This document shows positions 1-64,000 of a DNA stretch of 64,000 bases, piece after piece. Origin of the DNA: a virus; the IMG/VR virus record IMGVR_UViG_3300028025_000092. The stretch is one strand, 5' to 3'. A model generated the notes under the pieces. The model searched no databases, was not told the DNA's origin, and worked only from the letters and a program-made list of their open reading frames with translations. Made by a program: the position numbers and the translations under genes. Numbering within the stretch: position 1 is the first letter of the stretch; every line of letters starts with the position of its first letter.

Positions 1-572
1 TTGAAGAAATCATATATTTTTTTATCGGATTTAGTATACCCCGGAATTGGATCTAAAAGTTCACTAAGGAGTAACCCAACTTGATCTATCTCATCTATTC
101 TTATTATGGAAAAGGCCCAGGAGTAGATTTTCATCTTTTTATCCTTGTTATTTCTCATAACAACAAAACCCTTATCTTTGGTGAAAATGTCATCGTTGTG
201 TATTTTAAACCTTATTGATCTTTCTATTTCTTCCAGATAGGGATTTATTTTATCAAGAAATCCATCCAGAACCTCTAGACTACCGTCTAAGATATAATCG
301 ATCTCCTCATCATTTTGGTTTAATATGGTAAGCTCGTTAATTTTGTCTATTTCATTCTGGGTCATAGATCTAAGCGTTTTATCACTTAATCTGTTAGTCT
401 TCTGAAAGTTTTTAATATCATTATAAACTCTATTTATTTTTTGAATCTGTTCTGAGTATTTCTTTTGGCCCAGATCGATTTCAACGGATTGCAGAAAATC
501 CATTAGAACATAATACTTATGCTCAGCATCTATGGGGTTTTGTAAAAACCAATATGGTTGTAAACTCTTCAT
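1..572 (-). CDS. Hypothetical protein, runs off the left edge (MKSLQPYWFLQNPIDAEHKYYVLMDFLQ...)
   Basis: Not in the ORF track. Manual translation of the minus strand from ATG at 572 stays open to position 1 (~190 codons). The N-terminus recalls a Bacteroidota hypothetical family (W...ID.E.K.Y.L...LQ), from memory. Confidence 0.8.
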   Translation of the reverse strand, partial: MKSLQPYWFLQNPIDAEHKYYVLMDFLQSVEIDLGQKKYSEQIQKINRVYNDIKNFQKTNRLSDKTLRSMTQNEIDKINELTILNQNDEEIDYILDGSLEVLDGFLDKINPYLEEIERSIRFKIHNDDIFTKDKGFVVMRNNKDKKMKIYSWAFSIIRIDEIDQVGLLLSELLDPIPGYTKSDKKIYDFF

Positions 573-585
573 TGTTAATAACTAT

Positions 586-613
586 AATATATAACCTAAA
601 TCCGGTCGGTTTC
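586..613 (-). promoter_or_regulatory. Candidate early/middle promoter GAAAC-N17-TATATT
   Basis: Immediately upstream of the ATG at 572; same architecture as sites at 644, 10130 and 57334. Confidence 0.4.
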
Positions 614-643
614 CTCTATTAAAAAAAATATTTCTGATTTTTG

Positions 644-672
644 GAAACTTTCCCTAAAAAGGCTGCTAAAAT
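644..672 (+). promoter_or_regulatory. Candidate early/middle promoter GAAAC-N18-TAAAAT
   Basis: Divergent partner of the 586-613 site, upstream of the glycan cluster. Confidence 0.35.
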
Positions 673-719
673 TGTTATCTATTAACATCCTGGGTTATGA
701 ATATTATCTATAGTCTCTT

Positions 720-1298
720 ATGAGCCCCTTTCTTGTAATAGCTTATTATACCCCAGGAAACCATTACGAAGCTCTCTCGGAAAATCTTAAAGAATCTTGT
801 AAAGAATTTAACCTCCCCCTGGTTTTAAAGCCAATTCAGAATCTAGGATCCTGGGAAAAGAACACACACTATAAGGCAGAATTTATTTACGAATGTCTCC
901 ATGCATATAACCAAAATCTAGTTTATGTAGACGTTGACGCAGTCTTTAGAAAATATCCAATACTTTTTGAAGAATTAGATTGTGATATAGCATATCGGAC
1001 CGAGAATTTTAGATGGAGAAAAAACGAAGCATTAAGTGGCACCATATTTCTAAATAACAGCGGCAGGGTAAAATCCCTGGTTAAAAGTTGGATCTCAATA
1101 AATGAAGCTAAACCTGCTATTAGAAAATTACCTTCGACTTGGGAGCAAGCTAATATGCAAAGAATAGTTGAAAGGGATCCTTCTATAAATTATTACAATC
1201 TACCTCCCGAGTATACCTATATCTTTGATCATACCAAAAGAATGTACCCGGATATAGAACCGGTAATTGAGCACTTTCAGGCTTCTAGAAAGGTTTGA
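720..1298 (+). CDS. GT-A fold nucleotide-diphospho-sugar transferase
   Basis: K..FI...L then VYVDVDAVF (DxD motif), EQ..M, LPPEY..IFD and C-terminal IEHFQASR. Confidence 0.75.
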   Translation: MSPFLVIAYYTPGNHYEALSENLKESCKEFNLPLVLKPIQNLGSWEKNTHYKAEFIYECLHAYNQNLVYVDVDAVFRKYPILFEELDCDIAYRTENFRWRKNEALSGTIFLNNSGRVKSLVKSWISINEAKPAIRKLPSTWEQANMQRIVERDPSINYYNLPPEYTYIFDHTKRMYPDIEPVIEHFQASRKV

Positions 1299-1304
1299 TA
1301 TATA
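1297..1304 (+). promoter_or_regulatory. Candidate late promoter GATATATA
   Basis: Recurrent intergenic octamer, 19 nt before the ATG at 1324. Confidence 0.55.
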
Positions 1305-1323
1305 AAAAAACAATAAAATAGAG

Positions 1324-2454
1324 ATGTCGTTCGAAAAAGTGAGAAGACTCAGGGTTTCCCTCAGTAATATCTTAAATCCTACACCTAAAGAAAATACAGG
1401 AGAAAAACCCATGAAAGATATTGAGAGTGTAGTCCCTGTAGAGGTTCAAATGACCCCTAGGATAGTTAGCTACTATTCAGATTTTAATGACACAAAATAT
1501 TATGAGAATTTTGCTAAGATCCTGTCAGACCGATGCAAATTATTTAATTTAACTTATGATATAAACGAGCTTCCCTCTAGGGGAAATTACGGCGTGAATT
1601 GCTTAATGAAGCCAGAATTCATCTTAGATAAAATAAAGGAGTATAAGAAGCCCTTGATCTGGATGGACTGTGACACCGATTTCAAAGAGCCCTTTCCCCA
1701 TTTTAATTCAGTTGAAGAAGATATAGGAATGGCGACGCACAGCGGAGAACTTGATGGAATTAAAGCATCCCCCCTGTATTTCAACTACACCAAGGGCGCT
1801 TTTAGAATAATAAGGGAATGGGTAGTTCACTGTAGAGCTTGCTATGATTTAGGAATAACTGAGTTAGACCACGATGCTTTAAAGCATTACGTTTTAGATT
1901 TTCTAAAGGGTTCATACACATCTTATTTATTAACCGAAAACTGGAACGATTTTGTACATGGGCGATACATCTGGAACGGGAACTCAAGGGTTGAAGGAAA
2001 GGTTCAGATTCACAGAAAAGTTGGGGTGAGCGACGATACAAGGAGGTCATATTCACAAAATGTTAAACACATTAAATTATTTTTTGAATCCGATGACGAA
2101 AAGGTATTTAAGTGTGCTCTAAACTTTTTAAATAGATTTTCAAACAGATCAAGATTATCTTTTAATTTTTCACCAAAGCTTCTAGATTTATCCCCAAAAA
2201 ATCCCTATTTTAATTCCCTTGAAATAGAATCAGGAGGATCTGTCCATTTTGGTGATAACAATTTTATTACCACGGATGTAGGTAAAACCGATATTTTAAT
2301 CTCTGTAAATAATGTTAAAGATATTGAAAATGATTGGGACCTTAAAATATTATCAGCGGAAGACAGATTAATTAATCCTCTATATGAATTAAATTTTGAA
2401 GACGAGGGTAGGGGAAGTATTAAAATAAAAACATCTAAAAAAATATGGATATGA
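1324..2454 (+). CDS. GT-A fold sugar transferase with C-terminal extension (paralogue of 720-1298)
   Basis: MKPEFIL...LIWMDCDTDF (DxD) and DHDAL motifs. The start could instead be the ATG at 1411. Confidence 0.7.
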   Translation: MSFEKVRRLRVSLSNILNPTPKENTGEKPMKDIESVVPVEVQMTPRIVSYYSDFNDTKYYENFAKILSDRCKLFNLTYDINELPSRGNYGVNCLMKPEFILDKIKEYKKPLIWMDCDTDFKEPFPHFNSVEEDIGMATHSGELDGIKASPLYFNYTKGAFRIIREWVVHCRACYDLGITELDHDALKHYVLDFLKGSYTSYLLTENWNDFVHGRYIWNGNSRVEGKVQIHRKVGVSDDTRRSYSQNVKHIKLFFESDDEKVFKCALNFLNRFSNRSRLSFNFSPKLLDLSPKNPYFNSLEIESGGSVHFGDNNFITTDVGKTDILISVNNVKDIENDWDLKILSAEDRLINPLYELNFEDEGRGSIKIKTSKKIWI

Positions 2455-3296
2455 TAAAAGGAATAGGAATGCCCTTTCCTGCCGAATACTCTTCGTGCTC
2501 AAATATTAAACCTGATACATTCTCATGGACTAATGGCGAATCTGATATACATGTCTACATAGATGATAAGATAATAGAGGGCCTATCGACCCCTAGGCAT
2601 GATTTAAAATTTGGATGGCTTTGCGAATCACCTGCAATAATGCAAGAGATACACTTTGTAATCAAAGAAAATCCCCAAAGATTTAAAAACAAATACGCAG
2701 GCATATTTACTTGCGATTTAGAATTATTAGAGGATCCCTTTTTTATCTACTCTCCTCCCGGATCTAATCTTCCATGGACGAGGACTGAAGAAATGGCTCT
2801 TTATGAAAAAACTAAACACTGTTCTATGATATCCTCTCCAAAGGCAAGAACTGCAGGACATCAATATAGATTAGAGGTTGCTGGATTACTAAAAAATAAA
2901 TTAGATCTTTTTGGGGGTGCACACGGATCTCAGAGAATTGGTGATGGATCAGGTCCTAATCAGGATTGGTGGAGATCAAAGCTACCCGCAATAAAGGACT
3001 ATATGTTTTCAATTGTTTTTGAAAACACGGTACATGATAAGTACTATACCGAAAAAATAACGGACTGCTTTGCCACTGGGACAATTCCAGTTTATTGGGG
3101 TACTAAAAAAGTGACAGAGGATTTTAATCAAGAGGGTATTATATTTTTTGATGATATTAAAGGAGATTTAGAAATATTATCAAAAGATCTGTACGAATCT
3201 AAAATGCCTGCGATAATAGAAAATCTTGGAAGAGTAAAAACCCTAGAATCTGCCGATAATATTATTTATAAAAAAATTAAGTCATGGATTCCATAA
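2445..3296 (+). CDS. GT10-like alpha-1,3/4-fucosyltransferase
   Basis: YMFSIVFEN...YYTEKITDCFATGTIPVYWG matches the alpha-1,3-FucT motif; an ES(P) motif lies upstream. Confidence 0.85.
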   Translation: MDMIKGIGMPFPAEYSSCSNIKPDTFSWTNGESDIHVYIDDKIIEGLSTPRHDLKFGWLCESPAIMQEIHFVIKENPQRFKNKYAGIFTCDLELLEDPFFIYSPPGSNLPWTRTEEMALYEKTKHCSMISSPKARTAGHQYRLEVAGLLKNKLDLFGGAHGSQRIGDGSGPNQDWWRSKLPAIKDYMFSIVFENTVHDKYYTEKITDCFATGTIPVYWGTKKVTEDFNQEGIIFFDDIKGDLEILSKDLYESKMPAIIENLGRVKTLESADNIIYKKIKSWIP

Positions 3297-4123
3297 AAAT
3301 AAATTGGCATTCTAGTATTAATTTTGGAGATGAGTTAAATCCATATCTTATTAAGAAGCTGTGGAATATGGAATCTGTAAAAGTAAACGAGGGGGATGAA
3401 TCACCCCATTTAATGATGTTAGGATCTATATTAAATGAAGCCAATAAAGGAACAATTATAATGGGTGCGGGTTTAGTTGCAAGTGATAGAACATTTACAG
3501 GAAATCCCAAATTCATAGGTCTTAGAGGAAAATTAACCAAAGCTATATTAAAAGAAAGGGGCTTTAAAGTAGATAATGTTTTTCTTGGAGATCCCTCGGT
3601 ATTACTGCCAGAATTTTACAATCCCCATATTGAAAAAAAGTATGATCTGGGAATTATTCCGCATTTAGTTGATTATGAAAATGCTTTAAATATTTTTAAT
3701 GATACTGAAAGATTTTTAGTGATTGATTTAAGAATTGATGAAAATAATACAATAGAGAAAATAATAGATAAAATAAAATCGTGCAAATGTACTATATCAA
3801 GTAGTCTTCATGGATTTATTGTATCTCATGCTTATGGAATACCTGGAACCTGGTGTAAATTTTCTGATAATGTTATAGGAGATGGCTTTAAATTTATTGA
3901 TTATCTTTCTGCTTATACTGATTTATATAACGAGGTACCATTTTTCGATTTAAGGAATTTAGAAAAAGAAGAAATTAATATCGATAAAATTATAGAGTTA
4001 TCATCTATCACTATAATAAACAATCAAATAGAATTAGAAAGAATAAAAGCGGGATTAGAATTAGGAAAATTGAGAATTAACCAGATGAAAAAAAGAAAAA
4101 ATTATCATCGAGTAGTAAATTAG
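3284..4123 (+). CDS. Polysaccharide pyruvyl transferase family protein
   Basis: NFGDELN, GSIL, RGKLT, GDP..L.P, GIIPH, SSSLHG.IV.HAYGIP, FKF.DY. Confidence 0.85.
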   Translation: MDSIKINWHSSINFGDELNPYLIKKLWNMESVKVNEGDESPHLMMLGSILNEANKGTIIMGAGLVASDRTFTGNPKFIGLRGKLTKAILKERGFKVDNVFLGDPSVLLPEFYNPHIEKKYDLGIIPHLVDYENALNIFNDTERFLVIDLRIDENNTIEKIIDKIKSCKCTISSSLHGFIVSHAYGIPGTWCKFSDNVIGDGFKFIDYLSAYTDLYNEVPFFDLRNLEKEEINIDKIIELSSITIINNQIELERIKAGLELGKLRINQMKKRKNYHRVVN

Positions 4124-4125
4124 AT

Positions 4126-4770
4126 ATGAAATTAAATTTAAATAGAGTAACTGCGATTTGTATAGACGGAAGACCCTATGACAAAGAAAGGTACGAGAGA
4201 TACTCTCTTATTCTTAATTTCTTTATTTCAAATGTGGAATTTTCATCGCTACGCATGATATCCACTCATAATCCGGAAATAGAGGGTGTTTCACATACAT
4301 TAATAAAAGAATTTGTAATATCAGATTACTCAAGATTCTGTTTATATAATTTAACAGATTGGGTTAATTCTGAATTTTGTCTTATTTTTCAAGATGACGG
4401 ATTTATACTTAATCCCAACCTATGGAACGATTCTTTTTATGAATATGATTATATCGGATCTCCCTGGCCTCTTTATATGGGTTGGCCAGAAGAAGGAAAA
4501 CAGGTAGGTAACGGAGGATTTTCTTTAAGAAGTAAAAAACTTCTCGAATTTACCAAAACCTTTATAGATCACACAACAGAAAACGAGGATACCTATATAA
4601 TTTCCACGAAAAGAAAAGAGATAGAGAATGAAGGATTAAAAATAGCACCTTTAGAAATTGCTAGACTTTTTTCAATTGAGAATGGTTTAGATAGCGAGCA
4701 TCGATTGGATACTTGTTTTGGATTTCATGCCAAGCATTTATTAAATGATGCAATAAAAATGATACAATAA
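4126..4770 (+). CDS. DUF5672-like putative glycosyltransferase
   Basis: LIFQDDGF, YDYIGSPW, VGNGGFSLRSK, NED, FS.E, FGFH. Confidence 0.8.
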   Translation: MKLNLNRVTAICIDGRPYDKERYERYSLILNFFISNVEFSSLRMISTHNPEIEGVSHTLIKEFVISDYSRFCLYNLTDWVNSEFCLIFQDDGFILNPNLWNDSFYEYDYIGSPWPLYMGWPEEGKQVGNGGFSLRSKKLLEFTKTFIDHTTENEDTYIISTKRKEIENEGLKIAPLEIARLFSIENGLDSEHRLDTCFGFHAKHLLNDAIKMIQ

Positions 4771-5495
4771 TGAAAGTAATGGCATACTATCCAGTTCACT
4801 ATGGAGCTGAATATTTTGAGGCATCTATTAAATCAATAGATGATCAGGTTGATAAAATTCTAGTTCTTTATACACCCAAACCTAGCTATGGTCATGTAAC
4901 AGAAAAGCAATGTCCCGAAACAGAAGATGAATTAAAGGAGATAGCATTCGTATCTTCTAATAAAATAGAATGGGTTACTGTAGATGCTGGTAATGAAGGA
5001 AATCACAGAGCATTAGCATACACCAATGCATCTGAATATGATATCATGCTAACACTAGATACCGATGAAGTTTGGGATCCTACCTCCTTAGAAACATGTA
5101 TCAAAGAAACTTATGATGGAGAAGCATGGAGAAGAAATATTTCTGGGTTTATTCATTTTTGGAAATCCTTTAATTGGGTATGTCAAGACGGATTTCAACC
5201 TGCTAGGATTTTTAATCTAAAAAGAAACAACCACCAAGAGGTGTCAATCAATGGAACAATCTATCACTTCGGTTATGCACAGTCTAAAAAAATAATGGAT
5301 TATAAATTTGACATACATGGCCATAAAAATGAGATTAAAGAGGGATGGCTAGAGAATACATATTATGCATGGGAGCCAGGAAAACTTGATTTACATCCTA
5401 CGTGTGGTGTTTGGCCAGAAGCTAAACCCTTTGATAAAAACACACTCCCTGATATTTTAAAATCACATCCTAATTTCAATAAAGAAATAATATAA
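4770..5495 (+). CDS. GT2-like glycosyltransferase
   Basis: ASIKSI..QVD.I, LDTDEVW (DxDE), HFGY; TAATG-coupled to the previous gene. Confidence 0.7.
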   Translation: MKVMAYYPVHYGAEYFEASIKSIDDQVDKILVLYTPKPSYGHVTEKQCPETEDELKEIAFVSSNKIEWVTVDAGNEGNHRALAYTNASEYDIMLTLDTDEVWDPTSLETCIKETYDGEAWRRNISGFIHFWKSFNWVCQDGFQPARIFNLKRNNHQEVSINGTIYHFGYAQSKKIMDYKFDIHGHKNEIKEGWLENTYYAWEPGKLDLHPTCGVWPEAKPFDKNTLPDILKSHPNFNKEII

Positions 5496-5506
5496 TAAAT
5501 ACAAGA

Positions 5507-6079
5507 ATGAAAAATATAATATCAAAAATACTTGAAATAACTAACGATCAACTAGATTCGATAGATTTAAGTGCATATAAAAAACTAACTAATAGTATAG
5601 ATACACCAAAAGAATGGTTTTATTTAGAATCTGGAAGAGAACATTATAGGTTAATTGCCTATATTAGTACACTATTTCAAGAGAGTCAATTATTAGACAT
5701 TGGAACGTACCAAGGAAGTTCATCTATTGCTATGTCTTATAATAGCAATAATTCTGTAATATCTTTTGATGTAAATCCACAACCAGAAATATCAAGAATT
5801 GATATAAAAAATATAAAATATAATATTGGTAACGTTTTAGATTTTACTGAAATTATATTAAAATCCCCTCTAATTCTATTAGATACCTTTCACGACGGAA
5901 CCTTTGAAAAAGAATTCATTGATAAGCTTACTGAAATTAATTACAAAGGAATAGTATTATTCGATGATATTCATCTTGATGGACCAATGCAGATTTTTTG
6001 GGATTCTATTAGTATTGAAAAATACGATTTAACAGAAAAGGGGCATTATACAGGTACAGGATTGGTTTATTTTAAATAA
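5507..6079 (+). CDS. Class I SAM-dependent methyltransferase (likely sugar O-methyltransferase)
   Basis: LLDIGTYQGSS motif I, LLD..H, GIVLFDDI, GTGLV. Confidence 0.8.
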   Translation: MKNIISKILEITNDQLDSIDLSAYKKLTNSIDTPKEWFYLESGREHYRLIAYISTLFQESQLLDIGTYQGSSSIAMSYNSNNSVISFDVNPQPEISRIDIKNIKYNIGNVLDFTEIILKSPLILLDTFHDGTFEKEFIDKLTEINYKGIVLFDDIHLDGPMQIFWDSISIEKYDLTEKGHYTGTGLVYFK

Positions 6080-6091
6080 AAATATAACAAA

Positions 6092-6604
6092 ATGGGAGAA
6101 TTAACAATGGGATCTAGATCCTATGGTAATATTATTAGAAGAGGAGTACATAATTCAATAACTGTCGGAAAATATTGTTCCTTAGCTGCTGGTTTAGTAA
6201 TAGACGGGGGTTTTAGTCATAATACCAAATTCATATCAACATATCCTTTTAATGTCAATTTTAATCAATGTTCCTATCTAACTGGGCATCCGACATGGAA
6301 AGGCGACGTTATTATAGGAAACGATGTTTGGATAGGGGAGGATTGCTTAATAATGAGCGGTGTAACAATAGGAGACGGTTCTGTTATAGGAGCACGTTCG
6401 ATAGTAACAAAAGATATTGATCCATATTCTATAAATGTTGGATCACCTTCCCGTAAGGTTAAGCAACGCTTTAGCGATAATCAAATCTCAGACCTATTAA
6501 AAATCAAATGGTGGGATTGGGAGGAAGATAAAATTATCGAAAATGCACATTTATTAATGAGTGAAGATATAGATCTTTTTATAGAAAAACATAAAATATT
6601 TTAA
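6092..6604 (+). CDS. Hexapeptide-repeat O-acetyltransferase (CatB/Vat-like)
   Basis: VGKYCSLA, STYPF, IGNDVWIG, GVTIGDG.VIGA.S.VTKD, WWDW. Confidence 0.9.
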   Translation: MGELTMGSRSYGNIIRRGVHNSITVGKYCSLAAGLVIDGGFSHNTKFISTYPFNVNFNQCSYLTGHPTWKGDVIIGNDVWIGEDCLIMSGVTIGDGSVIGARSIVTKDIDPYSINVGSPSRKVKQRFSDNQISDLLKIKWWDWEEDKIIENAHLLMSEDIDLFIEKHKIF

Positions 6605-6609
6605 TATAA

Positions 6610-7347
6610 ATGTCAGTATCAATTAACTACACTGGAAGATTTGGTAATAATATTACCCAATATATTTTTTCAAGAATTTTTGCAGAAAATAATGGGCTTC
6701 AATTAATTAGTGAATTTAATCACAAAAAAGGTCCGATAGAATTTACAACACCCAAGCCAGGAAAAATTGTAAAAGGTGATTTAATAGAGATAACGGATCA
6801 TAACAAAAATATTTTAAATAAAAAATGGGATCAATGTAATTATTCAATTAATGGTTATTTTCAAAAATCAGATTTTTATATCGAAAGACGGGATCAAATC
6901 CTGTCTTTTATTAAAAGTGAAAAAGCTAACTTAAACTATGAAGATATAGTAATGCACGTTAGATTAGGTGATTATTTATTTAAAATTCATCCTAATTGGT
7001 ATTTAGATATATTAAAATCCCAAAAATTTAATAAGCTTTATATTGTAATGGAGGAAAGGGACGAAAAATATCTTTCATATTTTAGCAAATATGATCCAAT
7101 ATGCATATCAACAAATAAGTATGACGATTGGAATTTTATTAAATCATTCGATCGTATAATCTGTTCGAATTCAACTTTTAGCTGGTGGGCATCTTTTTTG
7201 AGTGATGCTAGTAAAATATGGACATTTAATAGGTGGACCGATACTCCCGATTTATATCATTTAAATAAAATACATAACGGGATACCCGTCGATGGTCCTT
7301 TAATAAAAAGCGACATATCAAATACTATTTTAGATCTAGAATATTAA
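6610..7347 (+). CDS. GT11-like alpha-1,2-fucosyltransferase
   Basis: GRFGN...QY, GYFQ, HVRLGDY, NSTFSWWA. Confidence 0.85.
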   Translation: MSVSINYTGRFGNNITQYIFSRIFAENNGLQLISEFNHKKGPIEFTTPKPGKIVKGDLIEITDHNKNILNKKWDQCNYSINGYFQKSDFYIERRDQILSFIKSEKANLNYEDIVMHVRLGDYLFKIHPNWYLDILKSQKFNKLYIVMEERDEKYLSYFSKYDPICISTNKYDDWNFIKSFDRIICSNSTFSWWASFLSDASKIWTFNRWTDTPDLYHLNKIHNGIPVDGPLIKSDISNTILDLEY

Positions 7348-7356
7348 TATAATTAC

Positions 7357-8292
7357 ATGGGAAAAAAAATTGCAGTCTTTGGATCAACCGGTTTAGTTGG
7401 ATCTAATATCATTAAAAAAATAGATCAAGAGAAATATCAGATCTATGCCCCTTCTAGAAAAGACCTAGATCTTTTTGATCAGAAAAAGGTCCTAGATTGG
7501 TTCTTTGAAAATAAAGTGGAATATGTAATTCTTGCAGCTGCTAGGGTTGGAGGAATAGTTGCTAATTCAACATACCCTACAGAATTCTTACATGAGAATC
7601 TCACAATCCAGAATAATATTATAATGTCTGCTTTAAAGAGCGATGTCAAAAATCTTATATTTCTAGGATCTTCTTGCATTTATCCGAGAGAATGTCCACA
7701 ACCAATTAAGGAAGAATATCTACTAACCGGTCCTTTAGAAAAAACAAATAAGTCGTATGCCCTTGCAAAAATTGCGGGAATACAACTCTGTGATTCTATT
7801 AGGGAACAGTATGGGAAAAATTATTATTCTCTAATGCCGTGTAATCTTTATGGACCTGGGGATAATTTTGATTTAGAAGCTTCCCATGTTATTCCTGGAA
7901 TGATTAGAAAAATAGAGAATGCTAGGGATAATAATGAACCAACTCTTAAATTACTTGGAACTGGAAGACCCCTTAGAGAATTTCTCTATGTGGAGGATCT
8001 AGCAGATGGCGTGATATTCATGCTGGAAAATTATAAAGGATCCCAAGGATTAATTAATATAGGAAGCGGGTCTGAGGTATCAATAAAAGATCTAGCAAAT
8101 ATAGTTGCACATGCTATAGGATATAAAGGAGAAATTTTATTCGACACTGAGGGATTAGACGGAACACCTAGAAAAATAATGGATAATTCCAAGATAGAAT
8201 CTTTGGGTTGGAAACCTAGAATCACCTTAAAAACAGGGATAGAGGAAACTGTTAAATGGTACTGGGACAATAGAGATAAAATTAGAAAATGA
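7357..8292 (+). CDS. fcl: GDP-L-fucose synthase
   Basis: [26 protein letters not shown]...K (YALAK), [25 protein letters not shown]. Confidence 0.95.
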
Positions 8293-9296
8293 AAATAGCA
8301 TTAATCACCGGGGTAAACGGACAGGACGGATCATATTTAGCAGAGTTGCTTCTCGAGAAGGGGTATATGGTTCATGGCACAATCAGAAGATCGTCATCAT
8401 TCAATTCTGGAAGAATAGAACATTTTAGGGAACATCCTAATTTTAAAAGACACTATATGGATCTGACAGATTCAGGAAATGTCTCCCATATAATTTCACA
8501 ACTAAAACCCGACGAAATCTATAATTTAGCTGCGCAGAGTCACGTTAAAATATCTTTCGATATTCCAAATTATACTGGACAGGTCGATGCTATGGGAACA
8601 TTAAATGTTTTAGAAGCAATTAGAACTCATTCACCAAATTCTAAATTATATCAGGCTTCTACGTCTGAATTATACGGCAAGGTACAGGAAACCCCACAGA
8701 AAGAAACAACTCCATTCTATCCAAGATCACCCTACGGAGTTGCAAAACTATATGGATATTGGATTGTTAAAAACTACAGGGAGTCTTATAATTTATTTGC
8801 ATGTAATGGAATTCTTTTTAATCACACATCTCCTCGCAGAGGTGAAAACTTTGTTGAGAAGAAAATTATAGATTCCCTTTGTCAAATTAAAAAGGGAAAA
8901 ATAGATATACTAACACTAGGCAATCTTTCCGCCCGTAGAGACATAGGTCATGCTAAAGAATACGTTGAAGGAATGTGGAGAATGCTACAATTGGAATCCC
9001 CTGAAGATTTTGTTCTTGCAACAGGTAAAACCTATTCTATTAAAGAGATGGTCAATATGGTTTGTCAAAAATTAGATATAGATCTAGATTGGAAAGGTGG
9101 AGGAGAACAAGAAATAGCAATAGATAAATCGTCTGGTAGAATTATTATAGGGATAGATCCCAAGTATTATAGACCAGCTGAAGTTGAGCTTTTACAGGGG
9201 GATGCTTCTAAAGCTAAATCAGTATTAGGATGGGAACCAACCCTATCTCTGTCAGAAATATTTGATGAGATGATAGCAGAATCACTAAAGGATTAG
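8289..9296 (+). CDS. gmd: GDP-mannose 4,6-dehydratase
   Basis: [52 protein letters not shown]. Confidence 0.97.
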
Positions 9297-9526
9297 TGAT
9301 TAGTGTTTGATACAATTTCATTTGCTTTTAAAAGGGTTTCTACTGTTTTAACATCGTACTTGGTTTGTCCAGGAACCCCCCAATCTTTTTGTTCACCCCA
9401 ATTAATAAATCCCTGATGTGTTATATGATTTCCTGAATTATAAGAAAAATCGTGATGACCTTCTTTAGCAGATGATTTTTCAAACTCGTTTCTCGAGCTG
9501 ATGTTTTTATATCCGTATTTTTCCAT
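9293..9526 (-). CDS. Small hypothetical protein
   Basis: 77-aa ORF, TAATG-coupled to the upstream minus-strand gene; its stop overlaps the gmd stop. Confidence 0.6.
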
Positions 9527-10104
9527 TATTTCTTTTTCTTTCTTAGGTTAGCCTTTGCTTGTTTATAAAGTGCCTTATCTCCCATTTTAGAGGTCTTACC
9601 TCCTGTAACAAATGAGTTAACCCTTGCCATTGCCCATTGTTGGGGATTAGTTCCTGGAATATGGCCTATTTTCCATGCTGCGTATCCTCTTTTCCACACT
9701 TTCTTTAAAATGCCTAACGGAAATCTGGTTTTTTCAGATTTCTTTTTAAGAGCTTTATTTACCGGACTAGAAACAGAATCCACACCCTCATTAAGATTAT
9801 CCAAGTTATATTCTTCGTTTAATTCGTTAAAAACCTCCCATGCTGCAATTTCTGCTGCTTCTAAAAAGGAATCAAATCCTAATAGTTCGTTGTTTTCGTT
9901 TTCCCCAAACATTTTCTTGTATTTTTTTGTGTATTGACTAGTTTTTGTATCTACTGGTTTACCCTTTCCTGCTTTTCCTGACTTATAATCAGCATCCCAT
10001 TCAGTATATGCCGACGGATCATTATCAGCCTTATCCTTATTCTTTTTAATCTCCCTTTTCATTATTCTGGGATTTTTGGACAAATATTTCTTAGGAACTT
10101 TCAT
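9526..10104 (-). CDS. Lys-rich DUF5824-like protein, probable internal virion protein
   Basis: C-terminal ILKKVWKRGYAAW..GH.PG..PQQWAMARVNSF..GGKT motif; preceded by AATATATA. Confidence 0.7.
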   Translation of the reverse strand: MKVPKKYLSKNPRIMKREIKKNKDKADNDPSAYTEWDADYKSGKAGKGKPVDTKTSQYTKKYKKMFGENENNELLGFDSFLEAAEIAAWEVFNELNEEYNLDNLNEGVDSVSSPVNKALKKKSEKTRFPLGILKKVWKRGYAAWKIGHIPGTNPQQWAMARVNSFVTGGKTSKMGDKALYKQAKANLRKKKK

Positions 10105-10109
10105 AAATC

Positions 10110-10117
10110 TATATATT
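10110..10117 (-). promoter_or_regulatory. Candidate late promoter AATATATA
   Basis: Only 5 nt before the ATG at 10104. Confidence 0.55.
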
Positions 10118-10127
10118 CGAGTTTAAT

Positions 10128-10157
10128 TTGAAATAATTCCTAATTACTTTCTATAAT
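10128..10157 (+). promoter_or_regulatory. Candidate early promoter (TTGAAA-N18-TATAAT, also readable as GAAAT-N17-TATAAT)
   Basis: Perfect TATAAT in a divergent intergenic region upstream of 10191. Confidence 0.55.
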
Positions 10158-10190
10158 AGGGTAACAACAAGTAAATCGCCTTAGCGGACT

Positions 10191-10823
10191 ATGTTTAAAA
10201 AGCTAAAGAAAATAATAAGCATTATGACAGAAAAAGATCTTTCCGAGCTGAAAGAAGAATATGAGAAGTATTCCTATCAGTGGATAAAGGGTGACAATCT
10301 ATCTATAACACAGCACTACCAGGATATTTTAGAAGAGGGAGGTAAAAAGTATATTATCTTCACTGATAAAAGCCGTATATCTTTAGACCTTTTGGACGAG
10401 TATATGATCAGGGTAGAAAGAGGATTCGAGGAGCAGGTAAAAGTTATTAACCCAACAAAGGAACTAATTCAAATGGACGAAGAAATTACCAAGCAGAGCG
10501 TGGTAAAATCCAGGGAATTATCACAGGATAAACAAAAAGTTGAAATTGAAAATAGCCCCATATTTTCTTTGCTTGCAAAACAGAAAGAAAACTGGGTGGA
10601 CGTGGATCTTAGATTGAGCATTAATTTACCACCCAAAAGCCTCTGGGACGTTTTAATGGGATCTTTTGATGATGCTGAAAAAGATATTCTGGAGTACGTG
10701 ACAAAGGACCTTGATATAGAGGTTGTGAGGCAATCTTTGAGGGAATCTATAAAAGAGATATATAAAAAAAATAAAAATATTCCACTAAAAAATGTCAGAT
10801 CCCAAGATTCTGTTCCAGAATAA
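10191..10823 (+). CDS. Hypothetical protein
   Basis: 210-aa ORF; alternative start at ATG 10224. No motif recognised. Confidence 0.75.
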   Translation: MFKKLKKIISIMTEKDLSELKEEYEKYSYQWIKGDNLSITQHYQDILEEGGKKYIIFTDKSRISLDLLDEYMIRVERGFEEQVKVINPTKELIQMDEEITKQSVVKSRELSQDKQKVEIENSPIFSLLAKQKENWVDVDLRLSINLPPKSLWDVLMGSFDDAEKDILEYVTKDLDIEVVRQSLRESIKEIYKKNKNIPLKNVRSQDSVPE

Positions 10824-11310
10824 CTACATAGAGGTTATAGAAAATAAAGGCATTGTTGGAATTAAACAAAAAAGCCCATCAGTAATTATACTTCCATATA
10901 CCACAGATGAATCGGGTAATCCTAGATCTCTGGGATTAATAGCCGAACCTTCGTCCATTAAGGAAGAAAAAATAACACACACTATTATAACAGGTAGTCC
11001 AGAGGATTCTGATGTTGATATTCTAGCAACAGCCAAAAGGGAATTAAAAGAAGAATCTGGATATGAGGTCGAAGACACAGAGAAGTGGGATTTTTTAGGA
11101 AATATACAAACCTCTAAGTTAATTGTTAACGGAAATCCAGCTTTCGGCGTGGACGTTACTGACCTACAGAATAAAGAAAAATCCGGCGACGGATCAGACA
11201 AGGAAGAAAATACAAAATTTTCTCTTATTCCAGTAAATGACGCTATAAATTTAGATGATGCTTTAATCTCTTGTTTATTTCTAAAAATATTTCAAAATAA
11301 ATTAATTTAA
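10792..11310 (+). CDS. Nudix hydrolase
   Basis: Variant Nudix box G-x5-D-x8-RELKEESGY; GATATATA at 10757-10764 upstream. Confidence 0.85.
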   Translation: MSDPKILFQNNYIEVIENKGIVGIKQKSPSVIILPYTTDESGNPRSLGLIAEPSSIKEEKITHTIITGSPEDSDVDILATAKRELKEESGYEVEDTEKWDFLGNIQTSKLIVNGNPAFGVDVTDLQNKEKSGDGSDKEENTKFSLIPVNDAINLDDALISCLFLKIFQNKLI

Positions 11311-11315
11311 AAGAT

Positions 11316-11609
11316 ATGTTTAATCAAATTCCTTCGAGGAGAGAAAGAAGAGCGCTTGCTAAAAAACTAGGATTAACAGGTAAAAAAGAATCATTAAAAC
11401 AATTCACAGAAAGAACTAGAAGATCTGCTGAATTTGGAAAACAACTACATTTACAGCATTTACAAAATCAGGAAAATCATAGAATCAATTTAGAATCAAA
11501 TTTAGAAGAAGGTAAAGAACAGGAGCAGCAAACCCCAACTGATTCTCCAAATTGGGGATTAGAAGATTTTAAACAACAAATTATAAGTGGAGAAAATCCA
11601 GAAGCCTAA
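11316..11609 (+). CDS. Hypothetical protein with N-terminal SRRERRA basic motif and acidic tail
   Basis: 97-aa ORF in an operon-like arrangement. Confidence 0.7.
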   Translation: MFNQIPSRRERRALAKKLGLTGKKESLKQFTERTRRSAEFGKQLHLQHLQNQENHRINLESNLEEGKEQEQQTPTDSPNWGLEDFKQQIISGENPEA

Positions 11610-11928
11610 AAGAACTACCCTTAAAATACATCTAACTGCGCTTTCTTATCGGGAAATCAAGAAAACCTTGATCGATAATGAGAAAGTCTCTTATATTGAT
11701 GTTACTAAGATTATTACCGATAGTTTTGGTGATAAAGATCTTAGTGATATTCAATACTGGATTTTAAACCAAATGATAGTCAAAAAGATAGAATCGTTTA
11801 AAACCACCAATACCAACCGCATTTTTATTACCATAAAGGATCCTAACAAGGGTTCGGTTAAGTCATTCAAAGAGCTTCTCTCCGAAGCTAAGCTATCTCC
11901 CGCACAGGTAGAAATTTACAGCATTTAA
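11587..11928 (+). CDS. Hypothetical protein
   Basis: GTG-start 113-aa ORF overlapping the previous gene and filling the gap. Confidence 0.6.
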   Translation: MEKIQKPKRTTLKIHLTALSYREIKKTLIDNEKVSYIDVTKIITDSFGDKDLSDIQYWILNQMIVKKIESFKTTNTNRIFITIKDPNKGSVKSFKELLSEAKLSPAQVEIYSI

Positions 11929-11956
11929 TTTTTTTAGACCCTTCTTGTAATACAGG

Positions 11957-11964
11957 AATATATA
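11957..11964 (+). promoter_or_regulatory. Candidate late promoter AATATATA
   Basis: Heads the baseplate operon, 18 nt before ATG 11983. Confidence 0.6.
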
Positions 11965-11982
11965 ATTGAAATAAAGTAGTAA

Positions 11983-13848
11983 ATGTCAACAGAAGGAGTA
12001 GTAGATTCAAGGGGTGCCGCACTACAAAGCGCAACAAACGTTCAATCTATAACAAATAACACATCAAAGGCGTTTGATAAAACCATTGACAAGAGCTCTG
12101 AGCTTGAGGGGTTAATCTATAAATTTAATAGCGACAAGGAATATGGTGTTTTTGAAAACTTTAGTGATGCTGTTACCACGCTTCCCTCTTCTTTATTTTA
12201 TGAAGCCCAATCCTCCGAGGATGGGAGATTAGGACTTTTTAATTATTATATTATAGGGGATATTAGAAGTGCAACTGATGGTAAAGGAAAGGTAACATAT
12301 GCACAATCTGAAAGATTTGAACAGAATCAGGTGGTAACACCTGAGATAAGTAGAAATCCAACAGCTAATGCAATTATACAGGAGACAACAGCTAGTGGTG
12401 CATATTTAAATCCTAGAAGTAAGTATGTATCACAGCCATATAATGTCAAAGACTTCATTTTTTGTAAGCACTACGGGGTTATTCCTAATAACAGGATGAT
12501 AACATTAAGAAGATTTCCTAATTCAGTTATGGACAACCTAAGGGTGCCTACACCAGGACAAAGACCAGAAGCCGTTGATAAGGCAGGAAAACTACAGGGA
12601 CAATTAGTAGAAGGTGCGTCTATTTCTACCGAACAGATGATTAAAGAGGGTGCATGTTTACCCATAGCACAAGCAGTCACTTTCTTTGGGACAGAAACAG
12701 GAAATAGTCTAGATTCTATATTAGGAATAAGCACCGGATTAAACTTTAGATCTGCAGATCAGGAAAGGCTTAAAAAAGCTTACGGAAACGATAAAGGCTT
12801 TATGCAAAGTACCCTCGGTAAGTATATTGAGGCCTTAGCTGGAAATGAACTTACGGGTAATCTTAAAGGTCTTAGTAATGCCATAGGAACTATCACAGAT
12901 CCTGATAATCAGGAATTAAAAATTAGAAGACAGCTATTTGACAATCTAACTACAGGTGACGGTCCTTTATCCAAAAGAATTTTTGTTGATGTTAATACTG
13001 TTAACCAAATGATGTTAAGGGATGTTGGTTTTACTGGAGGGGATCAGACATTTAGCCTTACCTTTAATTATAGCCTCACTAGTGTTGGAGAAATTAATAG
13101 CAGAATGATGTTTATAGATTTAATGGCAAATCTATTAGCAATCGGCAGTGACTATGGTAAATTTTTAGTACCCCAATTATTAGTGCAATCAAATAGACAG
13201 GGTATCGGATTTCCTAATGGATCTAAAGGTTTCGTTAAACATCTAACCCATCCATTGGAATTCCTGAATGATATGATTAAACTTAACTTCGAGGCTGAAG
13301 TAAAATCCAAGATCGAAAATTTGAAGGGAACTTTAGAAAAGTCTAAAAACGAAATACAGGGATTAAGTAAGGGACAACCACTATCTAAGGATGGACACGT
13401 ATACAAGACATTAACTGCAATGCTAACCAATGATTTGATAAACCAGTTGGTATATGAACCTATAATGCTTTCTGGATATCCAACGGGGGAATGGCACGTT
13501 GTTGTTGGAAACCCTCTAAACCCTATCGCTATGATAGGAAATTTAATCTGTACTAATGTTAGTATTAAGCTTAATAACGTTTTAGGTCCTGATGATTTTC
13601 CAACTGAATTAACTGCTACTTTTAACATGAAAGCAGCAAGGCAGAAACATAGAGGAGATTTTGAAAGTATGTTTAATAGGGGTAACGGAAGATTATATCT
13701 CGGTAAAGGTCCAATTAGCGATGCTACCCTCAATGCTCAGGTTGGTGCCATCAGTGGTAATGATATACAAGGACCATTATCAGGTGACGCTAGAATTGAT
13801 GCATCTAACTTTACTGGATCGGATATAGACCCTTTGTTAGGTAATTAA
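11983..13848 (+). CDS. Baseplate/tail-tube cap protein (gp48-like, tentative)
   Basis: C-terminal NLICTNVSIK...DDFPTELTATF resembles tube-fold cap proteins; lies directly before the gp53-like gene. Confidence 0.5.
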   Translation: MSTEGVVDSRGAALQSATNVQSITNNTSKAFDKTIDKSSELEGLIYKFNSDKEYGVFENFSDAVTTLPSSLFYEAQSSEDGRLGLFNYYIIGDIRSATDGKGKVTYAQSERFEQNQVVTPEISRNPTANAIIQETTASGAYLNPRSKYVSQPYNVKDFIFCKHYGVIPNNRMITLRRFPNSVMDNLRVPTPGQRPEAVDKAGKLQGQLVEGASISTEQMIKEGACLPIAQAVTFFGTETGNSLDSILGISTGLNFRSADQERLKKAYGNDKGFMQSTLGKYIEALAGNELTGNLKGLSNAIGTITDPDNQELKIRRQLFDNLTTGDGPLSKRIFVDVNTVNQMMLRDVGFTGGDQTFSLTFNYSLTSVGEINSRMMFIDLMANLLAIGSDYGKFLVPQLLVQSNRQGIGFPNGSKGFVKHLTHPLEFLNDMIKLNFEAEVKSKIENLKGTLEKSKNEIQGLSKGQPLSKDGHVYKTLTAMLTNDLINQLVYEPIMLSGYPTGEWHVVVGNPLNPIAMIGNLICTNVSIKLNNVLGPDDFPTELTATFNMKAARQKHRGDFESMFNRGNGRLYLGKGPISDATLNAQVGAISGNDIQGPLSGDARIDASNFTGSDIDPLLGN

Positions 13849-13867
13849 TTATAAATAACAGAAAGAT

Positions 13868-14461
13868 ATGATTAGTATAGATATTTTAGATAATAAACAA
13901 GAAAAAATCATTAATGGGATTAATATGATTGATCTAACAACGCAGTCAATTAATCAGGATATTAACCCAGGATATTCTAGGTTTATAGTTACCACAGAGG
14001 AAATGACAATGAGAGCAGATCTTGTTTCCCATATGTATTGTGGGAGCCAAGATAAAATGGGAACTCTTTTAAAATTAAACTCAATAGGTAATCCATTTTC
14101 TCTTGATAGTAACGAGGTCTTATTTATACCAGATTCCGCGACATTAAGTAATCTTCCTAGGAAGCCAGTTGGAGAAGAGCAAGGAGAGGTTAGAAAATCA
14201 TTCAGAAAACAATTACAGGAAAGAATATCAAAAGTATCCGAAAATAGAAAAGAATATCTTAATTCAGTAAGTATCAGCGAGGCGACACAGGTTCCTCTGC
14301 CTCCTAACGTTGCACAAGAAGGATCTGAACAATTTAAAGTTGAAAACGGAAAACTTATTTTTGGGTCTGATATAGGGGTATGTAGAACAAAGATACAACA
14401 GAACAAATCTGTTGCAACAATAAAATCAAGATTCGCACAGAGACAAATTTTTGAATCATGA
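13868..14461 (+). CDS. Baseplate wedge protein, gp53/LysM-like
   Basis: RADLVSHMYCG...LLKLNSIGNPFSL....LFIP. Confidence 0.7.
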   Translation: MISIDILDNKQEKIINGINMIDLTTQSINQDINPGYSRFIVTTEEMTMRADLVSHMYCGSQDKMGTLLKLNSIGNPFSLDSNEVLFIPDSATLSNLPRKPVGEEQGEVRKSFRKQLQERISKVSENRKEYLNSVSISEATQVPLPPNVAQEGSEQFKVENGKLIFGSDIGVCRTKIQQNKSVATIKSRFAQRQIFES

Positions 14462-15969
14462 TAGACAGCAAAAAAACTATAATTCAGTTAGACAAAGAAA
14501 CTATAATTCTTGATGAGCTTTCTATCATAGATGAAATAGGATCTTTCGATAAAAATCAAATAGAAAAAACCGGTGCTAGAGAAGAAACATCTATAGGTTT
14601 TGGAGCACCCCTAATCATCATAAATTCCTATATGGTTAGGAATATTGAATTTTTCAGATTAGATCTAACAGAAAGAATTCCCCAATTAATATTTAGGTTT
14701 ACCCCAGAGAATGAAAGTTTTCTTTATACATCATATCCTAAGGATGGGGATGTTGTTGGTCTTTATATAAGAGCAACATCGGAATTATACAAACCGATAA
14801 GAATGGATATGTTAGTAACTGAGGTATTTAGTCATTTTTCTAACTCTCCAATACCGGAGGATAAAGCTAATTCGGTGGGAACATCATTTACAATTAAATC
14901 ACAAATGAGAATTCCTACTTTATTCCAACATATTTCTAAATCCTATATCAATAAAACATCATTTGAAACACTAAGAGAAATAGCAAAGGATCTTGGTTTA
15001 GGTTTTGCCTCAAACGAGAAAGGAACTAACGATAGGATGAATTGGATATGTCCAAGTAAAACCTATTATAAATTCATGCAGGACTTATGCAATTCATCCT
15101 GGTTGGGAGAAGAGGATTTCTTTGATTGGTGGATAGATCAATACTATGTTTTAAATTTTGTTAATCTCAGAAAACAGTTATTAGAAAAAAGTAAAGATGA
15201 AACAAATATACTAGCAGCTATAGGAACAGAAAATGGAATTAGCGGAGGATTGGACGGAAACATTAAGCCTAGCGAAATCTCAATGCCATTACTAATAACT
15301 AATGATCCCTATTATAACAAGTATCCTTTTTTTATAACAACATATTCAGTTAAAAACTCGTCTGGACATATTACAAACAATTTTGGATATTCTAGAGATT
15401 TAGAATTTTACGATACAAGATTAGTTAGCGATATGCCTGTTAATAAATTTGTAAGTTATAACGTTGAATATGTAACCCAGAAAAATCTAGATCCTAGTAG
15501 CACACTTTTCAAGGGAAGAGCTAACGAAGATGTTTATAAAAACGAAAGAAAGAAAACATGGGTCGGAACCCAATATGGGGAAAACCAACATAAAAATATA
15601 CAGCAAGCTTTAGTTCAAAACAGACTTAATAGATACGAAAACTTTAAGGTTTATTTAGAAACAAAAATGCACTCATACGTTCCTTGGGTTTATAGAGGAC
15701 AAACAGTACCAACTAGGATAGTTCATATGGATGCAATAACAGCAGGAGCTAACTCTGTTGAAAGTAAACAAAGTCCACCTATTGATCCTCAACAACACGA
15801 GGCAGGTAAAAAAGTAGACAATAAGTTTTTAAGCGGTGTGTATATGATCATGGGTTCTTATATTGAGTATATAGATAGTAAAATTACCCAATCTTTTGTT
15901 CTAGGAAAAAGAGAATGGTTAATCAACGACGGAAGGGGATCAGACCCTGGACCTAAAGTATCTAAATAA
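14458..15969 (+). CDS. Baseplate hub protein (gp27/gpD-like)
   Basis: SY..KTSFETLREIAKDLGL and WIDQYY.LNFV pattern; position between gp53-like and gp5-like genes. Confidence 0.55.
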   Translation: MIDSKKTIIQLDKETIILDELSIIDEIGSFDKNQIEKTGAREETSIGFGAPLIIINSYMVRNIEFFRLDLTERIPQLIFRFTPENESFLYTSYPKDGDVVGLYIRATSELYKPIRMDMLVTEVFSHFSNSPIPEDKANSVGTSFTIKSQMRIPTLFQHISKSYINKTSFETLREIAKDLGLGFASNEKGTNDRMNWICPSKTYYKFMQDLCNSSWLGEEDFFDWWIDQYYVLNFVNLRKQLLEKSKDETNILAAIGTENGISGGLDGNIKPSEISMPLLITNDPYYNKYPFFITTYSVKNSSGHITNNFGYSRDLEFYDTRLVSDMPVNKFVSYNVEYVTQKNLDPSSTLFKGRANEDVYKNERKKTWVGTQYGENQHKNIQQALVQNRLNRYENFKVYLETKMHSYVPWVYRGQTVPTRIVHMDAITAGANSVESKQSPPIDPQQHEAGKKVDNKFLSGVYMIMGSYIEYIDSKITQSFVLGKREWLINDGRGSDPGPKVSK

Positions 15970-15972
15970 AAG

Positions 15973-18051
15973 ATGGCAAGTTATTTAAACGAAATTAAGG
16001 ACAATCTCAGTAGCGTAACTGATCCCAATCAGATACTGAACCGTGGTGTAGATAAACAAAGAACCTTATTTCTTAAGGGATTAAAATCAACATCTTCCGG
16101 GCAAAAAGAAGATCCAACTTATACTGGATTTAGAATAATGTTCGACATGGGTCATAATGGATTAGTAGACCCTGAGACTTTTCTACCTATAAGTCCTTTA
16201 TTTTCTAACGGAAGAAGCGGCGAAGGAAATCCCAAGATGATGAAATTAGACGGATCAACCGACTTTTTCCATTTATCCAGACAAAAAATGTATCCATTTC
16301 CTAACTATACGGAAAAGATGCACTATATGACTGCAGAGGGATACCTTAGACAAAGAAGAAGTAAAGCAGAGAATGGATTAGGCGGAAATTTAACTGATAA
16401 TACAGGTAGAGTTATAGCAGGAGATAGGAGTCAAATACAAGATAGCTCGATATCACACAGGGCAGACTCTTTAGTTGGATTTAAAAATATATTAACTAGT
16501 GTTAATGAAAAAAGTCCTTGGTTTATTCAGTCTATAGAAGGTCTTGATAAAGTATTAAGTGTTACCCCACCAAGACAAGTAGGAGGAGGATCTGGATATA
16601 AAGAACAAAGGTCTGGTGTTTTAACCTTCGATTGCATGGATTCTATAGATTTAAGAATTAATGCAATGGCAGAGCTTTATAGAAAAGCAACATATGATTA
16701 TCAAAACCATAGAGAATTACTTCCAGCTAATCTAAGAAAGTTTAGAATGTGGATCATAGTAACGGAGATCAGGCAAATAGATTTGCAGAAAAATTTAGGA
16801 GATGTTTTAAATCCTTTTAATATGCCAGGTGTTTCAAGTGCTGTTGAGTCAATCCGTAATATAGCAAGTTCTGCTGGTGTTTTAAAGAACAAATCTACAG
16901 AATCTGAAAACCCTAAGAAAGATCTAGATTCGTTTGTAAAGTCGTTTGAAAGAATGCAGCCTTATATTATGATCTATCAATTGGATCTTTGTGAATTTAA
17001 TTTCGACGAATCCTATGCATTTGGAACTCTATCTAATTCAAATACATCATCAGGATCTCCCGTAAAAAATAGATTTAAGGTACATGTTGGATCCGCTAAA
17101 GAATACAAATTACAATACAATATACTTTCGGATTTAATTAGAAATGAATCCATATTTGCTCCTATACTAATACAAGATAGCTGGAATTTGATTGGTTCTA
17201 AAATTTTAATGAAGAATGCAACAACCGATAATAACACAAATCTTTTTAGGAACCTAGCAAGCAACTTCATTAACAATTCTATTGCTTCTGTAGTTCAACA
17301 GCAGGTTTCTCCTATTGTTACCAAGGCACTTTTAGGTAACGCTTATGGCTTTAGATTATCGGATGCTGTTAGATCATTAAATTCAGTTCAGGATGCGGTT
17401 AATGGACTAAGTAATATAAGATCTCCTTTTCAGAATTCGACGCCTCAGGCTAATGGTCTTGGTGGACCTAGTGAAAGACAATATCAGGTAGTGAAGGAGG
17501 ATGTTTATCCAAATAATGCCAATCCGCCAGCAGGGGGAAGCCTTGGAAATATTTTACCCGGGGCAGGAGCTCCTGGGACAGTTGGGGCTAATGATGTTTA
17601 TCCTAATAGCCCAGGTAGCGATCTTGGATTACCTTCTAGGATTTATCCAAAGTCTGATGATGATGTATACAGAAACGTGGGAGGAGATTTTAGTAATAAG
17701 GATCTTGGGGTACCTGATAGAATATATTCTAATCTACCAAAGGATGATGTTTATCCAAATAGCCCAGGAAGTGATTTAGGCTTGCCAAAAAGAATATACG
17801 TATCTACAAAAAACGAGGATCTTTATCCAGATTCACCAGGTAATGATCTTGGAGTTCCTGATAGGGTATACAGAGAAAGCGACGGAGGCGACAAAGATCT
17901 TTATCCAGACTCTCCCGGATCTAGTTTAGGTTTACCTGATAGATCCTATCCAACTAACAGTGCCGATGATCAATATCCAAACTCCCCCGGAAGTGATCTT
18001 GGTGTACCGTCTAGGGACTATAAAACAATCAGCGAAAGAGTATATAAATAA
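15973..18051 (+). CDS. Tail/baseplate structural protein with C-terminal peptide repeats
   Basis: Globular N-terminal part (DPTYTGF, PWFIQSIEGL, LPANLRKF) in the baseplate operon, followed by a repeat tail. Confidence 0.7.
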   Translation: MASYLNEIKDNLSSVTDPNQILNRGVDKQRTLFLKGLKSTSSGQKEDPTYTGFRIMFDMGHNGLVDPETFLPISPLFSNGRSGEGNPKMMKLDGSTDFFHLSRQKMYPFPNYTEKMHYMTAEGYLRQRRSKAENGLGGNLTDNTGRVIAGDRSQIQDSSISHRADSLVGFKNILTSVNEKSPWFIQSIEGLDKVLSVTPPRQVGGGSGYKEQRSGVLTFDCMDSIDLRINAMAELYRKATYDYQNHRELLPANLRKFRMWIIVTEIRQIDLQKNLGDVLNPFNMPGVSSAVESIRNIASSAGVLKNKSTESENPKKDLDSFVKSFERMQPYIMIYQLDLCEFNFDESYAFGTLSNSNTSSGSPVKNRFKVHVGSAKEYKLQYNILSDLIRNESIFAPILIQDSWNLIGSKILMKNATTDNNTNLFRNLASNFINNSIASVVQQQVSPIVTKALLGNAYGFRLSDAVRSLNSVQDAVNGLSNIRSPFQNSTPQANGLGGPSERQYQVVKEDVYPNNANPPAGGSLGNILPGAGAPGTVGANDVYPNSPGSDLGLPSRIYPKSDDDVYRNVGGDFSNKDLGVPDRIYSNLPKDDVYPNSPGSDLGLPKRIYVSTKNEDLYPDSPGNDLGVPDRVYRESDGGDKDLYPDSPGSSLGLPDRSYPTNSADDQYPNSPGSDLGVPSRDYKTISERVYK
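17500..18048 (+). repeat. Coding tandem repeat D[VLQ]YPxSPGSDLG[LV]PxRxY
   Basis: Units start at 17593, 17662, 17746, 17818, 17896 and 17968, plus a partial at 17500; spacing 69-93 nt, always a multiple of 3, with synonymous divergence. Confidence 0.95.
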
Positions 18052-18093
18052 GGGTTTTAGAAATAGGGATAAATAAGGTAAAATATTGTTTGT

Positions 18094-18879
18094 ATGCCTT
18101 TAGACAATCTCCAAGAATCCAATATAGAAAGAAGCCAACATTTCCTTGGTGTAATCGTCGATAACAAAGATCCCGAATTTAGAGCAAGATGTAAAGTTAG
18201 GGTTTTTGGCGTTTTTGACGGTATACAAGATTCTGATCTACCGTGGGCTTTTCAAAGATTCGATATTTCTTTTGGTGATAGCGGCGGTTCAGGCAGGGTC
18301 AGTATCCCAAAACTTGGTGCTATAGTTCATATTCAATTCAATAACGGTAACTATTATGCACCAGAATACAAAGCAGTACAGGAGCTTTCAGCAGATCTAA
18401 TAGAAGAACTAAAAAGCTCTTATGAAGGGGCTCATTCATTAATTTATGATAGCATAGAGAATCTTAAAATATTTTACACAGTAGCAAAGGGGTTAACGAT
18501 AGATTTAAAAGAATCAACCGTAGTAATTTCAAACGATAATTCCATAACAATAACCCATGCAGGACAAACCTCAACCCTAGAATTCAGAGGCGGTAAGATC
18601 ACAGAATACGCAAACTCTGAAATTGAAAGTACAGCAGTTACTAGAATTAAGCAAAGCAGCAATGAAGTTTGGGCAGACGGAAAAACAACTAAACTAGGGC
18701 ATTCCCCCGTTTATTCTGCAGTTTTGGCTGAGCCTTTATGGATGTTTTTAAAACAACTCGCAGCAGCAGTAGATGCTAAAGTTCCATCATGCCCCGGATG
18801 TATGGCTACGTTGGCAGAAAGTTACGAACAGCTATCCACTTCTGATGTAGTTAAGATAACAAAGAGCAATGAGCAATAA
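18094..18879 (+). CDS. Baseplate central spike, gp5/VgrG OB-fold, no lysozyme domain
   Basis: GVIVDNKDP...RCKVRVFG...LPWA...IPKLGA.V.IQF.NG, followed by a short beta-strand-rich region. Confidence 0.85.
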   Translation: MPLDNLQESNIERSQHFLGVIVDNKDPEFRARCKVRVFGVFDGIQDSDLPWAFQRFDISFGDSGGSGRVSIPKLGAIVHIQFNNGNYYAPEYKAVQELSADLIEELKSSYEGAHSLIYDSIENLKIFYTVAKGLTIDLKESTVVISNDNSITITHAGQTSTLEFRGGKITEYANSEIESTAVTRIKQSSNEVWADGKTTKLGHSPVYSAVLAEPLWMFLKQLAAAVDAKVPSCPGCMATLAESYEQLSTSDVVKITKSNEQ

Positions 18880-21800
18880 TTTAGAAAATCTTGAAAAGTG
18901 GGTTAAAGATTTTGAAAACGGTTCTATAACTGTTGAAGAATTGGCTTCTAGGTTATCTTCTATACCAGATCCTCTTGGAAACGAAGATGATATAATCAAA
19001 GTTGGGGAAGAAATTAATAACTCTCTAGAACCTGAAGATCTTGTTCTTACTGATGATGATATCAATGATATTATTTGTAAATACGAGGGAGAAGAGCTGG
19101 GTAATAGATTGATTTGGAGAATTTTGGAAAAATTAAATTTAACTGGTGATTTAAAAACTGATCCAGAATTTGATACCAATAATTCTTTTGAATCTTATTT
19201 TGAAAAACTTTCTCTCCAGGATAGATTGCAGAGGGCTAAAGAAATGCTTTTTGATAATTTAGATTTAGATATCTTAGGAATAAAAATAAAAAATCCAAAC
19301 TTAAAGAAAAGAAACTTTAAGATACTAGGATTTAATTTCCCTTTAAATATAATAACACTTAAAGGTAAACCCCTGTTTTTTCACATACCCCCTCCTAAAC
19401 TGAAATTGTCTAAAATATTAGAAACATTAAAAAATAGAATTAAATCTAAGAAAGTAAAATCCTGCGAGAAAAAAGGAACATATATTGATGAAGAATCTTT
19501 ATTAAAAAAATTACAGGATCTTCTGGATGACGAAAAAGACGAATACAATAATGTATTTGAGATTGCTGATGAATTATTTTGTGAACCTGCTATACCTATT
19601 AATCCAGAAACTGGCGAATCACTTTTTAATAAAACAGATTTAACCCAATTTTTGAAAGAAATATGTGAACCTGATTTACCAAATCCGGAGATTCCAGTAG
19701 ATCCTGAACCTAATATTGAAGACATATCAGATACCATTAATTCCTGTTTAAAACAAACTAAGGCCATCTTTAATGAAGTCAGAGAAAAAAATGAGGAGAA
19801 ATCCAGATTACAAAAAGCTGAAAAAGAGTTAGAAGAAGTTTTTTTTTATTATAAAATAGTTCAAAACTATTACCAAGAATTATATTCACAATTTGAAAAA
19901 AAATCAAAAGCTGGTAAAAAAGGAGATCCTTTAAACCTGGCTTTAAATTTAATTTTAGGATCCGGTGCAGATGATTACATAAAGAAACTAAATCAATTTT
20001 CTTCTAGGTTTGAATCTACTAAAAAAATAACATCATTAGGTGATAAGTATATTGGTATATCTTTTGGTATAAGTTTTCCTCACGGGTTAGGAAAAAACAT
20101 ACAGTATGAAAGGGTAAAGACTGAAGCTAATAATGATTTAATGAGTCAGGATTACCAAAAAGTTGATATTGCTAAACTACAGATTGGTATGGAATTTGGG
20201 AAGAACGGTGTTTTAGGGGGTAAAGACTTTTCTTTCTTTAAAGAGTTTGAATCATTTATAAAATTTAAAAATGAAAATCCTAAAAATAAATCAGATTACT
20301 ATAGCTTTGTTGGCGATATAGAGAACACAAACAAGAGCAAAGATCAAATTATCAAAGAAATAGAATCAGATCACGGGTTCTTATATTCTAATTTAATAGA
20401 AACATCAGCTAGTCCCTGGCTTTTCTTTACTGCACAGGAAAGAGGAGATAACGATGCAAGAAAGTCTGTTGATATAAAACCCTCCAAAACTGATAAAGAC
20501 GGAAATCCTAACAAAGAGTTTGAAGAATTCTGGCAGGATTTTAAAACTAAATGGGATCAAAAATACAATGCTAGAAAAAAAATAATAGAAGATAAAATAA
20601 CAGACATTAAAAAACTTTCGGATCCTCTTGTTGAAAAATTAGCAGACTATTATCTCACTGTTAACGTTTCTTCCGTCAAAAATAATTTAGATCTATTAAA
20701 AGGTGCATCTGACGAAATTAAAAAAAGAGTAACTTCTATCGAAGATTCTTTAATGTTAATAGCTGAAAAAATAACTAAGCTCGACCAAGAGAATTCCCCG
20801 GAAGGAATTTCCAACAGGGCTAACTCAATAAGTTGTGCTAACAAGGAGGAAGAAAAATGTCCAACAGTATGCTGTGGACCTGCTGGACAAAGCGTGAAGC
20901 TTAGTGATACATGTGCTTCACACAGATCTCCTGATTGCCCAAATCTTTTTACCAAGTGCTATTGGAAAGAATTTTCCAAAAATCTAAATAAAGTTGGGCT
21001 ACTTCCACTTCCTGCTGGATTACCCCCTATAGAAAATCCAGCTCAATTTCTACCTGATTTAGGATTAAAATATTGGCCAGTAGGATACCTCCCGCCCTCT
21101 TTCATTCCTCTTCCTCCGCCAATAGTTAATCCATTGGATGGCCTGCCTTTTATTAGAATCCCTATGCCCATGGTTTGGACTAAAGTTGATCCCATAGTGA
21201 TTCCTATAGGAATTGGGGTGATTGTTATATTCGTTCCGTTCATTGGTGGATTTATGCCAAGTCCTTTGGTTTTCTTTCATGATTTTTTAAGTGGCAATAG
21301 CATGTTTCTGCTAGGTCTTAGGGGATTTAGATTCATTCCCCGTAAATCGGATCCGGTTTCTAGGGATCCTTTGGAAAATTACAAGAAGATGCTTTCTAGG
21401 GGAATACCTAATTATCTTTTCCCATTTTCTAACTTAGGAAAAGATGATGTTGATAATCCGAAGAGGATTTTTGGCGAAGTGATTTCAAATCTTGAAAAAA
21501 GACTTGCTAATTACAGCAATCCTATAAACATGGAAAAAATCCAAAAGATTCAAAATAGAATAACAAAAAAGAAAGAGGAAGCGCAAACTAAAATCTTGGA
21601 AAAGAAAAGAAAAATGGCTTTAGAGGGGGGTGACATTAAGAAGGAAAAAGAGGAGATAGAAAAATTTTTAAAATCTATAGATGGTGAAAAAATTGAAGCC
21701 CTAAAGGATATTATAAAAGAATACTTAACAGGAGCCGTAGACATTCCCGATATACAATTCCCTAAGAAATCTAAAAATTTATTGGTTGATCTACCACAAC

Positions 21801-23173
21801 CCATAAAAGCGTTAAGAGATTTAGATGCCAAAAGAAAGCTTGGGGTTATACCAGACAAGATACCAAAAATTAATCTTTTGTCACGAATTCTTAGAGGTGT
21901 TGATTCTATAAAAATTCCTACTCCAAAGGAACTCGACGAATTAAACAAAAATCTGCCTAACAATTCTAAGATAGTTGCTAGGTTTGATAACAAGTTAAAG
22001 GATCTTGCTAATTCCCCAGAGGACGTAAAAAAGTTAGAGGACTTAATTAAGAAAAGTGCTGTTGATCTTCTAGAGGGGGATAACTCACCTCTTAGTAGTA
22101 AAAAATTACTTTCGTTTAAAGCTAAAATAACTCCTGCCCCAAGAATTGGGGGTGCAGGGGTTCCTTTACCGTCGGGCTTGGAAGAAATACCAAATCCTGT
22201 AATTTCGCAATTAAAAAGTTTTATATCTAGCAATATAAAACTAAATACAGATCAGCTATCATCTTTGGTGGGTAATTTATCAATTGCTGATAATAAAATT
22301 ATAAGACAAAGAGATCTTAAAATGATTACAAAAAACGTGATCAATTCGTCATTGTCAAAATTTCCAGTTGATTTAAAAAACTTTTCTATACCAGACCCTG
22401 CAAGCATGAAAGCCATGCTAAAATCCTTTACTAGTTTGGCATCCTCATTAAACCTCCCTGCCATTCCCCCAAAGAAGAGCGCATCTCCAATATCACCTAT
22501 CGGCCCCGGAGGAATTCCTCCTATTATAATTCCTGGTAAGGTCATTAGTAATTTTTTAGTTGATAATGCAATGTCTACAATAAACGTAGAAATGCTTACC
22601 AAGTTATTACCCGGAGTGCTTGAAAATTTTGAAAATCTGTCGGATACTGATATAAAGATGATGTCTGATAATATCATTAAGAATTTTGCTAAGAAAGCTA
22701 AAATTCCTGTTTTAGATTCTATCCCTAAAATACCTATTCCTGCAAGAAATCAAGATTATATAGAATTTACTATGAATTTCTTGCCAACCCATCCTTTTTC
22801 GGACATAGCATTTACTTTATTATGGGACAAATTTAAAACTCCTCCTAGGATACCAATACCTGGAGAATTCCTTGATGTGTATCTAAGAATACAGGATTCT
22901 ATATTTTCCAAATTGCCTTGGCCTGTTGTAGTTGTTTTAGGTAGAAATTTAATTAATATATTAAATCCCCTATGGAACAATGAGGATATTCCCCGCTGGG
23001 ATAGAATGAATTTAAAAAATCCATTTTATGTTGTTTTCATGGACGAATTTTTAAGATCTGCTGTTGATATCTCGGGAGGATTCAAATTCTTTGCAGGCGC
23101 GGGAAAATTATTTTATCCCCTCCCAGATTCTGAAATCTATTTGGGGTTTGGTACTAAGATTAACATAAACTAA
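18869..23173 (+). CDS. Large Pro-rich hypothetical protein (1434 aa), probably spike/baseplate-associated
   Basis: Overlaps the gp5-like stop; coiled coils, a Cys cluster and a Pro-rich hydrophobic segment. Confidence 0.7.
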   Translation: MSNNLENLEKWVKDFENGSITVEELASRLSSIPDPLGNEDDIIKVGEEINNSLEPEDLVLTDDDINDIICKYEGEELGNRLIWRILEKLNLTGDLKTDPEFDTNNSFESYFEKLSLQDRLQRAKEMLFDNLDLDILGIKIKNPNLKKRNFKILGFNFPLNIITLKGKPLFFHIPPPKLKLSKILETLKNRIKSKKVKSCEKKGTYIDEESLLKKLQDLLDDEKDEYNNVFEIADELFCEPAIPINPETGESLFNKTDLTQFLKEICEPDLPNPEIPVDPEPNIEDISDTINSCLKQTKAIFNEVREKNEEKSRLQKAEKELEEVFFYYKIVQNYYQELYSQFEKKSKAGKKGDPLNLALNLILGSGADDYIKKLNQFSSRFESTKKITSLGDKYIGISFGISFPHGLGKNIQYERVKTEANNDLMSQDYQKVDIAKLQIGMEFGKNGVLGGKDFSFFKEFESFIKFKNENPKNKSDYYSFVGDIENTNKSKDQIIKEIESDHGFLYSNLIETSASPWLFFTAQERGDNDARKSVDIKPSKTDKDGNPNKEFEEFWQDFKTKWDQKYNARKKIIEDKITDIKKLSDPLVEKLADYYLTVNVSSVKNNLDLLKGASDEIKKRVTSIEDSLMLIAEKITKLDQENSPEGISNRANSISCANKEEEKCPTVCCGPAGQSVKLSDTCASHRSPDCPNLFTKCYWKEFSKNLNKVGLLPLPAGLPPIENPAQFLPDLGLKYWPVGYLPPSFIPLPPPIVNPLDGLPFIRIPMPMVWTKVDPIVIPIGIGVIVIFVPFIGGFMPSPLVFFHDFLSGNSMFLLGLRGFRFIPRKSDPVSRDPLENYKKMLSRGIPNYLFPFSNLGKDDVDNPKRIFGEVISNLEKRLANYSNPINMEKIQKIQNRITKKKEEAQTKILEKKRKMALEGGDIKKEKEEIEKFLKSIDGEKIEALKDIIKEYLTGAVDIPDIQFPKKSKNLLVDLPQPIKALRDLDAKRKLGVIPDKIPKINLLSRILRGVDSIKIPTPKELDELNKNLPNNSKIVARFDNKLKDLANSPEDVKKLEDLIKKSAVDLLEGDNSPLSSKKLLSFKAKITPAPRIGGAGVPLPSGLEEIPNPVISQLKSFISSNIKLNTDQLSSLVGNLSIADNKIIRQRDLKMITKNVINSSLSKFPVDLKNFSIPDPASMKAMLKSFTSLASSLNLPAIPPKKSASPISPIGPGGIPPIIIPGKVISNFLVDNAMSTINVEMLTKLLPGVLENFENLSDTDIKMMSDNIIKNFAKKAKIPVLDSIPKIPIPARNQDYIEFTMNFLPTHPFSDIAFTLLWDKFKTPPRIPIPGEFLDVYLRIQDSIFSKLPWPVVVVLGRNLINILNPLWNNEDIPRWDRMNLKNPFYVVFMDEFLRSAVDISGGFKFFAGAGKLFYPLPDSEIYLGFGTKININ

Positions 23174-23195
23174 AAATATCTAAAACAAAAAAAAA

Positions 23196-24320
23196 ATGGC
23201 TAAGCAAAGACTTTACACAAGGGATGAGTATTCTCCGGAGGAAAGAGCTGTTATGGATGCCCTTTATGAAGGGCACTTTAAAAGTAATTTTACCGATAAT
23301 AATATCAAATCTTATTCTAAGGAGCTAGAAGAAAATCAAGTATTAAGTGTTAAAATCACACAGATAAGAGGAAGCAGTGCAATAGGGGAAACCCTAACAG
23401 GTCAATCTGTTTCTATCGATTTATCTAAAGAGGAAAAAGCAATTCGTAGATTAGGATTTCCAGCAATTGCTGTTCAAGAAGGAACGCAATTAGATGTGGT
23501 TATTTTTAAAGACAAATCTGGATCATACAATGGTTCATTGGCGGCTGGGTATGAAAATTCGTTGAAAAATGAATTATTAGCATCAATCAAAGACGAAAAT
23601 ACTGCATATACAGTTAGAATAGATTCAACCTGTCCTGGTGGATTTATGGTAAATCTTTCTGGAATCAAGTGTTTCCTTCCAGGATCACTAGCAGCAGCAA
23701 ATAGAATTATAGATTTTCAATCTTTTGTTGGCAGAACAATAAATGTTATGATTGAAACTTATGACGAAAAGAGAGACATTTTTGTTGTATCGTTTAAAAA
23801 GTATCTAAGACATATTATAGATGCTAAGGTTGAGGAATTATCTTTAACCCAAAAATATACTGGAACTGTTACAGGAACATCTAATGCAGGTGTATTTGTT
23901 GAATGGGACGAGTATTATACTGGTTTAATTCCTGCAGAGGAATTCGAGAATAATGGCCTTAAAATGGATTTAAATGCGGGAGGAAGCGTATCATTCTATG
24001 TTTCTGACTTTAGAAATCCTAACAGAATAGTTTTAAGATTAAACCCACCTGATGATAAAGATAGGGAATTACAGGAACTTAGAGACGTTTCTTTATTAGA
24101 AGATAAAGAAAATAAAATATATAGAGGGACAGTAACCAAAGTTAAAGGTTTTGGAGTTTTTGTAAAACTTGAAAACGGAATAGTTGGACTAGTCGAAAAG
24201 GACTATTTAGCAGGAAATCCAAAAGACTATGAGGTTGGTTCAGAAATGGCCTTCACAGTCTTGGACGTAGAGCTACAGAGTTCAAAACTCTATTTAAAAG
24301 AAAAAATTGAAAATACTTGA
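23196..24320 (+). CDS. Ribosomal protein S1-like multi-S1-domain protein
   Basis: GGFMVNLSGIKCFLPGSL, YTGTVTGTSNAGVFVE...TGLI and YRGTVTKVKGFGVFVKL..GIVGLV are three S1/OB repeats, plus a degenerate N-terminal one. Confidence 0.9.
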   Translation: MAKQRLYTRDEYSPEERAVMDALYEGHFKSNFTDNNIKSYSKELEENQVLSVKITQIRGSSAIGETLTGQSVSIDLSKEEKAIRRLGFPAIAVQEGTQLDVVIFKDKSGSYNGSLAAGYENSLKNELLASIKDENTAYTVRIDSTCPGGFMVNLSGIKCFLPGSLAAANRIIDFQSFVGRTINVMIETYDEKRDIFVVSFKKYLRHIIDAKVEELSLTQKYTGTVTGTSNAGVFVEWDEYYTGLIPAEEFENNGLKMDLNAGGSVSFYVSDFRNPNRIVLRLNPPDDKDRELQELRDVSLLEDKENKIYRGTVTKVKGFGVFVKLENGIVGLVEKDYLAGNPKDYEVGSEMAFTVLDVELQSSKLYLKEKIENT

Positions 24321-25770
24321 TCAAAATTTTTATTACGCAGCTCAAATAGGATTCGAGTTTGAATTCATGTCGTCCTTTACTAGAGACGAAATTGCAGACA
24401 AAATTGGGGAAGATTTAGGGAAAAAAGTTAAGGTATTTAGAAAATACCACTCTAAATTTTCCCCAACTCGTGATATTTTTAAGCTAGAGCCTGATTTTTC
24501 GGGAGGTTTAAAAATGGTAGAGTTAATTACCGGTCCTATGGATTATTTCGAAGCTATTCCGGTTTTAATCAGAATTCTTAAATGGATAGACGAAAATGGA
24601 TACACCACAGAAAAATCCGCACTTCAATTTGGTCTAAGTTTCGATAGATTAAAATATCCTTCTCTGGTTGATTTTAAAGAACTGAATCCCCTAAAATTCG
24701 TTTTGGGATTTGATGAAGAGTTTATTTGGAGCAGATTTCCAGAAAGAAGAGGATCCTTATACGCTAAATCAATTAAAAGAATTTCTCCCTCTAACAAGTT
24801 TATCAGGGGGTATAAAAATGTTTTAGGCGACAGAAATGCTTATAAGGTCTATACTGAAAAAAATATGGGCGTGAATCTAACTAAGTTAGAGCAAGGTTAC
24901 ATGGAGGTTAGATATATGGGGGGTACGGATTATCAGAAAAAGTATTCGGAGATAAAAGAAGTTATAGATTACACTATCAGTCACACATTTAATTCACTTT
25001 TAAGTAATGACACATTAAACCAGAAAGAAACCGCTGCTCTTAGCGAACTAATTTCTAATGTTTATAAGGAAACTGAAAGTTTTATTGATGCTGAATCCTT
25101 TATGAGAAATTATCCTAATTTCCACGTAAGTGTAGATTTAAGAGAGGATTTACAAATAATTAAAACTTATTTTAATGAGGTCAGAAATATTCTTTATAGT
25201 TTAATAGTTGAAAATTCAGTAACAGAGGGATTTTTAAATTATGACACTCAAATAGCTAAGTATCAATTAAAAGATGCAGTTACCAATAGAGCTAATATGA
25301 TAAAAGACCTAGATTTAATTGAATGTGAGATAGAGGGTAATATTGGAAGATGTAGATTATTTGGATGTACTCTAAATAACTGTCAAATAGAGGATTCACA
25401 ATTAGTTATGAATAATGACATAAAAGAGTCTAAAATAATAGATTGTGATTTAAGTTTTAGCAACAAAATAATAAACTCCTATATAGACTCAAAAGACAGA
25501 GAAATCAGCTGCGAGGTAGAAGCAGGAGTAATTAGATCTGGTTACATTACAAATCTAGCTGAGGTATCGAAAGAAACCGAAATCATTAATAATAACGCAG
25601 ATGCAAAAGGGAAAGATAAAGGAAAAGGAAAGGGCGGTAAAATGCTAATTACTTCAGTATTTCCCGATAGAAATGATGACGGACAGATAAGACCGAACGG
25701 ACCCTTCAGCAATCTAAACACAGGCAAACCTAGTTTTTCGATAAATAGATTGTTTAAAAATAACAACTAA
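24307..25770 (+). CDS. Putative amidoligase (COOH-NH2 ligase) with C-terminal beta-helix-like repeats
   Basis: IGFEFEF, LEPDFSGG..MVELITGP, EVRYMGG; C-terminal [ILC]x[DNE][CS]x pentapeptide pattern; TTG start overlapping the S1 gene. Confidence 0.7.
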   Translation: MKILDQNFYYAAQIGFEFEFMSSFTRDEIADKIGEDLGKKVKVFRKYHSKFSPTRDIFKLEPDFSGGLKMVELITGPMDYFEAIPVLIRILKWIDENGYTTEKSALQFGLSFDRLKYPSLVDFKELNPLKFVLGFDEEFIWSRFPERRGSLYAKSIKRISPSNKFIRGYKNVLGDRNAYKVYTEKNMGVNLTKLEQGYMEVRYMGGTDYQKKYSEIKEVIDYTISHTFNSLLSNDTLNQKETAALSELISNVYKETESFIDAESFMRNYPNFHVSVDLREDLQIIKTYFNEVRNILYSLIVENSVTEGFLNYDTQIAKYQLKDAVTNRANMIKDLDLIECEIEGNIGRCRLFGCTLNNCQIEDSQLVMNNDIKESKIIDCDLSFSNKIINSYIDSKDREISCEVEAGVIRSGYITNLAEVSKETEIINNNADAKGKDKGKGKGGKMLITSVFPDRNDDGQIRPNGPFSNLNTGKPSFSINRLFKNNN

Positions 25771-25773
25771 GTA

Positions 25774-26544
25774 ATGAACACCACAGAAGATCAGTTGATA
25801 CAAGAGGTTAAGGACGATATTTCTCACTCATGTGCCCTACCATATGCCTTAAACGATGGGGAGATAAAAAGAATTATAAAAAGAGCTAAGGCTTATTTTT
25901 ATGATAACTATCAATATGCGGTTGAAGATAAGATAATGGTATTACCCGCTGTAATATTTGCAGGCCCACAATTTAGAGCAACAAGACAGGTCCAACTTCC
26001 TGAGTGTGTGGTAAGTGTATGGGACGTGAGAGAGGTTGGTGGTGCCGGACTAGTAGGTACACCAGACAGAGATTTTGGAGACAGTAAATTGCTAGGCTCA
26101 GAATTAATGCTAAGTCCTTTCGTTGGTGATAATTTAGTTTACAGAACAGTATTATATTCATTTTTTGATTTAGCAAAAGCATATCTATTAGAGACCTTTG
26201 CTTTTAATTACAATAAAAATACCAAGAGATTAACAATAAACGGTAGAGATCCTAATAGAACAACATCTACCGGATTAACTATGGGAGGTAGAGACGTTGG
26301 GGTTAGAGCATTTATTGCAATTCCGGAGGAGAATCTCTATTCCGATGAACTTTTTGTCAGATATGTTTTAGCCGAAGCTAAAATCAATATAGGTAGACTT
26401 TTAGGAACATTTGGGTATCAATTACCTGGTGGAGTAACCATAAATGCTGCTGCTATTCAATCTATAGGACAGGCAGAGAAAGCAGAGGTTATGGAAATGA
26501 TTAAAAGCGAAAACACTCCTAGCTATTTCTTGCAGTGGAATTAA
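25774..26544 (+). CDS. Neck protein (T4 gp13-like)
   Basis: RYVLAEAK..IG..LG.F...LPGGVTIN C-terminal motif typical of gp13. Confidence 0.8.
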   Translation: MNTTEDQLIQEVKDDISHSCALPYALNDGEIKRIIKRAKAYFYDNYQYAVEDKIMVLPAVIFAGPQFRATRQVQLPECVVSVWDVREVGGAGLVGTPDRDFGDSKLLGSELMLSPFVGDNLVYRTVLYSFFDLAKAYLLETFAFNYNKNTKRLTINGRDPNRTTSTGLTMGGRDVGVRAFIAIPEENLYSDELFVRYVLAEAKINIGRLLGTFGYQLPGGVTINAAAIQSIGQAEKAEVMEMIKSENTPSYFLQWN

Positions 26545-26571
26545 CCCCTTTAATTATCTTCTCCTAATATT

Positions 26572-26583
26572 TATAAATATATA
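26572..26583 (+). promoter_or_regulatory. Candidate late promoter (overlapping TATAAATA and AATATATA)
   Basis: 9 nt before ATG 26593, inside an inverted repeat. Confidence 0.55.
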
Positions 26584-26592
26584 AGGGAGATA

Positions 26593-26964
26593 ATGATCAA
26601 AATTTCGGACATATACCCAAGAAATCCTGATGATCCGCTTTACGTACCAAATAAGCTGGAGACCGACGATGTCGTAGAATCCACTATAGGTATGATTAAG
26701 CAGATTATGCTAACCAAGCCAGGCTCTGTTCTTGGAGATCCATTTTTTGGTATAGATCTTGAATCACTTATATTTGATTTTGACGTTTCCCAATCAGAGC
26801 TAGAAGAGGCAATAAGCTTACAACTTTATACCTATTGTACATTTGCTAGGGGAATATTAAAAGTAGATTTTAAGATTGGATTCTACCAGGGAGACACCCG
26901 AGATAGCTGTGTTATTGAATTTGGAATCAAAGGAAACCCGGTATTAGGAATAAAGGTAATTTAA
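26593..26964 (+). CDS. Baseplate wedge protein gp25-like
   Basis: IKQIMLTKPG.VLGDPFFG.DL..LIFD. Confidence 0.85.
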   Translation: MIKISDIYPRNPDDPLYVPNKLETDDVVESTIGMIKQIMLTKPGSVLGDPFFGIDLESLIFDFDVSQSELEEAISLQLYTYCTFARGILKVDFKIGFYQGDTRDSCVIEFGIKGNPVLGIKVI

Positions 26965-26968
26965 AAAA

Positions 26969-28693
26969 ATGGATTTATTTAAAAAAAATCGGGCCAGAAT
27001 ACAAGATCTATTACAAGATACCCTGGACCTTATACAAAGAAGATACAATCAGGCAAACCAGTTATTTACTGTGGCTTCTGCCTGGGGTCAGATTTTATTT
27101 GTTTTACAAAACCTTTCCCAGCTTATTCTATTCTTTATAGAGGATTCAATCACTGAACTTGACATCAAGAAGGCAAGTAGAGAAAGCTCTGTTTACGGAT
27201 TAGCTGCTCTAACAGGGCATAATGCAACGAGAAGCAGTTCAGCAAGGGGACAGGTAGAAATAATATGGAACGGAATAGATTCCACAACAGTTGGTGGCGG
27301 GGCAATCCTAATTCCTAGATATGCTTCTATAAAATTCCAAAACGGAGGTACCGGATATCTCCTAAACCTACCACAGGATTTTGCTAGAATTAATCTCAAT
27401 TCTACATCTAAAATAACATGTGAGATTATAGAGGGAAGCATAAGATCTACAGTTTTCACAGGTAACGGAACTGTACTTCAAAGCTATAACGTTTCTGATA
27501 GGGTAACTTCCGCTATAGATAATTTTGAGGTTAAGGTTTTTGTTAACAGCGAGGAATGGAAAGTTTATGATTCCTTGTATGATATACCATTCAATTACAA
27601 AGGATGTCTGGTAAAAACCGGAATAAGCAGTGGTATAGATGTTATATTCGGAAATTTAAACTTTGGAAGAATTCCTACGCTTGGTTCAACCATTACTGTA
27701 CAATATGTCGAAACCCTAGGAACTGGTGGTAATATTAATTCCATTGAGCCTAATAAAATACCGTTTGAATTTGATGATGATGGAACAGACGTTTATGGAA
27801 ATAATGTTTCTTTAAAGGAATATTTAAAGGTTAGCTGTATAACCCCACCACAATTAGGAATTGATAAAGAATCTATACAGTTAACAAAAATACTAGCTCC
27901 CAAAACTTCAAGGTCATATGTTCTTGCAAATCCAGATAACTATATTACATATTTTGAAAAATTTGGAACATTCTCTATAATAGAGGCATTTTCAACCTTT
28001 GATGATCAGTATTTAGACGACGATAATATTATTTATGTTTTATTAGTTCCCGATATTACACAGAAGCTAAAAACAAATGAAACATACTTTGACATCAAAG
28101 AATCCGAATTTACTCTAACCACTTTTCAAAAAGATAGATTATTAAATTCTATAGAGGAGAGTGGACAAAAAATAGTTACCACCGAAGTTAAAATACTAGA
28201 GCCTAAAATTTCTAGATACGTTATTAACGTATTAATTACAATGTTTGAGGGATATGATCCAGCAACAGTTAAGGGGCAAATGATAGATTCAATTAGTACG
28301 TACTTTATCGGAATCAGGAGAAGAGATAAAATACCAAGATCCGATCTTATTGCTATTATCGAATCTATCCCTGGTGTAGACTCAGTAACACTTTTCTTTA
28401 TTTCTCAAAAAAATGAGAACTATGCAATAAGTGTTTCATCTCTATCTGATACAGATCCTAAGAAAAAAATAGTTTTGGGTCTGGATGAATTTGGTGATAT
28501 TTCATTCGATAAGGATGAGATTGCAATAATAGCGGGTGGATGGTCAGATAGAGCTGGACTTTTCTATGATAGAGGAGCGGATTTAAACAAGCTTTCTTCT
28601 ATAAATATAGATGTTAGAAGTATAGTTCCTATTACGCATAATACGGAGATAAACCAAAGGAATAAGACCTTCATAAAAAATAGCACTCAATAA
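26969..28693 (+). CDS. Baseplate wedge protein gp6/J-like
   Basis: A...SSVYGLA.L.GHN, V.FGN..FGRIP..GS.I.VQY..T.G..GN, ESI...K..AP; follows gp25. Confidence 0.85.
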   Translation: MDLFKKNRARIQDLLQDTLDLIQRRYNQANQLFTVASAWGQILFVLQNLSQLILFFIEDSITELDIKKASRESSVYGLAALTGHNATRSSSARGQVEIIWNGIDSTTVGGGAILIPRYASIKFQNGGTGYLLNLPQDFARINLNSTSKITCEIIEGSIRSTVFTGNGTVLQSYNVSDRVTSAIDNFEVKVFVNSEEWKVYDSLYDIPFNYKGCLVKTGISSGIDVIFGNLNFGRIPTLGSTITVQYVETLGTGGNINSIEPNKIPFEFDDDGTDVYGNNVSLKEYLKVSCITPPQLGIDKESIQLTKILAPKTSRSYVLANPDNYITYFEKFGTFSIIEAFSTFDDQYLDDDNIIYVLLVPDITQKLKTNETYFDIKESEFTLTTFQKDRLLNSIEESGQKIVTTEVKILEPKISRYVINVLITMFEGYDPATVKGQMIDSISTYFIGIRRRDKIPRSDLIAIIESIPGVDSVTLFFISQKNENYAISVSSLSDTDPKKKIVLGLDEFGDISFDKDEIAIIAGGWSDRAGLFYDRGADLNKLSSINIDVRSIVPITHNTEINQRNKTFIKNSTQ

Positions 28694-28947
28694 TGTTTAA
28701 TACAGAAAGAAAAAGTTATTACGAATACCTTGGATCAACCGAGGATAGAAGATCTAATACTGGATTTGACTATGAAGGGAAAATTCTTGAAAAAACTATG
28801 TCCTCTATAACACTCAGCGGGGATGCTAGCAGAAAAAACATACTAGGATCGATTGAGAAAGTTGTTTTTAGATTGGTGGAGACCACAAAGAATATTAGAA
28901 ACTTTGTAAATTATAGAGTTCCTAAAAATAATAAGTACGTTAGATAA
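28693..28947 (+). CDS. Small baseplate-operon protein
   Basis: 84 aa, TAATG-coupled on both sides. Confidence 0.7.
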   Translation: MFNTERKSYYEYLGSTEDRRSNTGFDYEGKILEKTMSSITLSGDASRKNILGSIEKVVFRLVETTKNIRNFVNYRVPKNNKYVR

Positions 28948-31900
28948 TGAGTTATAAAAATTTACTCTTTTTTAATAAATCTGGACACCAAACAAATTTA
29001 ATCTGGAATGGTGATTTTTGGGAAGCTAGATTAATGCTACCTACGGTTTCTGTTGATCTTTTTGAAATCGAGCATTTTTTTATAGTAGAAAAATTCAAAA
29101 ATTCTCAAGGGGAGATAGTTTATGGGTATCCCCATATAACACCCGATTTATCATCTACAACATCAGCTTCTAAAATCTTCGGTTCATTCGTAGCTGGATC
29201 AAGAAAAGTTGTAACCGACGTTGAACCACTAGCATCTTATATTGGAGCTAAACTTTTTTCCACACAGTTTCCTAATGGTAACGAAATAGTAGGAGTAGAT
29301 GTTAGTGCAAAAACAATAACTCTTAATGATCCTGCAACTTATGCAGAAAGTCTAGTACCTTTAGTTTTTAATCTTTGGAAAGCATCCTTTGAAACAACAA
29401 GAAACGTTTTAGATTTTGATACATTTCCATCTTTTAAATGTGATATTGTTAAAGGAAGAGATTACATTATTACCAATATAGACCTAACCGATATTAACGA
29501 AAGTTCGGAGCATCTAATGATTCTGGGAAATGGAATCCCTAAAGACGCAAGAATAACTAGCATATCTGGAAAAAATATTTATTTAAATAAAATATGTGAG
29601 GTTTCTATTAGTAGCACCACAGTTTTTGTTTATCCAGTAGAAGAAAGAAACGACGTTTCTGATTATATCTTTCAATACGAATTACTAGAAGATCAAACCC
29701 TTGATGCTCCTGTACTAAACGTGTTACAAGATTCATATATTAAATTAGGATATGATTCTTCTGAATCAATAATTGATAACACAAGAAATACCAATCTAAT
29801 AGATTCATCAAGCGTTTCAATTAACTTAGCACTAAGATCCAACGAGGAAGGTATTTTTGGTAGAACACTTGTTATCGAAGATCTTTCTTTAGGGTATCCA
29901 AAGATTATAGCTCGTATAGAAATACACGGGGAAACTATAGGGGAAGACGAGAGATACAGAACAATGCTTGCCAACTTCGGAAGAAGACTAAACTCAGAGG
30001 ATTCTTTTATTCTGAGGGATACTGATCCCAAAGAGCCTTATACTGATTATGAAATAGTAAACGCTAAAAGAAAAGAATTACTTCTAGAGGGTCACGAGAT
30101 TTTCCCATATCTTGGATCATACAAAGGGCTAATTAATGCAATTAGATTTTTTGGATATCAGGATCTAAGAATCAAAGAATATTGGCTAAATATCAAGAAA
30201 TCAGACACTCCGGAATCTGCCTTAAAACAAAACTCGGATTTTGTTGAGAAGTTAAGGGCAGAGCCACAAAGTCAATCAACTCTAATTGGAAGCTTACTTG
30301 ACGACGAAAACTCAGGTAAATACAAACAGATTGAAATCTATGGTAAAAAAGATGATGGAACCTATGGGTTAAAATCCCCAATAGAAAATCTATTTCCTTC
30401 TTCTAGCTTTAAGAAAACATCTCTATTTGGATTATTTTATGATATCAATAAAATAGTAGAAGACGAGTTTGATCAATTCGGGTATCCTCTAGTAGAAAAT
30501 GCTTTCTTGTTTTCTCCTGACGAGGTCTTAATGAAATTGTTTGGTCTTAAGGAAAAACTAAAAAAAGATTACTTACCCCTTAATGCAAGGATAATTGATA
30601 TTACAGGAGAAGGTGTATATTTTGGTGTATACAAGACCAGAGGATGGGTAGACAACTTAAAAATAGACGAGCTAAATCAGGGTTTAGATGTAGACATAAA
30701 GGCTTTTCCTGAATATGGCTATATTGAAGATCTAAGACCGTTTGGAATAAGACCGAATAATACAATACCGTATGTTCCGTTTATTGGGACTAATCAGTCA
30801 ATTTACAAATTCAGTAACTACGGAAATACAGTACAGCCAATACCATCAAATCCTATTTTAAGACCTCAGGAATCTAAAAAGCTTGCTGATGCCATTATTA
30901 ATTTCCATGACGAAAGAAATTATCTAGGGATAGAAAAATTTAGACTTGGTGACGGTGATAGTAAAAATGGTGGCTACTTTAAACTTTCTGATGGATTAAA
31001 ATATGAAGTACCTGCAGGATTTCCTACAGTTCTTGAAGTTACCTCTTTTATATTAACGTGGGATGAGATAAACAATAAATGGGAAGGGCTAGACAGAAAC
31101 ATTTCTACATACTCAACTCAGATTGCATCATTTGGAGATATTCTAAATTATACAGGGGATACACATATTGATTCTTCCTTGAATTTTACATTTGATCTTA
31201 GTACTCTTTTTGGTACTATATTCAATGTTACACTTCCTACCGGAATAACATTTTTAAATCCAACAGCAGGTAAAGTTCAAGTTAAATTTACATCTACTGT
31301 TGACCCCGCCTGTCATTTTATTGCTGAGGTTCAGTCATATAATACTTCAACCGGTGCTTGTGTTTTAAAACTTTTAAGTGTTAAAAACGAAGGAATTCTT
31401 AGTTCGTGGGATGTTGAATTAACAAACATATCTTCAAGTAATCTGGATGTAGAATATTACGACTACTCTTTTAATCCCGATGGGTTTTATTCCTGGGATA
31501 ATTTAAGATTTGCTGGATTCTATGAAATAGAATGGACAGTAGAGAAGAAAGATGACAACCCCTTTTATTATGAATTTAGAGGCCGTTTAAGCGACTATTA
31601 TAAAATCCCAGTGGTATTACCGTACGACGGAATATACTCTGTTAAATGCAGGGTATGGGACGGATTTAATGACATATGCTCGGTATACAATGAAAATTAT
31701 ATCGAGGTAAAGAAAAGAGATATAGAACTTGCAAATGTTGCCAGATTTAGGGAGACTGAGGTTTATACATGGGAGAATACCAAGAAAGACTGGAACAGTT
31801 ATAGCTCAATGTGGCTATATCCGGTAGAGGGAACAGAGAGAATTAATATCTCTAACCAAATACTTAATTTTAGTGAATATGGAAATCAAAACAATGAAGG

Positions 31901-34900
31901 ACAAAACTGTAAGGTTCTTAAGCAATTTGGTGACACCATAGCAACGGCTCCTGCTAAATTTGGACTTCAAAAGATACCACTTTCTTCGTTTACAAGTACT
32001 TATCCAGGAGGTGGAATAGGCCCAGCTATATTGACTTTAAATTCTTTGTATCTTCCCCATGAATTTATAGAAGGAGAAAAAGTGACACTAATAGATAATT
32101 CTAATCTATCACCAAATATCTCTGGCGAATATAGAATTAGTAGGGTTACTTCTACTGGATTTTCTATTCCTGTTATATTACCGGGTGCAGTAACTGCTTC
32201 ACAGTTTTCTGTTATTAAAAAAGGATCTATAACCATTAACTATAAAGGAAAAAAACAAGCTCAGGTAGATTTCAACGGAAGATTGGATACAACCCTTGGT
32301 AATTTAATGAGTGCATTAAATAATGCAAAGAAAGACCCATCTTTTGGTGTAGACACAATATTGACTTCTTCTTTTTCTGATCCCTTAATTCAGGAATGGC
32401 TGGATGTTACTTTTAAAGCACCGATAGGGTCCGGTAATTTATATAACGGAAAAACCTTAGAGATAATAACAACTGGTGGATTATATTCTTACGATGGATT
32501 ATCTTCGACTAAATCTACTTCTGTATTAATAGATGGCGGATCAAATTCATATTCCGATTATGTTGATTATAATTTCGACGGAGATATTCCAGTAGAAAAC
32601 ATAAGATATTATGGTACTAAAAAATTAGATTGGGATGCTTTTGATGCTTTAGAGTGGGATAATTTATATTCTCAAACGTGGCAGCTTTATGATTATCATC
32701 ATGATTGGTTGGGAGGATTTTCTCTTTATAATTTACAAAGCGGTGATAAGATTAAGGTTGGGGTTGATACTAAAGGTATAGTACTAGGAGAAGCTTCTTC
32801 CCCCGATTATAGCGCAGGATATCTAGATTTAAGAGAAGCGGCAGATCAACTTAACATTTCTACAGAACCTGGCATTTCTAAATTTTATTATGAGGTTAGA
32901 GGATTTTCTAAATTGCAGGGTAGCTTTAGACCTAATGGATTAATAAGACCAGATAAAGAATTTATAGCAACTGCTTTACAAACAGATTTTTATTACGAAT
33001 ATACCCCAGACCATATAGAGGTTTATGTCAATGGAACTAAATTAACTCAATTACAGTATTCAGCATTTACTGGAAATAGTATTTACATATCAATTACTCT
33101 TTCTGCGGGAGACGTAGTTAAAATAGTAGATCTACCTATATCATGTCTTGCAACTCCTTATGACGGATCTACTGAATCATATGATGTTCAGCCTGGGGTT
33201 TCTCCTGGTACAGGTGCTCCTACTTCAATAGTTCAAAGTAAGGATGGTGATATTGTAATGGGTGGCACGAATAATGTAACTGTATTTAAATCACCTACCG
33301 AGATTGATACCTATTACATTTCGTCAGAATATCCAGGATCTATTCCTAGAAAAGTACAGACTGACGAGTATAATAACTGGTGGTGTTATGGAGAAAGATG
33401 TGATGTACCTCTTGTTATTTATAATAGACAAAGCCCAGAAAAAACCAGAATTGTTTCTACTTCTCCAGTTTCTGGATTTTCCAGACCGGATCTTAATTTA
33501 ATTCTCGATATACCAGATACTAAATTTCAAGTTATTGCACTTGCTGTAGATAATTTAACCGATAATTTTGTAATGTATATTAAATATTATCAATCTTACA
33601 CAGCAGGAGGAACTAGCGCTGTCTTTAGATTGGTTGAATATAATGCATCCACTAAAGAATTATCTGGGATATCAACTTTAGGACCCCAGTGGCTAGGAAC
33701 TACAACGTATGATGCTGGAAATATAATTAGTTGGCAAGGTAAATCTTATATTTCTCTGCTTGGTTCAAATCTTACGAAAGATCCAGAAACCCGTCCAGAT
33801 TATTGGGAGTTAATCTACCAAGAAAATATCGGGGTTATAGACGTTACTGCTATTTCCATCAGGCAAATAAAATATGAATACATTGGAGATAAGTCAAAAC
33901 TTTGGATGGCTACCAACGATGGTGTTAAGATCTACGATGGTGTTAAGATAAAAACCCTAAAAACTGGTAACTCTGGTTTGGATTCTAATGATACCTATGC
34001 AATTACATTCGACGAGGTTGGTGGTAAATGGATAGGAACATCTAATGGAATATTTTATTTCGACGGCGGAAGGTGGGGAGGATGGACAAATACATCTACT
34101 CCTTCTTTGCCGGTAGGAAAAACTAGAAATATAGTAAATCTTAAAAATGGTAGAATTTTCTATATGGTTCAAACAGGAACCCAAACCTATAAATTAGTTT
34201 ACTTTAATGGAATAGAATTTAAAATATATGATAACGATTTAGGAACAAGTATTCAATTTAGTCCAGGAACCAATTCTGATTATGATTATGAGGATACCTA
34301 TTTCTTCATGAATACCGTTAAATCAATTTCCGGAAATTATACTAGATACGTTGGTGATATTTTCTATCTTGGTGATGAGGTAAGAAGTGGACTACCATAC
34401 GTTGTGGCTGGATATTGGGATCCTACATATGTTGCAACTTATAATCCTGCACAAAATGTTTATCTTAGAAAGATAAACTATACAATACCTTATATTCATG
34501 CTTCTGCTAAAACCCCAGGTACCCCTGGATGGGATTTTGTATATCATTTATCATACAGACCAGTACCAGATCCAATTTATTTAAAGAATAAGGGTCTTGG
34601 AGCAGTGGAGGTTAACTTCAACTTAATTGTTGGACCTTTATACACATCTTCGGTTAATATAGGTAAAGATCCACAGCTTCCTTACGTTGATAAGAAAAGC
34701 TGGAAAATACCTTCTTGGGTAAAATATGATTTTGAGAATGTTATAAACTCTCATCCATCAATAAATGCCGATGATTTATTCTTGGATGCTCCGCTTAGAG
34801 ATATTATTTCGGGTAAAACTTCACAGGAAAGTTACTGGAGAAATTCGAACGTTATAAGAAGTGCTCAAAGAGATAAGGGAAATATCATTGATAGTTTTGA

Positions 34901-36659
34901 ATGGGTTATTAAGATAGGCGATTCTTATGATGATAGAGGAATTAAAACATTCATAGACGAGGAAGGATTTGTCTATGTAACAGGATATTTCAAGGGAGTG
35001 GTTACATTTGGATCTTCTAATAATATAGCATCAGGAACTGCAAACACCACAGAGACTTCAAATAATTGTCAATCAATATTTGTTGCCAAGTACAACCAAT
35101 TTGGAGTAATACAATGGGTTAGAAAATATGGAGATGCCGGAGTCCCTAACGACTATGACTTTACCCCAACTGGAATTAAGGTTGACTATTTAGGAAATAT
35201 TATAGTTGTTGGACACAAAAACAAAAATAGGATCGCAGTAAGTGCGACACCAGATTTGCCTAGTAATATTTACATTAAATGGGATTGGAATGCAGATCTA
35301 GTTACATCAACAACTCTATTCACTCCTTCTAGTGGCATCATAGACGATATTATAAGTGATCTTGCGATAGATCAGGTAGGTAACGTTTATGTTACCGGTG
35401 TTTTCAACGGAACGCTAAGTTCTGGTTTAAATGTGATAACATCGACAGGAAGCGATCCTGAAGTTTTTATTTCTAGAATAGAGGGAGACGGAAACGTAAA
35501 ATGGTTGTATAAAGCAGCAAGCGGAGGAATTGAAACTAGCCCTCGTATACAAATAGGCTATTCATACGAGGATCTTTATCTTACATTTAATACTAATTAT
35601 GGATCTACACAAGAGATACTTCTTAAAAGATATTCAAGTTATGATTTTAATTTAGATTGGAGCAAATCAATTTTAAATCAAAATTATTCTGGGACACCAG
35701 CCAAGCCTCATATTAAAATATCAACAAACGGAGAAATTGCTTTGGGAGCAACTTTTGCTGGAAATTTATCAGTCGAGAATATTAACATTGAATCTGAAGG
35801 ACTCAGTGACATAGCAATATTTAAATTTAATGGATTCAAAGCACTCTGGGGTAAGAATGTAGGATCATCGGTTTCCGATTTTTGTCAGGATGTTGAAATA
35901 GATTCTGAGGGAAGCATATTTGTTCTTGGGTCTTATGGTGCATCCTTAATCGCTTCACCTGAATTTTCTTCGCCTAATTATTATCCAGCACCAGATGGTA
36001 ATTTAGATCTTATTATGCTTAAGTATTCTGGAGTGGGAACATTGCTTGATATAGTAGATGCTGGAGGTATAGCTAAAGATGAAGGAATTTCTCTATCTAT
36101 AGATTTAGAAGATAATATTTACATAACAGGTTATATCTCAGGAGAATCCCAATTCTCTAACTGGGTAGCTTCTCCTAGCGGAGGTGAAGATGCTTTTATT
36201 GCTAAAATATCCAACCTAAGATATCAAAAAGGAAATAAGATAGGTAATCCTTTTTCTTGGTTCGGTTCTGCAGCTTGGTCTAATGGAGAAGTTAAATTAT
36301 TCTCTAAGGAGTTTGAAGTACCACTAGGTACAACCGTTGTATTTAATCCAATAGATTCTTTTATCCCTGGAAAGAAAAACCACGTATGGAAACTAATAAA
36401 GGGTGAGTCTGATGAGGAATTAATAAATATTAAAGATGCACAATCTTTTATATGGACATTTAATCAGCCAGGATTTTACGATCTCTATTCTTCAATAGAA
36501 GATAGCAACGGTAATAAATCAATATTGGATAAGAAGGGATACATTAGGGTTATAGATCACAAAAATCCAGCTCCTGGTGAAATTGTTAACACTGTAACTA
36601 GTGACACGTTCAGAAGGAGAGCAATCTACGAAACAATAACTAAAGGAGTACTTCTTTAA
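28947..36659 (+). CDS. Giant modular baseplate/adhesin protein (gp7-position) with beta-propeller, CBM-like and PKD-like modules
   Basis: GSYKGLINAIRFFGY...IKEYW wedge-type motif; W.ATNDG / WIGTSNG propeller blades; D..GNVYVTG repeats; C-terminal WTF..PG.YD PKD-like motif. Confidence 0.75.
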   Translation: MSYKNLLFFNKSGHQTNLIWNGDFWEARLMLPTVSVDLFEIEHFFIVEKFKNSQGEIVYGYPHITPDLSSTTSASKIFGSFVAGSRKVVTDVEPLASYIGAKLFSTQFPNGNEIVGVDVSAKTITLNDPATYAESLVPLVFNLWKASFETTRNVLDFDTFPSFKCDIVKGRDYIITNIDLTDINESSEHLMILGNGIPKDARITSISGKNIYLNKICEVSISSTTVFVYPVEERNDVSDYIFQYELLEDQTLDAPVLNVLQDSYIKLGYDSSESIIDNTRNTNLIDSSSVSINLALRSNEEGIFGRTLVIEDLSLGYPKIIARIEIHGETIGEDERYRTMLANFGRRLNSEDSFILRDTDPKEPYTDYEIVNAKRKELLLEGHEIFPYLGSYKGLINAIRFFGYQDLRIKEYWLNIKKSDTPESALKQNSDFVEKLRAEPQSQSTLIGSLLDDENSGKYKQIEIYGKKDDGTYGLKSPIENLFPSSSFKKTSLFGLFYDINKIVEDEFDQFGYPLVENAFLFSPDEVLMKLFGLKEKLKKDYLPLNARIIDITGEGVYFGVYKTRGWVDNLKIDELNQGLDVDIKAFPEYGYIEDLRPFGIRPNNTIPYVPFIGTNQSIYKFSNYGNTVQPIPSNPILRPQESKKLADAIINFHDERNYLGIEKFRLGDGDSKNGGYFKLSDGLKYEVPAGFPTVLEVTSFILTWDEINNKWEGLDRNISTYSTQIASFGDILNYTGDTHIDSSLNFTFDLSTLFGTIFNVTLPTGITFLNPTAGKVQVKFTSTVDPACHFIAEVQSYNTSTGACVLKLLSVKNEGILSSWDVELTNISSSNLDVEYYDYSFNPDGFYSWDNLRFAGFYEIEWTVEKKDDNPFYYEFRGRLSDYYKIPVVLPYDGIYSVKCRVWDGFNDICSVYNENYIEVKKRDIELANVARFRETEVYTWENTKKDWNSYSSMWLYPVEGTERINISNQILNFSEYGNQNNEGQNCKVLKQFGDTIATAPAKFGLQKIPLSSFTSTYPGGGIGPAILTLNSLYLPHEFIEGEKVTLIDNSNLSPNISGEYRISRVTSTGFSIPVILPGAVTASQFSVIKKGSITINYKGKKQAQVDFNGRLDTTLGNLMSALNNAKKDPSFGVDTILTSSFSDPLIQEWLDVTFKAPIGSGNLYNGKTLEIITTGGLYSYDGLSSTKSTSVLIDGGSNSYSDYVDYNFDGDIPVENIRYYGTKKLDWDAFDALEWDNLYSQTWQLYDYHHDWLGGFSLYNLQSGDKIKVGVDTKGIVLGEASSPDYSAGYLDLREAADQLNISTEPGISKFYYEVRGFSKLQGSFRPNGLIRPDKEFIATALQTDFYYEYTPDHIEVYVNGTKLTQLQYSAFTGNSIYISITLSAGDVVKIVDLPISCLATPYDGSTESYDVQPGVSPGTGAPTSIVQSKDGDIVMGGTNNVTVFKSPTEIDTYYISSEYPGSIPRKVQTDEYNNWWCYGERCDVPLVIYNRQSPEKTRIVSTSPVSGFSRPDLNLILDIPDTKFQVIALAVDNLTDNFVMYIKYYQSYTAGGTSAVFRLVEYNASTKELSGISTLGPQWLGTTTYDAGNIISWQGKSYISLLGSNLTKDPETRPDYWELIYQENIGVIDVTAISIRQIKYEYIGDKSKLWMATNDGVKIYDGVKIKTLKTGNSGLDSNDTYAITFDEVGGKWIGTSNGIFYFDGGRWGGWTNTSTPSLPVGKTRNIVNLKNGRIFYMVQTGTQTYKLVYFNGIEFKIYDNDLGTSIQFSPGTNSDYDYEDTYFFMNTVKSISGNYTRYVGDIFYLGDEVRSGLPYVVAGYWDPTYVATYNPAQNVYLRKINYTIPYIHASAKTPGTPGWDFVYHLSYRPVPDPIYLKNKGLGAVEVNFNLIVGPLYTSSVNIGKDPQLPYVDKKSWKIPSWVKYDFENVINSHPSINADDLFLDAPLRDIISGKTSQESYWRNSNVIRSAQRDKGNIIDSFEWVIKIGDSYDDRGIKTFIDEEGFVYVTGYFKGVVTFGSSNNIASGTANTTETSNNCQSIFVAKYNQFGVIQWVRKYGDAGVPNDYDFTPTGIKVDYLGNIIVVGHKNKNRIAVSATPDLPSNIYIKWDWNADLVTSTTLFTPSSGIIDDIISDLAIDQVGNVYVTGVFNGTLSSGLNVITSTGSDPEVFISRIEGDGNVKWLYKAASGGIETSPRIQIGYSYEDLYLTFNTNYGSTQEILLKRYSSYDFNLDWSKSILNQNYSGTPAKPHIKISTNGEIALGATFAGNLSVENINIESEGLSDIAIFKFNGFKALWGKNVGSSVSDFCQDVEIDSEGSIFVLGSYGASLIASPEFSSPNYYPAPDGNLDLIMLKYSGVGTLLDIVDAGGIAKDEGISLSIDLEDNIYITGYISGESQFSNWVASPSGGEDAFIAKISNLRYQKGNKIGNPFSWFGSAAWSNGEVKLFSKEFEVPLGTTVVFNPIDSFIPGKKNHVWKLIKGESDEELINIKDAQSFIWTFNQPGFYDLYSSIEDSNGNKSILDKKGYIRVIDHKNPAPGEIVNTVTSDTFRRRAIYETITKGVLL

Positions 36660-37340
36660 TTATCTGTCGTTATACTCAGTATAAATTCCTAGTATTTCTG
36701 GTACGATAGGGTGTCTGTGATTTTTCTTAAGGTTGATAATTTTTACACCATCTACCCTAGATGCTACCGTATTTAAAAAGTCAAGACCGGAGTCTTTTTT
36801 AGCCTTTAAATCGATTTGCGAAACATCCCCACAAATCATAATTTTAGAAGCTACCCCAAGCCTTCCTAAAACCATTTCCATTTGATTATTGGTAACGTTT
36901 TGGGCTTCGTCCACAATTACGCATGAATTTAAAAATGTTCTTCCTCTCATGAAAGGAAATGGAAGTATTTCTATTACTCCATCTTCAACCATCTTATCGA
37001 TCTTTTCCTTCTCATATAACATATAAAGGTTAGAATAGATTGGGGCTAACCAAGGATCCATTTTCTCCTTTAGATCCCCAGGTAAAAATCCTATATCTTC
37101 TTTTGCTACCGTTGGCCTAGTAATAATTATTTTTTCAGCCTCCCTATTAAAAAGAAGGTCTAATGCAATTTGACAGGCTAATAGGGTTTTCCCCGATCCT
37201 GCCATTCCTCTAATAACTGTTACTGGATTTTCCAGAATTAAAGATTTTGCTTCTTTTTGTTCCTCGTTTAGTGTAAGCTTAAACTTAATTGGACCCTTAA
37301 CTTTTCCTTTTACCTGCTGTTCTTTTGCTGTTCTCTCCAT
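36660..37340 (-). CDS. phoH: PhoH-family ATPase
   Basis: GMAGSGKT, ITRP, GFLPGDLKEKMDPW, MRGRTF, DEAQN, GDVSQID, RHP.V. Start reassigned to ATG 37340 (MERTAK). Confidence 0.95.
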   Translation of the reverse strand: MERTAKEQQVKGKVKGPIKFKLTLNEEQKEAKSLILENPVTVIRGMAGSGKTLLACQIALDLLFNREAEKIIITRPTVAKEDIGFLPGDLKEKMDPWLAPIYSNLYMLYEKEKIDKMVEDGVIEILPFPFMRGRTFLNSCVIVDEAQNVTNNQMEMVLGRLGVASKIMICGDVSQIDLKAKKDSGLDFLNTVASRVDGVKIINLKKNHRHPIVPEILGIYTEYNDR

Positions 37341-37429
37341 AAAATTGTTGGTTTTTTTAATAGAAACTAATGTATATTTTACTGTATGATCTCTGCATGA
37401 AGGATTTATTTCTTCATTCAAGCTTATTT

Positions 37430-37441
37430 GATATATATATT
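37430..37441. promoter_or_regulatory. Candidate bidirectional late promoter GATATATATATT
   Basis: Reads GATATATA on + (37430-37437) and AATATATA on - (37434-37441), between divergent phoH and the 37460 gene. Confidence 0.5.
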
Positions 37442-37459
37442 CAGAATAAAAAACAGCAA

Positions 37460-38407
37460 ATGATTACTATACAGGAGATCCTAGGAACAGACTCGATTGC
37501 AGCTTCGAGACTAACGATTAACTCAAATTTTCTTCTAGTTGAAAATGAGATTAATGACCTAGAAAACACATTTAATATTAATGTTGTAACGGGGGCAATG
37601 GATATTTCCCAAGCAACCAGCGGACAACTTAAAGCTAAGGCATTTTATGCCAACCAAGCAGCTTTTCCTGCCTCTGGAACACCAACAGTAAATATTTACG
37701 GAACAGGGGCAAGTGCAGGAAACGCAACTTTTTCTGGCATCGTTTCAGCAGCTCAGCTTTCAATTTCCGCAACTGGATCATTTAACCAAGTTAATGCCTC
37801 AGGACCAGCGGTTTTCGGATCTACAGTTAGAATTGACGGTGATACTACTTCTAATGCATCTTTCATAAACGGACCAACTGGATCATTTATCGAAAAAAAT
37901 GCAACAGGAGCATCGGGATCAACCAATGCATTTCTTACACCAGGTAATGGTGGCGGAGGTATTGTAGGAACATACAGTAGTCCTTATGCATTAAGTTTTG
38001 ATGAAAGCGTAATCTATGCTAATTGCGCATATGTTAGTACAGCAGGTGCAGATTCTGCAAATCAAACTGGATTCTTTTTCTATGTTGCAACGGGTACTGC
38101 ACCTTCAGGAACACCTCCGAGCGTTCCGCAGGGATTTAGATTAACAATCATTAATACAAATTCTTCAGAAGGACGTATAATAACTGGGGTAACAGGACCT
38201 GCACCTCAATATTATACTGGATTTAACCAAAGTAATGGTGGTTGGTCTGGAAATTATTTAAGAGTCCCTGATTCTGCACCGTATAGAACTTCAGTAACCC
38301 TACAATGGGAGAATAGAATAGGAAAGGGAGCAGGGTCTCAAAATGGATCTTGGGTGGTTGTATCATCCTCTGGATTCGATGCAATATCTGATTTTGCAAC
38401 ACAATAA
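37460..38407 (+). CDS. Gly/Ser/Thr-rich short tail fibre or virion protein
   Basis: Start reassigned to ATG 37460. N-terminal I.EILGTDSI..SR..INSNF anchor-type motif and a beta-rich body. Confidence 0.7.
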   Translation: MITIQEILGTDSIAASRLTINSNFLLVENEINDLENTFNINVVTGAMDISQATSGQLKAKAFYANQAAFPASGTPTVNIYGTGASAGNATFSGIVSAAQLSISATGSFNQVNASGPAVFGSTVRIDGDTTSNASFINGPTGSFIEKNATGASGSTNAFLTPGNGGGGIVGTYSSPYALSFDESVIYANCAYVSTAGADSANQTGFFFYVATGTAPSGTPPSVPQGFRLTIINTNSSEGRIITGVTGPAPQYYTGFNQSNGGWSGNYLRVPDSAPYRTSVTLQWENRIGKGAGSQNGSWVVVSSSGFDAISDFATQ

Positions 38408-38422
38408 TAAAAATAAGAATTA

Positions 38423-40609
38423 ATGGCGAAGACTCCATATATTAGGCCCTTACAGTTACAGGGTGGAACTTTTTACACATTTAGTTCTGCTGCGGAGGAT
38501 CTTGCTTTAACTTTTAATAACACTGTTAATAAGTTTAGATTTTCTAAATACGTTCTTTTAAATATACCAGAATTTAGAAATCCTGTTTATGGCGAGAATA
38601 CCATACAATTTGATACAATAGATTCGGCTTTTTTAGATGTTGCTGAGGGATCTTTTGATTTAGTTAGTCCAAATAACTTAAGTCCTAATTTAGAGGTATC
38701 TTTTCAAAATTATTGTTTAAATTTAGAAGCAACATTTCTATCTGATGATAATTATAATCCTTCTCTAAAAAGAAACGTTTCGGAAAGGGTATTTTGGAAA
38801 TGGCTTAAAGAATTAGGAGCTGTTAGATTTAGACCGGCTAACTCTAATGAGGTTATACCAACACTGGACCAAAATGCTACCGGGTTAACCGGTGGGTTTC
38901 CATACTCTGATAAGAGATGGACAGAAGAGGATGACTTTTCTACCGGTAACGGAAGCGTAACCCCTAGATATTCTAGAGTAGTTAAGTATATCGGGGAGTG
39001 TGATATAGTTAATTCAGTTCAACATAAGAATAATTCTTATTCTGAGGTTTATATACACGTACCAACCAGTGATGGCCACACCCCTTTAGTAATGTTTAAA
39101 ACCCAGGCTGATGAAAATTATTATCCTGGTCAAATATTAACAAACAGGCCAACAGATCCTTTGGATTCTGAATACCTTCAAGGTAGAAGCTCTTCCTCTG
39201 GTGCATACGGACCTAATGGATTACCAACATTTGCTATCTTTGATCAGGATGTAATTGGACAGCCGGGTATCACCGGTACTTCTGCAACGGGTGCTGCTTT
39301 TTATAGTCAATGGTATTATCCTAGAAATACAGCTAATTCATATTACACTGAATCTAGTTTCTTTAATTCTGATACGGATGATATCACCAAGTATATAATA
39401 AATGGTACGGGAACTCAGGTTAATTATAAAAGAAATAAACTTGACGGAATTCAATTAGATTTTGATCCTGATAATTATAAACCTATCGTAGATAATCCAT
39501 CTATTAGTACAATAGAAGAATATAATTCAACTGTAGATTCTAGCTCATTTGAGTTTAATACAGTTTTACTTTATTACGATGTTTACGATCCTAACAATCC
39601 TGCTGACTCTGAAACAAATCTTTATGGAGTTTTATTCTTAGAGGATATAGAGCCAATATCAAATTCTGCGGGAAAAATACCTACCTTTAAAAAATATAAG
39701 CCAGACGCAGTCACAAAGCTTAATGGTAATTCTTACGGATTAAAGGTAAATCTTAAATTTGATACTGATGTAGACAACACTGGGGTGGAACTTGCTGTGA
39801 ATGATTATTCTTCATTCTCCCTTTCAATGTTTATGGATGCAGCCAACGTGTTGCAAGAAGCTTCAAGAACATTAAATGATCAAACAATAGAAATTATAGG
39901 TCTAGCAAATAGAGTTTCTAATGTTGAGGATCTTATAATCACTATGGATGATAATACATCCTTAAGTGCTAGAATTAAATCTTTGGAGGATGCTATGGTA
40001 GCAAACCAATCGCTATTCAAAAACACCCAAGATATATTAGGTCTAATCGAAAGAAACTATTCACTTACAAACGATCTTTTAAATGGCAGAACGGATATTA
40101 AACTTTCTTACGATTTAGATCTTGTTAAAGGCGGAAAAGGAATCAACGTTGATAGATCCACACCTAATAAGCTAATACTAAACAATACAGTTCAAAATTA
40201 TAACATAACAGAAGGAATAAATTATAGTTTCAATATCAATCAAACCAGTGGAAATACATTAGTTCTTAATGAGTTTAATAACTATTTTAAACACACAAAT
40301 TTTGGTTTAACTATTAATCTAGTTAATGATCTGGTCATAAAAATAGATGACACAAATAGCAAGTGGCACAGAGGGCAAACACTTAGATTAGTTTTTGATG
40401 ATATGGTGGTTCTTAATGGTAACAATATTTTAATATACACGGACATAAAAGGTGCATATCCTCTAAGTGCACCATCTGGGGTTCCATACAGTGTTCTAAT
40501 TGGAGGATTTACACAAAGCATTTTCGATTCTTCTAACAACAAACCAATATTCGATATAGTTTGTGTTGATGAAAAGAATTTAGTTTTTGAAATAGATCAA
40601 ATAAGATAA
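38423..40609 (+). CDS. Virion structural protein (728 aa)
   Basis: Long ORF in the tail operon (GGTFYTF, SERVFWKWL, FEFN.VL.YYD) with a coiled coil near the C-terminus. Confidence 0.65.
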   Translation: MAKTPYIRPLQLQGGTFYTFSSAAEDLALTFNNTVNKFRFSKYVLLNIPEFRNPVYGENTIQFDTIDSAFLDVAEGSFDLVSPNNLSPNLEVSFQNYCLNLEATFLSDDNYNPSLKRNVSERVFWKWLKELGAVRFRPANSNEVIPTLDQNATGLTGGFPYSDKRWTEEDDFSTGNGSVTPRYSRVVKYIGECDIVNSVQHKNNSYSEVYIHVPTSDGHTPLVMFKTQADENYYPGQILTNRPTDPLDSEYLQGRSSSSGAYGPNGLPTFAIFDQDVIGQPGITGTSATGAAFYSQWYYPRNTANSYYTESSFFNSDTDDITKYIINGTGTQVNYKRNKLDGIQLDFDPDNYKPIVDNPSISTIEEYNSTVDSSSFEFNTVLLYYDVYDPNNPADSETNLYGVLFLEDIEPISNSAGKIPTFKKYKPDAVTKLNGNSYGLKVNLKFDTDVDNTGVELAVNDYSSFSLSMFMDAANVLQEASRTLNDQTIEIIGLANRVSNVEDLIITMDDNTSLSARIKSLEDAMVANQSLFKNTQDILGLIERNYSLTNDLLNGRTDIKLSYDLDLVKGGKGINVDRSTPNKLILNNTVQNYNITEGINYSFNINQTSGNTLVLNEFNNYFKHTNFGLTINLVNDLVIKIDDTNSKWHRGQTLRLVFDDMVVLNGNNILIYTDIKGAYPLSAPSGVPYSVLIGGFTQSIFDSSNNKPIFDIVCVDEKNLVFEIDQIR

Positions 40610-40610
40610 A

Positions 40611-43600
40611 ATGGCAGGTACTAAAAATTCAATAAGTTCATTACTAGCACAGTTTCTTAGACTGCAGAAAAATTCTCTGGAGATAATAAACAAACTAAGT
40701 AATGCTACGACATCTAAGCAAGACACCGTTAATGTGGAATTCTTGGATGATAATAATGTTACGAGTATTGTTTCAATACCTTCCTGGGGTTACATTATAA
40801 ACGAAATAAAGAGATTAGATTCTAACATTAAGACCCTAACCGGTCTAGATGATGGAAATGCTAACGTTAGAAATGCGGATGGTACTGTTTCTAGAATATA
40901 CCAATCAAAGCCACTTACGGATCCTATTGCTCCTTCAACTTTACAAGTACCTTCAAACTTTAAATTCAGAAGTAACCATTTTTTCGAGAGCTTTTTGAAC
41001 CCCCTTTTATTTGTCACGTTTGATCTTGACGGTCAGGTTGATCCTGGAACCAAAAGAGTTTTTGTTAAAAGAATTATTGCAAACACCTCAACCGATGCTC
41101 AAAGAAATTATTTTGATACCAACTTAAAGGGTAGAAATGATATTTCTGATGCTGATTACATGAACTCTCTTTTTGGTCAGGGTATAACATATACCATAGA
41201 CGAAAGCCCAGAGGATCTGCCACTAAGAGTTATAAGAAACAGAGGATCTTTTTCTGTCCTAAGAGTTTTTGATCAGACTATACCAGTTACAGTAGGTGGG
41301 CAAATCATTAATCAGAATGTAAGAAAATATAAACTTGATATTATATCATACAAGGATACTATATCAAGCTCAACAAACTCCGATAGACAATTAAAGATAG
41401 GAGATCTTTTAATGACATCAACTGGTAGTAAATTTGAAATAACTAACGTTGATATTTCAGAATCTACCGTGGTATTAAAGAGGATTAATGGATATGATCC
41501 TGTACCAATCGGACTTAATGCATTAACCCTTGCTTCTGAGATGCTTTCTCCCCTACAGCTAAATGTTAATGTTGGTCACGACGAAAGACAAGCAATCTTT
41601 ATAAAAGCAATCAATGACGAAAACCACGTAACAGGTTCAGCTTATAGTAATGGGGTAGTATTTCATTCAAATGAAATGCTAATAAACACCACAGACGGCA
41701 CGATGAATCTTAATGACTTTTATAAAAGTCAGGTTGCAGACTTTGGAGCACAATTTTTAGGAAACACTAAAGAAAAAGTAATTCCTTCCGTTTATGGGTT
41801 AACCCCAAATTCTCCTTCTTTAAGTGCTTCTAGTTTTAAAGTTGTACAAATCAACAAGCAAATAACGCAGACTAACACGTCAGATAAATTTGCTAACACA
41901 GTTCAGACCAAGGTTAAACTACAAAATGAAATAGATTCTATTAATAAATCTATAGATCAAGCAAGAAGTGAGATATCTCAATTAGTTACAACATCAGTTA
42001 CTAGCTCTAGCGGATCAACAAGAGAAAGCTTACTTTCTAAGATAGATTCACTAACTAAAGAAAAATCTACAAAGACTGCTTTACTACAGACTGTAATACA
42101 GGACTTAAATAATTTGACAGCAACTGCTCCTGAAATAACGGAGGCACCTAAATATAGAATCAGAGGATTCTGGCCAATGCCATCTCCTATGACTGATGGA
42201 AAAACCGGAAATCAAGATGTTGTTCAATTTAGAGTTAGATACAGATATTTAACAAAGCAGGGAAATTCTACATCAACAGACGAAATTAAGTTTATTGATA
42301 ATGACGGGACAGAAAGAAGAGCAACATATAGCAATTGGATAGAGTATAAAACTGACATAAGAAAAAAGGGATATGACACTATTACAAAAAAGTATTATTG
42401 GTTAGACGAAGATGTACAGAACGGAGACGTTCCTAACATTAATCAGATCGATATACCTATTACTGCTGGTGAAAAGGTTGAAATTAAAGTTGCATCAGTC
42501 TCTGAAGCAGGTTGGCCTCTAAATCCACTTGAATCAGATTTTTCTGCTCCTATCACTGTGGATTTTCCGGAGGAGTTTACAACAGCTAACGGGAATTCAC
42601 AATACGTGGAACAAAACAAGAATGATCAGGTTTTAGTTTCCCTACAACAAGATCTATCGTCTAGAGGATTAGATTCGCATCTTTCCACAGCATTTAATAG
42701 TGGTGACAAATACTATGCACACGTATCCGATACGATTTCTTCTGGATTCTTTGATGCAACAGGAAGATCCTTAGATTTGTATCAGAAATTGCTTTCAATG
42801 GATAGAGAAATATCATCGCTAAAAGCTCTTATATCAGTTGCTAAAGGAGTTCTTTCCGTGTATGTTAAGGATAACACAGGAAATACTATTAGCGTCAAAA
42901 GAGGATCGGTTGTTGAGTTATTTACCGGGTATTATAATGAGCTTTTAGATCTTACCAACTTATCAAATTATGGAAAAATAGTTTCTTCTCTTTATACGAT
43001 AGAGTTAAGAAACGATACAGCTTCACCTTTAGAATTATCATCAGTAATTCCAGGAGGACAAAATTTAATAGCATTATCAAACACCGACCCAACAGCATCA
43101 TCAGATTACAGGGATTTTAGAAAATATGATTTAACCCCTATCTCATTAACTGGGATTAAATCAACAGATGTAACCGTAGGTTTAACAGGAGCTAATTGTT
43201 TTATCCACACATCTCCTTTCCAGTCATCAAATTCCAATTCACAATTTGTGTATTGTAGATATAAGAGTGTAGGATTTGACGAGGATCTTTATTTTGCTCC
43301 TCCTGCATCCAGTACATGGAATGAGGATACTGGAATCAGCGGCGTTCCTTTAGATTTAGGAACATTATTACCATTTAATCCTACGGGACCTTCTACCCCG
43401 GGCGTTAGCAATTCTTTTGTATGGACTGGAACATATGATACAATAAATCAGGTTCCTCTTGGCAATGGAAAATTAAACGAATTCTGTATACACATAGATC
43501 ACCCAACGGTATCTTACGAAGCAACACAAGCTTCTCCAAAAATATTTAAAGAGCTAGTTAAGCCTGCACAAGGTCCAGTAGGAACAAAGGGATTTTTATA

Positions 43601-44168
43601 TCCAGCATTTAGGCATTCTGCAGGATTTGAAGCATCAAATACTGAGGTCTTTAGTCCTACTGTTACCAATCAAACAAAAGGATATCAACAACTTTCGTAT
43701 AATAGGATCTCTAATAATAGCTATGGTGTCGGAGGGGATAACCATTCATATCCAGAAAAGCTTGGATTTAGCCCTGATGATGAATTCTTGATAGGTAAAT
43801 ATTCATGTGGATCTTACCTTTATATGGCTCCTTCCAGTCATTATCCTATACAAGTGGAGGGTTCAACATCATTAGCAGGAAAAACTCTTTCACCAGGAAC
43901 TGAAAATGCAATAGTTATACCGGTTTTATTCCAGATGAGATGTCAGGATAAACTAGGATTTGTTGGAGGATTTAGAAACAGCGGTACGATTAGAAACGTA
44001 ACGTACACCAAGAAGATAGGAATAGATATTAAAGTAAGTAACGAAGAAGTATTTTCTTTTGATCTATCTATATCAGGAAGTTATACTAAATCAGCTCTAG
44101 CATCTCCGACATATTCTAATTTTAAAGACACGCTTGGATATAGAAGATTTGACCAACCACAACCATAA
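40611..44168 (+). CDS. Virion structural protein (1185 aa) with central coiled coil
   Basis: Long ORF in the tail operon; PKYRIRGFW and SEAGWP.NP motifs; heptad segment at ~41900-42120. Confidence 0.65.
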   Translation: MAGTKNSISSLLAQFLRLQKNSLEIINKLSNATTSKQDTVNVEFLDDNNVTSIVSIPSWGYIINEIKRLDSNIKTLTGLDDGNANVRNADGTVSRIYQSKPLTDPIAPSTLQVPSNFKFRSNHFFESFLNPLLFVTFDLDGQVDPGTKRVFVKRIIANTSTDAQRNYFDTNLKGRNDISDADYMNSLFGQGITYTIDESPEDLPLRVIRNRGSFSVLRVFDQTIPVTVGGQIINQNVRKYKLDIISYKDTISSSTNSDRQLKIGDLLMTSTGSKFEITNVDISESTVVLKRINGYDPVPIGLNALTLASEMLSPLQLNVNVGHDERQAIFIKAINDENHVTGSAYSNGVVFHSNEMLINTTDGTMNLNDFYKSQVADFGAQFLGNTKEKVIPSVYGLTPNSPSLSASSFKVVQINKQITQTNTSDKFANTVQTKVKLQNEIDSINKSIDQARSEISQLVTTSVTSSSGSTRESLLSKIDSLTKEKSTKTALLQTVIQDLNNLTATAPEITEAPKYRIRGFWPMPSPMTDGKTGNQDVVQFRVRYRYLTKQGNSTSTDEIKFIDNDGTERRATYSNWIEYKTDIRKKGYDTITKKYYWLDEDVQNGDVPNINQIDIPITAGEKVEIKVASVSEAGWPLNPLESDFSAPITVDFPEEFTTANGNSQYVEQNKNDQVLVSLQQDLSSRGLDSHLSTAFNSGDKYYAHVSDTISSGFFDATGRSLDLYQKLLSMDREISSLKALISVAKGVLSVYVKDNTGNTISVKRGSVVELFTGYYNELLDLTNLSNYGKIVSSLYTIELRNDTASPLELSSVIPGGQNLIALSNTDPTASSDYRDFRKYDLTPISLTGIKSTDVTVGLTGANCFIHTSPFQSSNSNSQFVYCRYKSVGFDEDLYFAPPASSTWNEDTGISGVPLDLGTLLPFNPTGPSTPGVSNSFVWTGTYDTINQVPLGNGKLNEFCIHIDHPTVSYEATQASPKIFKELVKPAQGPVGTKGFLYPAFRHSAGFEASNTEVFSPTVTNQTKGYQQLSYNRISNNSYGVGGDNHSYPEKLGFSPDDEFLIGKYSCGSYLYMAPSSHYPIQVEGSTSLAGKTLSPGTENAIVIPVLFQMRCQDKLGFVGGFRNSGTIRNVTYTKKIGIDIKVSNEEVFSFDLSISGSYTKSALASPTYSNFKDTLGYRRFDQPQP

Positions 44169-44178
44169 CTATTAAAGA

Positions 44179-47100
44179 ATGGCCGAAAAAAAAGACAAAT
44201 ACAAATCATCGTTTGGAGTAGTAAGAGCGAATCCTAGGATCTCTGGTAATTTAAAACTTACCGTTGATTCTGGTTCTAATATATGGCTTAACTCTATAGA
44301 TTCTAATGACGAAATGTCAAAGAACGAGTATAAAGGATATAGGATCTCACCCGACGGGGATTTTTCTCAAGATGTCTATAATTTTTTCAACAAGGGAAAA
44401 ACCCCTACCAATTTTATTTTTGGTATAAAGAACGAAGAAAAACCACAGGAAACGTACACAAGTTCATTAGAACTTCAATATGATGGCTTTTATCATATGG
44501 GGGTTACCCCTTTAGTATCCGATGTTTATAATGAGGACTTTTCATACCTTGCACCAATGTGGATGGGTACGGACATTCCTAAATATTTTGTTATTTTTAG
44601 AATAGACGATCCTATTGATTTTTCATATCTGGTGAAAGTTACAACACTAGAGGTTGGAAAAAATTACAAGGTAATTGAAAATTACGGGGTGGATACATTA
44701 TCACCCCAATATCAGCAATATCAGATTAAATCAGACGGTGTTACGTATTCAGCCGGAACTATTTTTATTGCAACCCAAACAAATTTTACAACGGTATCAG
44801 GAAATGGTAGTGTTATACTTCTTGATGGTAATTATAATAAACAATTTGTAGGTGATATACAGGATCATTTTGTAGACAATATACTTCCTAAGTCATCCAT
44901 CGTAGCAACTTTTTCCCTGCAGGGTGATACTAAAATAGGAAAATACATTAGAAAAATCCAAGCAAATGCAAATTACACCCAATCTCTGATTGATGTAAAA
45001 TTTGAACAGAATTCTCTTAGCACATATAACGGGGTTTCTATTAAAGATGGTGTATACACTAAAAAGGGAGAATATCTAAATTCTAATTTTATTAGTGATT
45101 CCACTGTAATAGAATTAGATCAGATAATCACTGACGGATTTAAAAGAAATGATATAATATCATATAATCTTTTAAATCTTGAGTTTTTATTTACCGATGA
45201 AAATGCAGATCTTTACACAATAAATAGATATTATGGATTCTATGTTGATGATATACCTACCGGAAATTTTAAACTCTCGGGTGAATCTTTCTACCAAAAC
45301 TCTTTAACTGAAGGAAATTTCCCAGAACCTAAATCTGCTACACAGATCTCGGAGAAAATGACTTCATCTTTTTATCAAACTAACGAGAATGGACTTAAAT
45401 TATTTATAGATCCAGCATCTAGATGGGGATATCTCCCAACTTCTGATGATGTCCACATTAATGATAGATTAAAGGTATTTTATGTAAAAGATAAAAACCA
45501 CAATTTCCATTCTTATAAGCAGGTTAAAGATTATCAGAATTCTGCAACGGATAATGACAAATGGGGAACAGGCACGTCATCTGAAGATGTGATAGTTCTT
45601 AAAGATAAAATAGTAGATCTTTCTATTTTTTCTGGTCCAGATAGAACAAAAACCAAAGAATACAAGGGGATTTTAACAGGAACAGGAGGTAGATCGTATT
45701 CTACTATTAAAATAACTGACGAACTTACCCCTAATGATGCAATAGTTCTATATCATCCCTTTGGAGAAAATTCAACAACCAACAGAAGATATGATTATTT
45801 TGTTGCTTCCGATTTAACCTATGTTAAACCTGGATGGGGTCCGGGAAGTTCTAGTGACGAAGGTGGAGCTTATTACTTCCACCCGTTTGGTACTAACGAT
45901 GAAATAGCATTGGCTATTACTAACGTTTTAAATAGTGTTAATTATAAATCTTATAGGGCGTTTAATTCCGGAAATGAAATTATTATTAGAACGGAGGGGA
46001 GTGACCGCAGAAATGATGGAATGTTCTCTCTTTTTATATACAAAGATTTCTACAACAAATCTTCATTCGTCGATGCTGAAAAAATTTATTTTAATGATAT
46101 TGATGGCAAAGATTTAACTGACGTTTTAGATTTTGTCGGTGGATCTGAATATACTAATACCAGAATTAAAATTACAAATATAGATGCTAGCAAAATTTCA
46201 ATAGATAAAAGCTACGTCAGAACTAATTTTGGATTTTCTAAGATCAGATTTATAGGAAAATGCATAGACTATGATCCCACTGAAATAGAATTCGATCGTA
46301 TAAAAGATTATGATACACATTCTATAGTAGAGATAGAAAATAACACACACACAATATTAGTAGGATCCAACAGTACGATTGTAGCTGAGGAACTAATCAA
46401 TGTAGAGACCGGGGTATTTTCAATATACGGACTTAAGGATCTTGATGTAGATTTTTGGACTAGCAACTATGGCAAAACCCCAACCGAAGAATATTATAGA
46501 TATATTGACGTTCAGCCTGATGGTATAACACCTATTATACAAGGAATAGACTATGCCGTAGCTTTAGGTGCTACTGTTGAATATATGGGTACTTCTTACG
46601 GTCAAGGAGCTACTGCCGGATTTATTTTTAGAGGAGGAACAAATCCTGCTTATACATTAACCCAATCATCTAACACATCAAGATCAAATGTGGTTCCTGC
46701 TCCTTTTGTTAATTCCATAACGAATGCACAATCGGGAATAAACGATCCTTTGGTTGATATTGATAAATTCCCGGGGTTTTTAGGGTTACAGGATATTAAA
46801 TTTTTGAACGATACATCCTCAATATTAACCAAGAGAGACCAAATGTATTTTGGCAAGGTTGATAGTGAATATGATGTATTAAAGGAAAATTATATAAGGA
46901 ACCTTTCTAACGTATCTAGGGTCATTCCATATGTCACTAAATGGGTGTATCAGGGAGGAATAGATGTTAGAGGAAACGATTATAGATTAAATTCTAGCCC
47001 AGCATTTACCCCTCTTAATTTTTCTCCTAGTTTTTTCAGCCCAGGAAGAGATCCTTTATATTTTACTAATGAGTGGTATCTATTAGAAAATCCACCAATA

Positions 47101-49839
47101 TTAGCAACCCAAAAATTAATTTCTGATACTAATAGCTATTGCACAGGAAGTATATCATTAACATCTTTGAGAAATGCTGATCCGTCCGAGGAGGATTATT
47201 TTGTTAACTATTTTACAGTAGACGGAAATGATTATTATAATTTAGATACAGTTAAATTTAGCGAAATAAAAAGCAAGGTTGCAGATCAGAGATATACATA
47301 TTTTTCATATGATTCTGCATCTGGATTTTCTGAAACCCTATTTAGAGGTGTTAAGGTTAGAATTAAAGAAAGAACTGACACGTCTTTAAAAACAAAAGAG
47401 AGAAATCTATTTAAATCTGGAGATCAGAAATTTAAGGGATATAAATTTTCTTGTATTCTTAAATCAATAGATGACCCAGATCCATACTCCGTAACATCAC
47501 CTGTCACATTTGATGTAATTCAAAATGACACGTTTAAAAGTGTTACTCTAGCTATTACTATCATTAACAACGATTTAAGATTTGTTAATTTCAAAAGTCT
47601 CTCTGATGCTTTATATAGCACAAATCCAGATGCCAATGCTTTGTTTGCTACCGCCACAGGATCCTGGTATTATAATCCTACCGGTATTTACGGTGGATCT
47701 GATTATTTTGGATTATACTCTATCAGTAACAAATATAGACATTCAGTAACGGGGAGCTTATCACTATCTGAAAGAGCCAAATTATTGGGGGGAGTTGAAA
47801 AAATTTCATCTACAATAGGTGATGTTAAATTAAGCTCCGGATTAAACGTAACCACTAGAGCAACTATAGGAATATCACCCTACGTCGGTTTTGATAGTTT
47901 TAATGGAACCGGAATAATTCCTATAGCAGTTAACGGAGGGTATGATACGGATTTAAGGGAGGAGGTTAAATTCTTTTCTCCATCAACCCCTGTTTCTGGT
48001 GCTTCTACTAGACCTTCTTCCTTTAGAGATCAGTATACACTATTCTCTCCTAAACCTAATGATCCTGGTCAGTACTGGCAAAAAATACCTTGGCCTACTG
48101 GTGCGGGTAAAAACTATTTAAACTTTAATGAAGTTACTAGTGTTTCTTCTTATTCGTTTGACTTTACCAATTTAGGATATAGTCCTCCTTTATTCACAAA
48201 AGTTCCTGTTGCTATTTCATACAATACAATTGAAAATAAATCCGTGTATCAATTCTCAGCTGGAGAAAATTACTGGGAATCTGTTTTTAGTAAAATATCT
48301 TTTCCTGAAATTTATAAACTTTTTTCTGACGATAACGGGTATATTAATTACACAAGATCTTATTGGGATTCTTCTAAATTATTAACGGTCACAGAAAATG
48401 ATACGTATGTTTTAGAATTTATTAAACCATCGTCATTTATCCAGAACTCAAGAAAAATCCCTCTTGAAGATAATTTTAAACCCGAAAAATATTCTAATAC
48501 TTTAGTGGGATATCAACTTATAGAAGAGAATAGTGTTACTGAATTTTTTAGATATGGCGGGGGTTATTCTCCTAAGTTCGTTGATGTACTTCCTTTCTCT
48601 AACATTAAAGATGATTATTTAAGTTCTGATAGGAACAATACGAATTCGCTAGACGTTACGGTTTCCCTCAGAGAAAAAGTAAAAGGTGATTCTAAATTTT
48701 ACGGGGTTGGATCAAATTATGAGATATTAATAGATGGATCTCCTAGAAAAAAATTAAGACTCGTCAGAGGAAACACATATAATTTTATTTTTGATAATTT
48801 CCGTTCTACTTTACATACACCATCATTTCCTATAAAGAAAAATTTTGTAATATCTTTAGTAGAAAACTCTGGTGATCTACAAAATTTATATACTACAAAA
48901 TACACACTAGGAACATCTAGTTCCACTTTTACTGTTCCTGAAAACGTACAGAATGAAATATACTACGAGCTAGAGGGTGAGAACTTTTCCGGTGGTTCCG
49001 CTACAGTGGTTGAAAGTTTAAAATACAAAAACACAACATTTGGTATAGAAAAAGATTCATTCGGAACTATTAAAAATCTAAATTTTTATAAATATGCGAA
49101 GGTGAATCCTTTTGGAATAGATCCAGAGTCTGGATACAAACTACAATATCCTTTAATAGGTGAAACCCCAATAGATAGAAGAAATTTATTCATTTTTGAA
49201 AGTACTTGGGATGCTGGAAGGTATCAGGAATATCTTGCTCCTACCACATATCAGTATTTACCAGGAACGAAGAATATGATAGAACAAAAATCTTTCCTAG
49301 GAAGTAAGGTAATGAAAACCCCAAATCTTATAAAGGAGCCCCTACAACTTAAATATCCCTCTTCTATCAATGATGTTTTTAATGTTAATTCAGATCTTTA
49401 TCCTAAGTATGAAATTATATGGGAAGAAACTGATACTGAGATAAAGGCACTTCTGTTGATCAATAGAACAGCAATAAAGCATTTCCAGAAAGGCGGGATA
49501 GACAAGAGATTTTCAGAATTGCTTGTTTCTGAGTTTGGCATAGGTAACGACACAACATTGACTGACGATGTAGATGAATATATTAAAAATAACATTCTTC
49601 CACAATATGAAGCTAAAGAAATAGGGGTTTATATTAAAAAAATACAAATTACACCTGGTATAGATTTACAGCCAATAATCACTGACCTTTCTGACTATCA
49701 GAAGATCTCCAGCGGATTTTTAAAGTCTACCAATAACGATATAACAAAAAAATCACCTTTAGAGTACGAATTTAGACTTAGAAAAGATCCTTCCTTTGAT
49801 TATTCAGTAGCTTTCTCTTTTCTGGTCGGAAAAATATAA
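44179..49839 (+). CDS. Very large virion structural protein (1886 aa)
   Basis: Long ORF in the tail operon (R.NP.ISGN.KL, NLEFLF.D, INRYYG.Y, FRYGG.Y.P.F). Confidence 0.65.
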   Translation: MAEKKDKYKSSFGVVRANPRISGNLKLTVDSGSNIWLNSIDSNDEMSKNEYKGYRISPDGDFSQDVYNFFNKGKTPTNFIFGIKNEEKPQETYTSSLELQYDGFYHMGVTPLVSDVYNEDFSYLAPMWMGTDIPKYFVIFRIDDPIDFSYLVKVTTLEVGKNYKVIENYGVDTLSPQYQQYQIKSDGVTYSAGTIFIATQTNFTTVSGNGSVILLDGNYNKQFVGDIQDHFVDNILPKSSIVATFSLQGDTKIGKYIRKIQANANYTQSLIDVKFEQNSLSTYNGVSIKDGVYTKKGEYLNSNFISDSTVIELDQIITDGFKRNDIISYNLLNLEFLFTDENADLYTINRYYGFYVDDIPTGNFKLSGESFYQNSLTEGNFPEPKSATQISEKMTSSFYQTNENGLKLFIDPASRWGYLPTSDDVHINDRLKVFYVKDKNHNFHSYKQVKDYQNSATDNDKWGTGTSSEDVIVLKDKIVDLSIFSGPDRTKTKEYKGILTGTGGRSYSTIKITDELTPNDAIVLYHPFGENSTTNRRYDYFVASDLTYVKPGWGPGSSSDEGGAYYFHPFGTNDEIALAITNVLNSVNYKSYRAFNSGNEIIIRTEGSDRRNDGMFSLFIYKDFYNKSSFVDAEKIYFNDIDGKDLTDVLDFVGGSEYTNTRIKITNIDASKISIDKSYVRTNFGFSKIRFIGKCIDYDPTEIEFDRIKDYDTHSIVEIENNTHTILVGSNSTIVAEELINVETGVFSIYGLKDLDVDFWTSNYGKTPTEEYYRYIDVQPDGITPIIQGIDYAVALGATVEYMGTSYGQGATAGFIFRGGTNPAYTLTQSSNTSRSNVVPAPFVNSITNAQSGINDPLVDIDKFPGFLGLQDIKFLNDTSSILTKRDQMYFGKVDSEYDVLKENYIRNLSNVSRVIPYVTKWVYQGGIDVRGNDYRLNSSPAFTPLNFSPSFFSPGRDPLYFTNEWYLLENPPILATQKLISDTNSYCTGSISLTSLRNADPSEEDYFVNYFTVDGNDYYNLDTVKFSEIKSKVADQRYTYFSYDSASGFSETLFRGVKVRIKERTDTSLKTKERNLFKSGDQKFKGYKFSCILKSIDDPDPYSVTSPVTFDVIQNDTFKSVTLAITIINNDLRFVNFKSLSDALYSTNPDANALFATATGSWYYNPTGIYGGSDYFGLYSISNKYRHSVTGSLSLSERAKLLGGVEKISSTIGDVKLSSGLNVTTRATIGISPYVGFDSFNGTGIIPIAVNGGYDTDLREEVKFFSPSTPVSGASTRPSSFRDQYTLFSPKPNDPGQYWQKIPWPTGAGKNYLNFNEVTSVSSYSFDFTNLGYSPPLFTKVPVAISYNTIENKSVYQFSAGENYWESVFSKISFPEIYKLFSDDNGYINYTRSYWDSSKLLTVTENDTYVLEFIKPSSFIQNSRKIPLEDNFKPEKYSNTLVGYQLIEENSVTEFFRYGGGYSPKFVDVLPFSNIKDDYLSSDRNNTNSLDVTVSLREKVKGDSKFYGVGSNYEILIDGSPRKKLRLVRGNTYNFIFDNFRSTLHTPSFPIKKNFVISLVENSGDLQNLYTTKYTLGTSSSTFTVPENVQNEIYYELEGENFSGGSATVVESLKYKNTTFGIEKDSFGTIKNLNFYKYAKVNPFGIDPESGYKLQYPLIGETPIDRRNLFIFESTWDAGRYQEYLAPTTYQYLPGTKNMIEQKSFLGSKVMKTPNLIKEPLQLKYPSSINDVFNVNSDLYPKYEIIWEETDTEIKALLLINRTAIKHFQKGGIDKRFSELLVSEFGIGNDTTLTDDVDEYIKNNILPQYEAKEIGVYIKKIQITPGIDLQPIITDLSDYQKISSGFLKSTNNDITKKSPLEYEFRLRKDPSFDYSVAFSFLVGKI

Positions 49840-49843
49840 GGGA

Positions 49844-49851
49844 GATATATA
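49844..49851 (+). promoter_or_regulatory. Candidate late promoter GATATATA
   Basis: 19 nt before the tail fibre ATG. Confidence 0.6.
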
Positions 49852-49870
49852 TAAAAACTAATAGAGCGAG

Positions 49871-52585
49871 ATGCCGCAAATAAACATACTAAATATTCTT
49901 CCTGGTGATCAACAATCAATACTCGTTGACAAGGTTAATTATAACTTTGACCAGATATTAACAGCTGGTGGAGGACCACAAGGACCGCAAGGTATTAGGG
50001 GTGCTACTGGGGCTATAGGACCACAGGGAATTCAAGGACCAACAGGACCTCAGGGTTTAAGAGGTGCGAGATGGTATGTACAACCTACTGCACCTGCTAC
50101 TGGAAATCTTTTTAATACCCCGTGGGGGGAACCGGAGTTGGGAGATTATTGGCTTTCTGGAACAAGCGATGCAAATCCTCTTGGTGTATATGTTTATGAT
50201 GAAATCGTGCCAGGAACACTTAATTGGGTATACTCTAGCGTTTCCTTTAATAACACCTCCGTATTTACCGCGGTAGATAATTTAAATAACACGAATGACA
50301 GGGCTTTAATTCACGACACTGAATTTAGTAACAAATACGGATTGGTTCTTAGCGATTACGGGGTTATTGGGGGAGAAACCAATTTTAATTATGATTCTGC
50401 ATTTGTTAGTAAATTCACAATAAATGCTGAAAGAGCTAAATTAAAGATAGCTACTGATCCTGTACAGGGTGCATCTTCTTTGATTTCCTTCGGCCGTGCA
50501 AATTTAGACAACGCAAACGGGGGAACAGGTGCTTCTTTCAGTCAGGGGCATAATCCAAGATTTCAGTGGAAAGTCCCATCTGCAACAAATGCTGATTATG
50601 ATATACAATTTTTTAGCCCTGTTGGAAATTTTGAGATACTTGCATCAGCTAGCACCTTTGGTGTAACTGGGGCAAATATTAGGATGTATGCTTCCTCCGC
50701 TGTAACTTTAATAGGAAACACATTTACTGTCACTAGAACAGGAACAGGCAATACGTATTCTTCTACGGGTACAGGAACGTATGATGTTACTGGATCCCAG
50801 ATAAGATTTGCCCCTGATTTTTCCCTTAGTGCTGGTAATTTTATAGTCGGAGACGCTGTTAATACTGGGGGATCTAAAGGTATAGTCATTTCGACATCTA
50901 CAAATATCCCTGGAAAATCTTTAGTATTTAAAAGTCATGCATCATTAGCGACAGATGTCGCTTACGGTAAAATAGCAGCAGAGAAGCAAAGCGGGGCATC
51001 CCCCGTTTCTAGTATAGCATTTGTTGCAGACGGAACTGGTACAAGAATGGATTTTTATATAAGCAACGGTGTCGCTAATTCAGGATTGGAATGGAACAGA
51101 TTAAGACTCGATAAAGATGGTAATCTTCAATTTAGAAGTGCAGATTCCTCAATCTACATGGAGGATTTTGGTACAACAGCGGCAGGAAAAAATCTTACAA
51201 TATCTGCAGGAGCTGGATCCCTAGGGGGAAGTTTAATATTAAACGGAGGCTTAGGAAATGCTACAAGTAAAAGTGGTAATGTCGTTATAAATCCAGGTGC
51301 TGGATCACAGCTTGGCAGCATCTATTTACACACAACTCAATCTAGTAAAACAAATGTTACAGGTGTTGCTATAGGAATTGATACTAGTACAACTGTTGAC
51401 GCAGCATTGGTAGTCGCTGATACCAGTAACGGAATAACTGGCGGTGATATAATACAGCTTAAAAAATTCAGCCAAAGATCTACCAGCGGTGATCATTTTT
51501 TCGGATTTGATCAAGATGGGTATTTAACTAAAGGACTACAGTTCAACGAACTTACAATTCCTTTACAGACGAGCGTTAATAATTTAGACTATTATGCCGA
51601 GGGCGATTGGAACACTAGTCTTTCCTTAACAACAATAGGAGCAGTTTCTGGGTGGGATTCAAGTAAATACAAAATAGTTAAATCAAGATTTACAAGGGTA
51701 GGTGATACTGTTCAAGTCGATTTTGTTATAAAAATAGATTCTTTAACTTCCGGAGTGGCAACGCCATCCCCGGTTTCTGACGGATATATGTATATCTCCG
51801 GATTTCCATACACCCCAGATTTCAGTAGGGTTAGATTAGGTACTGCCACGAATCTATACACGGCACCTGCTATGCCTTTAGTTTCTCTTAAAGGAACAGG
51901 ATTTGGTAATGCAGTAAGCTCAGGTGGAGCAAATCCTGTTGGTACTATACAAATCTATCCTGGATCTTCTGCGCCTGCTGGATGGTTAATATGTGACGGA
52001 TCTGCAATATCTAGATCATCTTATGCAGATCTATTTGCTGCGATCGGAACAACATACGGAGCTGGGGATTTTACAACAACATTTAATCTTCCGGATTTAA
52101 CTGGTAAGTTTGTTAGAGGTTTAGGGGGTGATTCAGCATCTCTTGGTGCTATTCAACAGGATGCTATCAAAGAGCACAGACACGGTATACATTGGTGGCA
52201 ATATAACGACAGAGGTAATACTAGTTCTAGTTTTGGCCACGTGTCTGCTATTAAAAATACCGGTGGTTTTGGTAGTCCTCCAAACAAATTTACTGGTATT
52301 ACAGAATACACTGGGCAGGATGTAAATTCTGAGGCATTAATTTCTCAGGAAACGCGTCCAATCAATATGGCGATGAACTACATTATTTATGTAGGGACTT
52401 CTACCGGATCGTCTACACAGGCGGAATTCTCTGGTGCTTTTGTCAACGAAGGAAGTGGAAGATTTTATATCTATAACGGTAGTGGAAACCTAAATGTCTC
52501 TAACATGCCAGCAGGAAGCGGGGTTACCTCATATCTATATGGAAGCTTTAGCTATTTCACATTAAGTTCTACTACATATACCTGA
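49871..52585 (+). CDS. Tail fibre protein with collagen-like repeat and phage tail collar domain
   Basis: (Gxy)11 near the N-terminus; PVGTI..YPG..APAGWLICDG.AISR..YADLFAAIGTTYG.GD..TTFNLPDL.G.FVRG collar motif; ETRP.N.AMNYII. Confidence 0.9.
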   Translation: MPQINILNILPGDQQSILVDKVNYNFDQILTAGGGPQGPQGIRGATGAIGPQGIQGPTGPQGLRGARWYVQPTAPATGNLFNTPWGEPELGDYWLSGTSDANPLGVYVYDEIVPGTLNWVYSSVSFNNTSVFTAVDNLNNTNDRALIHDTEFSNKYGLVLSDYGVIGGETNFNYDSAFVSKFTINAERAKLKIATDPVQGASSLISFGRANLDNANGGTGASFSQGHNPRFQWKVPSATNADYDIQFFSPVGNFEILASASTFGVTGANIRMYASSAVTLIGNTFTVTRTGTGNTYSSTGTGTYDVTGSQIRFAPDFSLSAGNFIVGDAVNTGGSKGIVISTSTNIPGKSLVFKSHASLATDVAYGKIAAEKQSGASPVSSIAFVADGTGTRMDFYISNGVANSGLEWNRLRLDKDGNLQFRSADSSIYMEDFGTTAAGKNLTISAGAGSLGGSLILNGGLGNATSKSGNVVINPGAGSQLGSIYLHTTQSSKTNVTGVAIGIDTSTTVDAALVVADTSNGITGGDIIQLKKFSQRSTSGDHFFGFDQDGYLTKGLQFNELTIPLQTSVNNLDYYAEGDWNTSLSLTTIGAVSGWDSSKYKIVKSRFTRVGDTVQVDFVIKIDSLTSGVATPSPVSDGYMYISGFPYTPDFSRVRLGTATNLYTAPAMPLVSLKGTGFGNAVSSGGANPVGTIQIYPGSSAPAGWLICDGSAISRSSYADLFAAIGTTYGAGDFTTTFNLPDLTGKFVRGLGGDSASLGAIQQDAIKEHRHGIHWWQYNDRGNTSSSFGHVSAIKNTGGFGSPPNKFTGITEYTGQDVNSEALISQETRPINMAMNYIIYVGTSTGSSTQAEFSGAFVNEGSGRFYIYNGSGNLNVSNMPAGSGVTSYLYGSFSYFTLSSTTYT
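49973..50071 (+). repeat. Collagen-like Gly-X-Y x11
   Basis: GPQGPQGIRGATGAIGPQGIQGPTGPQGLRGAR. Confidence 0.95.
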
Positions 52586-52598
52586 TAAAAATTAATAA

Positions 52599-52886
52599 AT
52601 GAATACACTAGAGACGCAAAAAATAAGATCGATAATAGATAACTACAGATTAATTCACAGTGATCTTAATTCTTATGAAAAGAATTTAGAAAATATGGTC
52701 ATCGGGATAGAAGAAAAAACCGAAGAAAAAATATTTTCCGTTGGCAATAAAATAAAAGAGTGTATATCAAAATTAGAGAAGGAGAGAAAAACAGAGAAAG
52801 AATTCTTTCTCCACATTCAAGAAAAATACGGTCCTGGAGAATTTGATATAGAAACATTTCAATACAAAATAAAAAACCAATCATGA
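52599..52886 (+). CDS. Small coiled-coil protein, possible fibre assembly chaperone
   Basis: Follows the fibre gene; ends EKYGPGEFDIET. Confidence 0.55.
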   Translation: MNTLETQKIRSIIDNYRLIHSDLNSYEKNLENMVIGIEEKTEEKIFSVGNKIKECISKLEKERKTEKEFFLHIQEKYGPGEFDIETFQYKIKNQS

Positions 52887-53638
52887 AAGAAGTAAAACAA
52901 AAGGTAGAAAAGCAGATTGAAGTTGTACAGAAATTTAAGAATAATAATATAAAGCTTCTTGTAGTAGCAGCTCTTTTTATATTAGCATTTTTACTATACG
53001 GTACATTTAGCAACAACTATCACAAAAAAGAAATTAAAGCTCTTGAAAATGAGATAGGTTTAGTTCAAAAGAAATTTGATGCTGCAGTGGAGGAGAAAGA
53101 AAAATTAAAAGATTCTTCAGAGGTTTATGAGGATCTAGCTAAAGAGGAAGCTCTAAAAGCTGATATCTTTAGAGCAAAAGCTGCAAAGGAAAAAAAAGAT
53201 AAAGAAGCCGCACTAGCAGCATTACAGAATTTACCAAAAGATGTAATCGACACATTTTTCATTAAGAGATATGCAGAAGTTCCTAAATCCGATATCGGTC
53301 TAGAATTGGACAAGAATGTGGGAAATGCCATAGTTGTAGAATTGGTAGAGAAAGATCATTTAGTTGGGCAATTAGCAACATCCGAGAATTTATCATTGTC
53401 CCTTACATCTCAAGTTAATACCCTAAAAACATCCTTAAATTTTTCTAAATTAGCACTTGTGAGCGCAGACTCTGCAATCGTAGCTAGATCCAAGCAATTT
53501 GAATTACAGCAACAGGTAAGCAATCTATTAAAGGAAGATTTAAAAACTGCTAAGAAAAAGGCTTTTTGGAATAAAATAAAAGGAACCGCAGTTGGCGTAG
53601 TTGTAGGATTAACCGTTGGACTTGTTGCAGTAAAATAA
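52883..53638 (+). CDS. Membrane-anchored coiled-coil protein (possible spanin/lysis component)
   Basis: N-terminal TM (LLVVAALFILAFLLYG), long coiled coil, C-terminal hydrophobic Gly/Val helix. Confidence 0.6.
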   Translation: MKEVKQKVEKQIEVVQKFKNNNIKLLVVAALFILAFLLYGTFSNNYHKKEIKALENEIGLVQKKFDAAVEEKEKLKDSSEVYEDLAKEEALKADIFRAKAAKEKKDKEAALAALQNLPKDVIDTFFIKRYAEVPKSDIGLELDKNVGNAIVVELVEKDHLVGQLATSENLSLSLTSQVNTLKTSLNFSKLALVSADSAIVARSKQFELQQQVSNLLKEDLKTAKKKAFWNKIKGTAVGVVVGLTVGLVAVK

Positions 53639-53639
53639 A

Positions 53640-53660
53640 ATTTAAGGAATGTTCTTAAAT
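53640..53660 (+). terminator. Weak stem-loop after the lysis-like gene
   Basis: ATTTAAGGA-ATG-TTCTTAAAT inverted repeat (one G-U pair); no U-tract. Confidence 0.25.
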
Positions 53661-53723
53661 ACAGAGAAATTGGATAGGTCTATACGGGAATTTAGTATGA
53701 TATTATCGGATGGTAAAAAACTT

Positions 53724-53731
53724 GATATATA
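53724..53731 (+). promoter_or_regulatory. Candidate late promoter GATATATA
   Basis: 7 nt before ATG 53739. Confidence 0.6.
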
Positions 53732-53738
53732 AAGGAAT

Positions 53739-56075
53739 ATGTCAAGTTTCACTTATACTAGTAAATTCTTTAGTCTTGCTCCTTATTTATTAATGGAGTA
53801 CAGGTACGGTAGTCAACCGGATCCTGAATTTCATCCAGTAAGCTTTGGAGCTTCCGCAGTTGGTTTTGAAAAAATAACCAATGGATATTTAAAGGGAGCA
53901 GTACAAATCCTTAACAGGGATCAGGATGCACAAACCACAGGAAACGTAAGAGATAGGAGTTCGGTTCAGATCTCACAAAATACCTTTGTTAGACTTGATA
54001 TTGATAGATCTATTCAATATTTAGATTACGACGATAAATTAACCAATGTATCAGATCTTCCGGTAGCTTTTGAAAGTAACCTAAACGTTTATTATGATAC
54101 AGTAAGATATCACTTTTTGAGTGGTTTTGATTTTGGAACCAGAGACGGAGCTATTATCCAAATCCAATTCTCCGAGAGAAATGGTAAGAAATCTACGGTC
54201 TCTCAGATAACATACGAAAAAGGTGATATTGATATTACCACTCCAAATCCTACCCCCATTTATTTTAATGCAGGTATTTATGATCATTTTATAGAAGTAA
54301 AGATCCCTTCATATTCACAGATAACTTATGAGTACGACACACAGGTAAATGCTGCTACTGCATCACAAACTACTGCTGCTAAAATAAGCTCGGACGGATC
54401 TGGATTTATTAGAAATCAGCCATTTAATGTTACTTTATTTGAAATAGAATCTACCCAAGATTTAAATGGATTCTATTACTATCAGACATCCATAAATAGT
54501 GTAGCTACTATAACACCTGCCGACGAGTATTCTGAGCTAGCAGCTAACGTAGAGGAAAACACAGATTTTGATTATTTTGAATATTATCCTAGTTGGAAAG
54601 GAAATTTCATCGAAGACTTTATTTATACAGAGAGTTCTCTTGGAAACATCTATTATATTATACATGATATAGAACTTCTTGAGCAGGTTGGATTGAGAAG
54701 AATTTCGACCCAAAAAATGCAGATACTTCAGGACAAGGATTTTAATGCACCATATATTTATAGACCTGTAGTAATGAGTCCAAAGGCAACTAGTTTTTCT
54801 ATTAATTATTCCATGAGGCTTGTTAACAAATATAACAACGTTTCTATACTAAGAGTGGCAACACTAACAAGTACAGAAGTTGATAAATATGGACCAGGCA
54901 TTAAAAAAATTAATTTATTAAATCAGCCTTATCCTCAGAAGGTTTATAATAAGATCGTTGAACCGGTTGTTACTAAAGCATATACATTAAATGTTAATCC
55001 TATAGAAAGAGTAATAACTAAATATGTTCCTGCTTTCTTTGAGAGAGAAAACATAAATATTACGGAAGAAAATTTAACAATAGATAGTCTTGGAGGATTA
55101 ACACAATCAGCTACTTCAGACTCAACAGTGGCTTTTGGCCAGGGAAAATCTATGATCGTAGTAAATCCGTATGATAACTATTACAAGTTTAGAATATTTA
55201 CCAAGAATGATGGAAAAGAAAATACCATCTTGGATCTTGGAACAAACTCAGACTTCTATTTGGTTTTTGAAGGAGGAGATAGCAAGACTGTTAGAATTTC
55301 AAGTTTATCTGACAGCACTTTCCAAAACCCAAATAAGGGAGAATTAGTTTTTAGAGTAGTTGAAGCTGATTCTAAAAAAATAGCATCATTTACTGAAAGA
55401 AATTTTCACATTGTTTCTAAAACAAACAATGGTATAGAAACATCAATTTATCACGGATATTGGATACTTCCTTCGGAGAGAGATCAAAAACCAATTCCTG
55501 AACCTGTTATTGCTCCAGCACCTGCTCCAGCACCTGTTGTAATTTCGCCAGTGCAGGATACAACAACCCCTGTAGTTGACATTATTCCGCAACAGCCTAA
55601 GGATTACTTCGATATGAAAAATAGTGGCGTAGTATTAAATGTTGAACCTGCAGTAATCAAACAAACACCAGAGGTTGAACCCCCTGTTGTTAAACCAAGA
55701 CTTAAAGCAGATCTTGATACCCTCGCTAATATGATTAGTACAGATGAGTCAGCAGGAAAAAGCTATAGTCAGATTGCTGATTACTATACTGTACCAGGAA
55801 ATCCTGGAAATATGTTATATGAAGGAATAAGCGTTACGTTCTTCTTGAATGCAGTTAGACTCGTACATCCTGATACTGACGGACAAAGAAGCACTCAATT
55901 TATTCAATACTCCAATTATTTAGGAGTAATTTATGAGCCATTTGAAAATCAAAGATATAGCGGAGGTGGAGGTGGAGGAATACCTCAGTATTTCAATGAT
56001 GGAGGATATGGCGCAGATAGAAGGGAAAATAATGGATTTAACGAATCTGGTCAAGGACAGACTTTTTACTTATAA
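53739..56075 (+). CDS. Probable virion structural protein with Pro/Ala/Val linker and Gly-rich tail
   Basis: 778-aa ORF under the late motif; PEPVIAPAPAPAPVV linker. Confidence 0.65.
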   Translation: MSSFTYTSKFFSLAPYLLMEYRYGSQPDPEFHPVSFGASAVGFEKITNGYLKGAVQILNRDQDAQTTGNVRDRSSVQISQNTFVRLDIDRSIQYLDYDDKLTNVSDLPVAFESNLNVYYDTVRYHFLSGFDFGTRDGAIIQIQFSERNGKKSTVSQITYEKGDIDITTPNPTPIYFNAGIYDHFIEVKIPSYSQITYEYDTQVNAATASQTTAAKISSDGSGFIRNQPFNVTLFEIESTQDLNGFYYYQTSINSVATITPADEYSELAANVEENTDFDYFEYYPSWKGNFIEDFIYTESSLGNIYYIIHDIELLEQVGLRRISTQKMQILQDKDFNAPYIYRPVVMSPKATSFSINYSMRLVNKYNNVSILRVATLTSTEVDKYGPGIKKINLLNQPYPQKVYNKIVEPVVTKAYTLNVNPIERVITKYVPAFFERENINITEENLTIDSLGGLTQSATSDSTVAFGQGKSMIVVNPYDNYYKFRIFTKNDGKENTILDLGTNSDFYLVFEGGDSKTVRISSLSDSTFQNPNKGELVFRVVEADSKKIASFTERNFHIVSKTNNGIETSIYHGYWILPSERDQKPIPEPVIAPAPAPAPVVISPVQDTTTPVVDIIPQQPKDYFDMKNSGVVLNVEPAVIKQTPEVEPPVVKPRLKADLDTLANMISTDESAGKSYSQIADYYTVPGNPGNMLYEGISVTFFLNAVRLVHPDTDGQRSTQFIQYSNYLGVIYEPFENQRYSGGGGGGIPQYFNDGGYGADRRENNGFNESGQGQTFYL

Positions 56076-56081
56076 TAGACT

Positions 56082-56633
56082 ATGTTATTAAACTCTAGGC
56101 AGAATGGTTTTATATTTAATTTTCCTAAAGGATTCTTTTCAGATTCTTTAGAGGAAAAATACCATGGCTATGTTAAAAGGATGCCTATTCCCTATGACAC
56201 GTTAAGGGATTTTATGAATTCTACAATTCAGCAGGTTTCATTTCCTACCTTCCAAAGTATAGATAACGTAGAGCAGGTTAGACCCGGTGGATACAAACAG
56301 AACTATAAAAGTTCAACAAACATACAAAACCTAATACAAAGGAATTTCAGCGTTAGTTTTAAACTGGGCGAGGGATTTATTAATTACTGGATTATGTACG
56401 AGAGTATTGTTAATTTTCTGGATTTTAATAACCCGGAGCAGGTTCTTCCCGATTTAACTCTAAGACTGCTAGATCATGAGGGTATAATAATGTCAACCGT
56501 TGCTTTCCAGCAGCCTATATACACATCTTTGTCGGAAGCTCAGTTAAACTATTCAAGCACCACACCGCAATTCTCAACATTCAGTGTTGGATTTAGATGT
56601 AACTATGTAGATATTAAATTGGAGATAGGATAG
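56082..56633 (+). CDS. Tail tube terminator / completion protein (T4 gp3-like tube fold)
   Basis: IQQVSFP...FSVSF...E.FINY...DLTLRLLD...F.....SLS..QL.Y...F.V.F pattern. Confidence 0.6.
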   Translation: MLLNSRQNGFIFNFPKGFFSDSLEEKYHGYVKRMPIPYDTLRDFMNSTIQQVSFPTFQSIDNVEQVRPGGYKQNYKSSTNIQNLIQRNFSVSFKLGEGFINYWIMYESIVNFLDFNNPEQVLPDLTLRLLDHEGIIMSTVAFQQPIYTSLSEAQLNYSSTTPQFSTFSVGFRCNYVDIKLEIG

Positions 56634-56642
56634 GTAAAACCC

Positions 56643-57305
56643 CTATTTTTCGATTTCATTCTTTAAAAATCTTGCTACCCAGATTGAATCAATTATATCC
56701 TCTGTTGGCTTCTTTACAGTACCGCTTTTAGTCACCATCATTTCTTTCTTTTCCTTGATTAGGGTTATAAATTCTGAATTAACCTCTGTTTGTGAGCAAA
56801 GAGAATCGTACATATCTATCTTTTTAAAATTTCCCTTACCTGCAAACTTTTTAATTGCAGTTGGGGAAAATACAAAAAATCTCCCCGAATCATTTCCAAG
56901 TATTTTTAGTATCTCACTTCTTAGTATTCCTGTCAGCATGGAAATATCAATAAGGCTATTTCCTGGCGAACCGAAAGAAATGCCCTCCATTCCTATATAC
57001 ACATCGTCATCATCCCCTATAGATTCGATTATAGCATCCTTTATCTCATTAGCCAGAGATACAAAGTTAGCTATCTTTTCCCTTTCCCTGATATGATATT
57101 CTTTAGATTTGTCTAGCTCTTTATTTTTTATAATCATCTTTAATTCGCTACACTCGTTTAATAGAGTAAAGTGATCATTTCTGCTAAAAATCTTTTCTAT
57201 ATTATTGTCGGTCTTAAATACGGAGACCAAATTTATGGAATTTCCCCTCAAAACACACACCCCTGTCGAATTTAAACTCAAATCTATTCCTATAATTGTT
57301 TTCAT
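56643..57305 (-). CDS. RuvC-like Holliday junction resolvase
   Basis: IIGIDLSLNSTG, MEG.SFG, PT.IKKFAGKGN..K..M, EDIIDS acidic catalytic set. Confidence 0.85.
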   Translation of the reverse strand: MKTIIGIDLSLNSTGVCVLRGNSINLVSVFKTDNNIEKIFSRNDHFTLLNECSELKMIIKNKELDKSKEYHIREREKIANFVSLANEIKDAIIESIGDDDDVYIGMEGISFGSPGNSLIDISMLTGILRSEILKILGNDSGRFFVFSPTAIKKFAGKGNFKKIDMYDSLCSQTEVNSEFITLIKEKKEMMVTKSGTVKKPTEDIIDSIWVARFLKNEIEK

Positions 57306-57311
57306 ATCCTT

Positions 57312-57330
57312 TATATACCTTGGATATATA
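57312..57330. promoter_or_regulatory. Back-to-back candidate late promoters (GGTATATA on -, GATATATA on +)
   Basis: TATATACC-TT-GGATATATA between the divergent resolvase and SSB genes. Confidence 0.5.
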
Positions 57331-57333
57331 GAT

Positions 57334-57361
57334 GGAACTTTTTGACACAGTTAGGTATAAC
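57334..57361 (+). promoter_or_regulatory. Candidate early/middle promoter GGAAC-N17-TATAAC
   Basis: Upstream of the replication operon. Confidence 0.45.
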
Positions 57362-57404
57362 TTAGGAATCAATTTTAGTTAATTTAAAAAAATTTAGAAA
57401 AATC

Positions 57405-58397
57405 ATGGAAAATTTTGACATTTTCAGTTTGGACAACGAGGACTTCTTAAAGCCCGAACCAGTAAACACAGGCGGAGACGCTAACATCTACAAACCTTAT
57501 CCTGAATTAGGAAAGGACGGGGTATACAAATCCCTTATTAGATTTCTACCTAACGTAGCAAATCCAAAAAAATCCAAAATCCACAAGTATTATGTTTGGT
57601 TGAAAGACCCAGTAGACAACAGCAACTTCGTTGCAGATTGTCCTTCTACTGTTGGTAAAAAATCAATTCTGAAAGATATTTTTTGGAAATTGAAGAATTC
57701 CCCATCTGCTAAAGATCAGGAATTAGCAAAATCATTCGCTAGGAAAGAAGATTATTATTCTTTAATCCAAGTAGTTAAAGATCCTAACAAACCTGAATTA
57801 GAGGGCAAGGTTATGGTTTTTAAATTCGGTAAAAAAGTTGCAGATATGATCGAGCAGCAAATTAAGCCAGAATACGGTACACCTTGTAATCCTTTTGATT
57901 TGTTCGAAGGTAAAAACTTTGGTGTTCACGTAAGAAAGGTTGGCGAATGGAATAATTATGATCTTTGCCAATTTGTTGGGGAAAAAGAAGGAATAAGAAT
58001 TGAGGGAAAACAGGTTGAAAAGAATGACGAGGATCAAAAACGAATTATTGATTATTTAAAAGCAGGTCCTCAGGATCTGGTTGAAAAATACGATTATAAG
58101 GAATGGTCAGATGATGATAGAGACAAAATCATGTCTATCATCAGAAACCTCGTACCAGACGGAAGAATGGTAGCTGAGATTCTTTCAGGTTCACCAGATT
58201 CTAAACCTACGTATCAAGCTCCATCTAGCTCAAGTAACAATCCACTTAAAAACGAACCTCAGAAAAGTTCAGCACCTGCTGATGATTTCTTTAGTGATAC
58301 TAAATCCTTTGACGAGGAAGAGGAATCACCGAAGGCAGCACCTAAAAAGGCAGCATCATCTTCTGGTAGTCTTGATGACCTATACAACGATCTTTAA
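57405..58397 (+). CDS. Single-stranded DNA-binding protein (T4 gp32-like)
   Basis: IRFLP, CP.T.G, VVKDP..PE.EGKV..FKFGKK, NPFDLFEG.NF, NYD, acidic tail LDDLYNDL. Confidence 0.92.
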   Translation: MENFDIFSLDNEDFLKPEPVNTGGDANIYKPYPELGKDGVYKSLIRFLPNVANPKKSKIHKYYVWLKDPVDNSNFVADCPSTVGKKSILKDIFWKLKNSPSAKDQELAKSFARKEDYYSLIQVVKDPNKPELEGKVMVFKFGKKVADMIEQQIKPEYGTPCNPFDLFEGKNFGVHVRKVGEWNNYDLCQFVGEKEGIRIEGKQVEKNDEDQKRIIDYLKAGPQDLVEKYDYKEWSDDDRDKIMSIIRNLVPDGRMVAEILSGSPDSKPTYQAPSSSSNNPLKNEPQKSSAPADDFFSDTKSFDEEEESPKAAPKKAASSSGSLDDLYNDL

Positions 58398-58417
58398 TAT
58401 TTAAAATATGAGATCGT

Positions 58418-59470
58418 ATGCAAAAGCTAGGACTAGAAGAGGTAAAGGGTCTTGTAGCCAAGATCCTAGATAAATCTTTCCATGGTAATCCAGGGAAGCA
58501 AAAGATTTATTCCTCTACAAATAGATTAAATTTTTCTTGTCCGTATTGCGGAGACTCAAATGATCCACGTAAAAAGAGAGGCAATCTTTATTTAGATAGC
58601 CTCTCTTTTAAATGTTATAATGGTGGGTGTGGTCAATTCAGGGATCTTATCGGTTTATTATACGATCATGAATTATCCAGAGAGCTAACAATCGAACAAC
58701 TTGAGGAAGCTAAAAATACAATTACTCTAAAAAAGAGTAACAGAAGGATATCTGCAAACATCGACGTTTTCATTCTTGAAAATTACAGGGACGTTTTAGT
58801 CGAAAGAGAATTTTATAAGAACAAATTAAAACTTATAGAAATTCCAAGACCAATTAAGGAATACCTAACATCCAGAAATCAAATAACGGATGAGAAGTAT
58901 CTTTATTGTCCTATTAAGAAGTCGATACATATTCTAAACCTAACGTCTGATGGTAAGTATATACTAGGACTACAGCTTAGAAATATGAAAAAGAACGCGG
59001 TAAACAAATACTTTACGTACAGATTAAGTGGGATTCATAAAAATCTGTTGAGGAATTTTGATCCCACTATTCTATCTAAAGCGGAGGAACTAGATCCTAT
59101 TTCTTTAGTGTTTGGATTTTCCAGTGTTAATTTAGACGAGACTGTTACTATCTTCGAAGGTCCTCTTGATTCCTTTTTATTCCCCAATGCGGTAGCTTTA
59201 TGCTCAATCAACAACCCATTCCCGTTTGATATACCAAATAAGAGATGGTTTTATGACGGGGATGAAGCAGGAAGGGATGCACTCAGAAAAAAATTATCAA
59301 CGGGAGATACAGTTTTTCTTTGGGATAAATTTATAAAGGATAATGATTTACCAGAAAGAGATAAATGGGATTTAAATGATCTTGTAAACTATCTTAGAAC
59401 TTCTGGCAAGAAAATAAAAAGATTAGAAAAATATTTCAGTAACGAACAATGGGATTTAATTGGAATTTAA
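58418..59470 (+). CDS. DNA primase (T4 gp61-like)
   Basis: NFSCPYCGDS...KRG...CYNGGC zinc finger; FEGPLDS.F TOPRIM; YDGD; DLND. Confidence 0.9.
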   Translation: MQKLGLEEVKGLVAKILDKSFHGNPGKQKIYSSTNRLNFSCPYCGDSNDPRKKRGNLYLDSLSFKCYNGGCGQFRDLIGLLYDHELSRELTIEQLEEAKNTITLKKSNRRISANIDVFILENYRDVLVEREFYKNKLKLIEIPRPIKEYLTSRNQITDEKYLYCPIKKSIHILNLTSDGKYILGLQLRNMKKNAVNKYFTYRLSGIHKNLLRNFDPTILSKAEELDPISLVFGFSSVNLDETVTIFEGPLDSFLFPNAVALCSINNPFPFDIPNKRWFYDGDEAGRDALRKKLSTGDTVFLWDKFIKDNDLPERDKWDLNDLVNYLRTSGKKIKRLEKYFSNEQWDLIGI

Positions 59471-59673
59471 CAAAGGAGGAAATTGAGGCAATAGAGCATA
59501 AAAAATCTTTGCTGAAAGTTCCAGTATCATATATGGTAGACTCTACCTTAGAGGTACCGGATCTTGAAAACAATTTTACCCCTAACGAGGTAAAAGTCTC
59601 TAAAAGAATAAAAACCGATATTGTTGATATAAAAAGTAAAAAGAAAAATAAAAGTAATAAGCTATATGAGTAG
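59449..59673 (+). CDS. Small hypothetical protein
   Basis: 74 aa, overlapping both neighbours; start uncertain. Confidence 0.55.
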   Translation: MGFNWNLTKEEIEAIEHKKSLLKVPVSYMVDSTLEVPDLENNFTPNEVKVSKRIKTDIVDIKSKKKNKSNKLYE

Positions 59674-60112
59674 TGAAGCCCAATCTGAATTTGAGTCAAG
59701 GTTTGCACCGGAGAGAACTGAATGGACAGAGAGAGTAAGAGAACTTTCTATCAGAATGAAAAATATCAGGGAGATAGGTGAGGTTCAAGTAGAGCTTTAT
59801 TCGGATCGCCAAAAGATCCTTGAATATTCATACAAGCTCGGACAAATTCTTACAAAACTAAATAGTAACTATAGAACGGAAAAACGGGCTAAGATGGTTT
59901 ATTATTCAGAGGAGCATAATACGAGATATGGTGCTAATGAAAAAACATCGCTTATCGATGGTGATTTGGCAGAGATAAAAAGAAAAATAGATCTGGTTGA
60001 TAATCATATGAGTTTTATGAATGAAACAACAAAAACTATTGACCATATGCTATATGGTATAAAATCCAGAATTTCCCTTGAAGAATTCATGCGCGGAGGA
60101 GGATTAAAATAA
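59666..60112 (+). CDS. Recombination mediator UvsY-like
   Basis: Helical 148-aa protein (IDGD...KTID...YGIK.RI..E.F..G) adjacent to UvsW. Confidence 0.65.
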   Translation: MSSEAQSEFESRFAPERTEWTERVRELSIRMKNIREIGEVQVELYSDRQKILEYSYKLGQILTKLNSNYRTEKRAKMVYYSEEHNTRYGANEKTSLIDGDLAEIKRKIDLVDNHMSFMNETTKTIDHMLYGIKSRISLEEFMRGGGLK

Positions 60113-60121
60113 AAACATTAG

Positions 60122-61663
60122 ATGTTAAAATTTATAGTATCTGAAGACCTTCAATGGTTACTTTTACAAGACTATGATGAAGAGGTTGACAGAAAACAAC
60201 TTGAATTATCGTTAACCAGAAAAATACATAATTATTTTTTCCATCCATTAGTAAAGAAAAAACACTGGGATGGAGCAATATGCTTCGTAGACAAAAGAGG
60301 TCCAGTATGGAAGGTTCCTTCCGGATTATGGAGCGAGGTATTTGATATATGTGAAAAATATAAGATCGAATGTGAAATACTAGGTCTTGATAAAATTGTG
60401 GATGGCAATTTATCACTTGAAGAATTTACTAAATGGTCTACTGAATTTTTTGCTGACAAAGAATTAAAGCCAAGAGACTATCAGATAGAAGCTGCATGGA
60501 AAATTGTTAAATTTAGATTTTCATGTTTAGAAATTGCAACATCATCAGGAAAGACCCTTATTGCATTTATTGTTCTTGCATATCTAAAGAATGTAAGAGG
60601 TATAAATAAATTCCTAATGATTGTTCCTAATACAACATTAATCATACAGGGATCGGAAGACTTCGAGGGATATGGATTAAAAGAATTGGATAATTGTGAT
60701 ATTCAATTAATACACGGAGGAAATAAAAACAAAATCTCTGGTGGTTTAATGATTGGCACATATCAGTCACTCGTTAAACAGGATGATGAATTTTTTGATG
60801 ATGTTGAAGCCATCTTTGTTGATGAATCCCATCAATCCCATTCTAAATCTATTAAAGAGGTTATATCGAAATGTAAAGACTCCAGGTATAGATTCGGACT
60901 TTCTGGTACATTAACTAACAGAAATACTGCGGAGCATTTAACAATCCAGCAGTATCTTGGTCCTTTGACTATGGAGATTAGTCCTAAGTTTTTATTTGAT
61001 AACAAGTATGCTACACCCGTTGCAATTAAGATTGTAAAGATGAATTGGTTAGACGAAAATCTAAAACAAAAACTATACGAGCTAAGAAGTAATAAAAACA
61101 GTAAGGACACAGAAAAACTCGAGGGAAATGAAATATTTAACGTTGAAAGAAAACTTGTAATATCCTCTGACAAGAGGTTAAAATATATTGTGGATTTTAT
61201 TGCAAAAACAAGCAAAAATTCACTAGTACTTTTCCAATCCGTTGGGGAAGGGTACGGGAAAAGAATATATGAGTATTTAAGAGAGGTGCAGGCAGATAAA
61301 GAGGTTTTTTATATAGATGGCGACACTGAACCTGAAAGAAGAGATTATTACAAGACAAAGCTAGAAGAAGGTGCTAATAAAGTGATGGTAGCTAGCTTTG
61401 GTACTCTTAGTACAGGTGTCTCTGTTAAGAACATACATAATATATTTTTGGTTGAATCTTACAAATCGGAGGTTCTAATTAAACAAAGCTTGGGCAGGGG
61501 AATGAGACTATATGAGGGGAAGGAAAGGGTTAATATTATTGATTTTGTTGACGATTTCTCTTATAACGGATCAATGAACTATCTAATGAAGCATTCTTTA
61601 GAAAGAATTGAGATCTACAAGAGGGAGAAGTTCGAATACAAGACATACGATGTTACTCTTTAG
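60122..61663 (+). CDS. uvsW: SF2 DNA helicase UvsW
   Basis: WDG.I, PRDYQ, ATSSGKT, DESH, GLSGT, STGVS.KN.H, QS.GRGMR. Confidence 0.93.
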   Translation: MLKFIVSEDLQWLLLQDYDEEVDRKQLELSLTRKIHNYFFHPLVKKKHWDGAICFVDKRGPVWKVPSGLWSEVFDICEKYKIECEILGLDKIVDGNLSLEEFTKWSTEFFADKELKPRDYQIEAAWKIVKFRFSCLEIATSSGKTLIAFIVLAYLKNVRGINKFLMIVPNTTLIIQGSEDFEGYGLKELDNCDIQLIHGGNKNKISGGLMIGTYQSLVKQDDEFFDDVEAIFVDESHQSHSKSIKEVISKCKDSRYRFGLSGTLTNRNTAEHLTIQQYLGPLTMEISPKFLFDNKYATPVAIKIVKMNWLDENLKQKLYELRSNKNSKDTEKLEGNEIFNVERKLVISSDKRLKYIVDFIAKTSKNSLVLFQSVGEGYGKRIYEYLREVQADKEVFYIDGDTEPERRDYYKTKLEEGANKVMVASFGTLSTGVSVKNIHNIFLVESYKSEVLIKQSLGRGMRLYEGKERVNIIDFVDDFSYNGSMNYLMKHSLERIEIYKREKFEYKTYDVTL

Positions 61664-61671
61664 AGTATTTG

Positions 61672-61679
61672 GATATATA
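61672..61679 (+). promoter_or_regulatory. Candidate late promoter GATATATA
   Basis: 10 nt before GTG 61690 and 13 nt before ATG 61693. Confidence 0.6.
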
Positions 61680-61689
61680 AAATAAAAAA

Positions 61690-62355
61690 GTGATGAAGCA
61701 TCTCAAGCCATACGAACTTTTAGAAAGCAGTGGTAGAAATATGAGCAATTTCTCCAGCCAAAAATATAAATCTATTACTGGAAATGATTCAGCTCCGGGA
61801 TTTACTGGTTGGATCTATGGCCTTTTTAAAAACATGCAAAACCGTTTTGAGGGAATGGATAATTTTTTTAAGAACAGTATTTACATGAAGACCACAGACG
61901 GTCAAACAATAGACACTGGTCTAGGATGGCTTTTAGGAACAGCCGGATCTTTAGCAACTGGTGTTCTTGCTAAGATATTTGAACCTGGCGATTTTATTAC
62001 CAAAAACCAAAATTGGGGGGCAGGAAGCGGGAGCGATTCTGCTTTACCAAAAACAGAAGCTGATGTTAAGCCGGAACACCTTAGGTTAATGAATGACAAG
62101 TTTGTTAATAACGATCTACCTAATATTAATAGCGATACCCAAATGCAGGATTATATAGGTAATTCCTATAAAAAATGGGGGGTTTCCCCTGGTCAAAGTA
62201 CAGTTGCTGATGATTTGCTTGCAACTAATGCTAATACATACTATAATAAAACTAAAGGATATCCCTTTGTTTCTAAACTGGGTGATGCAGCAAGCATAGC
62301 AGCAAATTTCATTCCAGCGGGTAGAGCAGCGAAGGTAATAAGTAAAATAACATAA
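61690..62355 (+). CDS. Hypothetical protein, possible head-packaged internal protein
   Basis: MKHLKPYELLES N-terminus; amphipathic Gly/Ala helices. Confidence 0.7.
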   Translation: MMKHLKPYELLESSGRNMSNFSSQKYKSITGNDSAPGFTGWIYGLFKNMQNRFEGMDNFFKNSIYMKTTDGQTIDTGLGWLLGTAGSLATGVLAKIFEPGDFITKNQNWGAGSGSDSALPKTEADVKPEHLRLMNDKFVNNDLPNINSDTQMQDYIGNSYKKWGVSPGQSTVADDLLATNANTYYNKTKGYPFVSKLGDAASIAANFIPAGRAAKVISKIT

Positions 62356-62364
62356 AATAAATAA

Positions 62365-62634
62365 ATGAAAAAAGTATCACAAATCCAAGAGAACCTAAAA
62401 GTCCAAAGTGCACATACTATTTCCAAAATGGACGAAGCAAATAAGTACCTAAACTTTGCTAAGAAGTATTACAAGAAGCATGGCGTTTCTGGACCTTTTG
62501 ACGAGAAGTTTAAGGGTGATAAAAAGGCTCAAGAAAAATTCATGGAAGAATTAGGAAAGGCATGGGCTGATTATAAGAAGGAACATAACATCTCAACAGC
62601 TGCTAGTAACAAACCTTGGGGCAAGAAAAAATAG
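62365..62634 (+). CDS. Small Lys-rich hypothetical protein
   Basis: 89-aa basic ORF. Confidence 0.7.
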   Translation: MKKVSQIQENLKVQSAHTISKMDEANKYLNFAKKYYKKHGVSGPFDEKFKGDKKAQEKFMEELGKAWADYKKEHNISTAASNKPWGKKK

Positions 62635-62660
62635 TAGGAACTAAACCCAAAACTTACTTT

Positions 62661-63089
62661 ATGAATGATATACTTTTCCCCATCATTGAGCATTATATAG
62701 GAACTAGCATTTCTGGTATCAGGAGGAATGATGAATTGGTTCTTTTTAAGACGAGCGCAGGTAAAGGTGGAAGAATTGAAAAAAATTTAGATGGCGACTG
62801 GGACTTATTAGTGGGAGACGAAAAAGTGTGTGAGATAGAAGATGTACTTTTTTCAATCTTCTGCGATTATGACGACCAACCACCTATTGATAAATATTAT
62901 AAAAAATTACTAAAAATAAAATCGATCGGAGCATTAAATCAAAGGTCTAACATACTTGTTGATCAATTAATGTTTTCCATTGAATTTTTAATTATGAATA
63001 TGGAAGTTAACTTGGAAGAGCCAATTAAAATTGGTCCATTCCTGGCTTTCAGTCATAATGGAAATAAACATGTTTTAGGACTAAACTAA
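62661..63089 (+). CDS. Hypothetical protein
   Basis: ATG 62661 (MNDILF) preferred over the overlapping TTG at 62616. Confidence 0.65.
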   Translation: MNDILFPIIEHYIGTSISGIRRNDELVLFKTSAGKGGRIEKNLDGDWDLLVGDEKVCEIEDVLFSIFCDYDDQPPIDKYYKKLLKIKSIGALNQRSNILVDQLMFSIEFLIMNMEVNLEEPIKIGPFLAFSHNGNKHVLGLN

Positions 63090-63094
63090 AAAAT

Positions 63095-64000
63095 ATGGCT
63101 GGTATTAAACACTTAAGTGAGATTTATAAAAAACAAGGAACAGATTTTCTGAATGAATTATTTGGAAGGGATCTTACCGTTTCTGAGAAATTAAACGGAA
63201 TGAGTTTTTCTTTCGAGAAGAATCTATATGATGGGTCACTTTCTTTTTATAAAAGAGACCAAGTAAATCCTATTTCTAAAATTGATAGGGTTTTAATGAA
63301 ATACTACGAATCCCCAATTTCCCATATACAAAGTCTAGATAATCTAGTCTTAAGTGAGATTCCAAACGGGTGGAGATTTGGTATGGAATTTTTTATAAGT
63401 CCTAGTCCTGTATTAGTGTCATATCAAAGAATACCTAAAAATGGATTAGTCTTAACCCATATCATAGTTAAGAACGAATTTGGGGATATTGAAAAAACTA
63501 TTGTTGAAAAAGAGGAATTGGAATACTGGGCAAATTTAATAGGTGTTGAAAATCCGCCCATTATATTTCAGGGAAAATTATCTGATGAACAGAAGGTTGA
63601 TATTAATGACTTTATAAATTCACCAAACGATAAACTTAAAGATCAATACGGAACTAAAAGCTTTGCTAAATTCTTAATAGGTCTACTAAATAAGGATATT
63701 AATAAGACACATCTTAATAATTCTTTGGAGGAACCTATAGAGGGTGTAGTTTTTAGATTTGGACCAATAGATGGAACTGGGGATTCTTTTACTGCAAAGA
63801 TACTTGATCCTATGTTCGAGGACATCACAAAACAAAACAACGTTAAGAAAGCAAGTTATTTTCCTAGCGACATATACGGCATTACCATATTAGATGTAAT
63901 GAATTTCATACTTGATAGAAATGTTGATAGTTTTTCATTCGAGGGCGATGATCCCCAGGACAAATACATTTCTTATATTTCCTCCGTGTTTAATTCATTC
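63095..64000 (+). CDS. ATP-dependent RNA-ligase-like nucleotidyltransferase (Rnl2-type), runs off the right edge
   Basis: Not in the ORF track. Manual translation from ATG 63095: motif I EKLNG, FGMEFF, motif IV EGVVFR, motif V AKILD; open to the window end. Confidence 0.75.
   Translation, partial: MAGIKHLSEIYKKQGTDFLNELFGRDLTVSEKLNGMSFSFEKNLYDGSLSFYKRDQVNPISKIDRVLMKYYESPISHIQSLDNLVLSEIPNGWRFGMEFFISPSPVLVSYQRIPKNGLVLTHIIVKNEFGDIEKTIVEKEELEYWANLIGVENPPIIFQGKLSDEQKVDINDFINSPNDKLKDQYGTKSFAKFLIGLLNKDINKTHLNNSLEEPIEGVVFRFGPIDGTGDSFTAKILDPMFEDITKQNNVKKASYFPSDIYGITILDVMNFILDRNVDSFSFEGDDPQDKYISYISSVFNSF

Follow-up and report, generated by a model that had tools for sequence, protein, structure and literature searches.

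A divergent homologue of ribosomal protein bS1 is encoded among the baseplate genes of the window, the whole stretch of 64,000 nucleotides from IMG/VR virus record IMGVR_UViG_3300028025_000092 that was analysed; the source is a large uncultured lake phage. The explanation judged somewhat likelier than an even chance is that this protein is a late-made, four-domain phage paralogue of bS1 which acts on the host 30S subunit and there sustains initiation on A-rich leaders devoid of a Shine-Dalgarno (SD) sequence. Its ribosome binding and time of expression, as well as the transcript starts and the host phylum, are inferred here. A role of the phage S1 in translation is plausible and already a published idea: S1 of huge phages has been proposed to redirect host ribosomes in a study that also noted their lack of SD sequences (Al-Shayeb 2020, PMC7162821), and a like proposal exists for phage bS21 encoded in late structural regions (Chen 2022, PMC9723584).

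The 374-residue protein matches the Pfam S1 family (PF00575, E 5e-18), and all of the eleven NCBIfam models that it matches best describe 30S ribosomal protein S1. The best alignment pairs residues 38-367 with positions 10-345 of a four-domain S1 model that has 391 positions. It falls below all curated NCBIfam bS1 cut-offs (its highest score, 83.7 bits, compares with a cut-off of 368), so that its sequence marks it as a divergent bS1 homologue which is no orthologue by NCBI's rule. The top sequence matches in the PDB are E. coli bS1, with residues 91-236 aligned to E. coli 60-210, a segment that takes in all of domain 2, flanked by the last part of domain 1 and the first part of domain 3. In the AlphaFold2 model (mean pLDDT 82, built on 37 homologues) an N-terminal helix and an ill-defined linker are followed by four OB barrels (Table 1), a count which lies within the four to six tandem S1/OB domains of bS1 proteins. 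Ribosome-bound E. coli bS1 is ranked first by Foldseek (E 2e-23), and two-domain (D1-D2) models of 30S-bound bS1 superpose on the phage model with a target-normalised TM score of 0.7. Collinearity with bS1, domains 1 and 2 included, is thus seen in NCBIfam, PDB and Foldseek comparisons alike. The phage protein is a true bS1 homologue, collinear with D1-D4 of E. coli and retaining the ribosome-binding half of the molecule (N-terminal helix, D1 and D2). The description of three clear and one degenerate OB domain given in the sequence-only reading was a fair one, domain 1 being the divergent domain that receives no Pfam score.

Table 1. Features of the phage S1 gene, its operon and the late boxes (positions in the window)
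Feature	Position	Strand	Basis
Phage bS1 homologue CDS (P0001), 374 aa	23196..24320	+	ORF, Pfam, PDB, NCBIfam, AlphaFold2, Foldseek
N-terminal helix, residues 14-31; candidate ribosome anchor	23235..23288	+	AlphaFold2 model and conservation
OB domain 1, residues 48-114; divergent, without Pfam score	23337..23537	+	Pfam, PDB alignment, AlphaFold2
OB domain 2, residues 138-199; nearly invariant in clade	23607..23792	+	Alignment, AlphaFold2
OB domain 3, residues 220-281; S1-type RNA-binding motif	23853..24038	+	PDB alignment, conservation, AlphaFold2
OB domain 4, residues 309-368; best Pfam S1 match	24120..24299	+	Pfam, AlphaFold2
gp5-like hub protein (hub-spike gene)	18094-18879	+	Phage_base_V in orthologue
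1434-aa protein (1434-1710 aa across relatives)	18869-23173	+	ORF, synteny
~470-487-aa protein, no family assigned	24307-25770	+	TTG start 24307, first ATG 24367
gp13-like neck protein	25774-26544	+	Profile match, synteny
gp25-like protein, 123 aa	start 26593	+	Synteny
Variant late box AGTATATA, then AATA, 47 nt before hub-spike gene	18039..18046	+	Motif scan
Late box AATATATA, 9 nt before gp25-like start 26593	26576..26583	+	Motif scan
Late box AATATATA, 5 nt before start 10104	10110..10117	-	Motif scan
Late box variant GGTATATA, 6 nt before start 57305	57312..57319	-	Motif scan
Late box GATATATA, 7 nt before start 53739	53724..53731	+	Motif scan
Late box GATATATA, 10 nt before GTG 61690, 13 nt before ATG 61693	61672..61679	+	Motif scan

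The phage protein resembles the bS1 proteins of E. coli and Flavobacterium johnsoniae in having an N-terminal helix followed by tandem OB/S1 domains in the order D1-D4. It also has the D2 sequence signature in common with bacterial bS1, and its top structural matches are ribosome-bound bS1. However, it has four domains where bacterial bS1 has six, it is only ~20% identical to them in structural alignments and below the curated family cut-offs, its N-terminal anchor cannot be aligned with theirs, and the loop that carries Lys43 in the bacterial protein is replaced.

Across the homologue alignment domain 2 is almost invariant and is the most conserved part of the protein. On one face of the N-terminal helix the clade has an invariant Tyr24, with position 28 aromatic in most members, and Tyr12, like Tyr24, is invariant in this N-terminal region. 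In bS1 of bacteria an aromatic pair of the N-terminal helix (Phe5/Phe9) stacks on Phe32 of uS2, Lys43 lies at the zinc pocket of uS2, and domains 1-2 of the E. coli protein contact the ribosome, not RNA (PMC10123108). By analogy with the Phe5/Phe9 helix, the phage helix may serve as a ribosome anchor. However, the N-terminal 47 residues of the phage protein could not be aligned with the helix by which E. coli bS1 binds uS2, and in the alignment its domain-1 loop has no lysine at the Lys43 site but an invariant Glu65, Gly69 and Gln70 (E-x3-G-Q); together with the low NCBIfam score, these two features count against the reading of a ribosome-bound bS1. Prediction of a complex between the N-terminal 135 residues and uS2 of F. 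johnsoniae scored 0.71, and a control in which an unrelated protein took the place of uS2 scored 0.65, so that the prediction weighs neither for nor against binding. The canonical S1 motif for RNA binding is preserved in domains 3 and 4, and a phage S1 with two such domains looks like a working protein more than a dominant-negative one.

A search of 5.8 billion proteins returned more than 385 homologues of ~370 residues (nearly all 366-415) with 46-99% identity, on contigs reaching 453 kb, and at least 87 S1 loci are present in IMG/VR. The gene was found in 70 of the 70 related loci with enough DNA upstream of the gp25-like gene, and relatives without S1, sought by searching for the gp25-like protein, did not appear among these 70 loci. 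The S1 gene is fixed in a large freshwater clade of huge phages. Among 50,697 phage records the only relatives were proteins of the Prevotella Lak megaphages and of the huge phages of Al-Shayeb et al., which are 363-369 residues long, have the domain-2 signature in common with the window S1 and are 33% identical to it over residues 91-367 and 39% over residues 113-289. That the only phage relatives are of the same size and signature indicates a phage-specific S1 subfamily rather than a recent capture from a host. The occurrence of S1 homologues in huge phages, invoked by the sequence-only reading, is on record (PMC7162821), and the database relatives were indeed found in such genomes. The published rpS1 proteins likewise have multiple S1 domains, belong to phages of more than 200 kb in which SD sequences are rare, and were proposed to redirect ribosomes (PMC7162821). 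The window S1 differs from them in its place in a late operon for baseplate and neck proteins, in a freshwater clade distinct from theirs, and in having exactly four domains and an N-terminal helix. The homologue of phage Lak-B5 (L084 8521-9630, 369 aa) has only domains 2-3 in common with the window family; its N-terminal part of ~160 residues is different, a fourth domain is missing, and its gene adjoins those of a Thg1-like tRNA-His guanylyltransferase and a DnaB-like helicase, not virion genes. One family member, NBU96851.1 (P0091), carries the database title '30S ribosomal protein S1 [Spirochaetia bacterium]'; its 6.7-kb MAG contig is probably phage DNA binned with a bacterium.

The placement of the gene inside a baseplate cluster was correct, with baseplate-wedge and gp13-like neck proteins as neighbours of S1. 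The order of genes is gp5-like hub, 1434-1710-aa protein, S1, ~480-aa protein, gp13-like neck, gp25-like, baseplate-J-like wedge, an ~85-aa protein and a 2250-2570-aa protein, and from gp5-like to baseplate J it is constant in relatives down to 50% protein identity. The ~480-aa gene starts with TTG, overlaps the S1 stop and stayed without a match in Pfam or PHROGs at the thresholds applied; in PHROGs neither the S1 protein nor four of the five neighbours scanned had a family. The 22-nt gap before S1 contains no late box. The variant box upstream of the hub-spike gene (Table 1) is a candidate promoter of a gp5-like/1434-aa/S1 operon, and in some relatives a box precedes the gp5-like orthologue by 6 nt, measured from TATATA[AG]. 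As the Lak homologue lies outside the virion genes, the baseplate position is a trait of the clade and no proof of a structural role, and the Thg1-like and DnaB-like neighbours of that homologue argue for a non-structural job. A translation factor locked in a baseplate operon is nevertheless unusual and may have another meaning. Around the downstream neighbours, just 3 nt separate a TATATA[AG] motif from the start of the ~480-aa gene in some relatives. In locus L003 a terminator-like hairpin and a separate TATATATAAA box follow the S1 gene, and a GIY-YIG/NUMOD3 homing-endonuclease-like gene (L003 13348-14022), together with a 180-aa ORF (L003 12788-13330), lies between the ~480-aa and gp13-like genes.

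The late motif proposed in the sequence-only reading is real and does precede start codons, but its consensus is RATATATA (scored here as TATATA[AG], with distances counted from the end of RATATATA) and not the TATAAATA of T4. The T4 consensus itself was rejected as the late motif, occurring 13 times against 14.5 expected. Eight of the eleven ATATATA[AG] sites in the 64 kb lie at most 50 nt upstream of a start on the same strand, a zone holding 2% of positions and about 3-13% of the sites of AT-rich control words. The box-to-start distances reported earlier were reproduced exactly, at 5 (10104, minus strand), 6 (57305, minus strand), 7 (53739), 9 (26593) and 10/13 nt (61690/61693), and one further case is a TATAAATA 10 nt before 13868. 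All 78 loci have a box before the gp25-like gene (AATATATA in 72, GATATATA in five), in 76 cases at 6-10 nt from the start; the bases between box and start vary and contain no SD sequence conserved among loci. Over all related loci, no TATATA[AG] is nearer than 3 nt to any start.

A gp55-like late sigma factor of ~123 aa is encoded by two close relatives whose S1 proteins are 82-85% identical to that of the window (phrog_234; G001, L088 at G001:C1:143951-144286, E 4e-16; G003, L087 at G003:C1:109217-109558, E 1e-17), which fits the RATATATA boxes as T4-type late promoters. The boxes are lone 8-bp AT-rich elements oriented with the late genes, and RATATATA agrees with TATAAATA at six of eight positions. 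As a late promoter of T4 consists of a lone 8-bp box at -13 to -6 (PMC2988020), leader lengths can be predicted from this geometry, giving 0 nt (10104, minus strand), 1 nt (57305, minus strand), 2 nt (53739), 4 nt (26593) and 5-8 nt (13868 and 61690/61693) in the window and 1-5 nt for the gp25-like gene in 76 of 78 loci. With a box so close to the start, any transcript begun after it has a leader of a few nucleotides at most. RATATATA would thus suit a late promoter from which transcription begins immediately ahead of the start codon, and in a minority of late operons the first cistrons are probably leaderless or preceded by 1-5 nt. This is a trait of the promoters; no evidence was found that it depends on the S1 protein. 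The likeness to T4 late promoters extends to the lone 8-bp AT-rich box without a -35 element and, in the relatives, to the gp55-like sigma, whereas the consensus differs (RATATATA against TATAAATA) and several window boxes abut a start codon, with predicted leaders of 0-5 nt. Late genes of T4 use SD sequences, and none is known to have a box abutting the start codon and a leader of 0-5 nt. Sigma-70-type promoters and intrinsic terminators did not exceed the shuffled expectation in the window. The best sigma-70-like match (TTGAAA, 18 nt, TATAAT; 10128-10157, plus strand) is located in the divergent gap before gene 10191, and may be an early or middle promoter since that gene has no RATATATA box.

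At window positions 26553-26595 the start codon of the gp25-like gene is covered by the 3' arm of a hairpin that has the late box in its loop. Pairing of a segment 30-45 nt upstream with the gp25-like start region recurs in L003, L016, L036, L053, L054 and L068, and the arms differ in sequence between lineages yet stay complementary. Pairing of the arms exceeds that of shuffled sequences, the mean z being -0.77 here and +0.04 at other genes, and reaches p <= 0.05 at 11 of 46 sites. The design, a box in the loop of a hairpin pairing with the start region, is that of the late-only T4 genes e, soc, 49 and I-TevI, in which such a hairpin hides the start (PMC3014915).

An SD core at -18 to -4 was detected before one of 50 window genes, against seven of 50 in a control stretch further upstream, while A accounts for 42-68% of bases at each position from -22 to -4 of the window genes. 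A late box is situated at most 13 nt from the start in six of the 50 genes and 18-43 nt from it in five, 15 genes are coupled by stop and start, and 24 have a short A-rich intercistronic leader. These figures confirmed the earlier statement that most genes have A-rich SD-less leaders or TAATG/ATGA coupling, and they mean that ~39 of the 50 must initiate internally on A-rich SD-less leaders, the type of RNA on which S1 classically acts, or by coupling. In Bacteroidia, bS1 promotes initiation on A-rich SD-less leaders (PMC13000457, PMC6847099), with A at -12/-13 near S1 (PMC6847099); 87% of leaders are longer than 10 nt (PMC6847099) and leaderless mRNAs amount to ~5.5% (PMC9723704).

The relative G001, whose S1 is 85% identical to that of the window, encodes a 64-aa bS21 homologue (PF01165, 47.8 bits, above the Pfam cut-off). 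The gene (L097 9948-10142, equal to G001:C1:18947-19141) adjoins a Nol-like carbamoyltransferase gene in an auxiliary-gene region. In a genome scan, the 80 best cellular relatives of this bS21 were all from Bacteroidota, headed by a Chitinophagales MAG at 65%, a result moderately biased by search patterns taken from an alignment that probably included cellular sequences. Taken with the composition of the leaders, the G001 bS21 suggests that the host is probably a member of the Bacteroidota. The -7 box of this phylum, TAnnTTTG, was not enriched in the window and so provides no evidence on the host. In phages of lake Bacteroidetes, bS21 is encoded among structural genes, expressed late and proposed to favour late phage mRNAs (PMC9723584). 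Those phages, of ~300 kb and ~31-34% GC, also come from a lake, and their bS21 has been put forward as a stand-in component of Bacteroidetes ribosomes (Chen et al. 2022, PMC9723584). The parallel with the window phage is that a gene for a small-subunit initiation protein sits in a conserved structural region (PMC9723584) and that its close relative G001 also carries bS21. The differences are that the protein in question is bS1 here and bS21 there, S1 being unmentioned in that paper (PMC9723584), and that G001 has its bS21 gene away from the head genes, in an auxiliary-gene region.

In the favoured explanation, S1 would be a late product of the hub-spike operon, transcribed from a gp55-type RATATATA promoter, and would most likely attach to the host 30S subunit by its N-terminal helix together with domains 1-2. 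The host ribosomes, probably of Bacteroidota, would ignore SD sequences, and domains 3-4 would capture A-rich, unstructured leaders, the phage S1 supplementing or replacing host bS1 during the bulk synthesis of structural proteins from long polycistronic late mRNAs. Much of the takeover model of the sequence-only reading is retained by this, namely the bS1 homologue, an operon headed by a late box, the lack of SD sequences and boxes near starts, but the link between S1 and leaderless mRNA is not. That model held that the shortened S1 displaces host bS1 on uS2, disabling leadered host mRNAs so that leaderless phage late mRNAs win, which now seems very unlikely, a box being at most 13 nt from the start in only six of 50 genes. 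It would agree with the retention of the helix, D1 and D2, with D2 as the most conserved domain, with the absence of the two C-terminal domains of typical bS1, and with the late box 5-13 nt from the start in six window genes and the conserved close box of the gp25-like gene across loci. An N-terminal fragment of E. coli S1 is also known to block bulk translation while sparing leaderless mRNA. However, bS1 promotes initiation on A-rich SD-less leaders, and an S1 that crippled it would therefore also harm late genes of the phage itself, shutting down the ~39 of 50 cistrons that start internally on such leaders or by coupling. Moreover, the canonical RNA-binding motif is kept in domains 3 and 4, other late boxes are 18-47 nt from their starts, and no relative lacks S1, which leaves no contrast for its co-occurrence with a short spacing between promoter and ATG. 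Leaderless mRNAs are the class least in need of S1, and with near-leaderless cistrons in the minority a specific coupling of S1 to leaderless initiation is unsupported.

Binding of RNA off the ribosome, as a chaperone or protector of late mRNA, a ribonuclease cofactor or a helper of elongation or antitermination, is less improbable, though still unlikely. S1 domains are general binders of single-stranded RNA, action 'on or off the ribosome' is allowed by Al-Shayeb et al. (PMC7162821), and host bS1 is used off the ribosome by RegB of T4 and by Q-beta replicase (PMC13157829); scores below the bS1 family cut-offs and unrecognisable uS2-contact residues would be expected as well. Such a role is harder to reconcile with collinearity to D1-D4 of bS1, including the two domains that bind the ribosome in E. 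coli (PMC10123108), and with the strongest constraint falling on D2 instead of the RNA-binding domains. The invariant site between hub-spike and neck genes throughout the clade and the presumed late co-transcription with virion genes would suit a protein linked to the virion, either packaged for the ribosomes of the next host or acting as an assembly or structural component of hub or neck. This too is very improbable, given that the Lak homologue is located among tRNA and replication genes, that the full bS1-like architecture is kept and that phage bS21 is found among structural genes without being structural (PMC9723584). A capsid-targeting leader on S1 was likewise rejected, the alignment showing no conserved hydrophobic-x-Glu targeting or cleavage site at the N-terminus, where position 25 varies. 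A further proposal, quite unlikely as a whole, is that phage S1 and phage bS21 sit jointly at the platform and mRNA exit channel of the Bacteroidota 30S subunit. The resulting 'phage-specialised' late ribosomes would start efficiently on A-rich SD-less cistrons and on mRNAs with 0-5-nt leaders, which are rare in the host, and in a variant of this proposal S1 would in addition be packaged and carried into the next cell.

The analysis extends published observations on phage S1 and overturns none. Details that appear to be unreported are the fixed place of the gene in a baseplate operon and the T4-type late boxes that abut start codons. Apart from a few tests of incorporation, phage-encoded ribosomal proteins are known from their sequences alone. 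The clade described here offers a clean natural case, in which an abundant and strongly conserved four-domain S1, with bS21 as a likely partner, meets a likely host phylum whose initiation relies on bS1 and bS21 rather than on SD pairing, and in which a simple late promoter predicts which mRNAs are nearly leaderless. Given ribosomes of the host or of F. johnsoniae, it could show whether phages make specialised ribosomes.
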